DNA of 64,000 nt from an uncultured Gemmatimonadales bacterium. GTDB taxonomy: Bacteria > Gemmatimonadota > Gemmatimonadetes > Gemmatimonadales > GWC2-71-9. Below are positions 1-64,000 of the stretch, in pieces. The notes below the pieces were generated by a model. It had not been told where the DNA came from and searched no databases. It saw nothing but the letters and a program-made list of their open reading frames with translations. Where the stretch lies: NCBI GenBank assembly GCA_963821525.1, contig CAWGED010000004.1:192001-256000 (forward strand), in the 5' to 3' direction. The position numbers and the translations under genes were made by a program. Numbering within the stretch: position 1 is the first letter of the stretch; each line of letters opens with the position of its first letter.

Positions 1-513
1 CTGCTGCACGAGATTGATGGTGTTGAGCAACTGCGAGATTCCCTCCAGCGCGTAGTACTCGCACTGGATCGGGATGATGACTCCGTCGGCCGCTGTCAGC
101 ACGTTGAGCGTGATGAGTCCCAGCGAAGGCGGGCAATCGATCAGAATGAATTCGTAGGAGCCCTTGACCGGGGCGAGTGCGCGGCGGAGCACCGTTTCGC
201 GCTCACGGCGATCGACCAGTTCGAGCTCGGCGCCCACCAGATCCTGCGTCGCCGGCAGAACGTCGAGGAAGGGCAGCGCGGGGTCATTGATAATGATGTC
301 GCCGGCCGGACGGCCCTCGACGATGGCGTCATACAAGGCGTAACGAATGGTTTCCCGGCGAATCCCCATTCCGCTCGTGGCGTTGCCCTGGGGATCGGCA
401 TCGACCAGCAGGGTCTTCCGCTCTGCGATGGCGAGGGACGCAGCGAGATTCACCGCGGTGGTCGTCTTCCCCACCCCGCCCTTCTGGTTGGCGATCGCGA
501 TGAGTCTTGCCAT
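1..513 (-). CDS. parA: ParA/Soj chromosome partitioning ATPase (3' end outside window)
   Basis: Manual translation from ATG at 513: [28 protein letters not shown]...DADPQGNAT...IDCPPSLG...[12 protein letters not shown]; deviant Walker A. Confidence 0.95.
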
Positions 514-627
514 TTATCTCGTAAAGTATTTGATTGCAGAGAGTTAGCAAGTATCACTCGAAAATATCGAACGGCGGCGGCAGTTAGAATATAGATCCAA
601 ATGCTCTAACAGCAATGGAATGGGCCG

Positions 628-643
628 CGTTTCACGTGAAACG
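628..643. promoter_or_regulatory. parS: parS centromere-like site 1
   Basis: Perfect 16-bp palindrome CGTTTCACGTGAAACG matching parS consensus TGTTTCACGTGAAACA, just upstream of parA. Confidence 0.9.
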
Positions 644-690
644 GGTCGAGTTGGCGCGGTTTTGGATGGGTTGGTTGCGGCTCTGAGGGG

Positions 691-2595
691 TCACGCCGGA
701 TCGGCGGGGAGTTTCACGTGAAACAGGGGTCCCGAGCGGCGACGCCACTTCGCGAGCTCAATGAGCAGGTTCTGGAGATCGCTCGGTGAGACTCCAGGGA
801 TCCTTCCAGCCTGCGCCAGCGTCGCCGGCCTGATGGCGGTCAGTTTTTCCCGCGATTCGAATGAAAGAGACCGAAAGCTCCGATAAGGGGCGTCGGCGGG
901 AAGCTCAACCGATTCCATCCGATCGAGTCGTCCAGCTCCGGCCCTTTCCCTTTCCAGATAACCGGAATACTTCAGCTCAATCTCAGCCCACTCCAACGCG
1001 GAGTCGGAAAACCCTGCTACAGGCTGCCTAGCCAGGAGATCCTTATAGCGAATCCCCGGGCGCCGAATCAGGGCCGCCATGCGCACCGGCTCCTCAATCG
1101 GGGCCGACTGATTGAGTGCCAGCAGGTCGTTTACAGCTTCGGGCGGCAGTGGCGGTCTCGACCGCGAGGGCGAGAGCTTTGTCCTGCTCCTCAAGCTGAG
1201 TGGCCGCCTTCCTCGACTCACCGTCGGTCAGCAGACCCAAGCCCTCTCCGATCTCAAATAGCCGCCGCAGTGCGTTGTCTTGGCGTAGGAGTAGTCGAAA
1301 CTCCGCTCGAGAGGTGAACATTCGGTAGGGTTCGTCGACCCCACGGCTGACCAAGTCGTCAATCAGTACCCCGATCATCGCCTGGTCACGACGCAGGACG
1401 ATCGACTCCCGCTCCAGCGCTGCCCCAGCTGCATTGATTCCGGCGACGATCCCCTGCGCCGCAGCCTCCTCGTACCCCGTTGTTCCGTTGATCTGGCCAG
1501 CGAAGAAGAGTCCGCCGATCCCTCGCACTTCCAAGGTCGGCTGGAGCTGGGTCGGCGGGAAATAATCGTACTCGATCGCATACCCCGGACGGGTCATGCG
1601 CACCTGCTCGAGTCCGGGGATTGAGCGCAGGAACTCTACCTGAACCGCGTGGTGGCAACGAGGTCGAGAGACCATTCACATACAGCTCGGAAGTCTCCAG
1701 TCCCTCTGGCTCGAGGAAGACCTGGTGCCGCTCTGCATCGGGGAACTTGACGATCTTGTCTTCGATCGACGGGCAGTAGCGAGGGCCTCTCCCGCTGATG
1801 GCACCGCCATACAGCGCCGACTGGTAGCAGGTGTTCCTGAATGATGCGCTTGAGCTCAGGTCCCGCCCACGCGAGATAACACGGGAGCTGGGGAAGTCGG
1901 TCAGGTCGGTCGAAGAACGAGAACCAGTAGGGCTCCGTCTCCCCGTCCTGCCGCTGAAAGCGACTCAGGTCGAGGCTCCGCCCGTCGATCCTCGGAGGGG
2001 TCCCTGTCTTGAAGCGTTCTATTGTAAGTCCTTCTCTCCCAAGTGCTTCCGCTATCTCAACGGCGGGAGCATCACCCGCTCTGCCCGCAGGGATCTGAGT
2101 GTCGAGGCCAAGGTGAATCCGGCCCCTCAGGAAGGTCCCCGCAGTAAGGATCACTGAACGCGCCCCAAGACGCCGGCCCTCGCGGGTCACCACAGCGCGA
2201 ACCCTTCCGCCTTGTACCGCCAGGTCGGCAACCGTGCCCTGGAGAAATTCGAGGTTCGGCTGAGCCTCCAGCAGCGATCGCACCGCACGACGGTAGAGGC
2301 CACGATCGCACTGCGCCCGTGGAGACCAGACCGCTGGTCCCTTGGAGCGGTTGAGCATCCGATACTGAATCGCGGCGAGATCAGTCGCCCGCCCCATGAC
2401 CCCGCCCAGCGCATCCACCTCCCGGACCAGGGTGCCCTTCGCAATCCCGCCGATTGCCGGATTGCACGACATCTGACCGATGGACTCGAGACTCTGGGTC
2501 AGGAGAAGGGTGCGCGCGCCGCGGCGGGCCGCGGCGTTAGCCGCCTCGGCGCCGGCGTGCCCGCCGCCGATCACGATGACGTCGAATTGCTCCAT
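691..2595 (-). CDS. mnmG: tRNA uridine-5-carboxymethylaminomethyl modification enzyme MnmG (frameshifted in assembly)
   Basis: [70 protein letters not shown] across several frames. Confidence 0.95.
710..725. promoter_or_regulatory. parS: parS centromere-like site 2 (inside mnmG 3' end)
   Basis: AGTTTCACGTGAAACA, 15/16 match to consensus. Confidence 0.9.
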
Positions 2596-2681
2596 GGGCC
2601 ACAAAATAGCAGGGGCGGCCGAGCCGGTCGCCCCTTTAGCCTCCTGTCGTCCTTTGTCGTCCCCGTTCCCTGAGCCCGCAG

Positions 2682-4000
2682 TTACGCCGTCCTCACCCAC
2701 CTCCAGAGTTCCGCCAGTCCAGGCCGCTTCCCGTAGGCAAGGATGCCAATCCGATAGATCCGGGACGCGATCCAGCACATGATCAGGACACCCGCGATTG
2801 TCGCCAGGATGGAGAGCAGCAGTTCCACCAGCGGCAGGGGCGCAACGGAGTAGCGAATTGGTGTCGCGAAGGGAGCGGTGAACGGAATCAGGCTGAGCGT
2901 ACGAGCCAGGGTACTATTGGGGTCATTCATCAGCGGGAACATCGTCATCAGGCCGAGCACAATCGCCGATGGTGACGGGATGTTGGGTCTGGTTGGCGTC
3001 CTGCTGGCTGCTGCACATGGCCCCGACGGCGGCATACAGCGAGGCGAAGAGGAAAAAGCCCAGCACGAAGAAGAGAAGAAAGACCGCCAGTAGCGGGAGC
3101 GTGACCGTCGGGAGCTGCACGCCCTTTGCCGCATCGCTCGACATGTGCAGGATCGAGAGAATCGGCGCGACGTTGGCGGTGAGGTACAACCCCGCCATGG
3201 CCCAGATGCCCAGCTGGAACAATCCAACGGAGGCCACCCCGACGACTTTGCCGAGCATCAGCTGAAACGGGGTAACGCTCGAGGCGAGGACCTCGACAAT
3301 GCGCGACGTCTTCTCCTCGAGGACCGAGCTCATCACCTGAATCCCGTAGAACAGCAGTGCGAAGTACATCATCAACGTCATGACATACACGAGGAAGAAG
3401 GAGGATTCTCCCGATTCCCCGGTGAGCTTCCCGTCGGTGATCTTCGAGGTGACAAGCTCTACCTGCCCCGACGCCTCCTGGACGGCCTCGGCCCCCACGC
3501 CTTGTCGCACCAATCTCTCGGTGAGCACGACCGGCCGGAGCGCGGCCTGCAGGTTACCCATTTCGCTAAGGCTCCCGACATTGCCGCCGTAGTAGGGAAT
3601 CTCACCCGAGGCGAGAGCGTCCTCGGTAACCAGGAGGAACCCGTCGAGCTTTACCCGGGACCTCCTCCCGCTTCCCGGTCAGCGGAATGAGGGAGTCCTT
3701 CACCGCATCGATTCGTCCAGGCGCGGCGGTGATTCGCTCAACGCGATACTTCTGAGCTGCGGAGGCGCCGGTTCCAACTTTGACATCCCGAAGCGCCGCC
3801 TCGACCCGCGCGCCGAACGACCCTTGGGCCGCGTCCACTACGGCGATGCGCCAGGTCCCGGCCCCCCGGGTCGAGAGCACGATCTGCCCAGCGATCATCA
3901 GGGTAAAGAAGAGAGGGATCAATACCGTGCTGATCACGAAGGCGCGGGTCCGCACCCGCTCCCGGAATTCCCGGGTGACGACGGCGAGGAACTTACGCAT
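2682..4000 (-). CDS. ABC-2 type transporter permease (NatB/YhaP-like), frameshifted
   Basis: MRKFLAVVTREFRERVRT..., SVLEEKTSRIVEVLASSV..LMLGKVVG, C-terminal ASRIYRIGILAYGKRP; three ORF pieces. Confidence 0.85.
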
Positions 4001-4949
4001 GGACTTCCTCCCGGGCCGGCGCCACCGCCGCTTCCGCCCCAACCTTGGCAATGAAGATGGATTGCAGGGACGGCTCGACAATCTCGAATCGGCTCAGCCC
4101 AACATCCGCATCGACCAGGGCCCGGAGTAGCCGATCGGGATTTCCGTCGCTCGCGAGTTCGACCTCGGCCGACCCGCCATAGTCATCGGCCCGGGCAACC
4201 AGCGCCGGATCCCGGAGGATCCTCGCGGCGCTGGCCTGGTTCCTCGTGAAGACCAGCGCTACATGCCGGGTGCCGAATTCACGCTTTACCTCGCTGAGCG
4301 CTCCGTCGAGAACCTTCTCCCCTCTGGCGATGATGGCGACCCTGTCGCACATCCGTTCTGCCTGCTCCATGATGTGAGTGGAGAAGAGCACGGTGCGACC
4401 CTCCCGGGCGATTTCGACCACCACGTCCTTCATGAGCTGGCTGTTGACGGGATCCAGCCCGCTGAACGGCTCATCGAGGACGACCAGCTCCGGGTCATGC
4501 AACAACGAACCGATGAACTGGACTTTCTGCTGCATGCCCTTGGAGAGATCCTCGACCTTCTTTCTGGTCCAATCCCCCAAGCCGAGCCGCTCGAGCCAGG
4601 TCCGGGCGCGCCGCACGCTGTCGAGGCGCCGCAGCCCGCGGATTTCTCCCAGAAATGCCAGCTGGTCGAGGACCCGCATCTTCCGGTAGAGCCCCCTCTC
4701 CTCCGGCAGGTATCCGACCCGAGCCGAGAGATCGCGCGCGGCCGCGTGGTTGCCGAACAGGCGGACGGATCCGGTGTCGGGAACCAGGATGTTGAGGATC
4801 ATTCGGATCGTAGTGCTCTTCCCCGCCCCATTGGGACCGAGCAGGCCGAAGATGCCGCCGCCGGGAATGCTCAGCGAGAGGTCGCGAACCGCGGTGTGCC
4901 CCGCGAACCGCTTGGTGATCCGATCGACTGTAACGACGGCTTCGGCCAT
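3993..4949 (-). CDS. ABC transporter ATP-binding protein
   Basis: GPNGAGKST, LSKGMQQ, VLDEPFSGLDP; C-terminal EPSLQSIFI; overlaps permease start. Confidence 0.93.
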   Translation of the reverse strand: MAEAVVTVDRITKRFAGHTAVRDLSLSIPGGGIFGLLGPNGAGKSTTIRMILNILVPDTGSVRLFGNHAAARDLSARVGYLPEERGLYRKMRVLDQLAFLGEIRGLRRLDSVRRARTWLERLGLGDWTRKKVEDLSKGMQQKVQFIGSLLHDPELVVLDEPFSGLDPVNSQLMKDVVVEIAREGRTVLFSTHIMEQAERMCDRVAIIARGEKVLDGALSEVKREFGTRHVALVFTRNQASAARILRDPALVARADDYGGSAEVELASDGNPDRLLRALVDADVGLSRFEIVEPSLQSIFIAKVGAEAAVAPAREEVHA

Positions 4950-5089
4950 GATTCGCCCGTCCGGGGGTTGAAGAGGCGCCGCTCCTACGCCGGCCCGTCC
5001 TTCGCAGTTTCGGCGGATTCTGGCCGATCCTTGGCTTGTTTCCTATAATTGCGGCCAAGTACTGGCGAACGGCCTTTCTGATCCAGCCA

Positions 5090-5305
5090 ATGCCCTATGA
5101 AATCATCATTAATCGCGAGCTTTGCGAGAGTAACGCCGAGTGCGTTGCCATGGCGCCGGGGGTATTCGCGCTCGATGATGAGGACTTCTGCGTGGTGGTT
5201 GATCCGGAAGGCGCGAGAGACAAACGCATCCTCGATGCCGCGCGCGCCTGCCCGGTGGACGCCATCACTCTGATCGACCACTACGGCGAACAAGCCTGGC
5301 CCTGA
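5090..5305 (+). CDS. Single-cluster ([3Fe-4S]-type) ferredoxin
   Basis: MPYEIIINRELCESNAECVAMAPGVF...AARACPVDAI; TATAAT at 5044-5049 upstream. Confidence 0.85.
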   Translation: MPYEIIINRELCESNAECVAMAPGVFALDDEDFCVVVDPEGARDKRILDAARACPVDAITLIDHYGEQAWP

Positions 5306-5312
5306 GACGAGA

Positions 5313-5343
5313 AAGCCCTCCGGCTGACTGGCCCGGAGGGCTT
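5313..5343. terminator. Hairpin between convergent ferredoxin and suf operon end
   Basis: AAGCCCTCCGG / CCGGAGGGCTT 11-bp perfect stem. Confidence 0.65.
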
Positions 5344-5369
5344 GATGCATCAGGTTGAGCCGGCGTTCC

Positions 5370-5648
5370 CTACCATTCGGCCAGTTTCGAAATCCGCCCG
5401 ACTACTTCCCGAGGCACGACCAAGTGCCGGTGTTGAGGCCGCACCCCGAACTTGAGGGTACGCGCGATGAACTCCTCCCGGGGTAAGCCGCCCCCTTCGT
5501 TGCGATGCTCCGCCACATCGTGCAGCAAGACCCCGCGGTCGGTCTCCTCGTGATAGCGGCCAACATAGAGGACATCTCCCGTAGTCTCCAGCACGACGGT
5601 GATGCCGTGTAGCTCCGAATGACCGGGGTGAAAGACGTGACCGCTCAC
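5370..5648 (-). CDS. Hypothetical 92-aa His-rich protein, last gene of suf operon
   Basis: GTG start 1 nt after upstream stop; MSGHVFHPGHSELHGITVVLET...YVGRYHE...VLLHDV. Confidence 0.7.
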   Translation of the reverse strand: MSGHVFHPGHSELHGITVVLETTGDVLYVGRYHEETDRGVLLHDVAEHRNEGGGLPREEFIARTLKFGVRPQHRHLVVPREVVGRISKLAEW

Positions 5649-5649
5649 G

Positions 5650-6082
5650 TCAAACCGAACTGGTTGCGCAGAATTTGTCGAACGCCGCCACCAGGTCCTT
5701 GGCGATGTCCTGCGGGCCCCGTCCCTCGATCTGGTGACGATGGACAAAGTGGACCACCTCGCCGTCGCTGAAGAGGGCGAGTGAAGGAGAGCTCGGGAGC
5801 GTAGTCGCTGAAATACTGGCGGGCCCGAGCCGAGGCTTCCAGATCGACGCCGGCGAACACCGTGACCACCCGCTGGGGACGGTTCCCGTGCTGCAGGGCC
5901 AGCGAAAGGCCAGGCCGGGCGCTTCCGGCCGCGCACCCGCACACCGAATTGACGAATACCAGCGTGGTTCCACGCTGGTCACCGAGCGCGGCGTCCACCT
6001 CGGCGACAGTCTTCAATTCCTGGACGCCCATGCGCACCATCTCTTCGCGCATCGGCTGTACCACTCGGGGATCATACGGCAT
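5650..6082 (-). CDS. BrxA/BrxB family bacilliredoxin (frameshift near 5795)
   Basis: MPYDPRVVQPMREEM...VNSVCGCAAGSARPG...TVFAGVD; second frame PSSPSLALF..HRHQIEGR. Confidence 0.9.
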
Positions 6083-6121
6083 TCAGCTCTCCTTGAATGG
6101 GTGCACCGCTCGCGAGCGATG

Positions 6122-6574
6122 CTACTCCGTGGATACTCGCTCTGCTTCCCTGGCCTCCAGCGCCGCCTTCATCGCGTGCCAGGGCAGGCTCGCACATTTC
6201 ACCCGGGCGGGATATTCCCGAACTCCGGCAAACACGGCCAGCCGGGCCGGGAGGTCGTCCGTGGCTCCGGCCTGACCGGTAACCATCCGCTGGAAGCTGG
6301 CGAAGATTTCGCCGGCCTCTTCTTTGGTCTTGCCCTTGACCACCGTCGTCATCAGCGAGGCCGAGGCCTTCGAGATGGCGCAGCCGGAACCCTGGAAGCT
6401 GGCGTCGGCGATCTTGTCTCCCTCGAGCTTGAGCCACACCGAGAGGGAGTCGCCGCAAAGCGGGTTGTACCCGTCCGCGTGGCGGTTGGCTCCTTCCATT
6501 ACCCGGAAGTTGCGCGGCGCGCGGTTGTGGTCCAGGATCAGGCTCTGATAGAGCTCGCTGAGGTCGCCGTTCAT
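6122..6574 (-). CDS. sufU: SUF system NifU-family sulfur-transfer/scaffold protein
   Basis: LYQSLILDHNRAPRN, GYNPLCGD, GSGCAISKASAS, RVKCASLPW. Confidence 0.93.
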   Translation of the reverse strand: MNGDLSELYQSLILDHNRAPRNFRVMEGANRHADGYNPLCGDSLSVWLKLEGDKIADASFQGSGCAISKASASLMTTVVKGKTKEEAGEIFASFQRMVTGQAGATDDLPARLAVFAGVREYPARVKCASLPWHAMKAALEAREAERVSTE

Positions 6575-7831
6575 CCGAACACCTTCCGCACCTCTTCTAG
6601 CGCCTCGACCAGAACGTCCACTTCCTCGCGGAGGTTGTAGAGCCCGAAGGAGGCCCGGACGGTGCCCTGGACTCCGAACCGCCTCATCAGGGGCTGGGCA
6701 CAGTGGTGGCCGGCTCGCACGGCTACTCCTCGCGCGTCGAGCACGGTCCCGACATCATGCGGATGTACCCCTTCAACCGAGAAGGAGAGAACGCTCACTC
6801 TGTCCTTGGCCGTTCCGATGAGCCGGATGCCCGGGAGCTGTCCCACCTGAGCGGTCGCATAGGAAAGCAGCTCCTGCTCGTGCCGCGCGAGGCTCTCGCC
6901 CGCGAGCGTCTGGAAGTAGTCGATCGCCGCACCCAATCCGATCGCCTGAGCGATCGGCGGAGTTCCCGCCTCGAATCGCGCGGGCGGCGGAGCGAAGGTC
7001 GTTCCTTCGAAGGCAACGCGCTCGATCATGCCCCCACCGCCCTGCCAGGGCGGCATCTTCTCGAGCAACTCGAGCCGTCCGTAGAGGAAGCCGACTCCAG
7101 TGGGCCCGTACATCTTGTGGGCTGAGGCGGCGTAGAAGTCGCATCCCAGCTGCTGAACATCCACCGGCAGGTGGGGCACCGCCTGGGCGCCGTCCACTAC
7201 CACCACCGCGCCGCGGGCGTGCGCCAGCTCGGCGATCTCCCGAACCGGATTGACCGTCCCCAGAACGTTACTCACGTGGGCCAAGGCGACGATGCGGGTC
7301 CGCGGGCCGATCAGCCGGGCGAGCGCCTCTCGCTCGAGCTCGCCATGATCGTCCACCGGAAGGGCCCGGACCACCGCACCGGTCTGCTCCGCGATCAACT
7401 GCCAGGGCACCAGATTCGAATGGTGCTCCATCTCGGTGAGAAGGATCTCGTCGCCCGGCTTTAGGAAGCGCCGGCCAAAGCTCCCGGCGACCAGATTGAG
7501 CGAAGCGGTAGTGCCCGAAGTGAAGATGATCTCCGAAGCATGACCGGCATTGATGAACGCCCGCACCTTTTCGCGGGCTTCGTCGTACGCCGCCGTGGCC
7601 TCCTGGCTCAGGGTATGAACACCCCGGTGCACGTTGGCGGCGTGGGTCAGCTCGAAAGTGCTGATTGCTTCAATGACCTGACGGGGACGCTGGCTGGTGG
7701 CCGCGTTGTCGAGATAGATCAGAGGATACCCGCGGATCCGGAGGGCAAGCCCCGGAAAGTCATCTTCTCACACGCTCCGCATCGAACGGGGCGGCGCCTG
7801 CAACGCCGGGAACGCGGGCCGTGGCGGTCAC
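6571..7831 (-). CDS. sufS: Cysteine desulfurase (frameshift near 7765)
   Basis: YLDNAATSQ, SAHKMYGPTG, FEAGTP, RAGHHCAQP; GTG overlaps sufD stop. Confidence 0.95.
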
Positions 7832-9138
7832 GCCTCGGTGCCTTCCTCGAGGCGGGCGTTCACCAGGGATTCCAGCCCAGAACGGAGGGCAGGATAGGGT
7901 AGTTCCTCCAGTATTTCCGCGGCAAAGGCGTAGGTCAGGATCTTCCGGCCCAAAAGCGGACCGATGCCGCGGCTCTTGAGATAGAAAGCAGCCAGCGGAT
8001 CCAGATTTCCCACCGTCGCACCGTGAGTGCACTTCACATCATCGGCGAAGATTTCGAGCTGGGGCTTGGTGTCCACCTTCGCGCGATCGGATAACAGGAG
8101 GTTCCGGTTCGTCTGCTTGGCATCGGTCTTCTGCGCTTCCGGAGTCACGAAAACCTTGCCGTTGAAGATCGCGTGGGCGGTTCCGTCCAGGATGCCCTTG
8201 TAGACCTCGCGGGTCGAGCAGTTGGGTGAGGCATGAAGAATCGAGGTGTGATTATCCACCTCCTGACGCCCGCGGCCCATGTACAGACCGAGCAACTGAC
8301 CTTCGATGCCGGGACCGTTCAGCACCACGTCGAGATTGTTGCGGCAGATGGCGGCCCCCAGGCTGATCGAGAAGCTGGTCGAGTGGCTGTCCCGTTCCTG
8401 GTGGATGTGGGTCGTCCCGACGTGGTAGGCCTGCTCACTCTCCCGCTGGATCTTGCTGTGTTCGAGCCGGGCCCCTTCACCGACGACCGCCTCGGTGACC
8501 GTGTTCACCAGATAGCTGCCGCCCTGAAGCGCGACGAAGCTCTCAATGACCGCCCCCGAGGCGCCAGCTTCGAGCAGAATGAAGTTGCGGGGATAGGCGG
8601 CGGATCCAGCAGTGGAGCCGTCGGAGACGAACACGGCGTGGACCGGCCCGGACATCGCGGCTCCGGCCTTCACGTGGACAAAGACTCCATCGTGACCGAA
8701 GGCGGTGTTGAGTGCGGTGAACCCGCTCTTCTCCATCTTGGCGTATTGTCCGAGGTGGTCTCCCAGCAGCTTCCCATGGGTCCCCAGCGCCGTCGCGAGA
8801 TTGGAGACCGTGACCCCTTCAATCTTGGGGGCCGGTGTCGAGAGTTCCGGAGAAAACCGTCCGTTGAGGAAGACCAGAGCACACCCACCCGGAAGCGAGT
8901 AGAGAAACCGAGCCACATCCTGTGTGGTCAGCGCGGCCGGTGCGACCGGAGCTAATGGAAAGCTCCGCGAGGTGATGGGATTGAGGTTGTTGAACCGCCA
9001 ATCCTCTTCCCGGGCGCCCGGGAATCCCTGGGCCGCAAAACGCTCGATAGCCGAACGGCGCAACCCGGTCAGCCATGGGGCCTTGCTCCCGCCGTTTTGG
9101 GAGGCGGCTTCGAAGTCAGTCAGGTACGCAGTCGTCAC
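7828..9138 (-). CDS. sufD: Fe-S cluster assembly protein SufD
   Basis: EDWRF, FNGKVFV...QKTDAKQTNRNLLLS, KPQLEIFADDVKCTHGATVG. Confidence 0.95.
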   Translation of the reverse strand: MTTAYLTDFEAASQNGGSKAPWLTGLRRSAIERFAAQGFPGAREEDWRFNNLNPITSRSFPLAPVAPAALTTQDVARFLYSLPGGCALVFLNGRFSPELSTPAPKIEGVTVSNLATALGTHGKLLGDHLGQYAKMEKSGFTALNTAFGHDGVFVHVKAGAAMSGPVHAVFVSDGSTAGSAAYPRNFILLEAGASGAVIESFVALQGGSYLVNTVTEAVVGEGARLEHSKIQRESEQAYHVGTTHIHQERDSHSTSFSISLGAAICRNNLDVVLNGPGIEGQLLGLYMGRGRQEVDNHTSILHASPNCSTREVYKGILDGTAHAIFNGKVFVTPEAQKTDAKQTNRNLLLSDRAKVDTKPQLEIFADDVKCTHGATVGNLDPLAAFYLKSRGIGPLLGRKILTYAFAAEILEELPYPALRSGLESLVNARLEEGTEA

Positions 9139-9890
9139 GCTGCCCTCGGCCCCCCAGTCAACCAATCGTATCCCTTGGCCTCCAACTCGAGGGCCAGTTC
9201 CTTGCCCCCCGACTTCACGATGCGCCCGCCGGCGAGGACATGTACGACGTCGGGCACGATGTAATTGAGCAACCGCTGATAGTGGGTCACCAGGATCGTC
9301 GCCTTGTCCGGCCGCCGAAGCTGGTTGACCCCGGCTGCAACAACCCGTAAGGCATCGATGTCGAGCCCGGAGTCGGTTTCATCTAAAATTGCGAGCCGGG
9401 GCTCCAGCACCGCCATCTGGAGGATCTCGTTGCGCTTCTTCTCTCCGCCCGAGAAGCCTGCATTCACCATGCGGCCCAGAATCTCCGGACCCCAATCCAC
9501 CAGCTTCAGCCGCTCTTCGGCCAGATCCATGAAATCGATGGGATCGAGCTCCTCCTCACCTCGCGCCTTCCGGATTTCGTTCAGCGCTGCCCTGAGGAAA
9601 TAGGCGTTGGTGACGCCGGGGATCTCCACTGGATACTGGAAGGCAAGGAAGACCCCTGCCCTGGCGCGATCTTCAGGCTCCATGTCCAGGAGATCCTGCC
9701 CGTCGTAGGTCACCGTACCTTCGGTGACCTCGTACACCGGATGCCCGGCCAGCACCTGGGCCAGCGTGCTCTTGCCGGAGCCGTTCGGTCCCATGACCGC
9801 ATGCACCTCGCCCGGGTTCACCGTGAGCGTGATGCCGTTGAGGATCTTCTTCTCTCCCGCCTGAGCGTGGAGGTTGTTGACCTGTAGCAC
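9135..9890 (-). CDS. sufC: Fe-S cluster assembly ATPase SufC
   Basis: GPNGSGKST, FQYPVEIPGV, GFSGGEKKRNE, LDETDSGLDID. Confidence 0.97.
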   Translation of the reverse strand: MLQVNNLHAQAGEKKILNGITLTVNPGEVHAVMGPNGSGKSTLAQVLAGHPVYEVTEGTVTYDGQDLLDMEPEDRARAGVFLAFQYPVEIPGVTNAYFLRAALNEIRKARGEEELDPIDFMDLAEERLKLVDWGPEILGRMVNAGFSGGEKKRNEILQMAVLEPRLAILDETDSGLDIDALRVVAAGVNQLRRPDKATILVTHYQRLLNYIVPDVVHVLAGGRIVKSGGKELALELEAKGYDWLTGGPRAA

Positions 9891-9929
9891 CGTGAAAATC
9901 TCCCTTGAGTTGCGAAACCTTCGTCTCCC

Positions 9930-11362
<1,433 letters not shown>

Positions 11363-11366
<4 letters not shown>

Positions 11367-12082
11367 GCAGACTCCTCGTTCGACTCACGGTTCCAGGTAA
11401 GGTCGGTCAACTCTCCGGTTTCGGGAAAGCGAACCTTGTATTCACAGGCGGTGCAGCCCTGAAGAATGTGGGCCTCACGTTCCACCGCCGCCGCGAGCAC
11501 CTCGTGCAGGAACTTTGCTTCCGCCTCGCAGATCTCCGGAAATCGCTCGGCCACTGCACGAATGGCACAGTGATGCTCGGTGAGCTTGTATTCGCCGAGT
11601 CCTTCGGTCCATTCCGCCATGAAGCCGCCGTCCGTCAGTGCTTGCCGCACCACTTCTCGACGCCGGGAAGGCGAGGCACCAGCCAGCTCGGCCTGCAGTT
11701 TGTGCGCAAGGTCGGCGAAACGGGTTTCCATGGCGGACACGATGGCGGCTCGGCCAGACTGAGCCGCGAGGCGATCCAGCACATCGGTGAGGAGTTCGGC
11801 CTGCCGCTGAGGAAACAGGCCTTCGCCCTCAGCCGTGAGATGGTAGGCAAAGGTGGGGGCTCCGACTCCACGCTGCTCCCGCCGGTAGCCCACGACCCCT
11901 TCAGCCTCGAGCTCCTTCAAATGATGCCGGACGGCATTGAGGGACAGGCTCAACTTGGTGGCCAGGTCCCGGGCAGTGAGCTGGCCAGCGCGCTTCAACT
12001 CCAGCAGAAGGTCCCCCCGGGGCCCGTGGTAGGCCGCCGGCAAGGGGCTATGTGAGGGCAGGTGAAGGGGTAGCGAGGCCAT
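11363..12082 (-). CDS. sufR: SufR-type HTH transcriptional regulator of suf operon
   Basis: N-terminal HTH ([19 protein letters not shown]), C-terminal HCAI-x-EIC...CTACEY cysteines; first gene of suf operon, ATGA overlap with sufB. Confidence 0.8.
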
Positions 12083-12092
12083 GGCAGCGGGA

Positions 12093-12121
12093 ATCCTAGC
12101 GTCTTAGTCGGCATTTGTCAA
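12093..12121 (-). promoter_or_regulatory. Sigma70-type promoter of suf operon
   Basis: Minus strand TTGACA (12121-12116) -17 nt- TAGGAT (12098-12093), 10 nt before ATG. Confidence 0.75.
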
Positions 12122-12324
12122 AGTAAACGCCAACATATTGGTACGAATGTCGCAAGCGAGATGCTGGCATCGACTTAAGGCAGATTTTGCTTCGGCATTT
12201 TAATGGGGTCTTCTTAGCTACTACTATACAGCGCAAGTACGCCTTTCTCGTTATTGTGGGTTTGGGGTTGAAATAGCAGATTAGACCCAGCTTTTCGGCC
12301 CTCACACGCCAAACCGCGCCGATC

Positions 12325-12897
12325 ATGACCATTCACCGTATCCGCATGCTGGGCGACCCGATTCTCCGCACCCGGTGCGAGCCGATCGCCAAGCCAGGTT
12401 CCGCCGCGGTTCGGGTGATCATCGACGACCTTCGGGATACCCTGCGCGATTTCCAGTCTCGGTTCGGGTACGGTCGGGCATTGGCCGCGCCGCAGATCGG
12501 AGCACCGGTCCGCATCGTCTTCGTGGAGATGGAGAAACCCTGGGCGCTGATCAACCCGGAGATCGTGGACGTCGACAACGAGGACTTCACCGTCTGGGAT
12601 GACTGTTTCTCGTTCCCCAACCTCCTGGTTCGGGTTTCACGAGCCTTCAGAATCAAGGTGCGGTATCAGGACGTGAAGGGAGAGTGGCAGACAGTTGACC
12701 TGGAGGGAGATCGCGCCGAACTCCTGCAGCACGAGATCGATCACCTCGACGGGGTCTTGGCGGTGGACCGGCCGCACGGACTCGATCCCTTCTGTCTCCG
12801 CGAGGAATGGAACCGGCAACATGCGCACGAGGGCCGCTACGGCGAGCCGGAAACCCGCAGTGAAAGCTACGCCGCGCCTTTGACCGGCTTGCTCTGA
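12325..12897 (+). CDS. def: Peptide deformylase (atypical motifs)
   Basis: GDPILR, ALAAPQIG, LINPEI, DDCFS, QHEIDHLDG. Confidence 0.88.
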   Translation: MTIHRIRMLGDPILRTRCEPIAKPGSAAVRVIIDDLRDTLRDFQSRFGYGRALAAPQIGAPVRIVFVEMEKPWALINPEIVDVDNEDFTVWDDCFSFPNLLVRVSRAFRIKVRYQDVKGEWQTVDLEGDRAELLQHEIDHLDGVLAVDRPHGLDPFCLREEWNRQHAHEGRYGEPETRSESYAAPLTGLL

Positions 12898-12917
12898 TTC
12901 GGTAACTCCGAAATACC

Positions 12918-13178
12918 CTACGACCCTCTCCGTCCCGATCCGGAGAGGGTCGCTTCGCTTTCAGGCACCGAGCGGCTGGAAAGCAGTCGCTCGGTGAAAT
13001 CCAGCCGGTTCTCCAACTCGGCGACCCGCGCCTGCAAATCGTCCACTCGGGGGTCTTCCCGTTCAACCACTCGTGGCTCGTTCCGTGGGCGGTAGTCCCA
13101 CCGGCGACGGAATCCGGAAAACAGAATGGCCACGATCACGATCCAGATCCAGGGGGGCATTCCGCTCCAGTCAGCCAT
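12918..13178 (-). CDS. Small membrane-anchored coiled-coil protein (PspB-like architecture)
   Basis: SD GGAGGG then MADWSGMPPWIWIVIVAILF (TM) ... LQARVAELENRLDFTERLL. Confidence 0.65.
   Translation of the reverse strand: MADWSGMPPWIWIVIVAILFSGFRRRWDYRPRNEPRVVEREDPRVDDLQARVAELENRLDFTERLLSSRSVPESEATLSGSGRRGS
12921..12952. terminator. Hairpin at convergent junction def / small membrane protein
   Basis: CGACCCTCTCCG / CGGAGAGGGTCG 12-bp perfect stem, 8-nt loop. Confidence 0.55.
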
Positions 13179-13790
13179 CGGATTTCCCTCCTTCCTCCGA
13201 TCCAGGCCGTTCCGCGCCTGAGCTCCATGCGCGCTCGATATCCGCGGTGGCCTGACGCAGCACCTCGACCACGCGCTTGACTGCAGGATCATCGGCACTG
13301 CGGCGCCAGGCCCGGCTGAAGGTCACCGAGGCGAGCCGGCCAAAGGTAGCGCCTACTTCACCTAGTCCGCCCCCAGCCACGTCGCGAATGGTCTCACGAA
13401 CCCGCTCGAAGATTTCGTCTACTTCGTCACGGCGCGAATCAAGCAGAGCCTCACCTTCCGGAGTGATGCGATAGACTTTCCGGCCGTCTTCCTCCGATGC
13501 CTCGGATGTAATCCCTGGTCCTCGAGCAGTTGAAGGGTAGGGTAGACCGTGCCGGCGGACGGGGTGTAGCAGCCTCCGAACTTCTCCTCGAGCGCCTTGA
13601 TGATCTCATAGCCGTGTCGTGGCTTTTCACGGAGCAGCCGGAGGATGACGAACTTCATTTCCCCGGACTCGAACATCTGCTGGCGGCCCCCCCGCCGAGC
13701 GTGGTGCCAACCACCCCGCCACCAACCTCCCCAATTGGCCGGATCCAGCTCCTTGAAGTCGAAGTCCCAGTCTTTTCTATGCTTAGACAT
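13171..13790 (-). CDS. PadR family transcriptional regulator (frameshift near 13510)
   Basis: MFESGEMKFVILRLLREKPRHGYEIIKALE...PSAGTVYPTLQLLED; continues RKVYRITPEG in another frame. Confidence 0.88.
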
Positions 13791-14017
13791 GCTCACCTCA
13801 CCAATTTCAGGCCGGTTGCAATCACGCTATATCTTGCGATATGTCGTACGATATAGCGCGGCTTCCTGTTTCGCCAGACGCTCTATCGATCCGGGGACCA
13901 GACTGGAGATTCGGGTGAGGATTTCCGGCGGCGCCCGATGACGGGGCAGGGGAGGAGACCGACATGGAGAGTTTGCGCCAGCCATCGCTGCCTCCCCAGA
14001 ATTCTGAAATGGCCAAG

Positions 14018-14600
14018 ATGCCCCGAGCGGTCGTCCTGCTGCTGGTGACACTGCTGTTCCCGGTTGCGCTGGCGGGACAGGACTCTACCTGGCAGGCGAT
14101 AACGCCAGAGGGTGTAATCCGGGCGTCGGCTCTGGTCGATTCAGTCTTCGTGGACAAGCAGATCAACCGGGCTGCGGTGGGCGGTGGTGACTTCACGGCC
14201 TACCTCATGGCGCGGCTGGGCGTGAACCGCATCCCACCTGATTTCCAATACCGAGTGAGGGTAGATACCGCGCTTATTCACCTCGGCGGCCGGCTTGCTG
14301 ACCTTCCTGATGAAGCGCGATCGTCTCTCGGCCCGCTCGTGATGTTCCTGAAGCCAGAGACACGGCTATTGGCTGAGATCGACCTCCAGAGCGGCGGGAC
14401 CCCGGGCGGTGCATTTTCGGCTTCGGAGTGTGCTGATTGAGGGGGTGCCAGTACCAGAATCTCTGCTGCAACCGGTGATGGCCAGCGTGGGGGATCAGTA
14501 TCCTGCTCTTACCTCATCTGGTCGCGATCTCTACGTGGAAATTCCCGAGGGCGGGCGAATGGCACTGCGGCCGGACAGCGTCGCGCTGGCACTGCCATGA
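14018..14600 (+). CDS. Hypothetical exported protein (frameshift near 14400)
   Basis: Signal peptide MPRAVVLLLVTLLFPVALAGQ; two joinable ORFs. Confidence 0.55.
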
Positions 14601-14694
14601 GCCGCCATCTGGGGATTGCACTTCGGTGTCTCGAGGCGGAACTTCGCAGAGTAGTGCGCATCTGCCAACTCCTGTCACTGCCGGAGGCGGAATC

Positions 14695-15267
14695 ATGCTT
14701 ACGCTACTGACGCTTCTGCTCGCGACGCCGGTCTCGACGCTGTCGATTGCCGATTCGGTTCAGAGCCTGAGCGGAGTCACCATGCCGGAAACGGTCACCG
14801 TGAACGGGACCGAGCTGGTGTTGAACGGCATGGCGCTTCGCAAGAAAATGGTATTCAAGGTCTATGTCGCTGGACTCTACCTTCCAGCCCGGAACTCTGA
14901 CGCCGAGACCATCCTTGGCGCCGACGCTCCACGGCAAATCGTCCTGCACTTCCTCCGCGGGGTGGACAAGGGGAAGATGTGCGACGCCTGGGAGGAGAGC
15001 CTAAAGAACAACAGTCCCGACGCTTCGGCAGATTTGAAGGAGAAATTCACGACGTTGTGCAGCTACATGGATGACGTCGATAAAGACCAGCAGATGATCT
15101 TCACCTATCTGCCGGAACAGGGCACTTCGATCGAAGTCAACGGAGCAGCTAAGGGAACGCTGGAGGGGAAGGAATTCGCCGACGCCCTGTTCCGTTCATG
15201 GATCGGCCCTAAGCCGGGGCCCGGAGAGGACTTCAAGAAGAAACTGCTCGGGCAGAAGAAGGACTGA
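14695..15267 (+). CDS. Chalcone isomerase-like exported protein
   Basis: SD GGAGG; LVLNGMALRKKMVFKVYVAGLYL ... GKEFADALFRSWIGPKP. Confidence 0.85.
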   Translation: MLTLLTLLLATPVSTLSIADSVQSLSGVTMPETVTVNGTELVLNGMALRKKMVFKVYVAGLYLPARNSDAETILGADAPRQIVLHFLRGVDKGKMCDAWEESLKNNSPDASADLKEKFTTLCSYMDDVDKDQQMIFTYLPEQGTSIEVNGAAKGTLEGKEFADALFRSWIGPKPGPGEDFKKKLLGQKKD

Positions 15268-15281
15268 GGCGGAGTCGCGTT

Positions 15282-17337
15282 TTAGTAGCGTTGACCGATC
15301 CTTACGAAGAACTGGTCCCGATCTTCGGTGTTCCGGCCGTATTCAACCCGAACGTCGCCGATCGGAGTGTCGAGCCCCAAGCCGACCCTTCCACCACCGA
15401 GCCAATTCCCCTGAGGGAGCCCACCGTCCGGGGCGGACACCTGCCCCGTCGCTCCCTGAAGCCGGAGACTGAAGGGACCGATCAATTTTTCATAGGCGGT
15501 CAGGCGAAACATCAGGACGCATTGGCCTCGACGCTCCCCGATATGGAACCCGGGGAATCCGTCGTAGCCACCAAGCATGATGGTCAGATGAGGGGGCAAG
15601 GCATCCCCGATGCCGTATTGCACCTCCGGAATCAGGTTCAGAGCCCCAATCTTGAATCGCTGCTTCGCGTCGAGGGAAAACCGGGTATATCCGGAGGTCC
15701 AGGTGAACTCGCCGAAAGCTCCCGATGGGCGGTATCGGGGCCCCGAAGCGAAGTACATCTCCAGGCCTGCGCCCGAGGGCTCGGGAACGTCCGCGTCTCC
15801 CACGTACCCGGTGCCTCCGAGTCCTAGTACTCCGCGACCCCCGAACTCATGCTCCAGCCCCAAAAAGCCTCTGACTTCCCGATCACGGACTGAAGCCTGT
15901 CTTACTCCGCTGGAATCGTAGAGGCGGACCGATTCACCCTCGATCTTGACCGAGAGTACGGGACGCACCAGGCGGTTACCAACGACTGCTGGACGCAGCG
16001 CTGCATTAACACCTTGCCGCAGCTCGTCGAGATTGATGATCGCGGATCCCTCGATGCCGGAAAGCGTCGCACCCCGATCCAGCAGTCCGACCCAGGCCCT
16101 CCCGCCGATGTCACTGTCATAGTCGATTCCGAGCGCCGCAAGACGGGGCGGGGCCGGTCGGATCAGCAGGTTGAGCGACAGCGAATCCTGGTGACCGGAC
16201 GGGTTGAGCCACACCTCCTCGAAGTTGTCGAGGTTGGCGAGATCCTGAAGCCCTTTCCGCAGATCGGAGACGCTGACCCGGTCTCCTTGCGAGAGGCCGA
16301 GTCTCTTCTCCAAGGCGGCCTTCTCGACCGGGGTCGCGTTCTCGGTTGTGACCTTGTCGAGCTTGAATTGCCGAAGCGGCGGGACCGGTGACGGAGGCCC
16401 GGATGCTGCCGCAACCCATTCCGCCGAGGACCTGAGCCGCAGCCCGGTATCCATGCGCGATGAGCGAATCCATCTTGTTCTCGGAAAAATCCAGCGCCGC
16501 GAAGTCCTGGACTTCGGGAACGATGAGCCGGTCTTCCGCGTGCAGGGAATCGGTTGCCTGGCTGAAGAGAAAGCCGACCAGCTGATCGATGAGCACGAGA
16601 GGTGAAGCCAGATTCACCGAGTCTCCCTCGTGCCAACCTACATCCGAGATGACGAGCCGACTCGCTCCCTCGGCGCGAGCCGCTCCTACCGGAATGTTTG
16701 CCACCAGGCCGCCGTCTCCGAGCACTACGCTATCGATCGTCTGGGGGTGAAAGACGAGCGGGATGGACATGCTGGCCCGGACGGCGTGGGCCAAGTCCCC
16801 GCTGCGGAGGACGACAGCTTTGCGATTGGTCAGATCGGTTGCGACTGCGCGGAACGGAATGGCGAGAGAATCGAAGTCCCCCCTCGCCATGAGGTTGCCC
16901 CGTAGGAGTGCGGCATTCAGCTTCGAATTGAGGGCCACTTCCTGCACCGCCGGCTGACGAAACTCGAAGCGTCCCTTCCCCTGTTCCCACATGAGAAGAG
17001 GCTGCTCGGTGCCGATTGAGCGTGGTGCTCGCGGCTGGTCACGGCGGAAAACATCCTGAATCAGAAGGGCGCGGGCGAGGGAGTCGATCGCGTGACCGTG
17101 ATAGCCACTGGAGTAGAGGGCCCCGACAATCGAACCCATGCTGGTGCCGACCACCAGAGTAGGACGAAGGCCAAGGCTGTCGAGCACCTCGATGACGCCG
17201 ATGTGCGCCAAACCTTTTGCCCCGCCCCCGGAGAGGACCAGGGCAAAGGGTGGGGGGCTGCAGTCTTGGGCTTGAAGCGGAGGAATTGGGGTGCCGAGCA
17301 GGCCAATCGCACTTGCCACGGCTAAGCGTAACCTCAT
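15282..17337 (-). CDS. Patatin-like phospholipase with POTRA and C-terminal beta-barrel (PlpD/type Vd-like), frameshift near 16400
   Basis: [16 protein letters not shown] catalytic motifs; C-terminal [15 protein letters not shown]...FFVRIGQRY beta-signal. Confidence 0.85.
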
Positions 17338-17461
17338 GGGCCAGAATATAATGCTCGCCCCCCTTGCGTCGGTTCAGAGCACTCGTGATACTTGGCTTCC
17401 TGCGAAGGGAACAGCTGCTATTTGGCCGGTTTCGCCGGCTGGAATCCGGGAGGTCGGTGAA

Positions 17462-17725
17462 ATGACATATGTGATCGCCGAGGCCTGCATCGGCGTGAAA
17501 GACCGCGCCTGTGTAGACGTGTGCCCCGTCGACTGCATCTATGAAGGGGAGGATCAGCTTTACATCCACCCCGACGAGTGCATCGACTGCGGGGCATGCG
17601 AACCGGAATGCCCGGTGAACGCAATATTCCCGGAAGAGGATGTCCCGGCCAATATGGTGGCCTATATCGAGAAAAATCGCGAGGTCTTCGGCAGCGAAAC
17701 CCCGCCCGGCCGGCCGAAGCGATAG
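17462..17725 (+). CDS. fdxA: Dicluster ferredoxin (FdxA type)
   Basis: [33 protein letters not shown]...[18 protein letters not shown]. Confidence 0.92.
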
Positions 17726-17772
17726 GCCCAACCTCTCAGCCGGTAGGCTGGCTTTATCGCCAGCTCCAATTG

Positions 17773-17807
17773 AAGCGACCCTCCCCGGATTCCGTGGAGG
17801 GTCGTTT
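17773..17807. terminator. Hairpin downstream of ferredoxin
   Basis: AAGCGACCCTCC / GGAGGGTCGTTT stem. Confidence 0.6.
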
Positions 17808-17978
17808 GATATCGGAACGCCGGTATGTGATCCTGGCTACAAAGAGAGGCGGCCCCGGGATCGTACTGCTTTGGCCGCGACCCCGGAGCCGTTCATGGAA
17901 GGACATCAACCGGCGGGGTTGCAGCGATTGCCGCGTCCGTCCGCCGTACATATAGACGTCTGAAACCGCCAAATGGTT

Positions 17979-19208
17979 TCATGGCCGTGCGAGTGACGCT
18001 CCTGGCGACAGGCTGCGCAAAAACTCCACTACCAACGCCGTGGCCTCAGGAGCCCGTTCGAGCGGAGTCAGATGACCGGCGCCTGACACGATGGCCAATC
18101 TGGCTCCTGGAATTCCATCCGCGATGATTTTCGCAGAATCCGGAGTGGTCAGCTGATCCTCTGCACCGACCACCACCAGGGTAGGAATCCCGGAAAGTTC
18201 CTTGAGCAACGGCGTGCTGTCCGGACGGTCGCGCATGGCTCCGAGCGCCCCGAGTATGCCGGCCACTTCCATGGACGCCATCATTTTTCGCACTTGCTCA
18301 GCCAACGCGGGGTTTTCCCGAAGGGTGCTGGGGGAGAGCATCTTCGGCAGCATGGCATCGGCTATCGCCTCTGCTCCGCCCTCACGCGCCTGAGCCATCG
18401 CCACATCTCGGGCGCGTTTGCCTTCGGGAGAATCCGCTTCGGCGCGAGTATCCATCAAGATCAACCCTCGAATGCGACTGCGGGCGCGGCGAAGCAATTC
18501 AAAGGCGATGTATCCCCCCATGGATAGGCCGCACAATACAACCTCCTTGCGACCGAGCGTGTCCAGCAACGCGAGCAGGTCTTCGGCGTAGGTCGCCATG
18601 CTGTAACCCAGGTCCGGCGCATCGGATTGCCCCATGCCGCGAAGGTCCGGCACAATCCGCATCCAGTCTTCCAAGGCCGCAACCTGCGCCTGCCAGATCG
18701 AATGATCGAGCGGGTAGCCGTGAATAAAGAGGATGGCCGGGCCGGTTCCCTTGATTTCAACGCCCAGGTTGACGCCGTTCACCGTGAGCCGCCGCAGGGT
18801 TCCACCGGGCGAGCGTTGATTCATGAACTGCTCCCAGCCGGCCGGAACCGCGACCGGACCTCCGTCCCGATCTACACAAACGAAGATGAATTCCGCGGTC
18901 GCTATGAGGGCATCTCCCTGGACCCGGCGCGCGGACTGGCGCAGCGTGAAGCTGGTGTGTCCAACATGGAGCAGTGTGGTCTGGAACCGGAGAACGTCGC
19001 CCGGAAACGCCGGCGCATGATATTCGATTTCTGCCTTCCGCACCGCGGGCCAGGCCGCCGAGCGGGTGAAGAAATCCATCCCGGGGCCGCGAGCAAGCAT
19101 CTCCCAGCGGGCTCGTTCGAAGAGACTGAGGAACGAGGCCTGGTTGAGGTGGCCGAAGGAATCGCAGTCGTCGGGATAGACCGTCAGGTCAACGTCGGGT
19201 GGGGCCAC
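17979..19208 (-). CDS. Fusion of hotdog (4HBT/YbgC-type) thioesterase and alpha/beta hydrolase
   Basis: DCDSFGHLNQASFLSLFERAR then FIHGYPLD, GLSMGG, GAEDQL, GAGHL in one ORF. Confidence 0.88.
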   Translation of the reverse strand: MAPPDVDLTVYPDDCDSFGHLNQASFLSLFERARWEMLARGPGMDFFTRSAAWPAVRKAEIEYHAPAFPGDVLRFQTTLLHVGHTSFTLRQSARRVQGDALIATAEFIFVCVDRDGGPVAVPAGWEQFMNQRSPGGTLRRLTVNGVNLGVEIKGTGPAILFIHGYPLDHSIWQAQVAALEDWMRIVPDLRGMGQSDAPDLGYSMATYAEDLLALLDTLGRKEVVLCGLSMGGYIAFELLRRARSRIRGLILMDTRAEADSPEGKRARDVAMAQAREGGAEAIADAMLPKMLSPSTLRENPALAEQVRKMMASMEVAGILGALGAMRDRPDSTPLLKELSGIPTLVVVGAEDQLTTPDSAKIIADGIPGARLAIVSGAGHLTPLERAPEATALVVEFLRSLSPGASLARP

Positions 19209-20220
19209 AGAAACTCCGCGGTGACGCGAGCTCGGCGCAGCAGAGGGGTGTCTTCCGGAGCAATCGCAATCTGGGGGTCAAAGGTATTCCAGAAACAGGG
19301 TGCGTGGTAGGAACCTCGCAGAGTGCCACGAGGGCCGCGAAGGTCTTTGCCCCGTAGGTCTGCTCCAACGCCAGGTTGTAACCCGAAACCCGTTGCGCCG
19401 CCGCTCGCGCCGCGGGAGTTGGCGACCCGTACCCGCCGCCCAGGAAACTGGTGAGCACTCTGGTTCGAGCAGAACCGGGGCGCACCTCGAGGCCCGCGTT
19501 CCTTAGCAACCTTCTTGTGCCGGCCACCAGCCGGTCGACCTGCCAACGATTCGCCACGATGGGGTCCGCGACCCGAACCCCACAAAGTGTCACGTCTTGA
19601 CCGGCAATCCAGGAGCCGAGGACCAATCCTGCGATAGTTCCACCGCTGCCCAGGGGGGCAACGATCACGTCGGGTTTCGGGACCTCGCCCGCTCTCACCT
19701 GCTCCCAGAATTCCAGAGCCGCGTTGACTCCGCCGAGAACCCCCAGAGGATTGGCACCGCCTGCCGGCACCCAGGCCGGCCGTCCGAAGCGGGACGCGTG
19801 TCGCCAGGCTCGGATTACCGCGAACGGCAATTTCCACTTTGCATCGGCAAGAAATACTCGCGCGTGGCTGGCGGTCGCGGCCAGCGTACCCGGAACACTC
19901 CCGACCCAGGGCTGCGGAAAGAGGCCGACCGCCACCTTCTGTTGCCGGCGCTGGGCGTAGAAAGAGAGTGCGGCGACGTATGTCGATCCGTAGCCGCCCA
20001 TCGATACAATCCACGACCCGGCACCGGGAAGAATCCATTCGAGCGCCCGCAGCTTGCTTCCGCCCGGACCGTCGAGCGCACTCTTGTCTTCGCGCTTTAT
20101 CGAGAGCGAGGCGAATCCCAGTTCGCGGGCGAGCTCGGGGTGAGTCTCGACCGGGGTGGGGAACCGCCCCAGCGCAACGCGGGGGATCGCGACCCCGAGG
20201 CGCTTCTCTAGAGGAAGCAT
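19189..20220 (-). CDS. PLP-dependent ACC deaminase / D-cysteine desulfhydrase family protein
   Basis: GRFPTPV, IKRED, GGSKLRALEW, GGANPLG, PLGSGGTIAG, LEQTYGAK; 3' end probably frameshifted. Confidence 0.82.
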   Translation of the reverse strand: MLPLEKRLGVAIPRVALGRFPTPVETHPELARELGFASLSIKREDKSALDGPGGSKLRALEWILPGAGSWIVSMGGYGSTYVAALSFYAQRRQQKVAVGLFPQPWVGSVPGTLAATASHARVFLADAKWKLPFAVIRAWRHASRFGRPAWVPAGGANPLGVLGGVNAALEFWEQVRAGEVPKPDVIVAPLGSGGTIAGLVLGSWIAGQDVTLCGVRVADPIVANRWQVDRLVAGTRRLLRNAGLEVRPGSARTRVLTSFLGGGYGSPTPAARAAAQRVSGYNLALEQTYGAKTFAALVALCEVPTTHPVSGIPLTPRLRLLRKTPLCCAELASPRSFCGPTRR

Positions 20221-20410
20221 GAGAGAGACGTATTGACTGCGAGCGACACGGGCGACGCGTCTCCAATTGCAGAATGATGGTGATGCGCCCAATCTTCACC
20301 CGGCGATTTGCTATCGGCAATCTCTCACCGGGTTCACTCCATGAGGCCCATCTCCTGATGCTCGACCAGCGGCGAGTGCGATACGTCCCACCCGCGGTGT
20401 GGGCCCACAC

Positions 20411-21570
20411 GTGAGCGACACCGGCAGCGAGGCTCCGGCCATCAACCACATTCTCACCGGGCAAGCTTTCGACACGCTGATTGGACGATTCCAGGAAGCG
20501 CCTCTGCTGGCGGTTGATACCGAGGCCGCGAGCTTCCACCGCCACAAGGACCGGATCTACCTGATCCAGCTCTCCTCCCGAGACGAGACGGCAGTGGTCG
20601 ATCCTCTCGCGGTTCACGAATTGAGCGGCTTGGGCACGTTACTGAGCAACCCCGCGATCGAGAGTCATCTTCCACGACGCCGACTACGACCTGCGCATTC
20701 TGGATCGGGACTACGGGTTCCACGCGGTCAACCTGTTCGACACGAGAATCGCGGCACAACTGCTGAACGAGCCAGGGATCGGACTCGCCGCACTGCTCGA
20801 GAAATATGTCGGCGTGAAGCTGGACAAGCGTTTCCAGCGAGCCGACTGGTCGGTCCGTCCGCTCAAGCCCGGCATGCTGCAGTACGCCGCGGACGATACC
20901 CGGTTCCTCCCGGTCCTGCGTGATTTGCTCAAGGAGCGACTGCTCGCCGCGGAGCGCTGGAGCTGGGCCAAGGAGGAGTTCGAGCTGCTGGAAGGAGTAC
21001 GCTGGAACGCGGGAGGACCTCCGGGGGAAGCCTATCTGCGGATGAAGGGCGCCCGGACACTCAAAGGACGGCAACTTGCCGTTCTTCGCGCCTTGTTCGA
21101 TTGGCGGGAGCGCATCGCCGCGCAGCTGGATCGCGCACCATTCCGGATCGTTCACAACGACACACTGCTGACGGTCGCGAAGGCCCAACCGCGCAGCCCG
21201 GCCGCCCTTCAGGAGGCGGCACGCCTTTCCCCTGACTTGCTGCGCCGTTGGGGAGAAGGGATTCTCGACGCGGTGGAGAGCGGGCTCGCGGCGCCGCAGA
21301 GTTCGATTCCGGTTTTCGAGCGTAGCCGGAGACCACCACCCGACCCGGAACGGGACGCCCGACTCGAAAGACTCAAGGCCGCGCGCAACGCTATCGCGCA
21401 GCGACTGGATCTGGCGCCGGGCGTGTTAGGCGCGAATGGTCTGCTCGAGGCGATAGCGAATCAGAATCCCGACCGGCGCGGAGGAGCTGGAGGCGATTCC
21501 TGACATGCGACGCTGGCAACGGGAGGTGCTGGGAAAGGAACTGATCGAAGCGGCAAAGGCTACTTCATGA
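20411..21570 (+). CDS. rnd: Ribonuclease D (3'-5' exonuclease + HRDC), frameshifted
   Basis: LAVDTEAASFH, LIQLS, FHDADYD, QRADWSVRPL..LQYAADD, WRERIAAQLDRAPFRI. Confidence 0.9.
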
Positions 21571-21583
21571 GGTTTGACCTGGC

Positions 21584-21883
21584 TCACCCTCCAAGCAAGG
21601 TCCGCAGCCTGGGGTCCATCTTCTCGGGAGTCCAATAGGGTTCCCAGACGATTTCGACCTCCGCCGAGCGAACTCCCTCGACATCTTCCACCGTCCGCTT
21701 TACGTCGCCCACAATTTCGGGACCCGAGGGACAGCCCGGTGAGGTGAGGGTCATGTTCACGTGCACGTCGCCCTCGTCGCTGACCGTAATGTCGTAGACC
21801 AGCCCGATGTCGATGATGTTGAGGTTCAGCTCCGGATCTTTGACGGCGCGCAGCGCCTTCCGGACCGTGTCTGCATTGACCAT
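21584..21883 (-). CDS. DUF59/SufT-like Fe-S cluster maturation factor
   Basis: VKDPELNLNIIDIGLVY, MTLTSPGCP, VWEPYWTPEKM; SD AGGAGG. Confidence 0.92.
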   Translation of the reverse strand: MVNADTVRKALRAVKDPELNLNIIDIGLVYDITVSDEGDVHVNMTLTSPGCPSGPEIVGDVKRTVEDVEGVRSAEVEIVWEPYWTPEKMDPRLRTLLGG

Positions 21884-21940
21884 CTGCAATCCTCCTGAGG
21901 AGGAAAGCTACCGGTCCCGACGGGAGAGCGTCAACCGCGC

Positions 21941-23140
21941 TCAACAGGAGGGCTGAATTCGATCGGAGCAGGCACCAGGGACGGCTCGCACCGTGGCGTC
22001 GGCAAGACGGGCGCGAACCGCTCGCAGCTCGGAGATCGAGCGACCTACCCGTGGATCGTAGGCCCGATTGGTGAGAAAGATCAGAAACACGTCCCGGACG
22101 GGATCGAGCCACAATTCGGTCCCGGTCCAGCCGGTGTGGCCGTATGTGGAATCGGTGAAGAGTGTGCCTGCCGCGACCGGCTCTTTTCCTGGTGGATCCC
22201 GCCGCTCCCACCCGAGGAGCCGGTTTCCGCTCGAGGCGCCCGGCTGGAGAAACCGTCGGATCGTGACCGCTTCGAAGACTCGGCGGTCACCCATGCTCCC
22301 CTCGGAGAGCCAGAGGCGGGCGTAGCGGGCCAGGTCCGTTCCCGTCGAGAAGGCCCCTGCGTGGCCGGCGACCTCGCCGAACCGTACCGCGTTCTGGTCG
22401 TTGACGACCCCCCGCGAGGGATGGCCATGCCAGACCCCGGTAGGTACCACGGATTCGTAGAGCGAGCGGGGAGGCGTGAACATCGTCCGCGACATCCCCG
22501 CGGGAGCAAAGACTTCTCGAGTTGCGAACCGATCAAGCGGCTCTCCCGCAACCCGATCCACCAACAGACCCAGGAGGAGAAAGTTGAGGTCACTGTACTC
22601 CGCACTCTTCCCGGGCGGACGGCGCAGCGGTTCGGCGTAGAGCAGCGCAATGGCACTGTCCCGAGTTGGCGCCAGACGAAAGAACTGGACGTAACTCCGC
22701 AGCCCGCTGGTGTGGTCCAGCAGCATACGGACGGTCACCTCGCCCTTTCTGCCCCCGGTGAAGCGAGGCAGGTACGAGACGACCGGTCGGTCCAGATCAA
22801 CCTTCCCCTGCTCCACCAGCCGCATTACCGATGGAGTCGTGGCGGTGACCTTGGTGAGCGAGGCGAGATCCCAGATCGTGGAATCGGGCGAGGGAACCGG
22901 AGATTTCGCGTCCCAGGTGAGGTGGCCGTAGCCTCGGCTGTACAGCACCGATCCCCGACGACCGACGACGACGACGGCGCCGGGATAGATGCCCCGCTCG
23001 ATGCCGGCTTCAACGATCTCATCCAGCGAAGCGAATTGCCCAGCCAGTGGAGGAATGTGAGGCGAGGGTCGAGGGAAGTAGGCGAGGAGACTGAGCGAGA
23101 GAAGTCCTAGTGGGATGGTACCGCGCCAGTGCCGCTTCAT
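21941..23140 (-). CDS. Serine hydrolase, beta-lactamase family
   Basis: DLASLTK (SxxK), LLDHTSG, YSD, GHTGWTG. Confidence 0.9.
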   Translation of the reverse strand: MKRHWRGTIPLGLLSLSLLAYFPRPSPHIPPLAGQFASLDEIVEAGIERGIYPGAVVVVGRRGSVLYSRGYGHLTWDAKSPVPSPDSTIWDLASLTKVTATTPSVMRLVEQGKVDLDRPVVSYLPRFTGGRKGEVTVRMLLDHTSGLRSYVQFFRLAPTRDSAIALLYAEPLRRPPGKSAEYSDLNFLLLGLLVDRVAGEPLDRFATREVFAPAGMSRTMFTPPRSLYESVVPTGVWHGHPSRGVVNDQNAVRFGEVAGHAGAFSTGTDLARYARLWLSEGSMGDRRVFEAVTIRRFLQPGASSGNRLLGWERRDPPGKEPVAAGTLFTDSTYGHTGWTGTELWLDPVRDVFLIFLTNRAYDPRVGRSISELRAVRARLADATVRAVPGACSDRIQPSC

Positions 23141-23958
23141 GGCGACGGGGTGAGCGAGTCTTTCTGCGCGACGTGCTCCGAATCCCGTACCGACCCCGGA
23201 GGAAGTTCATAGAGTAGTTCCAGGGTCCGGTTGTCGCGCTCAGAGGCGCGGGGAGCCATCGCTCCAGGATGCATGATATCGGTGGTTTCCCCCGAGTGAG
23301 GCAGGCCGAGAGCGTGTCCCACTTCGTGCAGGGCCACGGCACGCATGGCGACCGGAGGTAGCTGGTTTCCCGCGGTATCGTGGATGGCGAGAACGATGAC
23401 CGCGCGGTGGATTCGCCCGCTGCGGTCCCAGGTGAGGTCGGTCTGGCCGGCACGATCAATCTGGAAGCGATCGATCCAGCGCACCGAGATCGCGGCGCCT
23501 GCGGTGTCCTGCACTTCGGCCCACTGGAGGCCGAGCCGGCGCAGGTCCCAGACCTCGAGAGCTTCCCGGACATATCCGGCCATGGCGGGATTGTAGCCGG
23601 GAGGACCACCGGGAGCGATCGCGACACCGAGCGTCACACCCCCGCTGCCATTTCCCCAGCGGCGAACGACCGAGTCGGTCGTGGCCAACAACGAATCGAG
23701 GTAGACTCGATCCGCCTCGCCACGGATTCTCTGGCGTACCGCGAGTCGGGCGAGACGGTCGAGGGGAGAGGTAGGCGGTGCATCGGCTGAGGTGGTGTCG
23801 GTCGGCCGGGCCATGGCGAGGGGAGCGGCGGCAAGCCTGGTACCCGCCTGGGCAGTCGCGGACGGAGCGGGAGCGGAACGCAGGAAATCTCCCGCCTTGT
23901 CGACCACCACAAGGGCGACCAGCGCAAGGACCAGCATGACGAGCACGATGCGTGGCAT
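23137..23958 (-). CDS. Matrixin family (metzincin) metalloprotease
   Basis: HEVGHALGLPH plus Met-turn DIMHP; N-terminal hydrophobic anchor. Confidence 0.88.
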   Translation of the reverse strand: MPRIVLVMLVLALVALVVVDKAGDFLRSAPAPSATAQAGTRLAAAPLAMARPTDTTSADAPPTSPLDRLARLAVRQRIRGEADRVYLDSLLATTDSVVRRWGNGSGGVTLGVAIAPGGPPGYNPAMAGYVREALEVWDLRRLGLQWAEVQDTAGAAISVRWIDRFQIDRAGQTDLTWDRSGRIHRAVIVLAIHDTAGNQLPPVAMRAVALHEVGHALGLPHSGETTDIMHPGAMAPRASERDNRTLELLYELPPGSVRDSEHVAQKDSLTPSP

Positions 23959-24055
23959 GAGTGCAGGAAATATTGTGGGAACGGGTTCCCGCCCGCTATG
24001 GCTAGCGTGGCTCTCCAGCGGCGCCTAAGATTTTCGCCGTGGAGACCCCACCTTC

Positions 24056-26364
24056 GTGACCAAGTTCTTCGCCAGAAACCTCATCCGCTGGCGCTGGGCG
24101 GTGATCGTCGCCTGGGCGGTGATCGGATACCTGGCCGCGGCCCGCGCTCCACATGTCGTGGAGGTCCTCAATACGCGGGGAGGCAGCCGCGCGCCGACCG
24201 AGGCATCCCGGGTAGACGAGATTCTGCGCACCCGGTTCAACAAACCGCTCAACGATTTCTTCGCGGTAACGCTCGAAGCTCCCGAGCGATTCGACAGCGG
24301 CCTGCCTCGCGAGTTGCTCGATTCCCTGATCGCCCGATTTGAGCGGCGGCGCTTCGTGAGCGGCGTGGTCTCATTCCGCTCCACAGGTGATTCGACGTTC
24401 GTGAGCAAGGACGGCAAGGCGACGGTCCTTCTGCTGGGACTGGTGCCGGCCAAGGGGGATAGCGTCGCACGAATGGTGCCGCCGGTTCGGAAGACGGTTT
24501 CAGAAACTCTGGCCGATCTCAGGCTCGACCCCAACACCTATCGAGTGCGGGTGACCGGCCGGTCCCCGCTGGATCTCGACATCCGCAATATCGCCGCCAG
24601 CGACAGCCGAAGAGGCGAAATCCGGCTGCTTCCGCTGACCGCGGGGATTCTGCTGCTGGCGTTCGGTGCCCTGGTGGCGGCGGTCCTGCCGCTGATCGTG
24701 GGATTCCTCGCGATCTGGATCACCCTCGCGATCATTTCGGTTCTGGCGAGCTTTACGCCGATGTCGGTCTTCGTGCTCAACATGACCACGATGATGGGAT
24801 TGGGCGTGGGCATCGACTACTCGCTGCTCATCGTGACCCGGTTTCGCGAGGAGCTGAACCGGGGCTTGCGGCGGCGCGAAGCGGCGCTGCGCGCGCTCAG
24901 CACGGCTGGTGTGGCGGTGATCACGTCGGGGCTTACGGTGGTCGTCGGCTTCGCCGCGCTACTCCTCACGCCGCTGGTGGAGACCCGGAGCGTCGGCCTC
25001 GGCGGCCTGGTCGTCGTGGCGGTGGCGGTGGCCTGCTCTCGATCACGCTCCTGCCGGCGCTCCTCGCGGTCCTGGGCCGCCAGATCGACCGCCCCCGCTG
25101 GCTCGCCCGACGACTCACCTGGTACCACGCGCCGACGGTCTGGGAGCGCTGGGCCCGGAGCCTGAGCCGGCATCCGCGGCGCGCGCTGGCGATCGGCGGA
25201 GCATCCATCGCGCTCCTCACGGCGCCGGTCTTCTGGATCCGCATCGGCTTGCCGGCGCGGCACTGGTGGCCCGATCAGACCGAGGCCGGGCAGGGGGTCA
25301 AAGCCCTCGAAGCCATGGGCGTTTCCAACATGATTCTGCCGGTCCGGGTGGTGGTTGAAGCGCCGGCCGGGCAGACGGCGGTGAACGCCACGAGGCTGCG
25401 CGGACTCCGCGCCCTGTCCGATTCGCTGCGGGCCGATCCGCGGGTCCGCCAGGTCCGGAGCATCGTGGACCTGGAGCCCGGGACCTCGATCCTGCAGTAC
25501 TCCCTGCTCTACAGCGACCTCCCTGCCGCCCGCGAGAAGTATCCGGGCCTTCTGGATGCCTACTTGAGCACGGACGGCACAGGTCGCTCTCATCGACGTC
25601 GATCCTGAGCGACACCGACCTCGCTCACCTTCCGGCGATGGATGCCTCGCGACGAGCTCCGCCGCTCGGCGCACGCCCCACCCAAGCAGCTCAAGGGCGC
25701 GAAGATCCTGGTCGGCGGATACACCGCGTCGAACCTGGATTTGCAGGATCTGACTGCTGGCTCAGTTCCCGCTGCTCGTGTTCCTGATGCTCGCCGTGAC
25801 CGGCAGTCATGCTGGCCATCGCCTTCCGGTCGGTGCTGGTACCGATCAAGGCCGTGATGATGAACACGCTCTCGGTGAGCGCCACCTTCGGGCTCATCGT
25901 GCTGGTCTTCCAGTACGGGGTTGGCGGAAAGCTCTTCGGACTGGACGGGCCGACCTCGGCCATCTTCGTGGTGATACCGGTGCTGGTATTCGCGGTGGTG
26001 TTCGGACTCAGCATGGACTACGAGGTCTTCCTGCTGGCCGGATCAAGGAGGCCTTCGACCGCAGCGGGAAGAACGATCAGGCGACCGAAGAGGGGCTGTC
26101 CGCGACGGCGTCCGTCATCACCTCGGCGGCGCTGATCATGATCCTGGTCTTCGGGGTCGTTCGCCTTTGCGCGGGTGCTGGTGATGCAGTTCCTCGGCTT
26201 CGGGCTGGCCGTGGCGGTGCTGCTCGACGCGACCATCATCCGGATGGTGCTGGTGCCGGCGTTCATGCACCTGGCGGGCGAGTGGAACTGGTGGCCCGGA
26301 GGGCAGAGAGAACGGGAGAGAGGAGAAGGGAGACGGGAGCCGGGAAGGCGGTCCCGGCGTATAG
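24056..26364 (+). CDS. MMPL/RND family transporter (multiple frameshifts)
   Basis: [57 protein letters not shown]. Confidence 0.88.
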
Positions 26365-26371
26365 AGCGAGC

Positions 26372-29167
26372 TTACTTCTTCGCGTCCAGCCAGTTCTCCC
26401 CGATCCCCACGTCGACAACCAGCGGCACTTTCAACTCGGCCGCGCCCTCCATGTGCTCGCCGCACGAGATCCTTCACGCTTCCGCCTCGGCTCGGCGCCT
26501 CGACGACCAGCTCGTCGTGCACCTGGAGCAGGAGCTTCGCCCCGGGATCCTCCGCCTGCAGCGCGCCGTGAATCCGGCACCATCGCGATCTTGATGAGAT
26601 CGGCCGCGGAGCCCTGCAACGGCGTGTTCTGCGCGGTGCGCTCGGCGAAGGCGCGCAGGTTGAAATTCTTGTCGTGAATTTCCGGGATGTAGCGCCGCCG
26701 GCCGAACAGGGTCTCGACGTAGCCCGGTATCCCGGGCGATCCGTACCTGCCGATCGAGAAAGGCTCGCACGCCGGCAAAGCGCTCGAAGTACTGGGCGAT
26801 GAACGCCTTCGCTTCCTCCTGAGAGATGCCGAGCTGTCGACAGAGGGCGAAGGCACCCTGTCCGTAGATGGTGCCGAAGTTGATGGTCTTGGCCCGGGCC
26901 CGCATCTCGGCGGTGACCTCGTCTACCGGGACGCCGAAGATGAGCGACGCGGTCTGCCGGTGGATGTCGCCGCCCTCCCGGAAGGCCTGAATGAGGACGG
27001 GGTCGCCGGAGAGATGCGCCAGTGAGCCGCAGCTCGATCTGGGAATAATCCGCCACCACCAGCCTGCGACCCGGCTCCGGGAACAAACCCGCGACGGATC
27101 GCCTCGCCCCGCGGCGTGCGGACCGGAATGTTCTGCAGATTGGGATCGGACGAGCTGAGCCGGCCGGTGGCGGCTCCGGTCTGGTTGAAGCTGGTGTGGA
27201 TCCGCCCGGTGACGCGGTTGACCCGCGCGGGCAGCACGTCCACATAGGTGGACTTGAGCTTCTGGAGCTCCCGATACTCGAGGATCAGGCGGGGAACCTC
27301 GTGACCCATGCGCGGCGAGCTGCTCCAGCACGTCGGCGTCGGTGGAGGGTCCGGTCTTGGTCTTCTTGAGGACCGGCAGCTGAAGCTTGTCGAAGAGCAG
27401 CACCGCCAGCTGCTTCGGCGAATTGAGGTTCAGGTCCGACGCCGGCTGCTGCGCGATCTCCCGCTCGAGCGCCGCGAGTTCTGCGTCAACTCCGGAGCTC
27501 AGCCGGCGGAACAGCTCCCGGTCGATCGCGATGCCGGTCCACTCCATGTCGGCCAGCACCGGGACCAGCGGCAGTTCGATCTCGGTGAGAAGCCGGTCAG
27601 CTTGAGCTGATCGAGCTGGGGCGTAAACCACGCGTGGAGCCCGAGCACCGCCAGGCATTGGCGCACAGGAGACGTTCGCCACGGCGGCCTGGGAGAGCTC
27701 AGCCACGGGTCTGGGCGGCCTGCCCCTCGCCGGCGCCTCGAGCTGGGGCAACTGCCGGCCCAGGTGCTCGAAGGCGAGGTCGTCGATCGCGTGGGTGCGC
27801 CGGCCGGGATCGAGGACGAAGCTCGCCAGCATCGAATCGTAGGCTACTCCGGCGAGCTCTACCCCGCGCGCCGAAGGACCTGCCAGTCGTACTTGATGTT
27901 GTGACCCGCCTTGGGCACCGAGGGATCGGCGAGTACCGCAGCGACTGACGCCAGAGCCGGACTGTCCAGTGGCGGGAGATTGGGAACGGCCGCCGGTGCC
28001 GCGAGCTCGCCATCTTCCGGGCGATGTCCGAAGGAGAGGTACCAGATGTTCGGAAGGCGCCGGCGGCGAGCGACAGCCCGATCAGCGTGGCGTCGCGTGG
28101 ATCGACCGACCGGAGGTCCTGGCGCTCAGGGCCACCAGGGGCGCGGCGCGAAGGCGGGCGACTATTTCTGGCAACTCCGAAGAATCGGCGACGACGCGGG
28201 CGGGAGTCCGCCTGAGCCGCTCGGAGCCTCCGCTGGCTGTCCCGGCGGCCCGTTCCACAGGGGGCGCCATGACCTCGTATTTCCGCACCAGGGAGTAGAA
28301 CTCGAGCTCGCTGAAGATCTTGAGCAAAGCCGGAACATCGGGCTCGCACTCTTCGAAGCGCGGCGGGATCGAGGGTCACCGGCACATCGCGCTTGATGGT
28401 GACCAGTTCCCTGGAAAGGCGAGCCTGCGTCGGCGTATGCGATCAGAGCCTCGCGAGCCCGCTTGTTCTTGACCTCTTCCGCGCGGCCGAGCAAGGATTC
28501 GAGGTCCCCGAACTGCTGCAGCAGCTCGACGGCGCCCTTCCCGCCGATGCCCTTCACTCCCGGCACGTTGTCCGACGAATCTCCCACCAGCGCGAGATAG
28601 TCCGCCACCTGTGCCGGCGGCACGCCGAGTCGTTCGGCGGCGTTCGACTCGTCCACCCAGTGCTCCTCGACTCCGGCGCTGCCGCCGCGGCCGGGATTGA
28701 GCAATGCGACGCCGGGACCGATGAGCTGATAGAAATCCTTGTCTCCCGATACGATGACCACCTGCCAGCCCTGCTCCACACCCTTCACCGCGAGCGATCC
28801 GATCACATCGTCCGCTTCATACCCGTTGAGCGCTACCAGGGGAATGCGGAAGGCGGCGAGCAGCTGCTTGATCCGCTCTACCGAGCGGTCGAAGTCGGCC
28901 TGAAGCTCGCTATCGAGCTTCTCCCGGGTGGACTTGTATTCGGAGTAGCAGCGCGGTGCGGAAGGAGTCGCCGGCGTCGTGGATCCACGCCAGGTAATCC
29001 GGCTGGTACTTCTCCCGGAGTTTCAGCAGGAAATTGACGACGCCCAAAGCCGCCGAGGTGTTCTCGCCCTTCGTGGTGCGCAGGGGACGCGCGATCAGGG
29101 CGTAGAACGCTCGGTAGATGAGGGCGTAGCCGTCGATCAGGTAAAACTGGGGAGGGTCGTGCCGCAT
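26372..29167 (-). CDS. polA: DNA polymerase I (multiple frameshifts)
   Basis: [78 protein letters not shown]. Confidence 0.95.
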
Positions 29168-29188
29168 GGAGGCGGAAACTTAATCGCC

Positions 29189-30534
29189 TCAGCCCGCCTC
29201 GCGGCTCAACCTGGCAGCTATGCGTTCGAAGTCGGCACGGGAGGCCTGGGTCAGCTTGAAGCGGCCGAACCCGGTGTCGTCGCTGAAGAAGAGCGTGAGC
29301 TGGTACTGGGTATAGCTCCACCGGATGATCCGGCCCTCGCTCAGGGGACTCGCGTCGAAGACCTCGTCCGGCTCTCCGATGCGGATCAGCACCTCCCCTC
29401 GGTCGGTGCGCCACCCGGCGACTCCTTCGTCGGTGAACCGCTGGTTGGCCAGCGCGACACGGGCGAAGTACTGGTCCAGCATTTCATTGGTCGGCGTCGC
29501 CGGGTTGGGATCGGTGCCGTGGTAGAAGGCACGCCAGCGCTCCGACCGGTTCTCCGGCGTAGCGTCCCGCAATGAGTCGAGGTAGTCGGAGGCGGGGAAG
29601 TAGCGCAGCAGGCCGACCATGTCCTCGTAGTTGCTGGTGACCCAGGCCCCCGAGAAGGCAACCAGAGCACTGCTCCGCTTCTCATCGGCCCCCTTCCCCA
29701 CGATGAGCTTCAGCTCGCCCAGCGGAGCCGCCTCCGGCGAGAAGCGATAGACGAAGGATTCGACCGGACGGCCTCCGACGATGGGAAATTTTTCCTGAGC
29801 GATGACGCTGTCGTCTACGTCCACCAGGATGAATGGGATGGTGTCAGGACCGGTGCGACTGTAGGCCTCGACGTAGGCCAGCGCCGTGTCCCCACCGTAG
29901 CTGAGCGCGCCTCGCGGGTTGACCAGGATGCCGATGGGGTCGCTGCGTGAGACCCTTCCCTTGGCGCGGTAGGTCAGGATCGGCGCCGAGACGCTTCCCG
30001 GAGGAAACGCGGGCACGACGAAGTCGCCCTCCGCGCGGGTCGAATTCTGGGAATCCCTATCGCGAATCGCGACCACGAAATGATGGGGACCCGCGGGGAG
30101 CAGGAGGGCATCCTGGAACAGGATGCTCTCGTCGACTCGCTGGGTTTCTTCGAAACTCGGGACCCGAACCGTCTGATCCTTCCCGAGGGTGACGCGGAGG
30201 CCGGCCCTGGGCCTGAGCGGTCAGATCGACCCGGTAGTGCGCCACGAAGTCGTTGCCGTCCCTCTGAAATCCGAACGAGCGATTGGAGAGGGAGATGCCG
30301 ATGATGGCGACCGTCGTGTCTCCCACGCCGCCAAGAAACGAGACCGATGCCACGAATGGCAGCGGGCTACCGGCAGTAAGGCGGCCGATTCGCTTGAAGG
30401 CCGCCTGGACATCCAGAATCTGGGTGAGGGTTTCGCCGCGGTCCGGAGGGGTCGAGCTGCCTTCCCGCTGCCAGCTTCCGCACCCGAGAGACGAGGAGGG
30501 CGACGGCAAGTGGCGGCCCGAGAGAGACTTTCAT
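29189..30534 (-). CDS. GWxTD domain-containing protein (frameshifted)
   Basis: DPNPATPTNE...YFARVALANQRF...GWRTDRGEVLIRIGEPD. Confidence 0.85.
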
Positions 30535-30540
30535 TGACCT

Positions 30541-30570
30541 AGCTTACCTGTTCGTCGTCAACAGCGTCAA
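30541..30570 (-). promoter_or_regulatory. Putative sigma70 promoter of GWxTD gene (leaderless)
   Basis: TTGACG -18 nt- TAAGCT -6 nt- ATG. Confidence 0.55.
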
Positions 30571-30621
30571 GCAGTGTGCTTGCTCGGGTTCCGACGTCGG
30601 GGTAATTTTGCTCGCGATCTC

Positions 30622-31513
30622 ATGAGCCAAGACAACCTCGTCGGCCGAACCGTAGCGGGGTACCGCCTCCTCCAACACGTCGGCGAGGGCGGTACCGCTG
30701 CCGTTTACCGTGCCGAGCATCCCGAGCGCGGGCTGGCGGCCCTCAAGGTCCTGCGCACCCGCCTGGGGCAGGACCCGGTCGCCGTCAAAGCGGTTCCTCC
30801 GCGAGGCCGAGTTCGGGACCCGGGTCCAGCACCCGAACGTGGTGAAGACCTACGAATTCGGCGAGACGGACGGGATGTACTATCTCGCGCTCGAGTGGAT
30901 GGACGGCGAGCCGCTGGAGAAATTCGCCCTTCGCTCGGGCCGCCTGGCACCGATCCTGGTCGCCACCATCGTCGAGCAGATCGGCGCGGCACTCACTGCC
31001 GCGCACGCCCTCGGCATCATTCATCGCGATCTCAAGCCCGCCAACATCATGTACGACCCCTCGACGCAGCGAGCGATGCTGCTCGACTTCGGGATCGCGC
31101 GGGACCAGGACCTGAAACCCGAGGAACGACTGACCCGGACCGGTTTCTTCGTCGGCACGCTGCAATACGTCGCTCCGGAAGCGCTCTCTGGCGAGCTGGT
31201 GAATCAGCAGGCGGACGTCTACAGTCTCGCCACCATCGCCTATTATCTCCTGACCGGCACCCTGCCCTACACCGGGCGCTCTCCGCGAGAGCTGTTTCAG
31301 CAGCTTCTGACTCAGCCTCCGCAACTTCTCAATCAGGCCGTGAAGGGGCTCAAGTTTTCTCCCGCCATCGAACAGGTCGTGATGTCTGGACTCGAGCGCG
31401 ACCTCACCAAGCGAAGTAAGAGCATTGACGAGTTCTCTCAGCGCTTTTGCACGGCGGTACGGGAGGAGACCGGGAAGAAGGGAGGCTTCCTGAGCAACAT
31501 CTTCGGCCGATGA
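30622..31513 (+). CDS. Hanks-type Ser/Thr protein kinase, kinase domain only (frameshift near 30790)
   Basis: VGEGGTAAVY, AALKVL, HRDLKPANI, DFGIA, GTLQYVAPE, DVYSL. Confidence 0.92.
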
Positions 31514-32068
31514 CGAGAGATTCTGAACTCGCCGCGCTTGACCAGCTGCTGCTCGAACGCTCGGTCAGGCGCGGCGATTTTGTGCTCGCCTCCGGGCGGC
31601 GATCGTCGTTCTACGTGGACGCGCGACTCACTACCATGTCGGCTCAAGGGCTCGTGCTCATCGGCCGGGTCGGGCTTCAGGCAATACGAACCAAGGGCTG
31701 GACTCCGGACGCGGTCGGCGGACTCACCATGGGGGCCGATCCGGTGGCCTACGCTATTGCGGCAGCCAGCGCTCCAGTCCCCTCCTCAGGTGCAGGCCTT
31801 CAGTGTCCGCAAGGAGGCGAAGGCACACGGTACCGGTCGACGTATCGAAGGGAACTTTGCCGCCGGTAACCGCGTGGTCATCGTCGAAGACGTGCTCACG
31901 ACCGGTGGCTCGGCCCAGCAGGCGGTAACCAGGGTTCGTGCGGAGGGCGGCCAGGTGCTCGGCGTGCTGACGGTGGTCGACCGGGAAGAAGGGGGACTGA
32001 ACGCACTCGAGGCGCAGGGAATCGAGGTAGTATCCCTCACGACTTCTACGATCCTGGGCCTCCGCTAG
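31510..32068 (+). CDS. pyrE: Orotate phosphoribosyltransferase (frameshift near 31775)
   Basis: GDFVLASGRRSSFYVD, VGGLTMGADP, VRKEAKAHG, VEDVLTTGGS. Confidence 0.93.
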
Positions 32069-32070
32069 AG

Positions 32071-32934
32071 CTATTTCGGGCGAGACCCGCCCGCGCCCAA
32101 CGGATGGAAGCTCCGCAGTACCCGCCCATAAGGCACAATCATCACATCGACGAATCGATCGAGCGCGGCGCTGAACGGAAAGCGGCGGCGCAGCTCCGAA
32201 GTGTTCATCCCCAGGAGCGATCGCACGTGCCGCGCGAAACTCTGCGGTGAGCTGAACTCCAGGCGGTAGGCCACATCGGCGACGGTGAGTCCCCGCCGCT
32301 CGAACAGGAGGCTCGCATGGAGCAGCCGCACCGCGGCCAGATAGCTCTTGGGAGAGGGGAGACCAGCTCGAGAGAACCGCGACATCAGGGTGGTACAGCG
32401 CACATGAAGGCGGTCGGCCAGGTCGCGCGCGGTGACTACTTCCGGGGAGAATTGAACGAGTGCCTCGAAGAAGAGGCGGGTGTCCGGAGGGACTTCTCCC
32501 AACGCCGCGAGAATCGGCGCCTGAAGCCGGGCGGAATCCCTGCTCGCCGGCTGTCCCAGCACCTGCCGAAGCCGTTGCCATCCGGCGGGCGTGCTCACAT
32601 CCACCACTTGCCGCACACCCGAGGCGCCGAGTTGAAGCAATACTTCAGAGCCGGACGCATCGGCCTGACTCACCAGTGCCACGGTGGGGACTTCCGGAAA
32701 GTCACGCGTCAGGTGGTTCAGCTGGTCGAGCGGCGCCCCACGGCATTGCCGGACCGAGAGGAGTACCGCGTCTACCGCACGCTCCCGGACCACCCGGACG
32801 ACGTCGGGCAGAGACTCGCGATGGAGGAGAGAAAACCAACCTCCGCTTGCCGCATCCAGCCGGGGCCTCTCCTCTGGGGAGACCACGGCGGCGATCACCG
32901 GGGCGGATTCGGCGGTCTGGAGGGCATCGCTCAC
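32071..32934 (-). CDS. AraC-family regulator with degenerate N-terminal receiver-like domain
   Basis: C-terminal VADVAYRLEFSSPQSFARHVRSLLGM AraC HTH; N-terminal VDAVLLS...PEVPTVAL..LQLGASG. Confidence 0.8.
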   Translation of the reverse strand: MSDALQTAESAPVIAAVVSPEERPRLDAASGGWFSLLHRESLPDVVRVVRERAVDAVLLSVRQCRGAPLDQLNHLTRDFPEVPTVALVSQADASGSEVLLQLGASGVRQVVDVSTPAGWQRLRQVLGQPASRDSARLQAPILAALGEVPPDTRLFFEALVQFSPEVVTARDLADRLHVRCTTLMSRFSRAGLPSPKSYLAAVRLLHASLLFERRGLTVADVAYRLEFSSPQSFARHVRSLLGMNTSELRRRFPFSAALDRFVDVMIVPYGRVLRSFHPLGAGGSRPK

Positions 32935-33184
32935 AGGGACTCCTGCGGTAGACGGCCCCACGATAGCCCCGGCGGTTCAACCGCCATTCAAGTCATCCCC
33001 ATACCGTTAAGAATGTGTAGCGGTGTGCAACCTTTGGGGGAGGCAAAACGTCTAGTGTCTGGATGGATTGGCCACCCTATCGACCCATCCATATCTTGAC
33101 CGTGGATTACAAGATGCGATCCCGACAGCCGACGCCACGATGGGTACGGTAGCCGGGACCGAGCCGACTCATCGGGAGACTCCC

Positions 33185-36100
33185 GTGACCGGTCCTGACG
33201 AGCTTTCCTCCCGCCTCCAGGCGGCCCTCGGGCCTCAGTATCGGCTCGAGAGCGAGCTGGGGCATGGCGGGATGGGCGTCGTCTTCCTCGCCCGTGACAC
33301 CACGCTTGACCGCCCGGTGGCGGTGAAGGTGGTGCACCCCGATCTCGCGGTACATGGCGCGATCACGCAGCGCTTCCTGGCGGAGGCGCGCATGATCGCG
33401 CGTCTCCGTCACCCCAGCATCGTCTCGGTTCACTCCGCCGGCGAAACCACCGGACTTTTCTACTACGTGATGGACTACGTGCCGGGCGAGAGCCTCCGGC
33501 AGCGGCTCAACCGTGAGCTTCGGTTGCCGCCCGCGGAGGTGGCACGGCTGCTGAGCGATCTCGCCGACGCGCTGCATGCCGCTGGACAGGCAGGTCTGGT
33601 GCACCGGGACGTCAAACCGGAGAACGTGCTGCTCGACAGCGCGACGGGCCACCCGATGCTGGCGGACTTCGGCATTGCGCGCGCGATGGTGCCGGACGGA
33701 AGCGGAAATGTGACGGCGGCTGGAGTCGCGGTGGGCACGCCGACCTACATGAGCCCGGAGCAGGCAGCCGGCGAGGCGGTGGATCACCGCAGCGATCTCT
33801 ACGGTCTCGGTGTGCTGGGATACGAGATGCTGACGGGACGGCCACCGTTCCGTGGGGCTAATGCCGCGGCGATTGCCTCGATGCATTTGTCGGAGCGCCC
33901 TACGCCGGTCGGCAATCTCCGTCCCGACGCACCGGCTCCGCTTGCCGCGGCGATCATGCGGGCCCTCGAGAAGAATCCGGCTGACCGCTGGCAGACCGGT
34001 TCCGAGTTCCGTCACGCGATTCAAGGCGAGGCGGTCACTCCACTTCCCAGCCGGTTGCGCCGGCGTGGTCTGGTATCGGCGGGAGTCGCGGTACTCCTCA
34101 TGGCAATCGTGGTCGCCGCTTTCGCGCTGAGACCCAACGGTCCGCCCGCCGGAGTCAACCCGCGCCATTCGATGCTGATTCTTCCCTTCGAGAACCTGCG
34201 GGGAGATGCCTCGGTAGACTGGCTGCGAGAAGGAAGCGTGAACATGCTCACGCTGAACCTTTCGCAGTGGAATGACCTGACGGCGGTCGATCACGAGCGG
34301 CTGCACGATCTCCTGGCCCGCCGCAAGCTGGGCGAAGGAACCGCAGTGGGTCTCGAAATGGCCCGGCAGCTCGCGCGCGATGCCGGCGCATGGACCGTGG
34401 TGCTGGGAGACTTCACCCGGGCCGGCGATTCATTGCATCTCGTGGCACGGGTCTACGACGTGGCGACGGGAAACCGGGTGGACGTGGCCCAGGTCGACGG
34501 CGCGCCGGGCGAGGATGTGCGCCCGCTGTTCGACCAGCTCGCTGCGAAGCTGCTCAATCTTTCCGGCGCCCCGACCGGGACTCGCGCCGAACTGTGGCGC
34601 GCCACGACTTCATCGGTCGAAGCGTTCCGCTCCTATCTCAAGGGAATCGAGCATCTGAACCAATGGAGCCTGGGGGATGCGGAAGCCGATTTGAGCCGGG
34701 CCACGAAGATCGATTCCACCTTCGCGCTCGCGTACTACAAGCTCGCGCTTACCCGAGGCTGGGCCACAGGACAAGGGGATTCGCTGGGGATCGAGGCGAT
34801 CCACCGGGCCACGCAATATTCCGACCGGTTGCCGGAGCGGGACCGGACCATGATCCGCGCCTATCGGGCTTTCATCGACGGCGACTACGCGACCAGCCGG
34901 GGCAACTACCAGCAGCTGCTCTCGCGGGACTCCACCGACGCTGATGCGTGGTACGGCCTGGGCGATGTGTGGTTCCACGATACGAACAAGAGCGTCCAGG
35001 TCGGCCACCGACATCACACCATGTCCTACCGGGCCTTCAAGAGGGCCATCGGGCTCGACCCCGGCTACTACCTCGCCTACGAGCACGTCCAGCAGTTACT
35101 GAACACCGCAGCGCAGAAGGATCCGCCGATGGTCCTGATGCCCAACGATTCGTTCGCGGTGACCGAAGATGACCGGGGCCACAGGCTGCTGGACAGCGCT
35201 ACGGTTGCGGCAGGCATCGACCGCGCTCGGTTGGCGGGGATTACCAGCGCGCGGAGCTGGATCGCGAGCCAGCCGGAGAATCCTCACGCCCAGAATGCGC
35301 TGATCGAGGCTCTCGCCGCGGCCCAGAACTATCCGGCGGCGCTGGCCGAAGTGAACCGGATCCGGAGCACCCCGTCAGGCGCCGCCCGTCCCGATCTCCC
35401 CTTCATTCGGGCGCGGCTGCTCACCGAGTCGGGAGACTTCGGGGGAGCCGAACGTGAGGTTCGCGCCGCCATCGACTCCACGACGCCCGAGGACTTTGCC
35501 CGCTATTCGGAAGGAACCCTGCCTCCGGAAACGGTCAGCCTGTTGAGCGCCGGGGCCAACCTGCTGGCGTATCACGGGAAGGTTCACGAGGCCCAGCAGG
35601 TGGTCGAGCTTGCCGGACGGGTTCAGGCCGAGTGGTTCGAGAACAGTATGTGGAGCCGGAAGCTCGGCGGGGAGCCGGCTTGGACCCAGCTTTTCCTGGG
35701 TCACTTGTATACCTCGGTGGGCGCGCCGGTCTCGGCGCTGCACGCCACCTGGGATGCGGTGTCTGACGGAGTGAAGGCGGCTCCCCGCACCGACCGCAAA
35801 GAGCTCATGCAATTCGGCTGGCCCTCGGCGCTGGGACTCTTCCTGAGCGACGAAGCCGACAGCGGCGCTCTGCGTGAATTTGCCGGAACTCGAGGGGAAA
35901 AGCTTCCTCCGGAGATTCGAGTCCTTCAGGCCCTCGCGGAGAAGGACACCACGTCGGCCCGGAGGATGCTGACCGAGGCGGAGAAGAATCCCGAGTCGAT
36001 CGACTCTTCGTACAAGTCCCGGCCCATGTGGTGGAGCTACCGCACTCCACTTCTGGCCCAGGCCCACTTTCTCCTCGGGGACTACGAGACGACGATCAAG

Positions 36101-36340
36101 CTTTTGCGTGATTTCGAGCCGACCCACTTTGCGTCGCGCTACTTCGATTCCCGCTGGGGTCTCGCCGGGAGAGTGCGACTGCTCAGGGGAGTCGCCTACG
36201 AAAAACTGGGCCAGCCCCAACTGGCACGGACGGAATACAAAGCTGTTCTGGAGCAATGGGCGGACGCCGATTCAGCCCTGCAGCCCTTCGTCCGCCAGGC
36301 TCAAGCGGGATTGCTCAGGGTAGGCGGAGGGGTGGGCTAA
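33185..36340 (+). CDS. Membrane Ser/Thr kinase with TolB-N-like and TPR C-terminal region
   Basis: [65 protein letters not shown] domain; TPR-like repeats. Start uncertain (ORF open from 33068). Confidence 0.9.
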
Positions 36341-36359
36341 CGAGTAGATTCAAGGCGCA

Positions 36360-36775
36360 CAGGCAGGACGGATGGTCGCGGGTCCAGGCTGCAGCTTGCT
36401 GCGGTCCAGGGCTCGAGGAAAGTCCGAGCTCCAACGGGTAGACTGCCAGGTAACGCCTGGGCGCCGAGAGGCGACGGACAGGGCCACAGAAAACAGACCG
36501 CCTGGAACCCGGGCGCGAGCCCGGGGGAATGGCAAGGGTGAAACGGTGGGGTAAGAGCCCACCGCATCGCTGGTAACAGCGGTGGCACGGTAACCCCCAG
36601 TCGGAGCAAGGCCAAATAAGCGGCGAGGTGTGACCCACACCGCCCCGCCGGGTCGCGAGATCCGGCTAGCCGCGGGTAGGCTGCTCGAGGCGGTTGGTGA
36701 CAACCGTCCCAGACAGATGACCATCCCCCGGGGCTTCGGCTCCGGGGAACAGAACTCGGCTTACGGGCCTGCCTG
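36360..36775 (+). ncRNA. rnpB: RNase P RNA, bacterial type A
   Basis: GAGGAAAGTCC, ACAGAAA, GGGTGAAACGG, GAGCAAG, AACAGAACTCGGCTTA; P1 CAGGCAGG / CCTGCCTG. Confidence 0.96.
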
Positions 36776-36889
36776 GGTAGACGGGCGAACGGGGTGAAAC
36801 TACGCCCCGCCGCCCGTCTGCCTTTTTCGCCCCTCCCGCCATTTCCAAAGGTGACATAGCTTTAGAGTTCCTCTGCCCGTAGTACCGGT

Positions 36890-37126
36890 ATGGCCATAAA
36901 ACCCAGCCCTATGCAGGATAGAAACCGACCATATCCGGAGTCATGGGACCGGGTAGCGGACGTCAGGGTCTTCCGGACGAGCGCGAACGACTGGGAAAAG
37001 CTCATCACCTGGCGTGCCGACATGCGAAAGCGCGGCTGGAAGCTCCTCAAGGTGACGAGCGACGATTCCGAACTCGTCGCGGTCTTCGGGCGTACCAAGA
37101 CGGACCTCCACCCGGGCGGCGGCTGA
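36890..37126 (+). CDS. Small hypothetical protein
   Basis: 78-aa ORF with GC-skewed codon usage: PESWDRVADVRVFRT...WRADMRKRGWKLLKV...VAVFGRTK. Confidence 0.6.
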   Translation: MAIKPSPMQDRNRPYPESWDRVADVRVFRTSANDWEKLITWRADMRKRGWKLLKVTSDDSELVAVFGRTKTDLHPGGG

Positions 37127-37172
37127 CCCGGCCGGTTCCCGTCGTCCATCCCCCTTACGCTTGAGGCAAGTC

Positions 37173-37956
37173 ATGAGGTCACGCCCCTGGATCGCCGCGG
37201 CCGTGGCGATCACTGGTATCCTCGCCTGGAAGGCGCCGCCGACCACCGCGGCTCGGCGCTACCGCCTGGATCTCAAGACGACCCAAGTCATCGACCTGAA
37301 AGCCGTCGGGACAAACCGAACAGCGCCAAGAGTTCGGCAGCACGGGATTCCTCAGCGTTTCCATCGCCGATACCACGGGCGGCAAGACAATCAGCGTCGT
37401 GCTCGATTCCCTGAAGCCTGACAGCGCGTCGCCGGTTCCGGCGGAGGCGGCCAAGGCAGCCGCCGGTACGACATGGCACGGGGTAGTCGGCTCGAACGGG
37501 AGAATCACCGGGCTCCAGGCCTCGAGCGATAACCCCGTCGCCGTGACGTTGACGGCGTTGTTGCGGGAATTCCTGCCGCCGGTTCCCGCGGGTGTAGCGC
37601 CGGGAAAGGCCTGGACTGACACGACCGAGAACAACGACAACGTGCCGAACGGATCGATGGCGGTCCGGACCATCACCAACTTCCAGTCGTCCTCGGAGAC
37701 CTATGAAGGGGTGAAGGCGCTCAAGATCGCGAGTGCGTCCAGCAGCTCCTTCTCGGGCAATCAGGAAACCGGAGGTGGATCCGCGGCCATCGAAGGCACA
37801 GGAACGGGAACCGGAGTCTGGTACGTCGGGCCCGACGGTACCTACCTCGGCGGAAAGCGGAGTAGCATGCAGAATCTGACGGTCTCGGGCGCCTTCGCAC
37901 CCGAACCGCTGCCTGTGGTTGTCACCCTCGATGCGACGACGTCGCTCCTGAAATGA
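37173..37956 (+). CDS. Hypothetical exported beta-rich protein (frameshift near 37320)
   Basis: N-terminal hydrophobic segment; Thr/Ser/Gly-rich strands; similar to next gene. Confidence 0.6.
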
Positions 37957-37960
37957 TCTT

Positions 37961-38822
37961 ATGAGGTCACATCGGCTGCTGGTACTTCTCGTTCTCGCAG
38001 GTTGTAGCAGCAACAGCCAGCCGCCTGAATCCCACCCCGAGCCCGGCCGGCCCGACGGCAGCTCAACCGAGCGAGCCGACCCCATCTGGCAAGGGCCTCC
38101 AGCTGCGCACCGAGGGAACCTTCCGCTACTCGCTCTGGCGACGGGACAGCGTCGTGGCCCAGATGCCGAGCGGAGAGGCGCAGGTCCAGGTCACGGGACA
38201 GACTGCGTTTGTCACCGTGAATCTCCAGCCGGCCTCAGATGGAGCCCAGCTGACCGCTACGCTGGACTCGGTTCGACCGGATGCGGATGTCACCTTCTCC
38301 ACGACCACTCTCGACAGCCTCTCAAATTCCAAGTGGAGCGGAAAACTGACCCGATCGGGCTGGGTCGAGTCGGTGACCGCGACAAATCACTCGCTCCTCG
38401 CCGATCAGATCCGGGACGCGATCAAGCTGCTGTTTCCAGTCGTCGGGGACAACGCGGGAGCCGGTTCCACCTGGCAAGGCACGGCGGCGGCGGTGGCGGC
38501 CCGGCTCAGCGTGGTGGACCTCGACGAGAGCGTCCAGGTGGTTGGAACGGCCGGAGCCGCGGCGAACGAGAACGGCCAGAAATTCATTCCCATCACGGTG
38601 ATCCGCACGACCGCGGGGCAGGGAAGCGGAAGCCAGGCCGGCCAGCCAATCGATCTCGCAGCGACGGGACGAGACTCCCTGGTCTATCAGTTGGGCAATG
38701 ACGGACAGGTCCTCGCCGCGGAAGGAGAACGGGTGAGGGACATGACCCTGACGGCGACCGCCGTAGGGCAGACAGTTCCGGTCACCCAGGAGAGCCGACT
38801 CAAGTTCTCTCTGCTCCGATAG
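37961..38822 (+). CDS. Hypothetical lipoprotein, paralog of upstream gene (frameshifted)
   Basis: Lipobox LVLAGC; second ORF 38154-38822. Confidence 0.6.
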
Positions 38823-38839
38823 GACGCTTGACCGGGTTG

Positions 38840-39751
38840 ATGAAGACGGCGTTGAAAACGCTCGTGGTGGCCGCCGCGGGTTTCGTCCTCTGGCTCCTCG
38901 CCATCTGGCCTCCCCCACTCTGGTACCGGACCCACTGGCCCGCGGAAACCGCGTTCATGTGGATGAGGCACGGAGAGGGCGGCCCGAAGACAGACTCGCT
39001 CCGCCAATACCGCCCGGTTCCCCTCGATTCGATTTCTCGAAGCCTTCAGGATGCCGTAGTCATCGGAGAGGACAACAACTTCTTCACTCATGGCGGGATC
39101 GATTACCTGGCCATGGCTCATGCCATCGGTTATCCCCGTCAGTCGTTTGCCTGGTCCTCCGCGCGAGATCGCGATGAGCTGTTCAGCGTACTTCCCCGAG
39201 CCTGGAGCAGGCGCGACAAGCTTCGGGGAGCCAGTACGATCTCTCAGCAGCTGGCCAAGAACCTATACCTCTCCTCGTCACGCAACCCGCTGCGCAAAGT
39301 GAAGGAAGCGGTAACCACCTACCGGCTCGAAACGGCATTGGGGAAGCGGCGGATCATGGAGCTGTATCTCAATGTGGCGGAGCTGGGTGACGGGATCTGG
39401 GGCGCCGAGGCCGCTAGCCGGAAGTATTTCAAGCGCGGCGCCGCGCGACTCACCCAGGAGCAGGCCGCCGCTCTCGCCGGATCGCTCCCCTTCCCGCTCA
39501 GCTCCAACCCCGGCTTCAAGCCAAGCCGAATGCGATGGAGGCGGGATCTCATCCTGCGCCGGATGCACGGAGAGTGGGTAGAAGTGCCGAAGGTGGAGAC
39601 CGAGGACCTGCCGGCACCTCCAGTGCCGGATTCGCTTTACATCGCGGTGGATTCTGCCGTCACAGCGGTGGACTCTATTCCGCTGGTCCAGACGGAATCG
39701 CTCCCCGCTCCACCGGACAGCCTGGAGACGGCACCGGACAGCGTTCCCTGA
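38840..39751 (+). CDS. mtgA: Monofunctional peptidoglycan glycosyltransferase
   Basis: EDNNFFTHGGID, RGASTISQQLAKNLYL, RKVKEA, KRRIMELYLNVAELG. Confidence 0.92.
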   Translation: MKTALKTLVVAAAGFVLWLLAIWPPPLWYRTHWPAETAFMWMRHGEGGPKTDSLRQYRPVPLDSISRSLQDAVVIGEDNNFFTHGGIDYLAMAHAIGYPRQSFAWSSARDRDELFSVLPRAWSRRDKLRGASTISQQLAKNLYLSSSRNPLRKVKEAVTTYRLETALGKRRIMELYLNVAELGDGIWGAEAASRKYFKRGAARLTQEQAAALAGSLPFPLSSNPGFKPSRMRWRRDLILRRMHGEWVEVPKVETEDLPAPPVPDSLYIAVDSAVTAVDSIPLVQTESLPAPPDSLETAPDSVP

Positions 39752-39770
39752 TTCGCGGGGTCGAGCGGGC

Positions 39771-40706
39771 TTAGAGAATCTTCTTGCCGAAAGCGGATTG
39801 AATCAGCTCGACCGCGAACTGGGCCGAAGTATTGCGGTCGTCCAGGATGGGATTGACTTCGACGACCTCGAGGGAACTCATCACGCCGGCCGCAGCGACG
39901 AGCTCCATGATGAGGTGAGCTTCGCGGTAATCCAGCCCGCCCTTCACCGGGGTGCCCACGCCAGGCGCGAGGCTGGGATCCACCGAATCCAGGTCGAAGC
40001 TCACGTGCACCAGGTCGGTCCCCGCGGTGACGTTGGCCAACGCCTTCCCCATGACACTGTGAATCCCCTGCTGGTCAATGTCCGCCATCGTGTAGACGTT
40101 GACCCCCAGGCGCTTCAGATGCCGCCGTTCCCCTTCGTCAACACTGCGAATTCCCACCAGAGCAATGTTCGCGGGATCCACTTTCTTGAAACGGCCACCG
40201 ATGCCGCCGAGCTCGCGCGGACCGAGTCCCAGCAGAGCGGCGAGTGGCATGCCGTGAATGTTCCCGGTCGGAGAAGTGCCGGGGGTGTTGATGTCGCTGT
40301 GCGCGTCCACCCAGAGCACCCCGACCTTGCGACGACTCGCGCGCGCCCAGCGGGCGATGCCTGAGATAGTTCCGACCGCGATCGAGTGGTCGCCGCCCAG
40401 CACGAGCGGGAAATGCCCCTGCTTCATCACCTGCCCCACCTTGGTGGCCAACAGTCGATTCGCCCGGGTGATCTCGGCCAGGTAACGGGCCCGAAGTCTT
40501 CCGACCCTCAGCTCCTCGATGTTGTGAATCAGGAGATCTCCGTCGTCAACGACGCGATGCCCCAGCTCGCGGAGGTGCTGATTGAGCCCGGCGATCCGGA
40601 TTGCGGAGGGACCCATGTCCACCCCTCGGCGGCCAGAGCCGAGGTCCATGGGAACGCCGAGGATGTGGATGGTTTTGCGCCGCGGGTTCGTTCGGGAGGT
40701 TGGCAT
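39771..40706 (-). CDS. rocF: Arginase
   Basis: GVDMGPSAIR, GGDHSIA, WVDAHSDIN, GNIHGMP, SFDLDSVDP, EVNP. Confidence 0.93.
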   Translation of the reverse strand: MPTSRTNPRRKTIHILGVPMDLGSGRRGVDMGPSAIRIAGLNQHLRELGHRVVDDGDLLIHNIEELRVGRLRARYLAEITRANRLLATKVGQVMKQGHFPLVLGGDHSIAVGTISGIARWARASRRKVGVLWVDAHSDINTPGTSPTGNIHGMPLAALLGLGPRELGGIGGRFKKVDPANIALVGIRSVDEGERRHLKRLGVNVYTMADIDQQGIHSVMGKALANVTAGTDLVHVSFDLDSVDPSLAPGVGTPVKGGLDYREAHLIMELVAAAGVMSSLEVVEVNPILDDRNTSAQFAVELIQSAFGKKIL

Positions 40707-40713
40707 CGGATTA

Positions 40714-40784
40714 TCAGTTCCGAGTTCAGAGTTCCGAGTTGGCATTCATCGAGCGGGAACTCAGAACCCTGAACTGGGAACTCA
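40714..40784. repeat. Inverted heptamer-repeat hairpin A (dnaN-arginase)
   Basis: TCAGTTC CGAGTTC AGAGTTC CGAGTTG ... GAACTCA GAACCCT GAACTGG GAACTCA. Confidence 0.85.
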
Positions 40785-41897
40785 ATCCACCAAGCGCAGC
40801 GGCATCACGAGCGTGAGGTACGACGCGGGATCGTTCCAGCCCACCGGCTCACAGGTGGCAGCGCGTTCGGGGCCCTTGAAGGTCATCCGCACCTCGTCGG
40901 TGGGCATGAACTTCAGGATCTCGAGGAGATAGGTGGCGTTGAAGCCGATCTCCAGTGAATCCCCGTCGTAGGTGATGGCCATTTCCTCCTGGGCCTCGCC
41001 CAGGTCCGGAGTCTGAACCGAGAGCTTGCACGCCCCATTGGTCAGCGCCAGCCGAATTCGATGGGTTTGGTCGCTGGCGACGATGCTCATGCGCCGAATG
41101 GCTGAGGTGAGGGCAGACTTGTCCGCGGTCGCGCTCTTGTCGTTCTCCTTGGGGATTACCTGCTCGTAGTTGGGATAGGGGCCCTCGATGAGCCGGGTGA
41201 ACACCTGAGTCGAGGCGGAACGAAATCCCAGGTGGTTCTCGCTCTTGGCGATCTCCAGCTCGTCCTTGTCTCCGAAGAGCCGGCGGATCTGGTCCAGCGC
41301 TTTCGGCGGAATGATCAGGTCGGCCTGACCCTTCGACATGCCGCCGGTAGCCGGCACATCCATCCGGGCCAGCCGGTGACCGTTCGTCGCAACCATGCGC
41401 ATCCGCTCGGGGCGGAGCTCCCAGAGTACGCCGTTGAGAATCGGCCGGCTTTCCTCGGTGCTGGCGGCAAAAGCCACGTGCCCGATCAGCTTTTGTACGT
41501 CGCCCGCGGCGCAGGACCAGCCACCGGTGAAATTGACCGCAGGGAAGGCCGGGAATTCCTCACGAGGCAAGCCGAGCAGGCGGAACTTGGCGCGGCCACA
41601 CTCGATGGTGACCCGTTGTTCTCCCGAGCTGGTAACCCGAATCGCCGCACTGGGCAGTTCTCGCACGATCTCGACCAGTTTCTTGGCTGGCAGAGTGAGC
41701 GCGCCTTCCTGATCCACCGAGGCTGGTACGGTGGTGGACACCGCGATATCCAGGTCAGTGCCGGAAAGCCGGAGACCGTTACCGGTGGCCTCGAGCAGGA
41801 TGTTGGAAAGGACCGGCAGTGTCGTCTTGGTCGGTACCGAAGCTGCGACCGCTACCAATCCTTCCTGAAGCTGTTCTCGTGTGATTGTGAACTTCAT
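40782..41897 (-). CDS. dnaN: DNA polymerase III beta clamp
   Basis: MKFTITREQL, GTDLD, RPILNGV, VATNGHRLA, IEGPYPNYEQVIP, LVMPLRL. Confidence 0.97.
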   Translation of the reverse strand: MKFTITREQLQEGLVAVAASVPTKTTLPVLSNILLEATGNGLRLSGTDLDIAVSTTVPASVDQEGALTLPAKKLVEIVRELPSAAIRVTSSGEQRVTIECGRAKFRLLGLPREEFPAFPAVNFTGGWSCAAGDVQKLIGHVAFAASTEESRPILNGVLWELRPERMRMVATNGHRLARMDVPATGGMSKGQADLIIPPKALDQIRRLFGDKDELEIAKSENHLGFRSASTQVFTRLIEGPYPNYEQVIPKENDKSATADKSALTSAIRRMSIVASDQTHRIRLALTNGACKLSVQTPDLGEAQEEMAITYDGDSLEIGFNATYLLEILKFMPTDEVRMTFKGPERAATCEPVGWNDPASYLTLVMPLRLVD

Positions 41898-42122
41898 CCC
41901 GCTCCTCAGCGTGCAGGAAAACTTCTGTTTCTTCTATAAGAATAACTTGACTAGCAGTAGCAGTAGAGGGTCTGGAAATGTGGATCAACTGCCCAATCGC
42001 ATTCCCTGCTCTACGATAGCCCTCTTCGCCGGTGTCGACTCGTTGTGGAACTTGTGGACCCGGCGGGGACAGTTCGCGCGAGGCCTCGCGACTTCCCACA
42101 GTTCCCACGCGATGTTCACGAC
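41898..42122. other. oriC: Replication origin oriC (DnaA boxes, DnaA-trios, AT-rich unwinding element)
   Basis: dnaA-dnaN spacer; DnaA-box-like TGTGGATCA 41979, TCTGGAAAT 41971, TGTGGAACT 42044, TGTGGACCC 42053, CTTCCCACA 42092; TAGCAGTAGCAGTAG 41952-41966; AT-rich 41920-41950. Confidence 0.85.
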
Positions 42123-43500
42123 CTACTGTGCAACCAGTTCCGCGCGAGCGCTTTCGATCCTGTCGCGGAATCCGCGGTCGCGGCTCATCTGCCGCTGAAC
42201 CTTGTCGACGCTGTGGATCACGGTCGAATGATCCCGCCCGCCGAAGGCATGGCCGATCTCGATCAACTGCATCTGCAGGAGATCGCGAGCCAGGTACATC
42301 GCGATCTGCCGCGGGATGACCAGCGTCTTGATCCGGGCCTTGGAGCGCAGCTGCTCCGCCGTGACTCCCCAGCGCCGGGCGACCACGTCCTGGATCCGGT
42401 CGATGGTCGGCAGGGTCTTGGGTGCCGCCAGCGAGTCGTCTCCCGGCCGGATCTTGTCGGCCAGCGCCTCCCGGGCCAGCTCGATCGAGACTTCGCGATG
42501 CTTGAGCGAGGCGTACAGCAGCAGCTTGATGATGCAGCCTTCGAGCTCCCGGACGTTGGAGCGGACATGCTCGGCGATGAAGCGGAGCACGTCGTCCGGA
42601 ATGGTCATCTCGAGGTGGTCCTGCTCCTGCTTCTTGCGCAGAATGGCGATGCGGTGCTCGAGGTCGGGCTGGCCGATGTCGGCCACCATGCCCCACTCGA
42701 ACCGGCTGACCAACCGGGCCTCGAGGCCCGGGATCTCCTTGGGTGGCCGGTCCGAGGTCAGGGCGATCTGCTTTCCACCTTCATAGAGGGCGTTGAAGGT
42801 GTGGAAGAACTCCTCCTGGGTCGCCTCTTTGCTCTCCAGGAAATGGACGTCATCCACCAGGAACAGATCGACGTCGCTCCGGTAGCGCTTCCGGAACTCC
42901 GGCATGGTCCGCCGGGTGATCCCCTCGATGACTTCGTTGATGAACTGCTCGGCGCTCACGTAAAGCACCCGGGTGTCGGGCCGGGTGCGGACCATCGAAT
43001 GGGCGATGGCCTGCATCAGGTGGGTCTTGCCCAACCCGGTGGCGCCGTAGATGAAAAGCGGGTTGTAGGTCTTGCCTGGTGCTTCGACCACCGCATGGGC
43101 GGCCGCGGCGGCAAGCTGATTCGACTTGCCGATGACGAAGCTGTCGAAGGTGTAGCGATCGTTGAGCGGCTGCGCGCTGGGATTCGTCGGCGACGGCGGC
43201 CTGAGCCGGTGCCGTCACGAAGAAATCCATCTGGGGGCGCTTCTGCCGGTCTTCCTGAACCCGGAAGACAATGGCGGTAGGCCGTCCCACCAATGGCTCC
43301 GCCAGCCGAGAGAGGAGACCGGCGTGATTGGTCTCGTTCCACTTGGCTGCGAACTCATCAGGGGCCGCCACGACCAAGCGCCCGTCTTCGAGGGCTACTG
43401 CTTCAGTAGGCTCGAGCCAGGCACGGACCACCTTGTCCGGAAGCTGATGGTAGGCCTCATCGAGGACCCGCTTCCAGACCTCTTTGGCTGACAGCTGCAT
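42123..43500 (-). CDS. dnaA: Chromosomal replication initiator DnaA (frameshift near 43180)
   Basis: YNPLFIYGATGLGKTHL, QEEFFHTFN, SRFEWG, NVRELEG, FGGRDHSTV. Confidence 0.97.
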
Positions 43501-43550
43501 GCTGCTCGGCGGTGGGATGTTTGCAAGGGCGCACGATAGTACGGGCCCCA

Positions 43551-43559
43551 TGTGGAAAA
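43551..43559. promoter_or_regulatory. DnaA box upstream of dnaA
   Basis: TGTGGAAAA (TTTTCCACA), 8/9 to TTATCCACA. Confidence 0.6.
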
Positions 43560-43624
43560 GTCAACCTTGACCCAAAAGGTCTTGCCTGAGTAGGTTGTGC
43601 GGCTCAATTGAGGGGACTAGATCC

Positions 43625-43786
43625 ATGAATCCGTCGTATCGCCCGCGCAACCGACGCCGGGTCAACAAGCATGGTTTTCGGGCCCGGATGTCCACCCGCT
43701 GGGGCCGGGCGACCCTTTCACGCCGTCGCAAAAAGGGTCGCAAGCGGCTGACCGTGAAGGTCGGATCCAAGCACGGGGCGCACTAA
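43625..43786 (+). CDS. rpmH: 50S ribosomal protein L34
   Basis: [18 protein letters not shown]...[11 protein letters not shown]. Confidence 0.96.
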
Positions 43787-43800
43787 CGACCCGCGAGCGC

Positions 43801-44136
43801 TTGCCGCGGTCTCACCGGCTGGCGCGCGCCGCTGATCTGAGGCGCTGCCTCGAGCAGGGCCGGCGCCGGCGGACGCGGCACCTCGAGTTCATCTGGTGTG
43901 ACAACACAACGGGCCACCCGCGGATGGGACTCATCGTCCCCAGGTATCATTCCTCCGCCGTGGCCCGCAATCGTTTGCGCCGCCGGCTCCGCGAAGTGTG
44001 GCGGCGAGAGGTGCAGTCGGCCCAGGGTGCACTGGACTTGGTAGTCAGGACGCGCAGGGAGGCCTACGGCGCGAGCTTCGTTGAGCTTCGCGATCAATTT
44101 CGCGGCTGGGCCGGCCAGACCTTTGGAGCGGCGTGA
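43801..44136 (+). CDS. rnpA: Ribonuclease P protein component
   Basis: [20 protein letters not shown] (RNR motif); synteny. Confidence 0.9.
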
Positions 44137-44393
44137 TGGTACGCGAGGGGGAGCAATACGCGCTTCACAGTATTACCCAGCTACCGCAGCAGCTGCTGAT
44201 TCTGCTGGTGCGCGGGTATCAGCTTACCATCTCACCCGTGCTGCCTCCCAGTTGCCGATTCAGTCCTTCCTGCTCGCACTACACCCTCGAGGCGCTGCGT
44301 CGCTATGGCGCTCTGAAGGGTTCCTGGCTCGGCGCCAGGCGTCTGCTCCGCTGCCATCCGTTCAATCCGGGTGGCTTCGACCCGGTTCCCTGA
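44133..44393 (+). CDS. yidD: Membrane protein insertion efficiency factor
   Basis: [34 protein letters not shown]. Confidence 0.93.
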
Positions 44394-44410
44394 CCTAGAA
44401 ATTCATCCGC

Positions 44411-46048
44411 ATGGACCGTCGAGTCCTCTGGGCGATCCTTCTCATGATGGCGATCGCCATCGCGCCGACCTTCTTCCTGAAGAAGCCGGTGCCGCGCCCG
44501 CCCGCATCAGAGCCAGCCCCACCAGCCACGATGGCACCGGCTCCGGACCAGACCCCGCTGCCGCGGGTTGCTTCCGATAGCTCCAGTGTGGGCGATACGG
44601 TCGAAGTCATCTCGCAGCTCTATCGATACGAGTTCGCGACCCGGGGCGCCCACATGCTCCAAGCGACCATCCTGGGCTATCCCTCGCTGACGCCTGCCGA
44701 GCACCGGGCCCCGGCCCGCCTGATCCCGGCCACGGATACGTGGTACACCTACTCGCTGGTCGTGGGCAACGACACGCTCTCGCTCGACGACTGGTCCTTT
44801 ACCCCTTCGACCGAGACGCTGCGGGTCAATGAGCCCGGGAAGCTCACCTTCACCGCGACGCGGGGTAATGTGCAGGTCGAGATTACATACGGCTTCCGTC
44901 CCGATGATTATCGGGTGCACGTGAGCGGTCACGTGTCGGGCATCGGCCCGAATGGCGCCACGCTGGTGGTGGGACTGGGCAACGGACTGGCCCATACCGA
45001 GGCGGATTCGGCCGCGAATCAGTACGAGTTCGGCATTGTCACCAAGACGGACGAATCGCAGCTCAAGCGCTTCGCCTCGCTCAAGCCGGGAGAGACGACG
45101 GTTCTGAGCGGTCCGTTCGAGTGGGTGGCGGTGAAGTCCAAGTATTTCGTGGCGGCGGTCCTGGCGATCGATTCAGCTTCCTCGGCGGTCAGCGGAGTTA
45201 CCGCTGTACCGCAGTCCGGTCCGGCCAAGCCGACCCGGGCGTCGGTGCGACTGGGGCTGCCGATCCCGGCCGCGGGAGATTTCGCGTTCAGCGCCTACGT
45301 CGGCCCCATGGAGTACGCCCGGCTCCGGGCCATCGGCCACGACTTCTACGACACCAATCCCTACGGGTGGCCGGGATTCCGGACCATCATCCGGCCGGTC
45401 GCGGTCGTCGCCCGCTGGCTCCTGGTCTGGATGCACCAGCACCTGCACCTGGCGTACGGCATGGTGCTGGTGCTCTTCGGCATCATGATCCGGGTCGTGC
45501 TGTGGCCGCTCAACCAGAAGGGCATGCGCGCCAGCATCAAGATGCAGGCGCTCCAGCCCGAGATGAAGGTGCTGCAGGATCAGCACAAGGACGACCCGCA
45601 GGCGATGCAGGCGGAGGTCTTCAAGCTCTACAAGAAACACAACGTGAATCCGTTCAGCGGATGCTGGCCCATGCTGCTGCCCTGGCCGATCCTGCTGGCG
45701 CTCTTCTTCGTGTTCCAGAACACGATCGAGCTGCGGGGCCAGCCGTTCCTCTGGCTGCCGGATCTGTCGCTCAAGGATCCGTTGTTTATCCTGCCGGTAC
45801 TGATGGGGTTGTCGCTGTTCGCCGTCAGCAAGGTGGGCATGATCGGGGTGCCGCCCAATCCCCAGATGAAGACCATGCTCTACGTCATGCCGGTCATGAT
45901 GACTGTGCTGTTTTTCAACTTCGCCTCGGGACTGAACCTCTACTACTTCATTCAGAACCTCGTCAGCGTTCCCCAGCAGTGGATGCTGGCGAAAGAGCGG
46001 TTGAAGAATCAGCCGCCGCCGGCGCCGCCTCCCGCGAAGAAGAAATAG
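44411..46048 (+). CDS. yidC: Membrane protein insertase YidC
   Basis: YVGP, KMQALQPE, NPFSGCWPML, FLWLPDLS.KDP, SGLNLYY. Confidence 0.96.
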   Translation: MDRRVLWAILLMMAIAIAPTFFLKKPVPRPPASEPAPPATMAPAPDQTPLPRVASDSSSVGDTVEVISQLYRYEFATRGAHMLQATILGYPSLTPAEHRAPARLIPATDTWYTYSLVVGNDTLSLDDWSFTPSTETLRVNEPGKLTFTATRGNVQVEITYGFRPDDYRVHVSGHVSGIGPNGATLVVGLGNGLAHTEADSAANQYEFGIVTKTDESQLKRFASLKPGETTVLSGPFEWVAVKSKYFVAAVLAIDSASSAVSGVTAVPQSGPAKPTRASVRLGLPIPAAGDFAFSAYVGPMEYARLRAIGHDFYDTNPYGWPGFRTIIRPVAVVARWLLVWMHQHLHLAYGMVLVLFGIMIRVVLWPLNQKGMRASIKMQALQPEMKVLQDQHKDDPQAMQAEVFKLYKKHNVNPFSGCWPMLLPWPILLALFFVFQNTIELRGQPFLWLPDLSLKDPLFILPVLMGLSLFAVSKVGMIGVPPNPQMKTMLYVMPVMMTVLFFNFASGLNLYYFIQNLVSVPQQWMLAKERLKNQPPPAPPPAKKK

Positions 46049-46118
46049 GTGTCAGGTTTCAGGGGTCAGGTGTCAGGGACTACTACCCCTGACCCCTGAC
46101 ACCTAACACCTGACACCT
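46047..46118. repeat. Inverted heptamer-repeat hairpin B (yidC-mnmE)
   Basis: AGGT GTCAGGT TTCAGGG GTCAGGT GTCAGGG -ACTACTAC- CCCTGAC CCCTGAC ACCTAAC ACCTGAC ACCT. Confidence 0.9.
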
Positions 46119-46119
46119 T

Positions 46120-47433
46120 ATGCTCTCCGACCCCATCGCCGCTCTCGCTACCGCGCCCGGCCGCTCGGCCATTGCCGTCGTGCGGCTGTCAGGCGAAGGC
46201 GCCTTGGACATCGCGGCCAGGGTGGTGCAGGGATTCCGTCCGTCTCCTCCCCGAGAAGCGCGCCTCGCCACCTTCCGGGATCCAGCCGGAGAAGCGATCG
46301 ATCGCGGGCTGTACATCGTATTCCCCGCGCCTCGCAGCTACACCGGCGACGATCTGGTCGAGTTCTCCTGTCATGGCGGGAGTGCTGTGGTCACGAGACT
46401 GCTTGCGGCGCTATATGCCGCGGGCGCGCGGAACGCATTGCCCGGCGAGTTCACCCGCCGTGCTGTGCTCAACGGGAAGCTGGACCTGCTGCAGGCGGAA
46501 GCCGTCGGAGATCTGGTAGACGCCACGGTTCCAGCTCAGGCGCAGGCGGCGCTTCGCCAACTCGACGGCGGCCTCTCGCGTCGGATTACAGGTCTGCGCG
46601 ATGCGCTGATCGATCTCCAGGCACAGCTCGCCTACGACGTGGACTTCCCGGAAGAGGATGACGGTCCCATCTCGCGAGGCCAGCTTGCTGAACGGCTGGG
46701 GGACGTCACCGCGCGAACCTCACACCTACTCGCCAGCGCGCCCGCCGGCACCCGGGTTCGGGAAGGGGCCGTCGTGGTCCTCGCGGGGCCGCCCAATGCC
46801 GGCAAGTCTTCCTTGTTCAACGCTCTGCTCGGCGTGGATCGCGCACTGGTAACCGAAATTCCCGGCACGACCCGCGACGCGATCGAGGCGCCGGCCGATT
46901 TTCACGGCTGGCCGGTCCGGCTGATCGATACGGCGGGACTCGCGGAGAGCAAGGACCGGCTGGAGACTCTGGGAATGGCGATGAGCCGGCGTTACCTCGG
47001 CGAAGCCGACCTCATTCTGTCCTGTGAGGATGGGCGGTCGGCCAATTCCGACCCGATCACCGGCGACAACGTCCTCCTCGTTTCCACCAAGAGCGATCTT
47101 CGGGAATCCTCCGGCGCCGGTGTTGCGGTCTCCGCCGTAACCGGCGCCGGCCTCGGCACGCTCCGGCTCCGCGTCGCGCAGCGAATCTTCGGCGATCAGG
47201 TCTCGCTCATGGATCTGGAACCCGCACTCACCCGCGCCCGACATCGCGAAGCCCTCTCGAAAGCGCGTGACGCATTGGTCGCAGCCGCGCCGCATCTGTC
47301 TCTAACCGGCGATCCTGTCCTGGCCGCGCACCATGTGCGCGAAGCGACTCAAGCCCTCGACGAATTGATCGGGACGGTCGATCTGGAGCAGGTGCTGGAC
47401 CGGCTGTTTGCGGGGTTCTGCGTGGGGAAATGA
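46120..47433 (+). CDS. mnmE: tRNA modification GTPase MnmE
   Basis: DPIAALAT, SYTGDD, GEFTRRA, GPPNAGKSSL, PGTTRD, DTAG, FCVGK. Confidence 0.96.
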   Translation: MLSDPIAALATAPGRSAIAVVRLSGEGALDIAARVVQGFRPSPPREARLATFRDPAGEAIDRGLYIVFPAPRSYTGDDLVEFSCHGGSAVVTRLLAALYAAGARNALPGEFTRRAVLNGKLDLLQAEAVGDLVDATVPAQAQAALRQLDGGLSRRITGLRDALIDLQAQLAYDVDFPEEDDGPISRGQLAERLGDVTARTSHLLASAPAGTRVREGAVVVLAGPPNAGKSSLFNALLGVDRALVTEIPGTTRDAIEAPADFHGWPVRLIDTAGLAESKDRLETLGMAMSRRYLGEADLILSCEDGRSANSDPITGDNVLLVSTKSDLRESSGAGVAVSAVTGAGLGTLRLRVAQRIFGDQVSLMDLEPALTRARHREALSKARDALVAAAPHLSLTGDPVLAAHHVREATQALDELIGTVDLEQVLDRLFAGFCVGK

Positions 47434-47437
47434 AACT

Positions 47438-47542
47438 GCGTGAGACGTAAGAAGTGAGACGTGAGAGGGGAGTGGTGTTCCCGCACTTGCTGTTCACACC
47501 CACCGATCTACCTTCTCACCTCTTACTTCTTACTTCTCACGC
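47438..47542. repeat. Inverted heptamer-repeat hairpin C (mnmE-MOSC)
   Basis: GC GTGAGAC GTAAGAA GTGAGAC GTGAGAG GG ... CC TTCTCAC CTCTTAC TTCTTAC TTCTCAC GC. Confidence 0.88.
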
Positions 47543-47553
47543 TCTTGGCGCGC

Positions 47554-48342
47554 ATGCACCTCTCCGCCATCCACGTCTATCCCATCAAGTCGTGCCGAGG
47601 ATTGAGTCTCGAGTCCTGGCCGGTTGACCGGTTCGGCTTCCAGTTTGATCGGCGCTGGATGTTGATCGATGAGCGGGGCGTGTTTCTGAGCCAGCGGACG
47701 CATCGCCGCCTTGCCTTGGTCAGGATCACGATGGGTGACGAACATTTCACCGTCGAGACCGAAGGGAAGCCCGCGATTCAGGTCAGCCTTTACCCGCCGG
47801 AGCTGCGTCCGGCTCGGGTAGTGGTGTGGCGAGACGTGATGGACGCCTGTTGCCCCGAGCCGGAGGCGGATCGCTGGTTCAGCGAGTTTCTGGGTGAGGA
47901 AGTGAGGCTGGCGCATATGCCGGACCGGGTAAAGCGCCCGTTGAATCCGTTCTATGCACGCAATGGCGGCCAGGCGAGCTTCGCCGACGCGTTTCCCTTC
48001 CTGCTCATCGGCCAGTCGTCTCTGGATGACCTGAATCGCCGGATGGCGACACCCTTGCCGATGAATCGATTCCGCCCCAACCTCGTGGTGAGCGGGGCAG
48101 AGCCCTTCGCCGAAGACGGCTGGCAACACATCCGGATCGGATCGCTCGAGCTGGAAGTAGTAAAGCCTTGCGAACGCTGTGTCGTTACGACGACCGATCA
48201 GGAGACGGCGATGATCGGCAAGGAACCGCTCCGGACGCTGGCTACTTTCCGTCGAGTGGGAAACCAGGTCATGTTCGGCATGAACGCAGTCCACTCCGGT
48301 GTCGGCCGACTCGCGATCGGCGATCCGGTGCTCCTGGCCTGA
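47554..48342 (+). CDS. MOSC domain protein (mARC/YcbX-like)
   Basis: IHVYPIKSC, DRRWML, FADAFP, NRFRPNLVV, KPCERC. Confidence 0.92.
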   Translation: MHLSAIHVYPIKSCRGLSLESWPVDRFGFQFDRRWMLIDERGVFLSQRTHRRLALVRITMGDEHFTVETEGKPAIQVSLYPPELRPARVVVWRDVMDACCPEPEADRWFSEFLGEEVRLAHMPDRVKRPLNPFYARNGGQASFADAFPFLLIGQSSLDDLNRRMATPLPMNRFRPNLVVSGAEPFAEDGWQHIRIGSLELEVVKPCERCVVTTTDQETAMIGKEPLRTLATFRRVGNQVMFGMNAVHSGVGRLAIGDPVLLA

Positions 48343-48343
48343 G

Positions 48344-49171
48344 ATGGGCGTCGCTCTTCTTGGTGTGCCGTACGATGCCGCTTCGTCCTACCAGCGCGGC
48401 GCGGCCAAGGCTCCTCCCGCGATCCGTGCGGCGCTGCGCCACGAATCCAGCAACAGTTGGAGCGAATCGCTGGTGGACACCGCCGCGCCCGGTTTCATCA
48501 CCGTTCGAACGATCTGGTTCTGGATCGCTCGCCGGACCCGTTCGGCGCGATCCAGACCGCGGTGGGTCACCTCCTTGAACCTGGGCCACGCCCCGATCGT
48601 GCTCGGAGGCGACCATTCCATCACTCTCCCGGTTCTTCGGGCCTTCCGCCGCCACCACCGCCCGCTCACAATCCTCCACGTGGACGCCCATCCGGATCTG
48701 TACGACGAGTTCGAGGGCGACAAGTACTCCCACGCCTGCCCATTCGCACGCGTCATGGAAGAAGGTCTCGCCGACCGCCTGGTCCAGGTGGGGATTCGGA
48801 CGATGAACCGCCATCAGCGGGAGCAGGCCGACCGGTTCGGAACTGAAATAATTGAGATGAAGGACTGGAAGGACGGCTGGCAGCTCAAGTCCGAAGGGGC
48901 GGTCTACATCTCCTTCGATATGGACGGGCTGGATCCCGCCTCGGCGCCTGGTGTTTCGCATCCGGAACCGGGCGGTTTCACCACCCGACAGGCCCTGAGC
49001 CTGATCCAGTCGGTTGAGGGGCTGATCGGTGCGGACATCGTGGAATACAACCCGGACAACGACCTGCGGGATCTTACGGCTCGGGTGGCGGCGAAGCTGG
49101 TGAAGGAACTCGCTTGTGCGATCCATCGCAAAAAGGGCGATTCCCCGAATGGCCGCAGCCACACAACTTGA
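48344..49171 (+). CDS. Agmatinase / ureohydrolase family protein
   Basis: LLGVPYD, GGDHSIT, HVDAHPD, YSHACPF, SFDMDGLDP, VEYNP; probable compensating indels near 48505-48570. Confidence 0.9.
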   Translation: MGVALLGVPYDAASSYQRGAAKAPPAIRAALRHESSNSWSESLVDTAAPGFITVRTIWFWIARRTRSARSRPRWVTSLNLGHAPIVLGGDHSITLPVLRAFRRHHRPLTILHVDAHPDLYDEFEGDKYSHACPFARVMEEGLADRLVQVGIRTMNRHQREQADRFGTEIIEMKDWKDGWQLKSEGAVYISFDMDGLDPASAPGVSHPEPGGFTTRQALSLIQSVEGLIGADIVEYNPDNDLRDLTARVAAKLVKELACAIHRKKGDSPNGRSHTT

Positions 49172-49301
49172 CGACCGAGGGATCCTTTCTGGGAGGCAGC
49201 GGGAGTTCATTCCCGTCCGCATCCTGGATGATTACCGGTCCTGGAATGACGATACTGCCGAGCGGTTTGCAGGTGATACGAAGCGGACCTGATCCTTCCA
49301 C
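49074..49301 (-). CDS. CDGSH iron-sulfur domain protein
   Basis: KLCGCGHSGNRPFCDGSH; GTG overlaps upstream TAG. Confidence 0.85.
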   Translation of the reverse strand: MEGSGPLRITCKPLGSIVIPGPVIIQDADGNELPLPPRKDPSVVKLCGCGHSGNRPFCDGSHKRVPSPASPPPEP

Positions 49302-49654
49302 TACTTGCCTCCCAGACGCAGTCGGCCGATCCGCTCGTTGAGCTGCTGGAGCACGATCTGAAGCTCCGAGTGTTCGGGATGGAGCGTCTTCATCTGGCCA
49401 TTGTCGATCTCTCCGATGAGCCCCTTGGTGATTTCGATGGCCCGGCGCAGCCGGAACCGTTCGACATTCACGTGGTAATTGCTGGTCCGCGAAGCGGAGA
49501 GGATAGCCCATACATTGTTGCGCAGGCTGTCCACCGCCGCCTTGAGGTCCTCCAGTCCTTCCGGGGCGTCACCGACCTTGTTGAGCTGGCCGTCTATCGT
49601 GCTGAGGCGATGTCGAAGGTCGACGATCTGCTGATTGAGTTGCTGGTCCGCCAT
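49301..49654 (-). CDS. Hypothetical helical/coiled-coil protein
   Basis: 117-aa ORF, heptad-like pattern, coupled to CDGSH gene. Confidence 0.65.
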   Translation of the reverse strand: MADQQLNQQIVDLRHRLSTIDGQLNKVGDAPEGLEDLKAAVDSLRNNVWAILSASRTSNYHVNVERFRLRRAIEITKGLIGEIDNGQMKTLHPEHSELQIVLQQLNERIGRLRLGGK

Positions 49655-49808
49655 TGTGTACTCGGGCTCCAGAGAAAGTGACCGGTTCCGGCCTCAAAGC
49701 TAAGCCCATTTGGGTGGGTGGGGGAGGAGACCGGCTCCGCTCGCGGTGAGCGGTTGGGACGGCTTGAAGGGTCCGGCGGGGAACTGCTTGGCGGGTAATG
49801 AGTCTGTG

Positions 49809-50754
49809 TCAGGCGGTCTGGATGCCGCGCGAGGCGTCCTCCGCGGCCTGAAAATCCTGGGCCGGCGCGCGCAGCGCGGCAGCAATTCCGCGCTCCTGCC
49901 ACCAGAGCTTCCGTCATCCGGTAGCCGAGGTAGTAGCCTGACCGTTCTGGGAGCACGCGGCCACCGACAAGTCGGGCGGACGGGCTCATGCCGCCGGAGA
50001 GATAGCGCAGCCGAAGGCCGATCCCGGTACCATCGAGTTCCAGATCTACCACTCGCCGCAGGAAGGCCTCAAGCTCACGAAGCCTGCGGTATTGGCGTCG
50101 GGGATAACCGAAATAGTTGGCCGGATCGAATCCGGGGGCCACGGCTTCGGAGGCGTGTACCGCGAGACCCTCGTTTACCAGGAGTTCCCTCAGGGTGGCC
50201 CGGCTTCCCGTCGCCCAGTAGTCGTAATACCCGCCCTGCTCGGCGATCAGCCGCTTGAGCTCGCTCTCGCTGGTCGGCGAGGTGTAGCGAACCGTGTGAG
50301 CCATTTCATGCGCCACCCAAAGTGGCAGCAACTCCGGCGGCAGTCCCATCCCGTAGGTCTCGGGATTGGCCCGTCCGGTGAAATGCTCCAGGCAAATGAA
50401 GACCGCCCCGCGCCCACCGACCACCAGTTCCCCCGCGTTGGCGGCACCCATGCCCACCATCAGGTACACGTCGGTGGGACGGTCCACCTGGAGCAGGTCC
50501 TCGGACTGGGCGATCGCGTCTTCCACGATGCCTTCGACGTCGGTTGACGCTAGAAGCTCGTGCAGATCGCTTCGGTCGGCGTGGAGCGCGTGGGTGACGA
50601 TTGCCAAGGCTTGGGGGCTGTCGAGATCCAGGACGTAGTTATGCCAGTACGCGCTCAGGACGGAGCGATGAGCGTTGAGGTAGTCCTGGAAGGCCGCTTC
50701 GCGGTCGGCGGTTTGGAGTACTGCGAGGAATTCTGGTATGAGATTGATCAGCAC
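49809..50754 (-). CDS. DUF2268-like putative Zn-dependent protease
   Basis: AHEMAH, NEGLA, GYYLGY; 3' end probably frameshifted (alternative stop at 49809). Confidence 0.75.
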
Positions 50755-50824
50755 GGATCAGGAATATCGGAAGTTCGTGCGGAGATGCAAGGGCCCGAAG
50801 AGCGTCTTGACGAGACGCTTGACG

Positions 50825-53800
50825 TTATCTGATCGACTCATGGAGTACTGATTGCTTCGACCGCCGAAAAATTCCTAGCGCGACGCCTCGAGAGCCTGGA
50901 TCCGCTCCTCCACGTGACGGCGCCGCTCCGCGAAAATCGGATCGGCATGTTGCCAGGCCTCCGCGACTCGACGAAAACAGGCGACGTGCGCTGTCTCGCT
51001 TACCGGCCGCATCGTAGGCGCGGCCTGCCAATTCGAAGAGATCGGTCCGTGTTACGTAGGTGTTGGGACCATCGAACGGCCCGCGCAAAGCAGATTCTGC
51101 CAGAGCGGCAGCGTCAAGTGGCCGTTTGAGCTGCAGCAACACCTGGGCGAGCTCGGTGTTGGTGCGAGAGTAGCCATTCACCGGCGAGAAAATGGCGGCT
51201 CGAAACTCGTCTTCGGCTTCAGTGAACCGACCGCGAGCGGCCAGCAGCAGGCCACGGACATGATGGTGGAGACGCCGATCTCTCCCATAGCCGCTCTGTT
51301 GGCCCCAGAGCTGGACACTGTCGGCGATCCGGTCCAGCAGTACGGTATCGCCCGCGGTTGCGAGTGCCTCGGCTCGCAACGTCTGAGTCCAGGCCCGGTG
51401 CCGCGCCTTCCTCGAAGAAGTTTCTCCCCCACCGGACCTGCTGATCGAGTCGAAGAGCGCCGCCGCTTGCCGGTAGCGTCCCAGCTCGAAGTTGACCTGT
51501 GCCTCCCAGAGCGCGCTGTAGGGCGCGGATCCGGCTGGGAGGCGCTCGGGCTCGCCGGCCACATTCGGCCATGGGCCCGCCGCAGGAGAGCGGCAGTCTC
51601 CGCCGCCTCACTGAGCCGGCCCTGGATTCGGAGGCTGTTGGTGAGCCACTCGAGATTCGCTGCCCGGGCAGCCGGATCCCCCTCCTGGATCTGTTCCCGG
51701 AAGTACTGATCGGCCCTCGCATAGTCCCCCGACCGGAGTCGGAGCCACATCCGGAACGGAATCTGATTGAGGTGTGGGGCAAGTCCTGCCACAGTTTGAT
51801 TGGCCGCAAGGGCTTCTGGAAAGCGTCCGGCCGAGTAATAGACCCCAGCCAGATTATCCCAGGCGACGAAAGACCCTGGCTGAGTGCGAGTCCACTGGCG
51901 CGCCACCCGTTCGGCGGCGGGAAAGGAATCGGCGAAGACATAGGCTCCGATGATTTCTATCAGAGCGCCGCACGCGAGACATCGGGCCGGGGCTTCGTTC
52001 GATCGGGGATCGAGGCGAAGACTGCTCGAATCCATCTCGATTACTCGGGCGAGGGGTTTCAACGCACCGAGAAAATCGCCGTCCCAGATCAGGGCGTGGC
52101 CCAGGAAGAGATAGCCTTCTGGTTCGGTGGGGTAACGGACGGTGAGCGTCTCTGCGATGGCGAGGCGGGAGGGGTCGTCAGTCGCATCGGCCCAGCCTCC
52201 CTCGATGAGCAGCCGCTCATGATCGGAGGCGTGCTGGGCGAGTCGCACCGCGCGTTCCATCGCGGGGATCATCCGGTCACGATCGGCTCCGTACGATAGC
52301 GCGAGGTAGTAGGCCGCCATTGCAAAGCTGGAATCCTCCTGCAGGGCGGACTCCAGGAGATCGAGTCGCGCCCGGCTTTCCACTAAAGAGCGCCCGGAGC
52401 CCTCGTTCGTACAGCCGGTATGCCGCGAGGGAGGAGGTTGTCGCCTCGGCCAGCGATGAACTGGGCCGCTCTCCTCCCAGGTTCGCGACCAGCTCGCGAG
52501 TGCCGCTTTCCACCAGGGCGAATAGATCCTTCCCCTCGACGCTGTAGGCCTGCCGGAGATTTCCGCTCTCGATGTCGGTTCTTCTCAAGTCGAGCCGAAG
52601 ACGTCCACCACCCATATCGAACAGGGTGCCGTCCAGCAGCTCGGTGGCTCCCGCTTCCTGCGCCGCGCGAAAGACCGCTCCCGCGCTGTCCGAGCGTGGG
52701 CCCGCTCTTTCCTAATAGGTCATACATGCGCGCCGTGCTGATGACCTGAAGACCGGGGGAGCGCGCCAGATCGGTTGCCAGCATGTCGGCGAGCGGACGC
52801 CCCAGCTCCTGATCGCTCTTGGTGTAGTCGGTGATCAACCCCACGGCCACAACCGGTGGCTTCCGTTGTCCTGGAAAGCGGCCCGTCATCAAGGCGAGCA
52901 GAATCCCCAGCATGAGCAGCAGCTGCAACCATTCCCGTCGCCATGGCGAGGGGTCGAGTGATTCGCCGCTTCGTTGTCCGGAGCGGCCGAGGGAGCAACT
53001 CCCAATCCGGACCGGAACGTTGCGCCGGCTCCGGTTCAGGGATGGCTCGATCAGGGGCCGGACGAGGTCGAGCGTACTCGTCGGTGTGGGGTGAAATCGG
53101 TTGTCTGAGCGGCGGTGTCGGTGGCGGAGGGGCTTGAGGCTTTGCGGCAGGCGCCGGTGGCGCGGACGCCGGCGTGAGTCCCGGTGTCGTGGTTACTTGC
53201 CGCTTGAGCGATGCCGCGTAGACCACGACCTCAGGCTCAACGTCGAGATCGAGTTCCTGGCGGCACAGCGTCTCGAAGACTCGATAGTGTTGCAGGGCCG
53301 CGCTTCGGTCGCCGCTCGCGACCAGTGCCTTCATCAAACCCAGCGCCACCTGCCCATTATGGGGATCCACGGTGGCGAGCTTCCGCCACCAAACAATGGC
53401 GGCCCGGGATTCCCCCCGAGCCGCGGCGGCTGCGGCCAGCTCCTCGAGCGCGCCGGCGTACTGATTCTGAAACGTGGCTCTTTCGATTTCTACCCAACGC
53501 TCGAATTCCGGCGCTTCCGGCACATAGAAGCCGTCCAGAAAGGGTCCGGAATAACACGACACGGCCCGCTCTAGCTGGACCGCCTCAATGGCTTTTTGAA
53601 AGTCGAGCCTGTCGCTGGTCATCAGGTCGGGATTCAGGCGGACCTCGTTACTGCCCAGAAACAGGTCTTCCTCTCCCAAGTCCCGGCGCAGGGCGTATAG
53701 CGCCTGAGTCAGTATTCGACGCGCCTTCTCCGGCTCGCTTTCTGGCCACAGGAAACCGAGGATCTTGTCGCGGGTGAGTCCCCGGTCTCCCGCCCCATCC

Positions 53801-53904
53801 AGGAGAGCGAGCAGGGCAAGCCGTCTCCGCTGAGCCCCCGCTCCCTCTGCAGGACCTTGACCCCGCTCGATGGATAGCCCGCCGAAGACTTTTAGTCGCA
53901 GCAC
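50825..53904 (-). CDS. SARP/BTAD transcriptional activator with TM, TolB-N-like and TPR region (multiple frameshifts)
   Basis: MLRLKVFGGL, RRLALLALL, RDKILGFLWPE, YSGPFLDGF..EFERWVE, LMKALVASGDRSAAL; downstream ORFs 52383-52928, 51178-52383, 50825-51562 continue it. Confidence 0.8.
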
Positions 53905-54052
53905 GTTACGCGAGTTGATCCGGAGTTGATACCGACGACGACTGGCAGGTGATGGCGCGCCCTAGTGTATCCGTCGTCGCACGGGTGATCAAGCGCCAGA
54001 ACTGAGACCGGGAGGGTCCGTTGCCGAAGGTTCCACTGACCGAGGTGCTTCG

Positions 54053-54511
54053 GTGAGGGTAACGGTGGGTCTCGTCACCCTGGCCCTGGGGGCGAACGGG
54101 TGTAACCGCGAAGCGCCCGCTCCAGCCACCACGGTCCGGGTGGTTCTGGAGGATGGAGCGGGTTCCGGCAGTTACGACGCTGTCTCGCAGGATCCGGCCT
54201 GCCTGCCCGGCCTGGTTGGCCCCGGTAGTTGGAGTGTCCAGTTCAGCGATTGGAAGGGTCCGCGGAAAGGACTCCGGAGCCTGCAGCTCGTGATCCCGCA
54301 GTCGGCGGACACTGGACAGTTCTACCTCGGCCTCGTGTTCGGCACGCTGAGCGACGGAGTGGTCTACGAAATCGACACGAGGCAGGAGTCGGTGAGCCAT
54401 GCCGGCTCGGGATCGGTTCAGATCGGAGAAGAAGCAGGTGGAAGCACCCTGACCGTCGTCGGTCAGACCGACAAAGGCACCAAAGTCACTGCTGTTGTTC
54501 GCTGCAGATAA
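54053..54511 (+). CDS. Hypothetical exported protein / possible lipoprotein
   Basis: SD GAGGTG; MRVTVGLVTLALGANGC signal; beta-rich. Confidence 0.55.
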   Translation: MRVTVGLVTLALGANGCNREAPAPATTVRVVLEDGAGSGSYDAVSQDPACLPGLVGPGSWSVQFSDWKGPRKGLRSLQLVIPQSADTGQFYLGLVFGTLSDGVVYEIDTRQESVSHAGSGSVQIGEEAGGSTLTVVGQTDKGTKVTAVVRCR

Positions 54512-54753
54512 ACCATGCCGGGCTCTCGGAGCCGCCCAAGGAGAGGATCATGAATCGTAATACCGCCGGCCTGTGGTGCATGGTCACGCAGTTCAAGGTG
54601 GATCCTGCGTGAACCCGGTGCGGGCCTTTCTCGGATCGTGGCTGCTGCTCGCCCGGGAAGGACGATCGGGCAGTGACGCCCTGCTGTTGCGCTACGCCAA
54701 TACCGATGCTTCGGCATTCTATCCCTGGAACATGGACTGAAAGGACGCAACCA

Positions 54754-56689
54754 ATGGCGAGGATACGACAGGCACTACTGGCAGGCGTCCTTCTGGCCGC
54801 CGCGTGCGGCGGCGGCGACAATGGCGGGACCAACCCACCGCCGGGCGGCGGCAACCGTGAGTGGACCGTCATGGTGTACATGGCGGCCGATAACAGTCTC
54901 GCGGCGCAAGGCGTCTTCGACATGGACGAGATGGAGGCGGCCGGCGTCACGACGAGCATTACCACGGTCGTGCAAGCCGAGTTTAGTCCGGACGTCATCG
55001 CGCAGTACAACGGCTGCGACGCTTCGTGCTTCAACCGCCCCAACTTCAACACCTTCCGTTATGAGATCACGGGGCAGGGCACTGATGTAAACGGGCCCAA
55101 CGGTCCGGCGACGGATATCGGGAACGTTGACATGACGAGTCCCACTACGCTGAAGAACTTCATCGATTACGCGAAGGCGACGTATCCGGCGAACCACTAT
55201 CTCCTGGTTTTGTGGAATCATGGTGGCGGTTACACCGGCCTGATCCAGGACCAGACGTCATCGGGCAGTGGACTCATGTCGGTGGACGAGCTCAAGACCG
55301 CCCTCACCGGCAGCGGGATCGACGTCCTCGACTTCGACATGTGTCTCATGGCAGGTTACGAGACCCTGGTGAAGGTGGGTGACCTGGTCAGCCAGGTGGT
55401 ATTCTCGGAAGAGGTCGTCCCGGGAGCCGGCAATCCGTATAGCCTCGATCATCGACGGACTCCAGGCCGATCCCACGATGACTCCGCGCGAGGTGTCACA
55501 ACTCATCGTAGACCGGTTCGATGCCTCCTATCAGGGAGACAAGGCCTCTACCACGATCTCGGCCTACGATATGGCCCAGCTCCAGACCTTTCTCTCGGCC
55601 GTGAACGACGTGGGAACGGAACTCTCGGCCGGGCTCCCCGCAGTCGGGGCCGAGGTTAGTCAGGCCGCTGCTGCGAGCCAGAAGTACACCATTCCCGAGC
55701 TCACCGACATCGGGAGTTTTGTTGATCATCTGACTCCGCTCGTGGCGGGCCAGACTCAGTTGCTGAACAAGCTGGCAGCCCTCAAGACGGCGGCGACCGC
55801 GCCTGCCTTTCGGATCGCCAGCAAGGCCCGAAACGGTGTCGGCGGTCAGGGTGAGCCGGACGTCAGCGGATCCACCGGCATCAATATCGTGATGCCCAGT
55901 GGTCTTGACCCGGACGTTTTCAACGCAACCGGTTCGAGAAGTCTCGCGGCCTACCATGCGGCGTATAATGGATTGGCGTGGGAATCCTTCATCTCCTCGT
56001 ACGTGAATGGCGGCGGTCAGGGCACGACGGCTACCATCGATCAGGGAGACGGGACCCAGCTGGAGACCTACCTGGTGTGGGATAACAATGCGATCGCGGC
56101 CGGCGCCGATGTGGACTTCTGGGTGCTCGAACCGGATGGCAACCTCTATATCCCATACGTCGGAAGCGTCTCCCCCAACGGGACCTTCTCCAGCGATTCA
56201 CGCGACGCCGGGGTCAATTTCGAGGGCTACCTGACTAACCGGTATGTGCAGGTCGGCGAGTACAAGATCTACGCGAACCTGTGGACCGATCCCCAGGACT
56301 TCCGTCCGCAATACGATCTGGCCTATCGAACCGATCAGACGGTCGATTTCCAACTCCTGTACGCTCCGAACTTCCCCCAGCTCTCGACGGTGAATTCGGT
56401 GGAGAATGATCCCACCCCCACCCTCGCCGAAGCGGAAAACGGGGCCTACACCGATCTACAGTATGTTGCCATACAGACCTATCCCGCCCCGCCGGCCCCG
56501 CTCGGTGTCGCGCGAGGTCTCTCGCGCAGGCCGAGCACCAACCACCACGACCTCACCGCCGCACAGGTGGCGACGATCAAGAAGTTGCGGGCTACGAGGA
56601 CTGAAGAGGGGACCCAGAGCACCCCGCGTCCGTCGACCCCGCTCGGTCCCTGGCAGCTTACTTTCCCGACCAGGCGAGGTGCACAATGA
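54754..56689 (+). CDS. Clostripain-related cysteine peptidase (C11) lipoprotein (frameshift near 55445)
   Basis: Lipobox LAAAC; WTVMVYMAADNSL, LVLWNHGGG (His), FDMCLMA (Cys), SEEVVPG. Confidence 0.88.
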
Positions 56690-57091
56690 AGCCGGCACTA
56701 CTGGGCCTCACACTGATCATCCTGGGTGCTTGCCGTTCGGCGAACGGAGGCGGCGCTCAAACACCCGCTCCGGGGCCACCGACCAACGCCACCGTTCACG
56801 AATTGCTGGCGAGCAATGCGCTGGTAGGACGAATGGTTGAAGTCACCGGTCGCTGCCTGGGATATTCGTCGCCCACGGTGGCGCAGGGATCGCCGCCGGT
56901 CACGAGGAGCGATTGGCAACTGGAAGACGGCGGCGAGGCGATCTGGGTCACCGGCCCGATGCCTGAGTGGCTGCACGGCGACGGAACCGGCGGCAGAGCC
57001 GAGCACGATTCAGGCGACGGTCGCCCAGGACGAGCTGCCCGATCTCGGAGGGTACGGCAAGACAATGCGGCGGTACCTCGTTCGGAAGTAG
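56686..57091 (+). CDS. Small hypothetical lipoprotein (frameshift near 56965)
   Basis: ATGA overlap with clostripain; lipobox ILGAC; PPVTRSDWQLED. Confidence 0.6.
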
Positions 57092-57100
57092 GCAGGGAGC

Positions 57101-57150
57101 CTGAAAACGAAACCCTCCGGCAATTTTCACCGGAGGGTTTTCGATTTCAG
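57101..57150. terminator. Bidirectional terminator-like hairpin
   Basis: CTGAAAACGAAACCCTCCGG / CCGGAGGGTTTTCGATTTCAG between convergent genes. Confidence 0.75.
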
Positions 57151-57166
57151 CAGGTTAAGGCGAGAG

Positions 57167-58006
57167 CTAGTTCACTTCCCGTTGTTTCCGCTTTGATACC
57201 TCATCCAGGAAGCGGCGCTCCTCCGGGGTCAGGCTCGCGATGCCCTTGGCGCTGATCTTGTCCAGCACCCGATCCATTTCGGCTGCAACCGGATCGGATC
57301 CCGGACGAGGGACTTGGCGAATCGGTGCGGCTCCTCTCGACTCAGCGTCTCGGGAAGGAGTCTGTACCATGACGACTCGCTCGACCTGCCTGGGCTGGGG
57401 AGCCGGGCGCCGCTGGCGGAGCGCCGACAGCCGGAAGTAGAGCCATCCGAACAGCAGGCCGCCCAGGTGGGCTTCGTGCGCGATGCCGTCCGACGTGACC
57501 CTCGCGAGCACGAGGTCAATCAGCGCCAGAACGATGATCAGGGTCCGAGCCTTGATGGGAATCGGAATCGGAAAGACCATCACATCGGCATCGGGCCAGT
57601 AGGCCGCGAACGCCAGCGCCACACCCATTACCGCACCCGAGGCGCCGATGAACGGGACCAGCGGGGTCAACTGACTGAGGCCGAGCGCGAACAGCGCCGC
57701 GCCCACGCCACAATAGAGATAGAAAAGGAAGAAGTGCCGAGACCCCATGCGGGCCTCGACCGCGGTGCCGAAGAGGTAGAGAACCAACATGTTCGCGGCC
57801 AGATGCAGCAGGCCGGCGTGGACGAACATGTAGGTGAACAGGGTCCACGGAGCCCGGAGTCCGCGAGCCGGATCCAGTCTGAGTGTGGCGACTACGGCGT
57901 CGGAAGTGAAAAGCGTGGCCAGCAGCAGTTGCACGACTACACACGCCGCGATGAGTCGAGCCACCACGGGGGTCGGTCTGGGCAGGGAAGGGTTGCTGAT
58001 GGCCAT
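57167..58006 (-). CDS. Rhomboid intramembrane serine protease with C-terminal soluble tail
   Basis: YMFVH..HLAANM, GASG, AHLGG; tail EMDRVLDKISAKGIASLTPEERRFL. Confidence 0.92.
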   Translation of the reverse strand: MAISNPSLPRPTPVVARLIAACVVVQLLLATLFTSDAVVATLRLDPARGLRAPWTLFTYMFVHAGLLHLAANMLVLYLFGTAVEARMGSRHFFLFYLYCGVGAALFALGLSQLTPLVPFIGASGAVMGVALAFAAYWPDADVMVFPIPIPIKARTLIIVLALIDLVLARVTSDGIAHEAHLGGLLFGWLYFRLSALRQRRPAPQPRQVERVVMVQTPSRDAESRGAAPIRQVPRPGSDPVAAEMDRVLDKISAKGIASLTPEERRFLDEVSKRKQREVN

Positions 58007-58011
58007 TGCTC

Positions 58012-59055
58012 TTAACTACTTAAACCCGATGAAGTTACCTTTTGTTCCGGCGGGAAGCCCGCTCGTGTTGCCCGACAGATCCTCTCACACAGGTCCGCAA
58101 ACTCAATGCCCGCTGCCTTCGCCGCTTTGGGGAAGAGGCTGGCCGAGGTGAGGCCCGGAAGGGTGTTGACCTCTAAACAGAACAATCCCCCGTTGGGTGT
58201 CAAGCGAAAATCGACTCGGGAGTAGCCTCCCAGCTTGAGAACGCGGTGTGAGATGACGCTCAGCCGGCCGGACTCCGCAGCGACCGATTCGGAAACGTCC
58301 GCGGGGAAGATTTCCTCGGACATTCCCTGAGTGTACTTGCACTCGTAGTCAAAGATCTCGTGCTTGGGAATGATTTCCCCTACCGGCAGTGCCTGGCCCT
58401 CGAGAATGCCGACAGTCAGCTCCCGCCCGGGAATGAATTGTTCGATCATCACCTCGTCATCGAACTCACTCGCGTACCAGACTGCTGCTTCCAAATCTTC
58501 GGGCCGTTTCACCACAGTCAATCCTACGGTAGACCCCTGTTTCGAAGGTTTTACAACGACCGGCCAGCCGAGTTCCTTGGTCACGTCTCCCGCGGAAACC
58601 GGAGCCATCAGCCAGGGGGCGGTTGGCACGCCCGCGTCGCGGAACAGCCGTTTGGAGACGTCCTTATCCATGGCCAGCGCACTGCCCAGCGAGCGGCTGC
58701 CGGTGTAAGGCACCCCAATGGTGTCGAGCAGGGCCTGAATCGTCCCGTCTTCCCCTCGCCCTCCGTGCAGCGCGAGGAACAGCACATCGGCCTCCTGGAC
58801 TTCCCGCAGAGCACCGAGTCCTGATAGAAGGAACGCTCGTTCCCGGGCGACCAGTTCCCGAGTCGATGGCGGGGTGGTGCCGACGCTCCCCTTGAGTACC
58901 CCGCGCTCTTCCTCCGGGGAGAGCACTCCGGTCACCGTGTCCACCACTGCAACCTGATGTCCCCGCTCGCGCAGCCCGCCCACGATCTGCACCGCGCTGG
59001 CGAAGGCGACGTCCCGCTCCTCGGACGAGCCGCCGGTGAGGACGGTGATTTTCAC
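58012..59055 (-). CDS. ddl: D-alanine--D-alanine ligase
   Basis: VKITVLTGGSSEERDV, LHGGRGEDG, AMDK, KPSKQGSTVG, FDYECKY, LEVNTLPG. Confidence 0.95.
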   Translation of the reverse strand: MKITVLTGGSSEERDVAFASAVQIVGGLRERGHQVAVVDTVTGVLSPEEERGVLKGSVGTTPPSTRELVARERAFLLSGLGALREVQEADVLFLALHGGRGEDGTIQALLDTIGVPYTGSRSLGSALAMDKDVSKRLFRDAGVPTAPWLMAPVSAGDVTKELGWPVVVKPSKQGSTVGLTVVKRPEDLEAAVWYASEFDDEVMIEQFIPGRELTVGILEGQALPVGEIIPKHEIFDYECKYTQGMSEEIFPADVSESVAAESGRLSVISHRVLKLGGYSRVDFRLTPNGGLFCLEVNTLPGLTSASLFPKAAKAAGIEFADLCERICRATRAGFPPEQKVTSSGLSS

Positions 59056-59490
59056 GAATGCAGCCGCGGATGAACGCGGATCAGGCGGAATCTGCTTTCT
59101 TGAGTTCGTGAAGGCCATTCTCTTGAACTCCGCTTTTGGTCCGAAGTTGAGCAGGAGGCCGACTTCAATGTCGGTCGCCCTAAGTGCATTCAGTAGTTGA
59201 GCGATGTGGGAGGCCTCAAGCGCTCGAGCAGCCTTTAGCTCCACAATAACCCGATCCTCTACCACAAGATCAGCTCGAAACCTTCCGACTCGCTGACGTT
59301 GAAACCAGACTTGCAACTCCGCTTGCCGACATACTCGGAGTCCCGACCTCTCGAGTGCAATCGTCAAGGCAGACTCGTAGACCGACTCAAGGAATCCATA
59401 ACCCAGCTCGTTGTAGACCAGATAGAAGGCCGAAAGGATTTCTCCAGTCAGTTTCTCGTGCGCCAAGCCGGTGCTGGATTGGCCAGTCAT
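59056..59490 (-). CDS. GxxExxY protein (PD-(D/E)XK nuclease-like), no stop before ddl
   Basis: GFLESVY, FRADLVVEDRVIVELKA, GLLLNFG; SD GAGG upstream. Confidence 0.9.
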
Positions 59491-59592
59491 CCATCAACCT
59501 CGGTGGTTTTGCCCCACGGTGCTGAAACAGTTCCCCGATGTCAAAACCACTCCACCGCGCTCCGAGGCAGAAATCCGCGTTCATCCGCGGCT
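59062..59592. mobile_element. Putative inverted-repeat-bounded GxxExxY insertion
   Basis: AGCCGCGGATGAACGCGGAT (59062-59081) and its exact reverse complement (59573-59592) enclose the gene. Confidence 0.6.
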
Positions 59593-59608
59593 CCTTCTGG
59601 GCTGTTTC

Positions 59609-60997
59609 CTACCGAGTCCCGATCAACTGCTGCAGAACATCGTAACGGCTCACGATCCCGATCAGTTTCCCGTCCTTCTGCACCAGGGCAGCAGGGCTCT
59701 CCCGAGTCAGTAGCGGAGCCAGACGGTCGGTGGAGAGCTGGGCATCCACCACTGGGAAGGGCGGGTCCATGGCCTCACGCACCGGTCGATCCAGCAGTGA
59801 CGGCTGGGCCAGCGCTTGCGTCATGAGCGAGCTCTCCACCAGGCCGCCGATGCATTTGCCATCCTCGACGACGGGGATCTGGCTCACTTCCCAGGTGCTC
59901 ATGAGGTTGAGCGCCTGGCGAACCGCGGCTGCTGGTGCAAGGCTCACTAGGGCCGGTGCATTGCCGTGCCGCCGAGCGAGCAGCTCCTCGACCGTGACTC
60001 GGGGGACCTCGAGCAGCTGGTTCTCCTGCATCCACTCGTCATTGAACACTTTGGAGAGATAGCGCTCCCCGGTGTCGCAGAGCAGGGTGACTACGACGGC
60101 CTCCGGATCATCCAATTCGCGAGCCACCTCGAGAGCGACAGCAACATTCAAACCGGATGATCCGCCAGTCAGGAGCCCCTCTTCCCGGGCGAGACGCCGC
60201 GCCATGGCCATCGAGGTCCGGTCCGATACCTGACGAAACTCGTCTACGACGTCGAACCAGAGGGTCGTAGGAATCTTGTCTCCCCCAATGCCCTCCACCT
60301 TGTATGGGTGTCCCTCGCCCATGGCGCGGGTTTTCGAATAGCCGGTATAGAGTGAACCCTGGGGATCCCCGGCGATCACCCGAATCTTCGGATTCTTCTC
60401 CTTGAGAAACTTCCCGGCCCCGCTCACCGTGCCGCCCGTCCCCGGCGCCGCAACGAGGTGGGTGATCCGTCCTTCGGTCTGGGCCCAGATTTCCGGGCCG
60501 GTGGTCCGGTAGTGCGCCTCGGGATTCACCTGATTGTAGAACTGGTTCGCCAGGATCGCCCCGGGAGTCTCGGCGACGATCTGCTTGGCCTTCATCACAT
60601 AGTTGTCCGGGTGATCGGGCGGGACGGCTGTCGGGGTGATGACCACCTCGGCGCCGTAGGCCTTCAGCAGCCGTACCTTTTCCTGCGACATCTTGTCCGG
60701 CATCGTGAAGATGCAGCGGTAGCCCTTGAGTGCAGCCGCGATCGCAAGCCCGACGCCAGTATTGCCCGACGTGCCCTCCACGATAGTCCCGCCGGGTTTC
60801 AGCTCTCCCTTCCGCTCCGCGTCCTCGATGATCGCGAGACCAATCCGATCCTTGACCGAGCCCCCAGGGTTGGCGTATTCCGCCTTTCCGTAGATCAGGG
60901 TGCGAATTCCACTCCCGATCCGCGCCAGCCGGATGAGCGGGGTCCATCCGATGGTCTCGAGCACCGAGTCGTAGGCGCGAAGATGTGGCGGGGTCAC
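59609..60997 (-). CDS. Cystathionine beta-synthase with C-terminal CBS domains
   Basis: NPGGSVKDR, EGTSGNTG, GTGGT, YKVEGIG, CDTGERYLSK, tandem CBS pair. Confidence 0.92.
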   Translation of the reverse strand: MTPPHLRAYDSVLETIGWTPLIRLARIGSGIRTLIYGKAEYANPGGSVKDRIGLAIIEDAERKGELKPGGTIVEGTSGNTGVGLAIAAALKGYRCIFTMPDKMSQEKVRLLKAYGAEVVITPTAVPPDHPDNYVMKAKQIVAETPGAILANQFYNQVNPEAHYRTTGPEIWAQTEGRITHLVAAPGTGGTVSGAGKFLKEKNPKIRVIAGDPQGSLYTGYSKTRAMGEGHPYKVEGIGGDKIPTTLWFDVVDEFRQVSDRTSMAMARRLAREEGLLTGGSSGLNVAVALEVARELDDPEAVVVTLLCDTGERYLSKVFNDEWMQENQLLEVPRVTVEELLARRHGNAPALVSLAPAAAVRQALNLMSTWEVSQIPVVEDGKCIGGLVESSLMTQALAQPSLLDRPVREAMDPPFPVVDAQLSTDRLAPLLTRESPAALVQKDGKLIGIVSRYDVLQQLIGTR

Positions 60998-61404
60998 GGC
61001 GTCAGCCCTCCGGATTCCGGATGGCGGAAATGTACCGGTTGCAGAAAGAGCGTGGCCACCGGGTCCCCATTCCTGAGGGCCGGTGCGAAGCGAAAAGTCG
61101 GCGCGGCACGAATGGCGGCCGAGTCCAGCAAGGGATAACCGCTCGACTCGGCGATCCTGGTGGATTCGGGGACCACGGTGCCCGCGGTATCCACGAACAT
61201 GCGAAGGATCACTTTCCCCTCGATTCTCTGCGCGAACAGCGCCGGAGGGTATTCCACTGGCGACTCGGGGCTTACCATCACCGGCGGCTCATCTCCGCTC
61301 ACCACCGGAGTCTGATCGGGAAGTTTCACGGTTCCGTTATCTGGTTTGGAACACGCCAGTGCCAGGCAGGCGGTGGCCACCCATTGAACAGGTCGGATCG
61401 TCAT
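60994..61404 (-). CDS. TonB C-terminal domain protein (possible lipoprotein)
   Basis: YPPALFAQRIEGKVILRMFVD, SSGYPLLDSAA, FAPA; LALAC. Confidence 0.8.
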   Translation of the reverse strand: MTIRPVQWVATACLALACSKPDNGTVKLPDQTPVVSGDEPPVMVSPESPVEYPPALFAQRIEGKVILRMFVDTAGTVVPESTRIAESSGYPLLDSAAIRAAPTFRFAPALRNGDPVATLFLQPVHFRHPESGGLTP

Positions 61405-61718
61405 GGCCGGAATCCAAAGGCGAGTAAGGCCGCGACTCCGGCGGCGGTGATGAGAAGCCACATGGCCATGCTCTTGGCCACTTTCAGCAGGAAGAACATC
61501 ATGGCCGCAGCGCCGAAAGCCAACGCGGCGTGAAGTGCGGCGGTCCTGGGGGCGTTGCCCTGGCTGAAGGAGGCGCCCCCGGCGATCGCCCCGAAGATCG
61601 CGGCCATCATGAGGATCCTTCCGATCTTGATCACGATCGCCACCAGAACGATGAGAGCGACGGCACTCAGGACCGTGGGCCCGGGTAACTGGGCGAGCAG
61701 CTCGCCGGGGCCAACCAT
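61401..61718 (-). CDS. Hypothetical integral membrane protein
   Basis: 105-aa hydrophobic ORF coupled to mutS and the TonB-domain gene. Confidence 0.65.
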   Translation of the reverse strand: MVGPGELLAQLPGPTVLSAVALIVLVAIVIKIGRILMMAAIFGAIAGGASFSQGNAPRTAALHAALAFGAAAMMFFLLKVAKSMAMWLLITAAGVAALLAFGFRP

Positions 61719-61720
61719 GC

Positions 61721-64000
61721 TTATCCCTCTCCGCTGCGGCGCTTGAGATCGGCCAGACGGTTGAGGGCCTCGAGCGGCGTGAGCCGGTCGAGATCGATAC
61801 CGCGCAGCTCTTCCATCACCGGATGCTCTCTCGCGGGTTCAGCGAAGAGCGGCAACTGGCCGGGATCCGAAGGCGGCGGCGGGGCTCCCGGCACCACCCG
61901 ATGCTTGCCTTCGAGAGTGCGGAGCAACTCCTTGGCTCGCTGGACGACTCCGCCAGGCAAGCCGGCGAGCTGGGCCACGTGAATTCCGTAGGAGCGGTCG
62001 GTCCCGCCCGGCTCCAGATGATAGAGAAAAATCACCCGGTCCCCCGATTCCTTCACCCCTACGTTGAGATTCCTCGCGTGGGCCAGTTCCTCGGGGAGTT
62101 GCATCAGCTCGTGGTAGTGAGTCGCGAACATCGTTCGGCAGCCGACCGTGTCGTGGAGGTATTCCGTCACCGCCCACGCTATGGCGACGCCATCATACGT
62201 CGAGGTTCCGCGACCGATCTCATCCAACAACACCAGGCTCCGTTCGGTCGCGCTATGGAGGATGGCGCTGGTCTCGCTCATTTCGACCATGAAGGTGGAC
62301 TGGCCGCGGGCCAGATTGTCGCTCGCGCCGACTCTGGTAAAGAGCCGGTCCGCGACCCCGATCTCCGCCGCCGCCGCGGGCACGAACGAGCCGAGCTGGG
62401 CCATTACCACCGAGAGCCCTATTTGGCGCAGGATGGTGGACTTACCGGCCATGTTGGGTCCTGTGACCAGCAGCACCCGTTCCGCCGGTTCGAACCGCAC
62501 ATCGTTGGGAATAAAGGATTCCCGCGGCATCAGCCGCTCGATCACCGGATGACGGCAGGCTCGGAGCGACAGATTCGGGCCGTCGTGCACGTCGGGACGG
62601 ACATAGCGGTTGCTGACGGCGACCTCCGCCAAGGCGGTCCACGCGTCGAGATGGGCCAGCACCTTCGCCGTCCGATGGACCCGCTGGGCGGCTGAGCCAA
62701 TCCGGTCCCGCAAGGCGGCGAACAGGTCCGCTTCTCGTGCCGCGATTTTTTCCTCGGCGCCCAGGACTTTGGCTTCGTAGTCCTTGAGCTCCGGCGTCAC
62801 GTACCGCTCGGCGCCAGTGAGGGTCTGCCGGCGCTCGTAGTCGCTGGGGACCCGAGCCGCATGGGCATTGGTGATCTCCAGGAAATACCCGAAGACCTTG
62901 TTGTATCCGACCTTGAGCGAGGAAATCCCGGTGCGCTCGCGCTCCCGTTGCTGCAGCGTCGCGATGTACTGCTTCCCCCCGTCCCGCAAATGGCGGAGCT
63001 CATCGAGACTCGGGTCGAATCCCGGGCGGATCACGTTGCCATCGCTCAGTGAGACGGGCGGTCTCTCCGAAAGTCCGGCCTGAAGCTCCTTCGCCAAGTC
63101 TCCCAGAAGATCGAACGAATCGATCAGAGTCCCCAGCTCCGCGCTGCGGTCTCTCTCGGCCAGGCCGGTAAGGGCTTCCAGCGCGTCGGGCAGTCGGAGG
63201 AATGAATCGCGCAGGGCGCCCATCTCCCGCGGCGTGGCACGGCCGGCAGCCGCTCGGGCGGAAAGCCGTTCCAGGTCGCGCACGCCGTCCAGCGCTTCAC
63301 GGACACGCGCTCTTCCCCGGTGGTCTTTCGCGGTGACTTCCACCGCATCCAGTCGCGCGTTGATGGCGATCGGATCCGCCAGCGGCGAGAGGACCCATTG
63401 GCGGAGGAGCCGGGCGCCCATCGGCGTCATCGTCAGGTCGAGCGCCTCGAGCAGCGTGACCCCCCGCGCACCGGCGCGGAGCGGTTCCACCAGCTCGAGA
63501 TTCCGCCGGGTCATCTCGTCGATCCAGAGGTAGCGCGCGGGGCGGCGGATCGAGGGCCGATCGAGGTGCAGTAGTCCGGCGGGCTGGAGCTCTCCGATGT
63601 AGCGCAACAATGCGCCGGCCGCGCCAAGTGCTGGTGCGTCGTCAGGGCCGACGCCCAGGCCGTCCAGCCCCTTCAGCTCGAAGCGCCGCGCCAGGTCCTC
63701 GCGTGCCAGCTCAGGATCGAATTCCCAGCGCTCCCTTTGCGTGCGCAGGATTCCGTCTCCCAGGGTGAGCTCCCAGTCGCCGGGGAGCACCACTTCGCTG
63801 GGGGCAATCCGGTCGAGGGTATCTCGGAGCGAATCGGAGGGGACAGTTTCCAGCAGGAATTCGCCGGTACTGAGATCGATCGCCGCGATGCCGACCGACC
63901 GGCCGTCGGATCCGGCCTGGCCGCTTACCGAGGCGAGATAGTTGTTGCGGCTTCCGGGTAGGGTGCTTTCATCGAGAATGGCTCCGGGCGTTATCGTCTC
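61721..64000 (-). CDS. mutS: DNA mismatch repair protein MutS (5' end outside window)
   Basis: TRRNLEL, RDLERL, VGYNKVFGY, TGPNMAGKST, STFMVEM, DEIGRGTST, SYGIHVAQLAG; clamp-binding-like QLPLF. Confidence 0.97.
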   Translation of the reverse strand, partial: ETITPGAILDESTLPGSRNNYLASVSGQAGSDGRSVGIAAIDLSTGEFLLETVPSDSLRDTLDRIAPSEVVLPGDWELTLGDGILRTQRERWEFDPELAREDLARRFELKGLDGLGVGPDDAPALGAAGALLRYIGELQPAGLLHLDRPSIRRPARYLWIDEMTRRNLELVEPLRAGARGVTLLEALDLTMTPMGARLLRQWVLSPLADPIAINARLDAVEVTAKDHRGRARVREALDGVRDLERLSARAAAGRATPREMGALRDSFLRLPDALEALTGLAERDRSAELGTLIDSFDLLGDLAKELQAGLSERPPVSLSDGNVIRPGFDPSLDELRHLRDGGKQYIATLQQRERERTGISSLKVGYNKVFGYFLEITNAHAARVPSDYERRQTLTGAERYVTPELKDYEAKVLGAEEKIAAREADLFAALRDRIGSAAQRVHRTAKVLAHLDAWTALAEVAVSNRYVRPDVHDGPNLSLRACRHPVIERLMPRESFIPNDVRFEPAERVLLVTGPNMAGKSTILRQIGLSVVMAQLGSFVPAAAAEIGVADRLFTRVGASDNLARGQSTFMVEMSETSAILHSATERSLVLLDEIGRGTSTYDGVAIAWAVTEYLHDTVGCRTMFATHYHELMQLPEELAHARNLNVGVKESGDRVIFLYHLEPGGTDRSYGIHVAQLAGLPGGVVQRAKELLRTLEGKHRVVPGAPPPPSDPGQLPLFAEPAREHPVMEELRGIDLDRLTPLEALNRLADLKRRSGEG

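Follow-up and report, generated by a model that had tools for sequence, protein, structure and literature searches.

Inverted heptamer hairpins between genes of a Gemmatimonadales bacterium: probable gene-less relatives of four-helix-bundle gene cassettes

What are three long hairpins, alike in build and different in their repeat units, doing between neighbouring genes of a Gemmatimonadales genome? They lie in the window analysed here, a 64,000-nt stretch of an uncultured bacterium (GCA_963821525.1, contig CAWGED010000004.1, positions 192,001 to 256,000). Each consists of two inverted arms of tandem 7-base units around a short loop (Table 1). A first-pass annotation had described them as one design without shared sequence, and had offered cassette relics, RNA-processing sites or translational-coupling bridges as explanations. 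All three hairpins are real and lie at the positions given there. Hairpins 1, 2 and 3 fold with −44.4, −48.4 and −55.7 kcal/mol (z −7.1, −7.2 and −6.5, respectively), and none of 200 shuffles folds as well. In Rfam, no family reaches its gathering score at any of them; the only matches are miRNA-like hairpins, far below. The units do differ, but AG occurs on the first arm in all three, so the absence of shared sequence holds only in part.

Table 1. Hairpins and neighbouring features, in positions of the window
Feature	Position	Strand	Description
Hairpin 1	40716..40782	-	dnaN to arginase; unit GAGTTCC; core arms 40782-40758 and 40740-40716; loop 17 nt
Hairpin 2	46047..46118	+	yidC to mnmE; unit CAGGTGT/CAGGGGT; arms 46047-46078 and 46087-46118; loop 8 nt
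Hairpin 3	47438..47542	+	mnmE to MOSC-like gene; unit GTGAGAN; arms 47438-47472 and 47508-47542; loop 35 nt
dnaN	40782..41897	-	stop codon overlaps first unit of hairpin 1
Arginase gene rocF	39771..40706	-	downstream of hairpin 1; TIGR01229 above cut-off
yidC	44411..46048	+	stop codon overlaps hairpin 2; NCBIfam YidC models
mnmE	46120..47433	+	between hairpins 2 and 3; TIGR00450 above cut-off
MOSC-like gene	47554..48342	+	downstream of hairpin 3; no NCBIfam family matched
GxxExxY cassette	59063..59591	-	19-bp arms of another (~9-base) word family

The hairpins were said to start in or just after the upstream stop codon and to end 7, 1 and 11 nt before an ATG, and the coordinates agree at all three sites. 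Hairpin 1 overlaps the dnaN stop codon (40782-40784), and its stem can be extended to about 40708-40789; measured from the arginase ATG (40706), the distance is 7 nt to 40714, 9 nt to the core arm and 1 nt to the stem in its extended form. Hairpin 2 overlaps the yidC stop codon (46046-46048) and ends 1 nt before the mnmE ATG (46120). Hairpin 3 begins 4 nt past the mnmE stop codon and stops 11 nt short of the ATG at 47554; its first unit, GCGTGAG, is stereotyped for its word family. The upstream gene at hairpin 1 is presumably dnaN, from sequence recognition and its position beside dnaA rather than from a family scan; the gene downstream of hairpin 3 is one that we take to be MOSC-like from its translation.

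The three hairpins are members of a genome-wide family. This genome (G000) contains 254 gene-less period-7 inverted pairs, those of the window included, and three codon-shuffled genomes contain none. The whole-genome scan that had been suggested as a check yields 297 inverted near pairs of period 7, against 0, 2, 41, 20, 5 and 0 for periods 5, 6, 8, 9, 10 and 11. The median number of units per arm is 4.3, and the commonest words are GATTGAA, GGGAGTA and GCCGTCA. The family has one polarity, in that the AG-bearing arm comes first: AG is on the first arm of 211/254 hairpins (shuffle mean 161, maximum 181), and G exceeds C in that arm in 206/254. An AG core is present in 60 of the 76 distinct words (shuffle maximum 56) and in 41 of 45 from other phyla (shuffle maximum 32); GA is not enriched in the same comparison. 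Arm ends are stereotyped and family-specific in the listed examples, although uncounted, and in several examples older arms remain outside newer ones. Some of the loops contain members of a distinct REP-like family. Stop codons in all three frames of the first arm are only modestly enriched (84/254 vs 62 expected), and an all-frame stop function was rejected on that ground. One stop-free word persists in frame within an ABC-transporter-like gene. Because the family is spread over the whole genome at about 60 per Mb, an origin-specific role is rejected; the hairpins are not special to the origin.

The same words surround genes. All 13 matches in this genome to the four-helix-bundle family (PF05635/TIGR02436, Avd-like), 11 of them over the cut-off, lie between inverted tandem arms, as do 52 of 56 scoreable cassettes from five genomes of the genus (60 rows, four of them truncated and left out) and, under a strict rule, 45 of 78 loci spread over many phyla. 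The word of a gene-less hairpin equals a cassette word exactly in 137/254 cases and within one base in 237/254, the three of the window included; letter-shuffled words give means of 8 and 90, and reverse complements 0 and 9. Hairpins of 8- and 9-base period likewise repeat 8- and 9-base cassette words. Words follow the protein tree, sister proteins having sister words, and one protein clade, with words GGGAGAC/GGGAAC, is present at several different sites. All three window words occur on gene-bearing cassettes of the lineage: the unit of hairpin 1 flanks four-helix-bundle genes at G001 L086 and G003 L087, that of hairpin 2 at G000 C18:37951 and G001 L088, and that of hairpin 3 at G004 L065 and G003 L096, with a decayed copy at G000 C5:121356. 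The window loops (8-35 nt) hold no four-helix-bundle ORF; only sister copies do. The GxxExxY cassette had been proposed as a possible parent. That proposal falls, since GxxExxY genes have a separate arm family of about 9 bases and it is the four-helix-bundle genes whose arms match; to judge from its arms, the GxxExxY cassette is a parallel system.

We know of no catalytic activity of the four-helix-bundle protein. The Avd model matches 9 of 29 proteins, only below its cut-off, and a search for reverse transcriptase (PF00078) found none in G000, a genome 81% complete, on which ground spread driven by such an enzyme was rejected. In a mutual-information scan of 41 dereplicated proteins, 25 in a wide set and 16 in a set from the genus, the two sets have different top columns, and no residue-base pair is replicated in both.

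Word and loop are replaced together at orthologous sites. Close relatives often carry a different word with a different loop at the same site, and most sites retain a hairpin of some kind even as the word changes. Orthologous loops are alike in 19/29 and 7/15 cases when the word is kept, and in 2/10 and 0/7 when it has changed; unit numbers also vary between close relatives. At the window sites, G004 carries another hairpin between dnaN and the arginase gene; between yidC and mnmE the hairpin is absent in G004 and has other arms in G011; and between mnmE and the MOSC-like gene a GAGGAGT-type hairpin is found in G002 and a plain 22-nt spacer in G016. Hairpins are lost or swapped in essential operons of close relatives. 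Their supposed tie to a broken origin gene order fails on the same comparison: in most family members the order yidC-mnmE without jag comes with a short spacer free of hairpins, and mnmE-MOSC, too, occurs without one in G016.

Position relative to genes bears on two explanations that place the function in the mRNA. The hairpins are anchored to stop codons, not to starts: the first arm lies within 15 nt of the stop codon at 95 of 121 co-oriented sites, a start codon within 15 nt of an arm at 34, and both at 27. The description of the hairpins as bridges from stop to start therefore stands on the stop side and applies to a minority on the start side. Stems that bring the stop codon next to a start lacking a Shine-Dalgarno (SD) sequence, and so couple translation, would suit the geometry of the three window sites, and the starts near arms do lack an SD-like word (0/34), as had been noted for the window; the absence is a consequence of the pyrimidine-rich arm taking up that position. 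Such coupling is nevertheless highly improbable, as it fits at most those 27 sites, 79 of 246 hairpins sit between convergent or divergent genes, and the same gene pairs work hairpin-free in relatives. A role of the RNA at gene 3′ ends, as RNase III sites, terminators without a U-tract or stabilisers, is a more serious candidate, though still somewhat unlikely; a variant would possibly be a switch in which a four-helix-bundle ring binds the first arm on its emergence from the polymerase, for which TRAP offers a parallel. The anchoring to stop codons agrees with an RNA role, as do the over-representation of convergent spacers (56/246 hairpins, 23%, vs 153/1381 spacers, 11%) and under-representation of divergent ones (9% vs 17%), the retention of some hairpin despite word change, the cutting by RNase III of a heptamer-containing 28-bp stem in Coxiella (available text of PMC4990558) and RNA binding by Avd (10.1101/2023.10.23.563531). 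Pairing speaks against it. Arms pair with their own partner no better than with an arm of another site (0.761 vs 0.758, n=169, p=0.63), G-U and A-C mismatches on the sense strand are balanced (125:130), and the arms are symmetric with respect to transcription, in that their length and regularity do not depend on which of them is transcribed first (n=169, p=0.21 and 0.34). The view that these are not typical terminators is borne out, as all three are absent from the list of an intrinsic-terminator scan and only 9/143 hairpins genome-wide have at least 5 T in the 10 nt past the stem. Two contigs from RNA-labelled runs span hairpin 1 with no gap or joint, a weak point as DNA may be present, and no joint skipping a hairpin is found in the assembled contigs of such runs (shares ≤0.22). 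The losses and swaps in essential operons also argue against an RNA role.

Two further explanations concern the origin of the hairpins. Local microsatellites, with arrays that grow by slippage and are mirrored by template switching, would involve neither protein nor movement. The variable unit numbers, site-specific loops and a slight advantage in matching of the actual unit order over a permuted one (17.6 vs 17.3, n=181, p=0.019) are in their favour; mirroring, however, predicts that own arms match better than foreign ones, which is not so, and independent origins would not account for the AG core, the single polarity, the stereotyped ends or a restricted set of words in common with the gene-bearing cassettes. 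Slippage as the origin is improbable and largely refuted. It is very unlikely, too, that every hairpin is the relic of a four-helix-bundle or GxxExxY gene deleted from its arms. Decayed cassettes exist (C5:121651), and eight sites without a gene in G000 have a gene-bearing form in a relative. Four of these retain the same arms or related ones, with a REP-like palindrome replacing the gene; the other four hold a different word, and at none of the eight do the same arms enclose a plain remnant. Only 8/202 loops score at least 15 against the interiors of the cassettes compared, seven through arm words and one with a borderline score of 15, and GxxExxY arms use other words. Cargo ORFs in loops orthologous to those of the window, another check that had been proposed, are likewise missing: the relatives' 22 mnmE and 23 dnaN loci include no gene-bearing form of the window sites. 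Of the earlier idea of a structure-defined element derived from cassettes, a dispersed family, defined by its design and related to gene-bearing cassettes, survives, and simple empty relics do not.

Since the same words wrap four-helix-bundle genes, we consider it on balance probable that the window hairpins are copies, without the gene, of a DNA element. The block of arm, loop and arm would be installed and exchanged as a whole, the arms likely being binding arrays for a cognate ring of four-helix-bundle protein. On the evidence of sequence comparison, each protein clade would recognise its own word. New copies may arrive through recombination, either at the 3′ ends of genes or within hairpins already present; host enzymes are proposed for this step because no reverse transcriptase was found and the four Y1 transposases have other flanks. 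Copies would persist because, beginning at the stop codon, they leave coding sequence intact, and because they fold away from the rest of the mRNA; RNase III cutting, pausing and masking of start codons would therefore be side effects.

Several observations count against this block-replacement reading, beside the lack of a known catalytic activity and of a replicated residue-base pair. Loops of different sites are unrelated even where the word family is shared (mean score 5.9 vs 5.6), an outcome not expected of plain copy-and-paste; tracking of word and protein is also expected from mere linkage; and the convergent-gene enrichment fits a role at RNA 3′ ends equally well. No clean target-site duplication is evident in the gain/loss alignments shown, which include few clean pre-insertion alleles, and the gene-bearing form is mostly sedentary, as 25 of 39 cassettes of relatives map to sites that are gene-bearing in G000 too. 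Nor does gene count predict hairpin density, the relation being not a clean one: density is 56-95 per Mb in the genus vs 1 hairpin in 378 kb across four gene-negative genomes, and G011 has 13 genes and 1 hairpin in the 234 kb sampled, G014 six genes and 2 in 160 kb (eight relatives sampled, on long contigs of short-read assemblies that may be biased against hairpins).

A bolder proposal, which we regard as unlikely, is that four-helix-bundle rings are diversified repeat readers, one word per clade, that lay paired arms around captured DNA with host repair enzymes and need neither transposase nor reverse transcriptase. If true, this would explain site-unique loops, nested arms and swaps of cargo (gene, REP, terminator), and the whole would be a new kind of element behind much of the bacterial 7-base repeat excess. 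That excess has been called unexplained in many bacteria (available text of PMC4692102), and the S23p/four-helix-bundle family is described as having no known function (available text of PMC4990558); the link to these genes, if true, would give both a single answer. Inverted heptamer arrays (Xanthomonas, Geobacter) and heptamer-stemmed 23S intervening sequences (IVSs) are already published. Among the full-text matches listed, which leave subscription journals mostly uncovered, no paper joins intergenic heptamer hairpins with four-helix-bundle genes, and no published definition of a four-helix-bundle heptamer cassette was found. Within the genus there are about 25 natural protein-word pairs, with words of 7, 8 and 9 bases, and hundreds of target sites, so that a matrix of cognate and non-cognate binding can be tested directly; a ring protein that reads repeats clade by clade could find use as a tool.

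Among known elements, MITEs and REP/BIME sequences are short, multi-copy, palindromic, non-autonomous and found near stop codons. The present hairpins resemble MITEs in having terminal inverted repeats with defined ends (stereotyped outer ends, uncounted), and differ in that their copies have no internal sequence in common. A cognate transposase with the same ends was not found in this 81% complete genome; the search covered Y1_Tnp, whose four matches are bracketed by other palindromes. The lack of PF00078 sets the hairpins apart from diversity-generating retroelements, and the lack of a short GC stem with a U-tract from intrinsic terminators.

Closer parallels are heptamer arrays, described here from the available texts. 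The TAACTGA repeats of Beggiatoaceae (PMC4679880) are intergenic runs near SD-less starts with a proposed protein-binding role; unlike the present hairpins, almost all are direct, without an inverted partner. The GGGAATC repeats of Xanthomonas and Nostoc (Rehm et al. 2015, PMC4692102) have about four units, are mostly intergenic with 70-75 inverted pairs per genome, carry the G-rich strand over the stop codon or directly behind it and adjoin different genes in related species. The arms of this genome agree in their approximately four units, purine/G-rich arm after the stop codon and inverted pairing. The published repeats form one word family, interpreted as G-quadruplex; here there are 76 distinct words that match four-helix-bundle gene arms, a link found here and not in the available text of that paper. 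Most of these words lack G-tracts, which led us to reject a G-quadruplex reading, and the window arms have neither the GGGAATC consensus with its four G-tracts nor four GGG runs. The paired hepta- and octanucleotide arrays of Geobacter metallireducens (PMC2700814) comprise several word classes with four or five tandem units on opposite strands at variable spacing, and were interpreted as IHF/HU or regulator sites; they resemble these hairpins in words, units and pairing, and the main text as available gives no cargo link. The S23p IVS of Coxiella 23S rRNA (PMC4990558) is closed by a 28-bp terminal stem that contains tandem GACAGAT heptamers, carries a four-helix-bundle ORF in its loop and is excised from the rRNA by RNase III. 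The window hairpins differ from it in lying between protein genes and being gene-less; they share its terminal stem of about 28 bp with tandem heptamers, and its architecture is that of the gene-bearing copies of this genome.

Heptamer hairpins form a real family in this genome (G000), far beyond chance. A scan of the assembly (4.33 Mb, 81% complete) for period-7 tracts with inverted partners gave 297 inverted near pairs, against 0–41 at other periods and none in three shuffled genomes. One-to-one pairing of the tracts yields 288 elements, a few of them counted twice owing to overlapping contigs, and 254 have loops of ≤250 nt. A further 374 family tracts lack a partner at the threshold used. 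Stems have a median length of 29 bp and arms a median of 4.3 units; arm 1 is G-rich in 206 of the 254, and its word (the tandem unit) contains AG in 211.

The three window hairpins lie where the first-pass annotation had placed them and fold well beyond shuffles (z −7.1, −7.2 and −6.5). Each indeed starts in or just past a stop codon (dnaN, yidC and mnmE) and ends shortly before the next ATG, and a terminator scan (0/3 terminator-like) agrees with the view that they are not typical terminators; an Rfam search of the three gave no real match. The names rocF, yidC and mnmE come from NCBIfam family matches; dnaN and the MOSC-like gene are presumed from the translated sequence by eye.

Positions of hairpins and associated features (C, contigs of this genome; L, loci of other genomes)
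Feature	Position	Strand	Details
Hairpin 1, dnaN to arginase (rocF)	window 40716..40782	-	GAGTTCC; ends 7 nt before ATG (first-pass boundary)
Hairpin 2, yidC to mnmE	window 46047..46118	+	CAGGTGT/CAGGGGT; ends 1 nt before ATG
Hairpin 3, mnmE to MOSC-like gene	window 47438..47542	+	GTGAGAN; ends 11 nt before ATG
ATG in hairpin 1 loop	window 40743-40745		in frame with arginase, would add 13 residues; present in relatives G002, G003, absent in G001, G004
Single purine-rich heptamer arm	window 26315-26345		GGGAGAC type, no nearby partner
dnaA in two frames	window 42123-43551		
GxxExxY ORF running in frame into D-Ala-D-Ala ligase	window 58012-59490		
Hairpins of about 9-base words with GxxExxY genes, gene-less copies included	window 59063-59591; C4:430444, C8:120390, C10:102698, C5:948726		
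54-bp GCCGTCA arms around 173-aa gene	C12:68155-68864		possible cargo besides the four-helix bundle; RHG motif presumably histidine-phosphatase-like
Loops sharing a small, terminator-like GC hairpin	C19:253607, C19:413250, C5:202690, C5:550692, C4:318165		ACCCTCCG...CGGAGGG
Stop-free GAGTTCC hairpin in frame inside a gene	L174:11340-11417, L126:15447-15523 (G003, G004)		presumed ABC-transporter-like, by eye
Decaying GAGTTCC hairpin within such a gene	C19:488446		
tRNA-like gene (by eye) between GATTGAA arrays	L132:11766-11934 (G004)		
Same-site four-helix-bundle alleles and words, strongly diverged	C18:37951 vs L081; C3:58232 vs L093/L094; C19:291962 vs L101/L076		flanks up to 92-97% identical

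Bridging of stop and start, proposed as the common design, is true of these three hairpins, but genome-wide both ends lie within 15 nt at only 27 of the 121 co-oriented sites left after distance filters. Arm 1 begins ≤15 nt from the stop in 95/121, whereas arm 2 ends ≤15 nt from the nearest possible start in 34/121; the stop codon is therefore the anchor, and the bridge a minority geometry. Genes were called with our own hexamer model, in which stops are more certain than starts. The 254 hairpins occupy 167 co-oriented, 56 convergent and 23 divergent spacers, three intragenic positions and five contig edges (background spacers: 999 co-oriented, 153 convergent, 229 divergent).

All 13 matches to the four-helix-bundle family PF05635 in the genome (11 above the cut-off) are enclosed by inverted tandem arms, seven of them antisense between two co-oriented genes. 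When matches from four other genomes of the genus are added (47 of the 48, one being the second piece of a gene), arms score ≥15 in 52/56 cassettes, the remaining four of the 60 rows being cut by contig ends. TIGR02436 is matched by 29/29 aligned proteins, and the profile retrieves the solved XCC0516 protein, which PMC4990558 describes as a four-helix-bundle homopentamer. Against 25 words from 39 gene-bearing 7-mer cassettes, 137/254 gene-less hairpins match exactly and 237/254 within one base; letter-shuffled words match 8 and 90. Each of the three window words has a gene-bearing twin, and cassette words recur in 8- and 9-base hairpins, two 8-base words excepted. In a tree of 44 proteins sister proteins bear sister words, deep joins being unsure (long branches). 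Across many phyla (80 loci, two too short), 45/78 satisfy the strict arm rule, AG occurring in 41 of those 45 words; 15 score equally high in the direct-orientation control. The window hairpins are thus very probably gene-less members of this heptamer-arm family. GxxExxY cassettes, once suggested as the parent type, have different arms of about 9-base words.

At the window sites, relatives G001 and G003 keep the words wherever their loci cover them. Downstream of mnmE, G002 shows a different word and a different loop. In G004 dnaN is followed by a different hairpin and mnmE is preceded by none; in G011 the site before mnmE carries 560 nt of inserted sequence, in which other arms are combined with REP-like pieces; the mnmE–MOSC spacer of G016 is plain (22 nt). 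The relatives' loci showed no gene-bearing form at any of the three sites. A wider comparison took in 800 kb from each of two relatives, G003 and G004. In G003, 46/53 sites were scored (seven dropped for low flank identity): 32 have the same word, three share a layer, seven differ (one a detector error by eye) and four have no detected pair. In G004 (30/34 scored) the figures are 15 same, six sharing a layer, two at two mismatches, four different and three none. Conversely, G000 has a pair at 45, a single tract at 15 and nothing at seven of 67 syntenic G003 elements, and 22, eight and five for 35 G004 elements. Hairpin losses look like deletions spanning the stem. Where the word is kept the loop is homologous in 19/29 and 7/15, against 2/10 and 0/7 where it differs; loops from different sites are unrelated, and in several examples one word nests within another in both arms. 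The shared small GC loop hairpin is retained across species although arms drift.

Among 39 cassettes of relatives, 25 map to gene-bearing sites of G000 (one via its left flank only), 11 to eight gene-less sites and three lack synteny. Four of the eight gene-less counterparts have another word; four have related arms enclosing a REP-like palindrome. The REP-like family numbers 89 sites, often in or beside heptamer hairpins: 42/89 lie ≤200 nt from a heptamer tract, versus 345/1396 spacers, and 16/218 hairpin loops contain one. The diverged same-site alleles resemble what allele swapping or a diversification of specificity would produce.

Stems tuned pairwise or mirrored locally would make each arm match its own partner best; the match is 0.761 to its own partner and 0.758 to another site's (n=169). 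Unit order contributes little (17.6 vs 17.3 permuted). Every word family has fixed and free positions, and in examples the outer arm ends are stereotyped per family. The pattern is consistent with a pair of inverted arrays built from a single degenerate motif, either derived from family masters by copying or maintained by a binding protein. A residue–base covariation scan did not replicate between sequence sets, and specific word recognition by the protein is thus something we infer.

The best mechanism, held with modest confidence, would be an arm–loop–arm DNA element replaced as a block, with the four-helix-bundle protein as guide. The main rival, an RNA role at gene 3' ends, seems rather unlikely. 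In the stems, mRNA-sense G-U mismatches are no commoner than A-C (125:130), and arm length and regularity are equal whichever arm is transcribed first. RNA evidence is thin: hairpin 1 is crossed without a gap by one metatranscriptome contig and one from a run presumed to be RNA, and no joints skipping a hairpin occur in contigs of RNA-labelled runs.

The DNA-element reading has difficulties of its own. Site-unique loops do not follow from copy-and-paste, and gene-bearing copies are mostly sedentary. Four gene-negative genomes gave one hairpin in 378 kb in total, yet G011 has 13 genes and one hairpin in 234 kb, and G014 six genes and two in 160 kb; therefore either the gene is insufficient for expansion or fragmented assemblies conceal hairpins. 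No reverse transcriptase was found in the 81%-complete G000, and its four Y1 transposases have palindromes of other kinds on either side.

The assembly seems unpolished, with duplicated overlapping stretches (C1/C12, C12/C13, C4/C9) and many frameshifted genes. The split dnaA is probably an assembly error, because contigs of runs X1 and X4 have one base fewer at about 43187-43188. The GxxExxY–ligase fusion is probably also an assembly indel; in G003 and G004 the junction has one base fewer and the genes are separate.

A full-text search, mainly of open literature, returned among the matches listed no paper joining inverted heptamer arrays, the 23S rRNA intervening sequence (IVS) and S23p-type genes. 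Aklujkar et al. list arrays of hepta- and octamers that occur as pairs in Geobacter (PMC2700814), Warrier et al. show a 28-bp IVS stem that contains heptamers, encloses an S23p ORF and is cleaved by RNase III (PMC4990558), and Rehm et al. describe Xanthomonas heptamer repeats read as G4 (PMC4692102). What the present analysis adds is that the match extends over many words, that these share an AG core, that signs of pairwise or strand-wise selection are lacking, and that replacement proceeds by blocks. The Xanthomonas repeats have the same geometry as the present hairpins, but with a single word.
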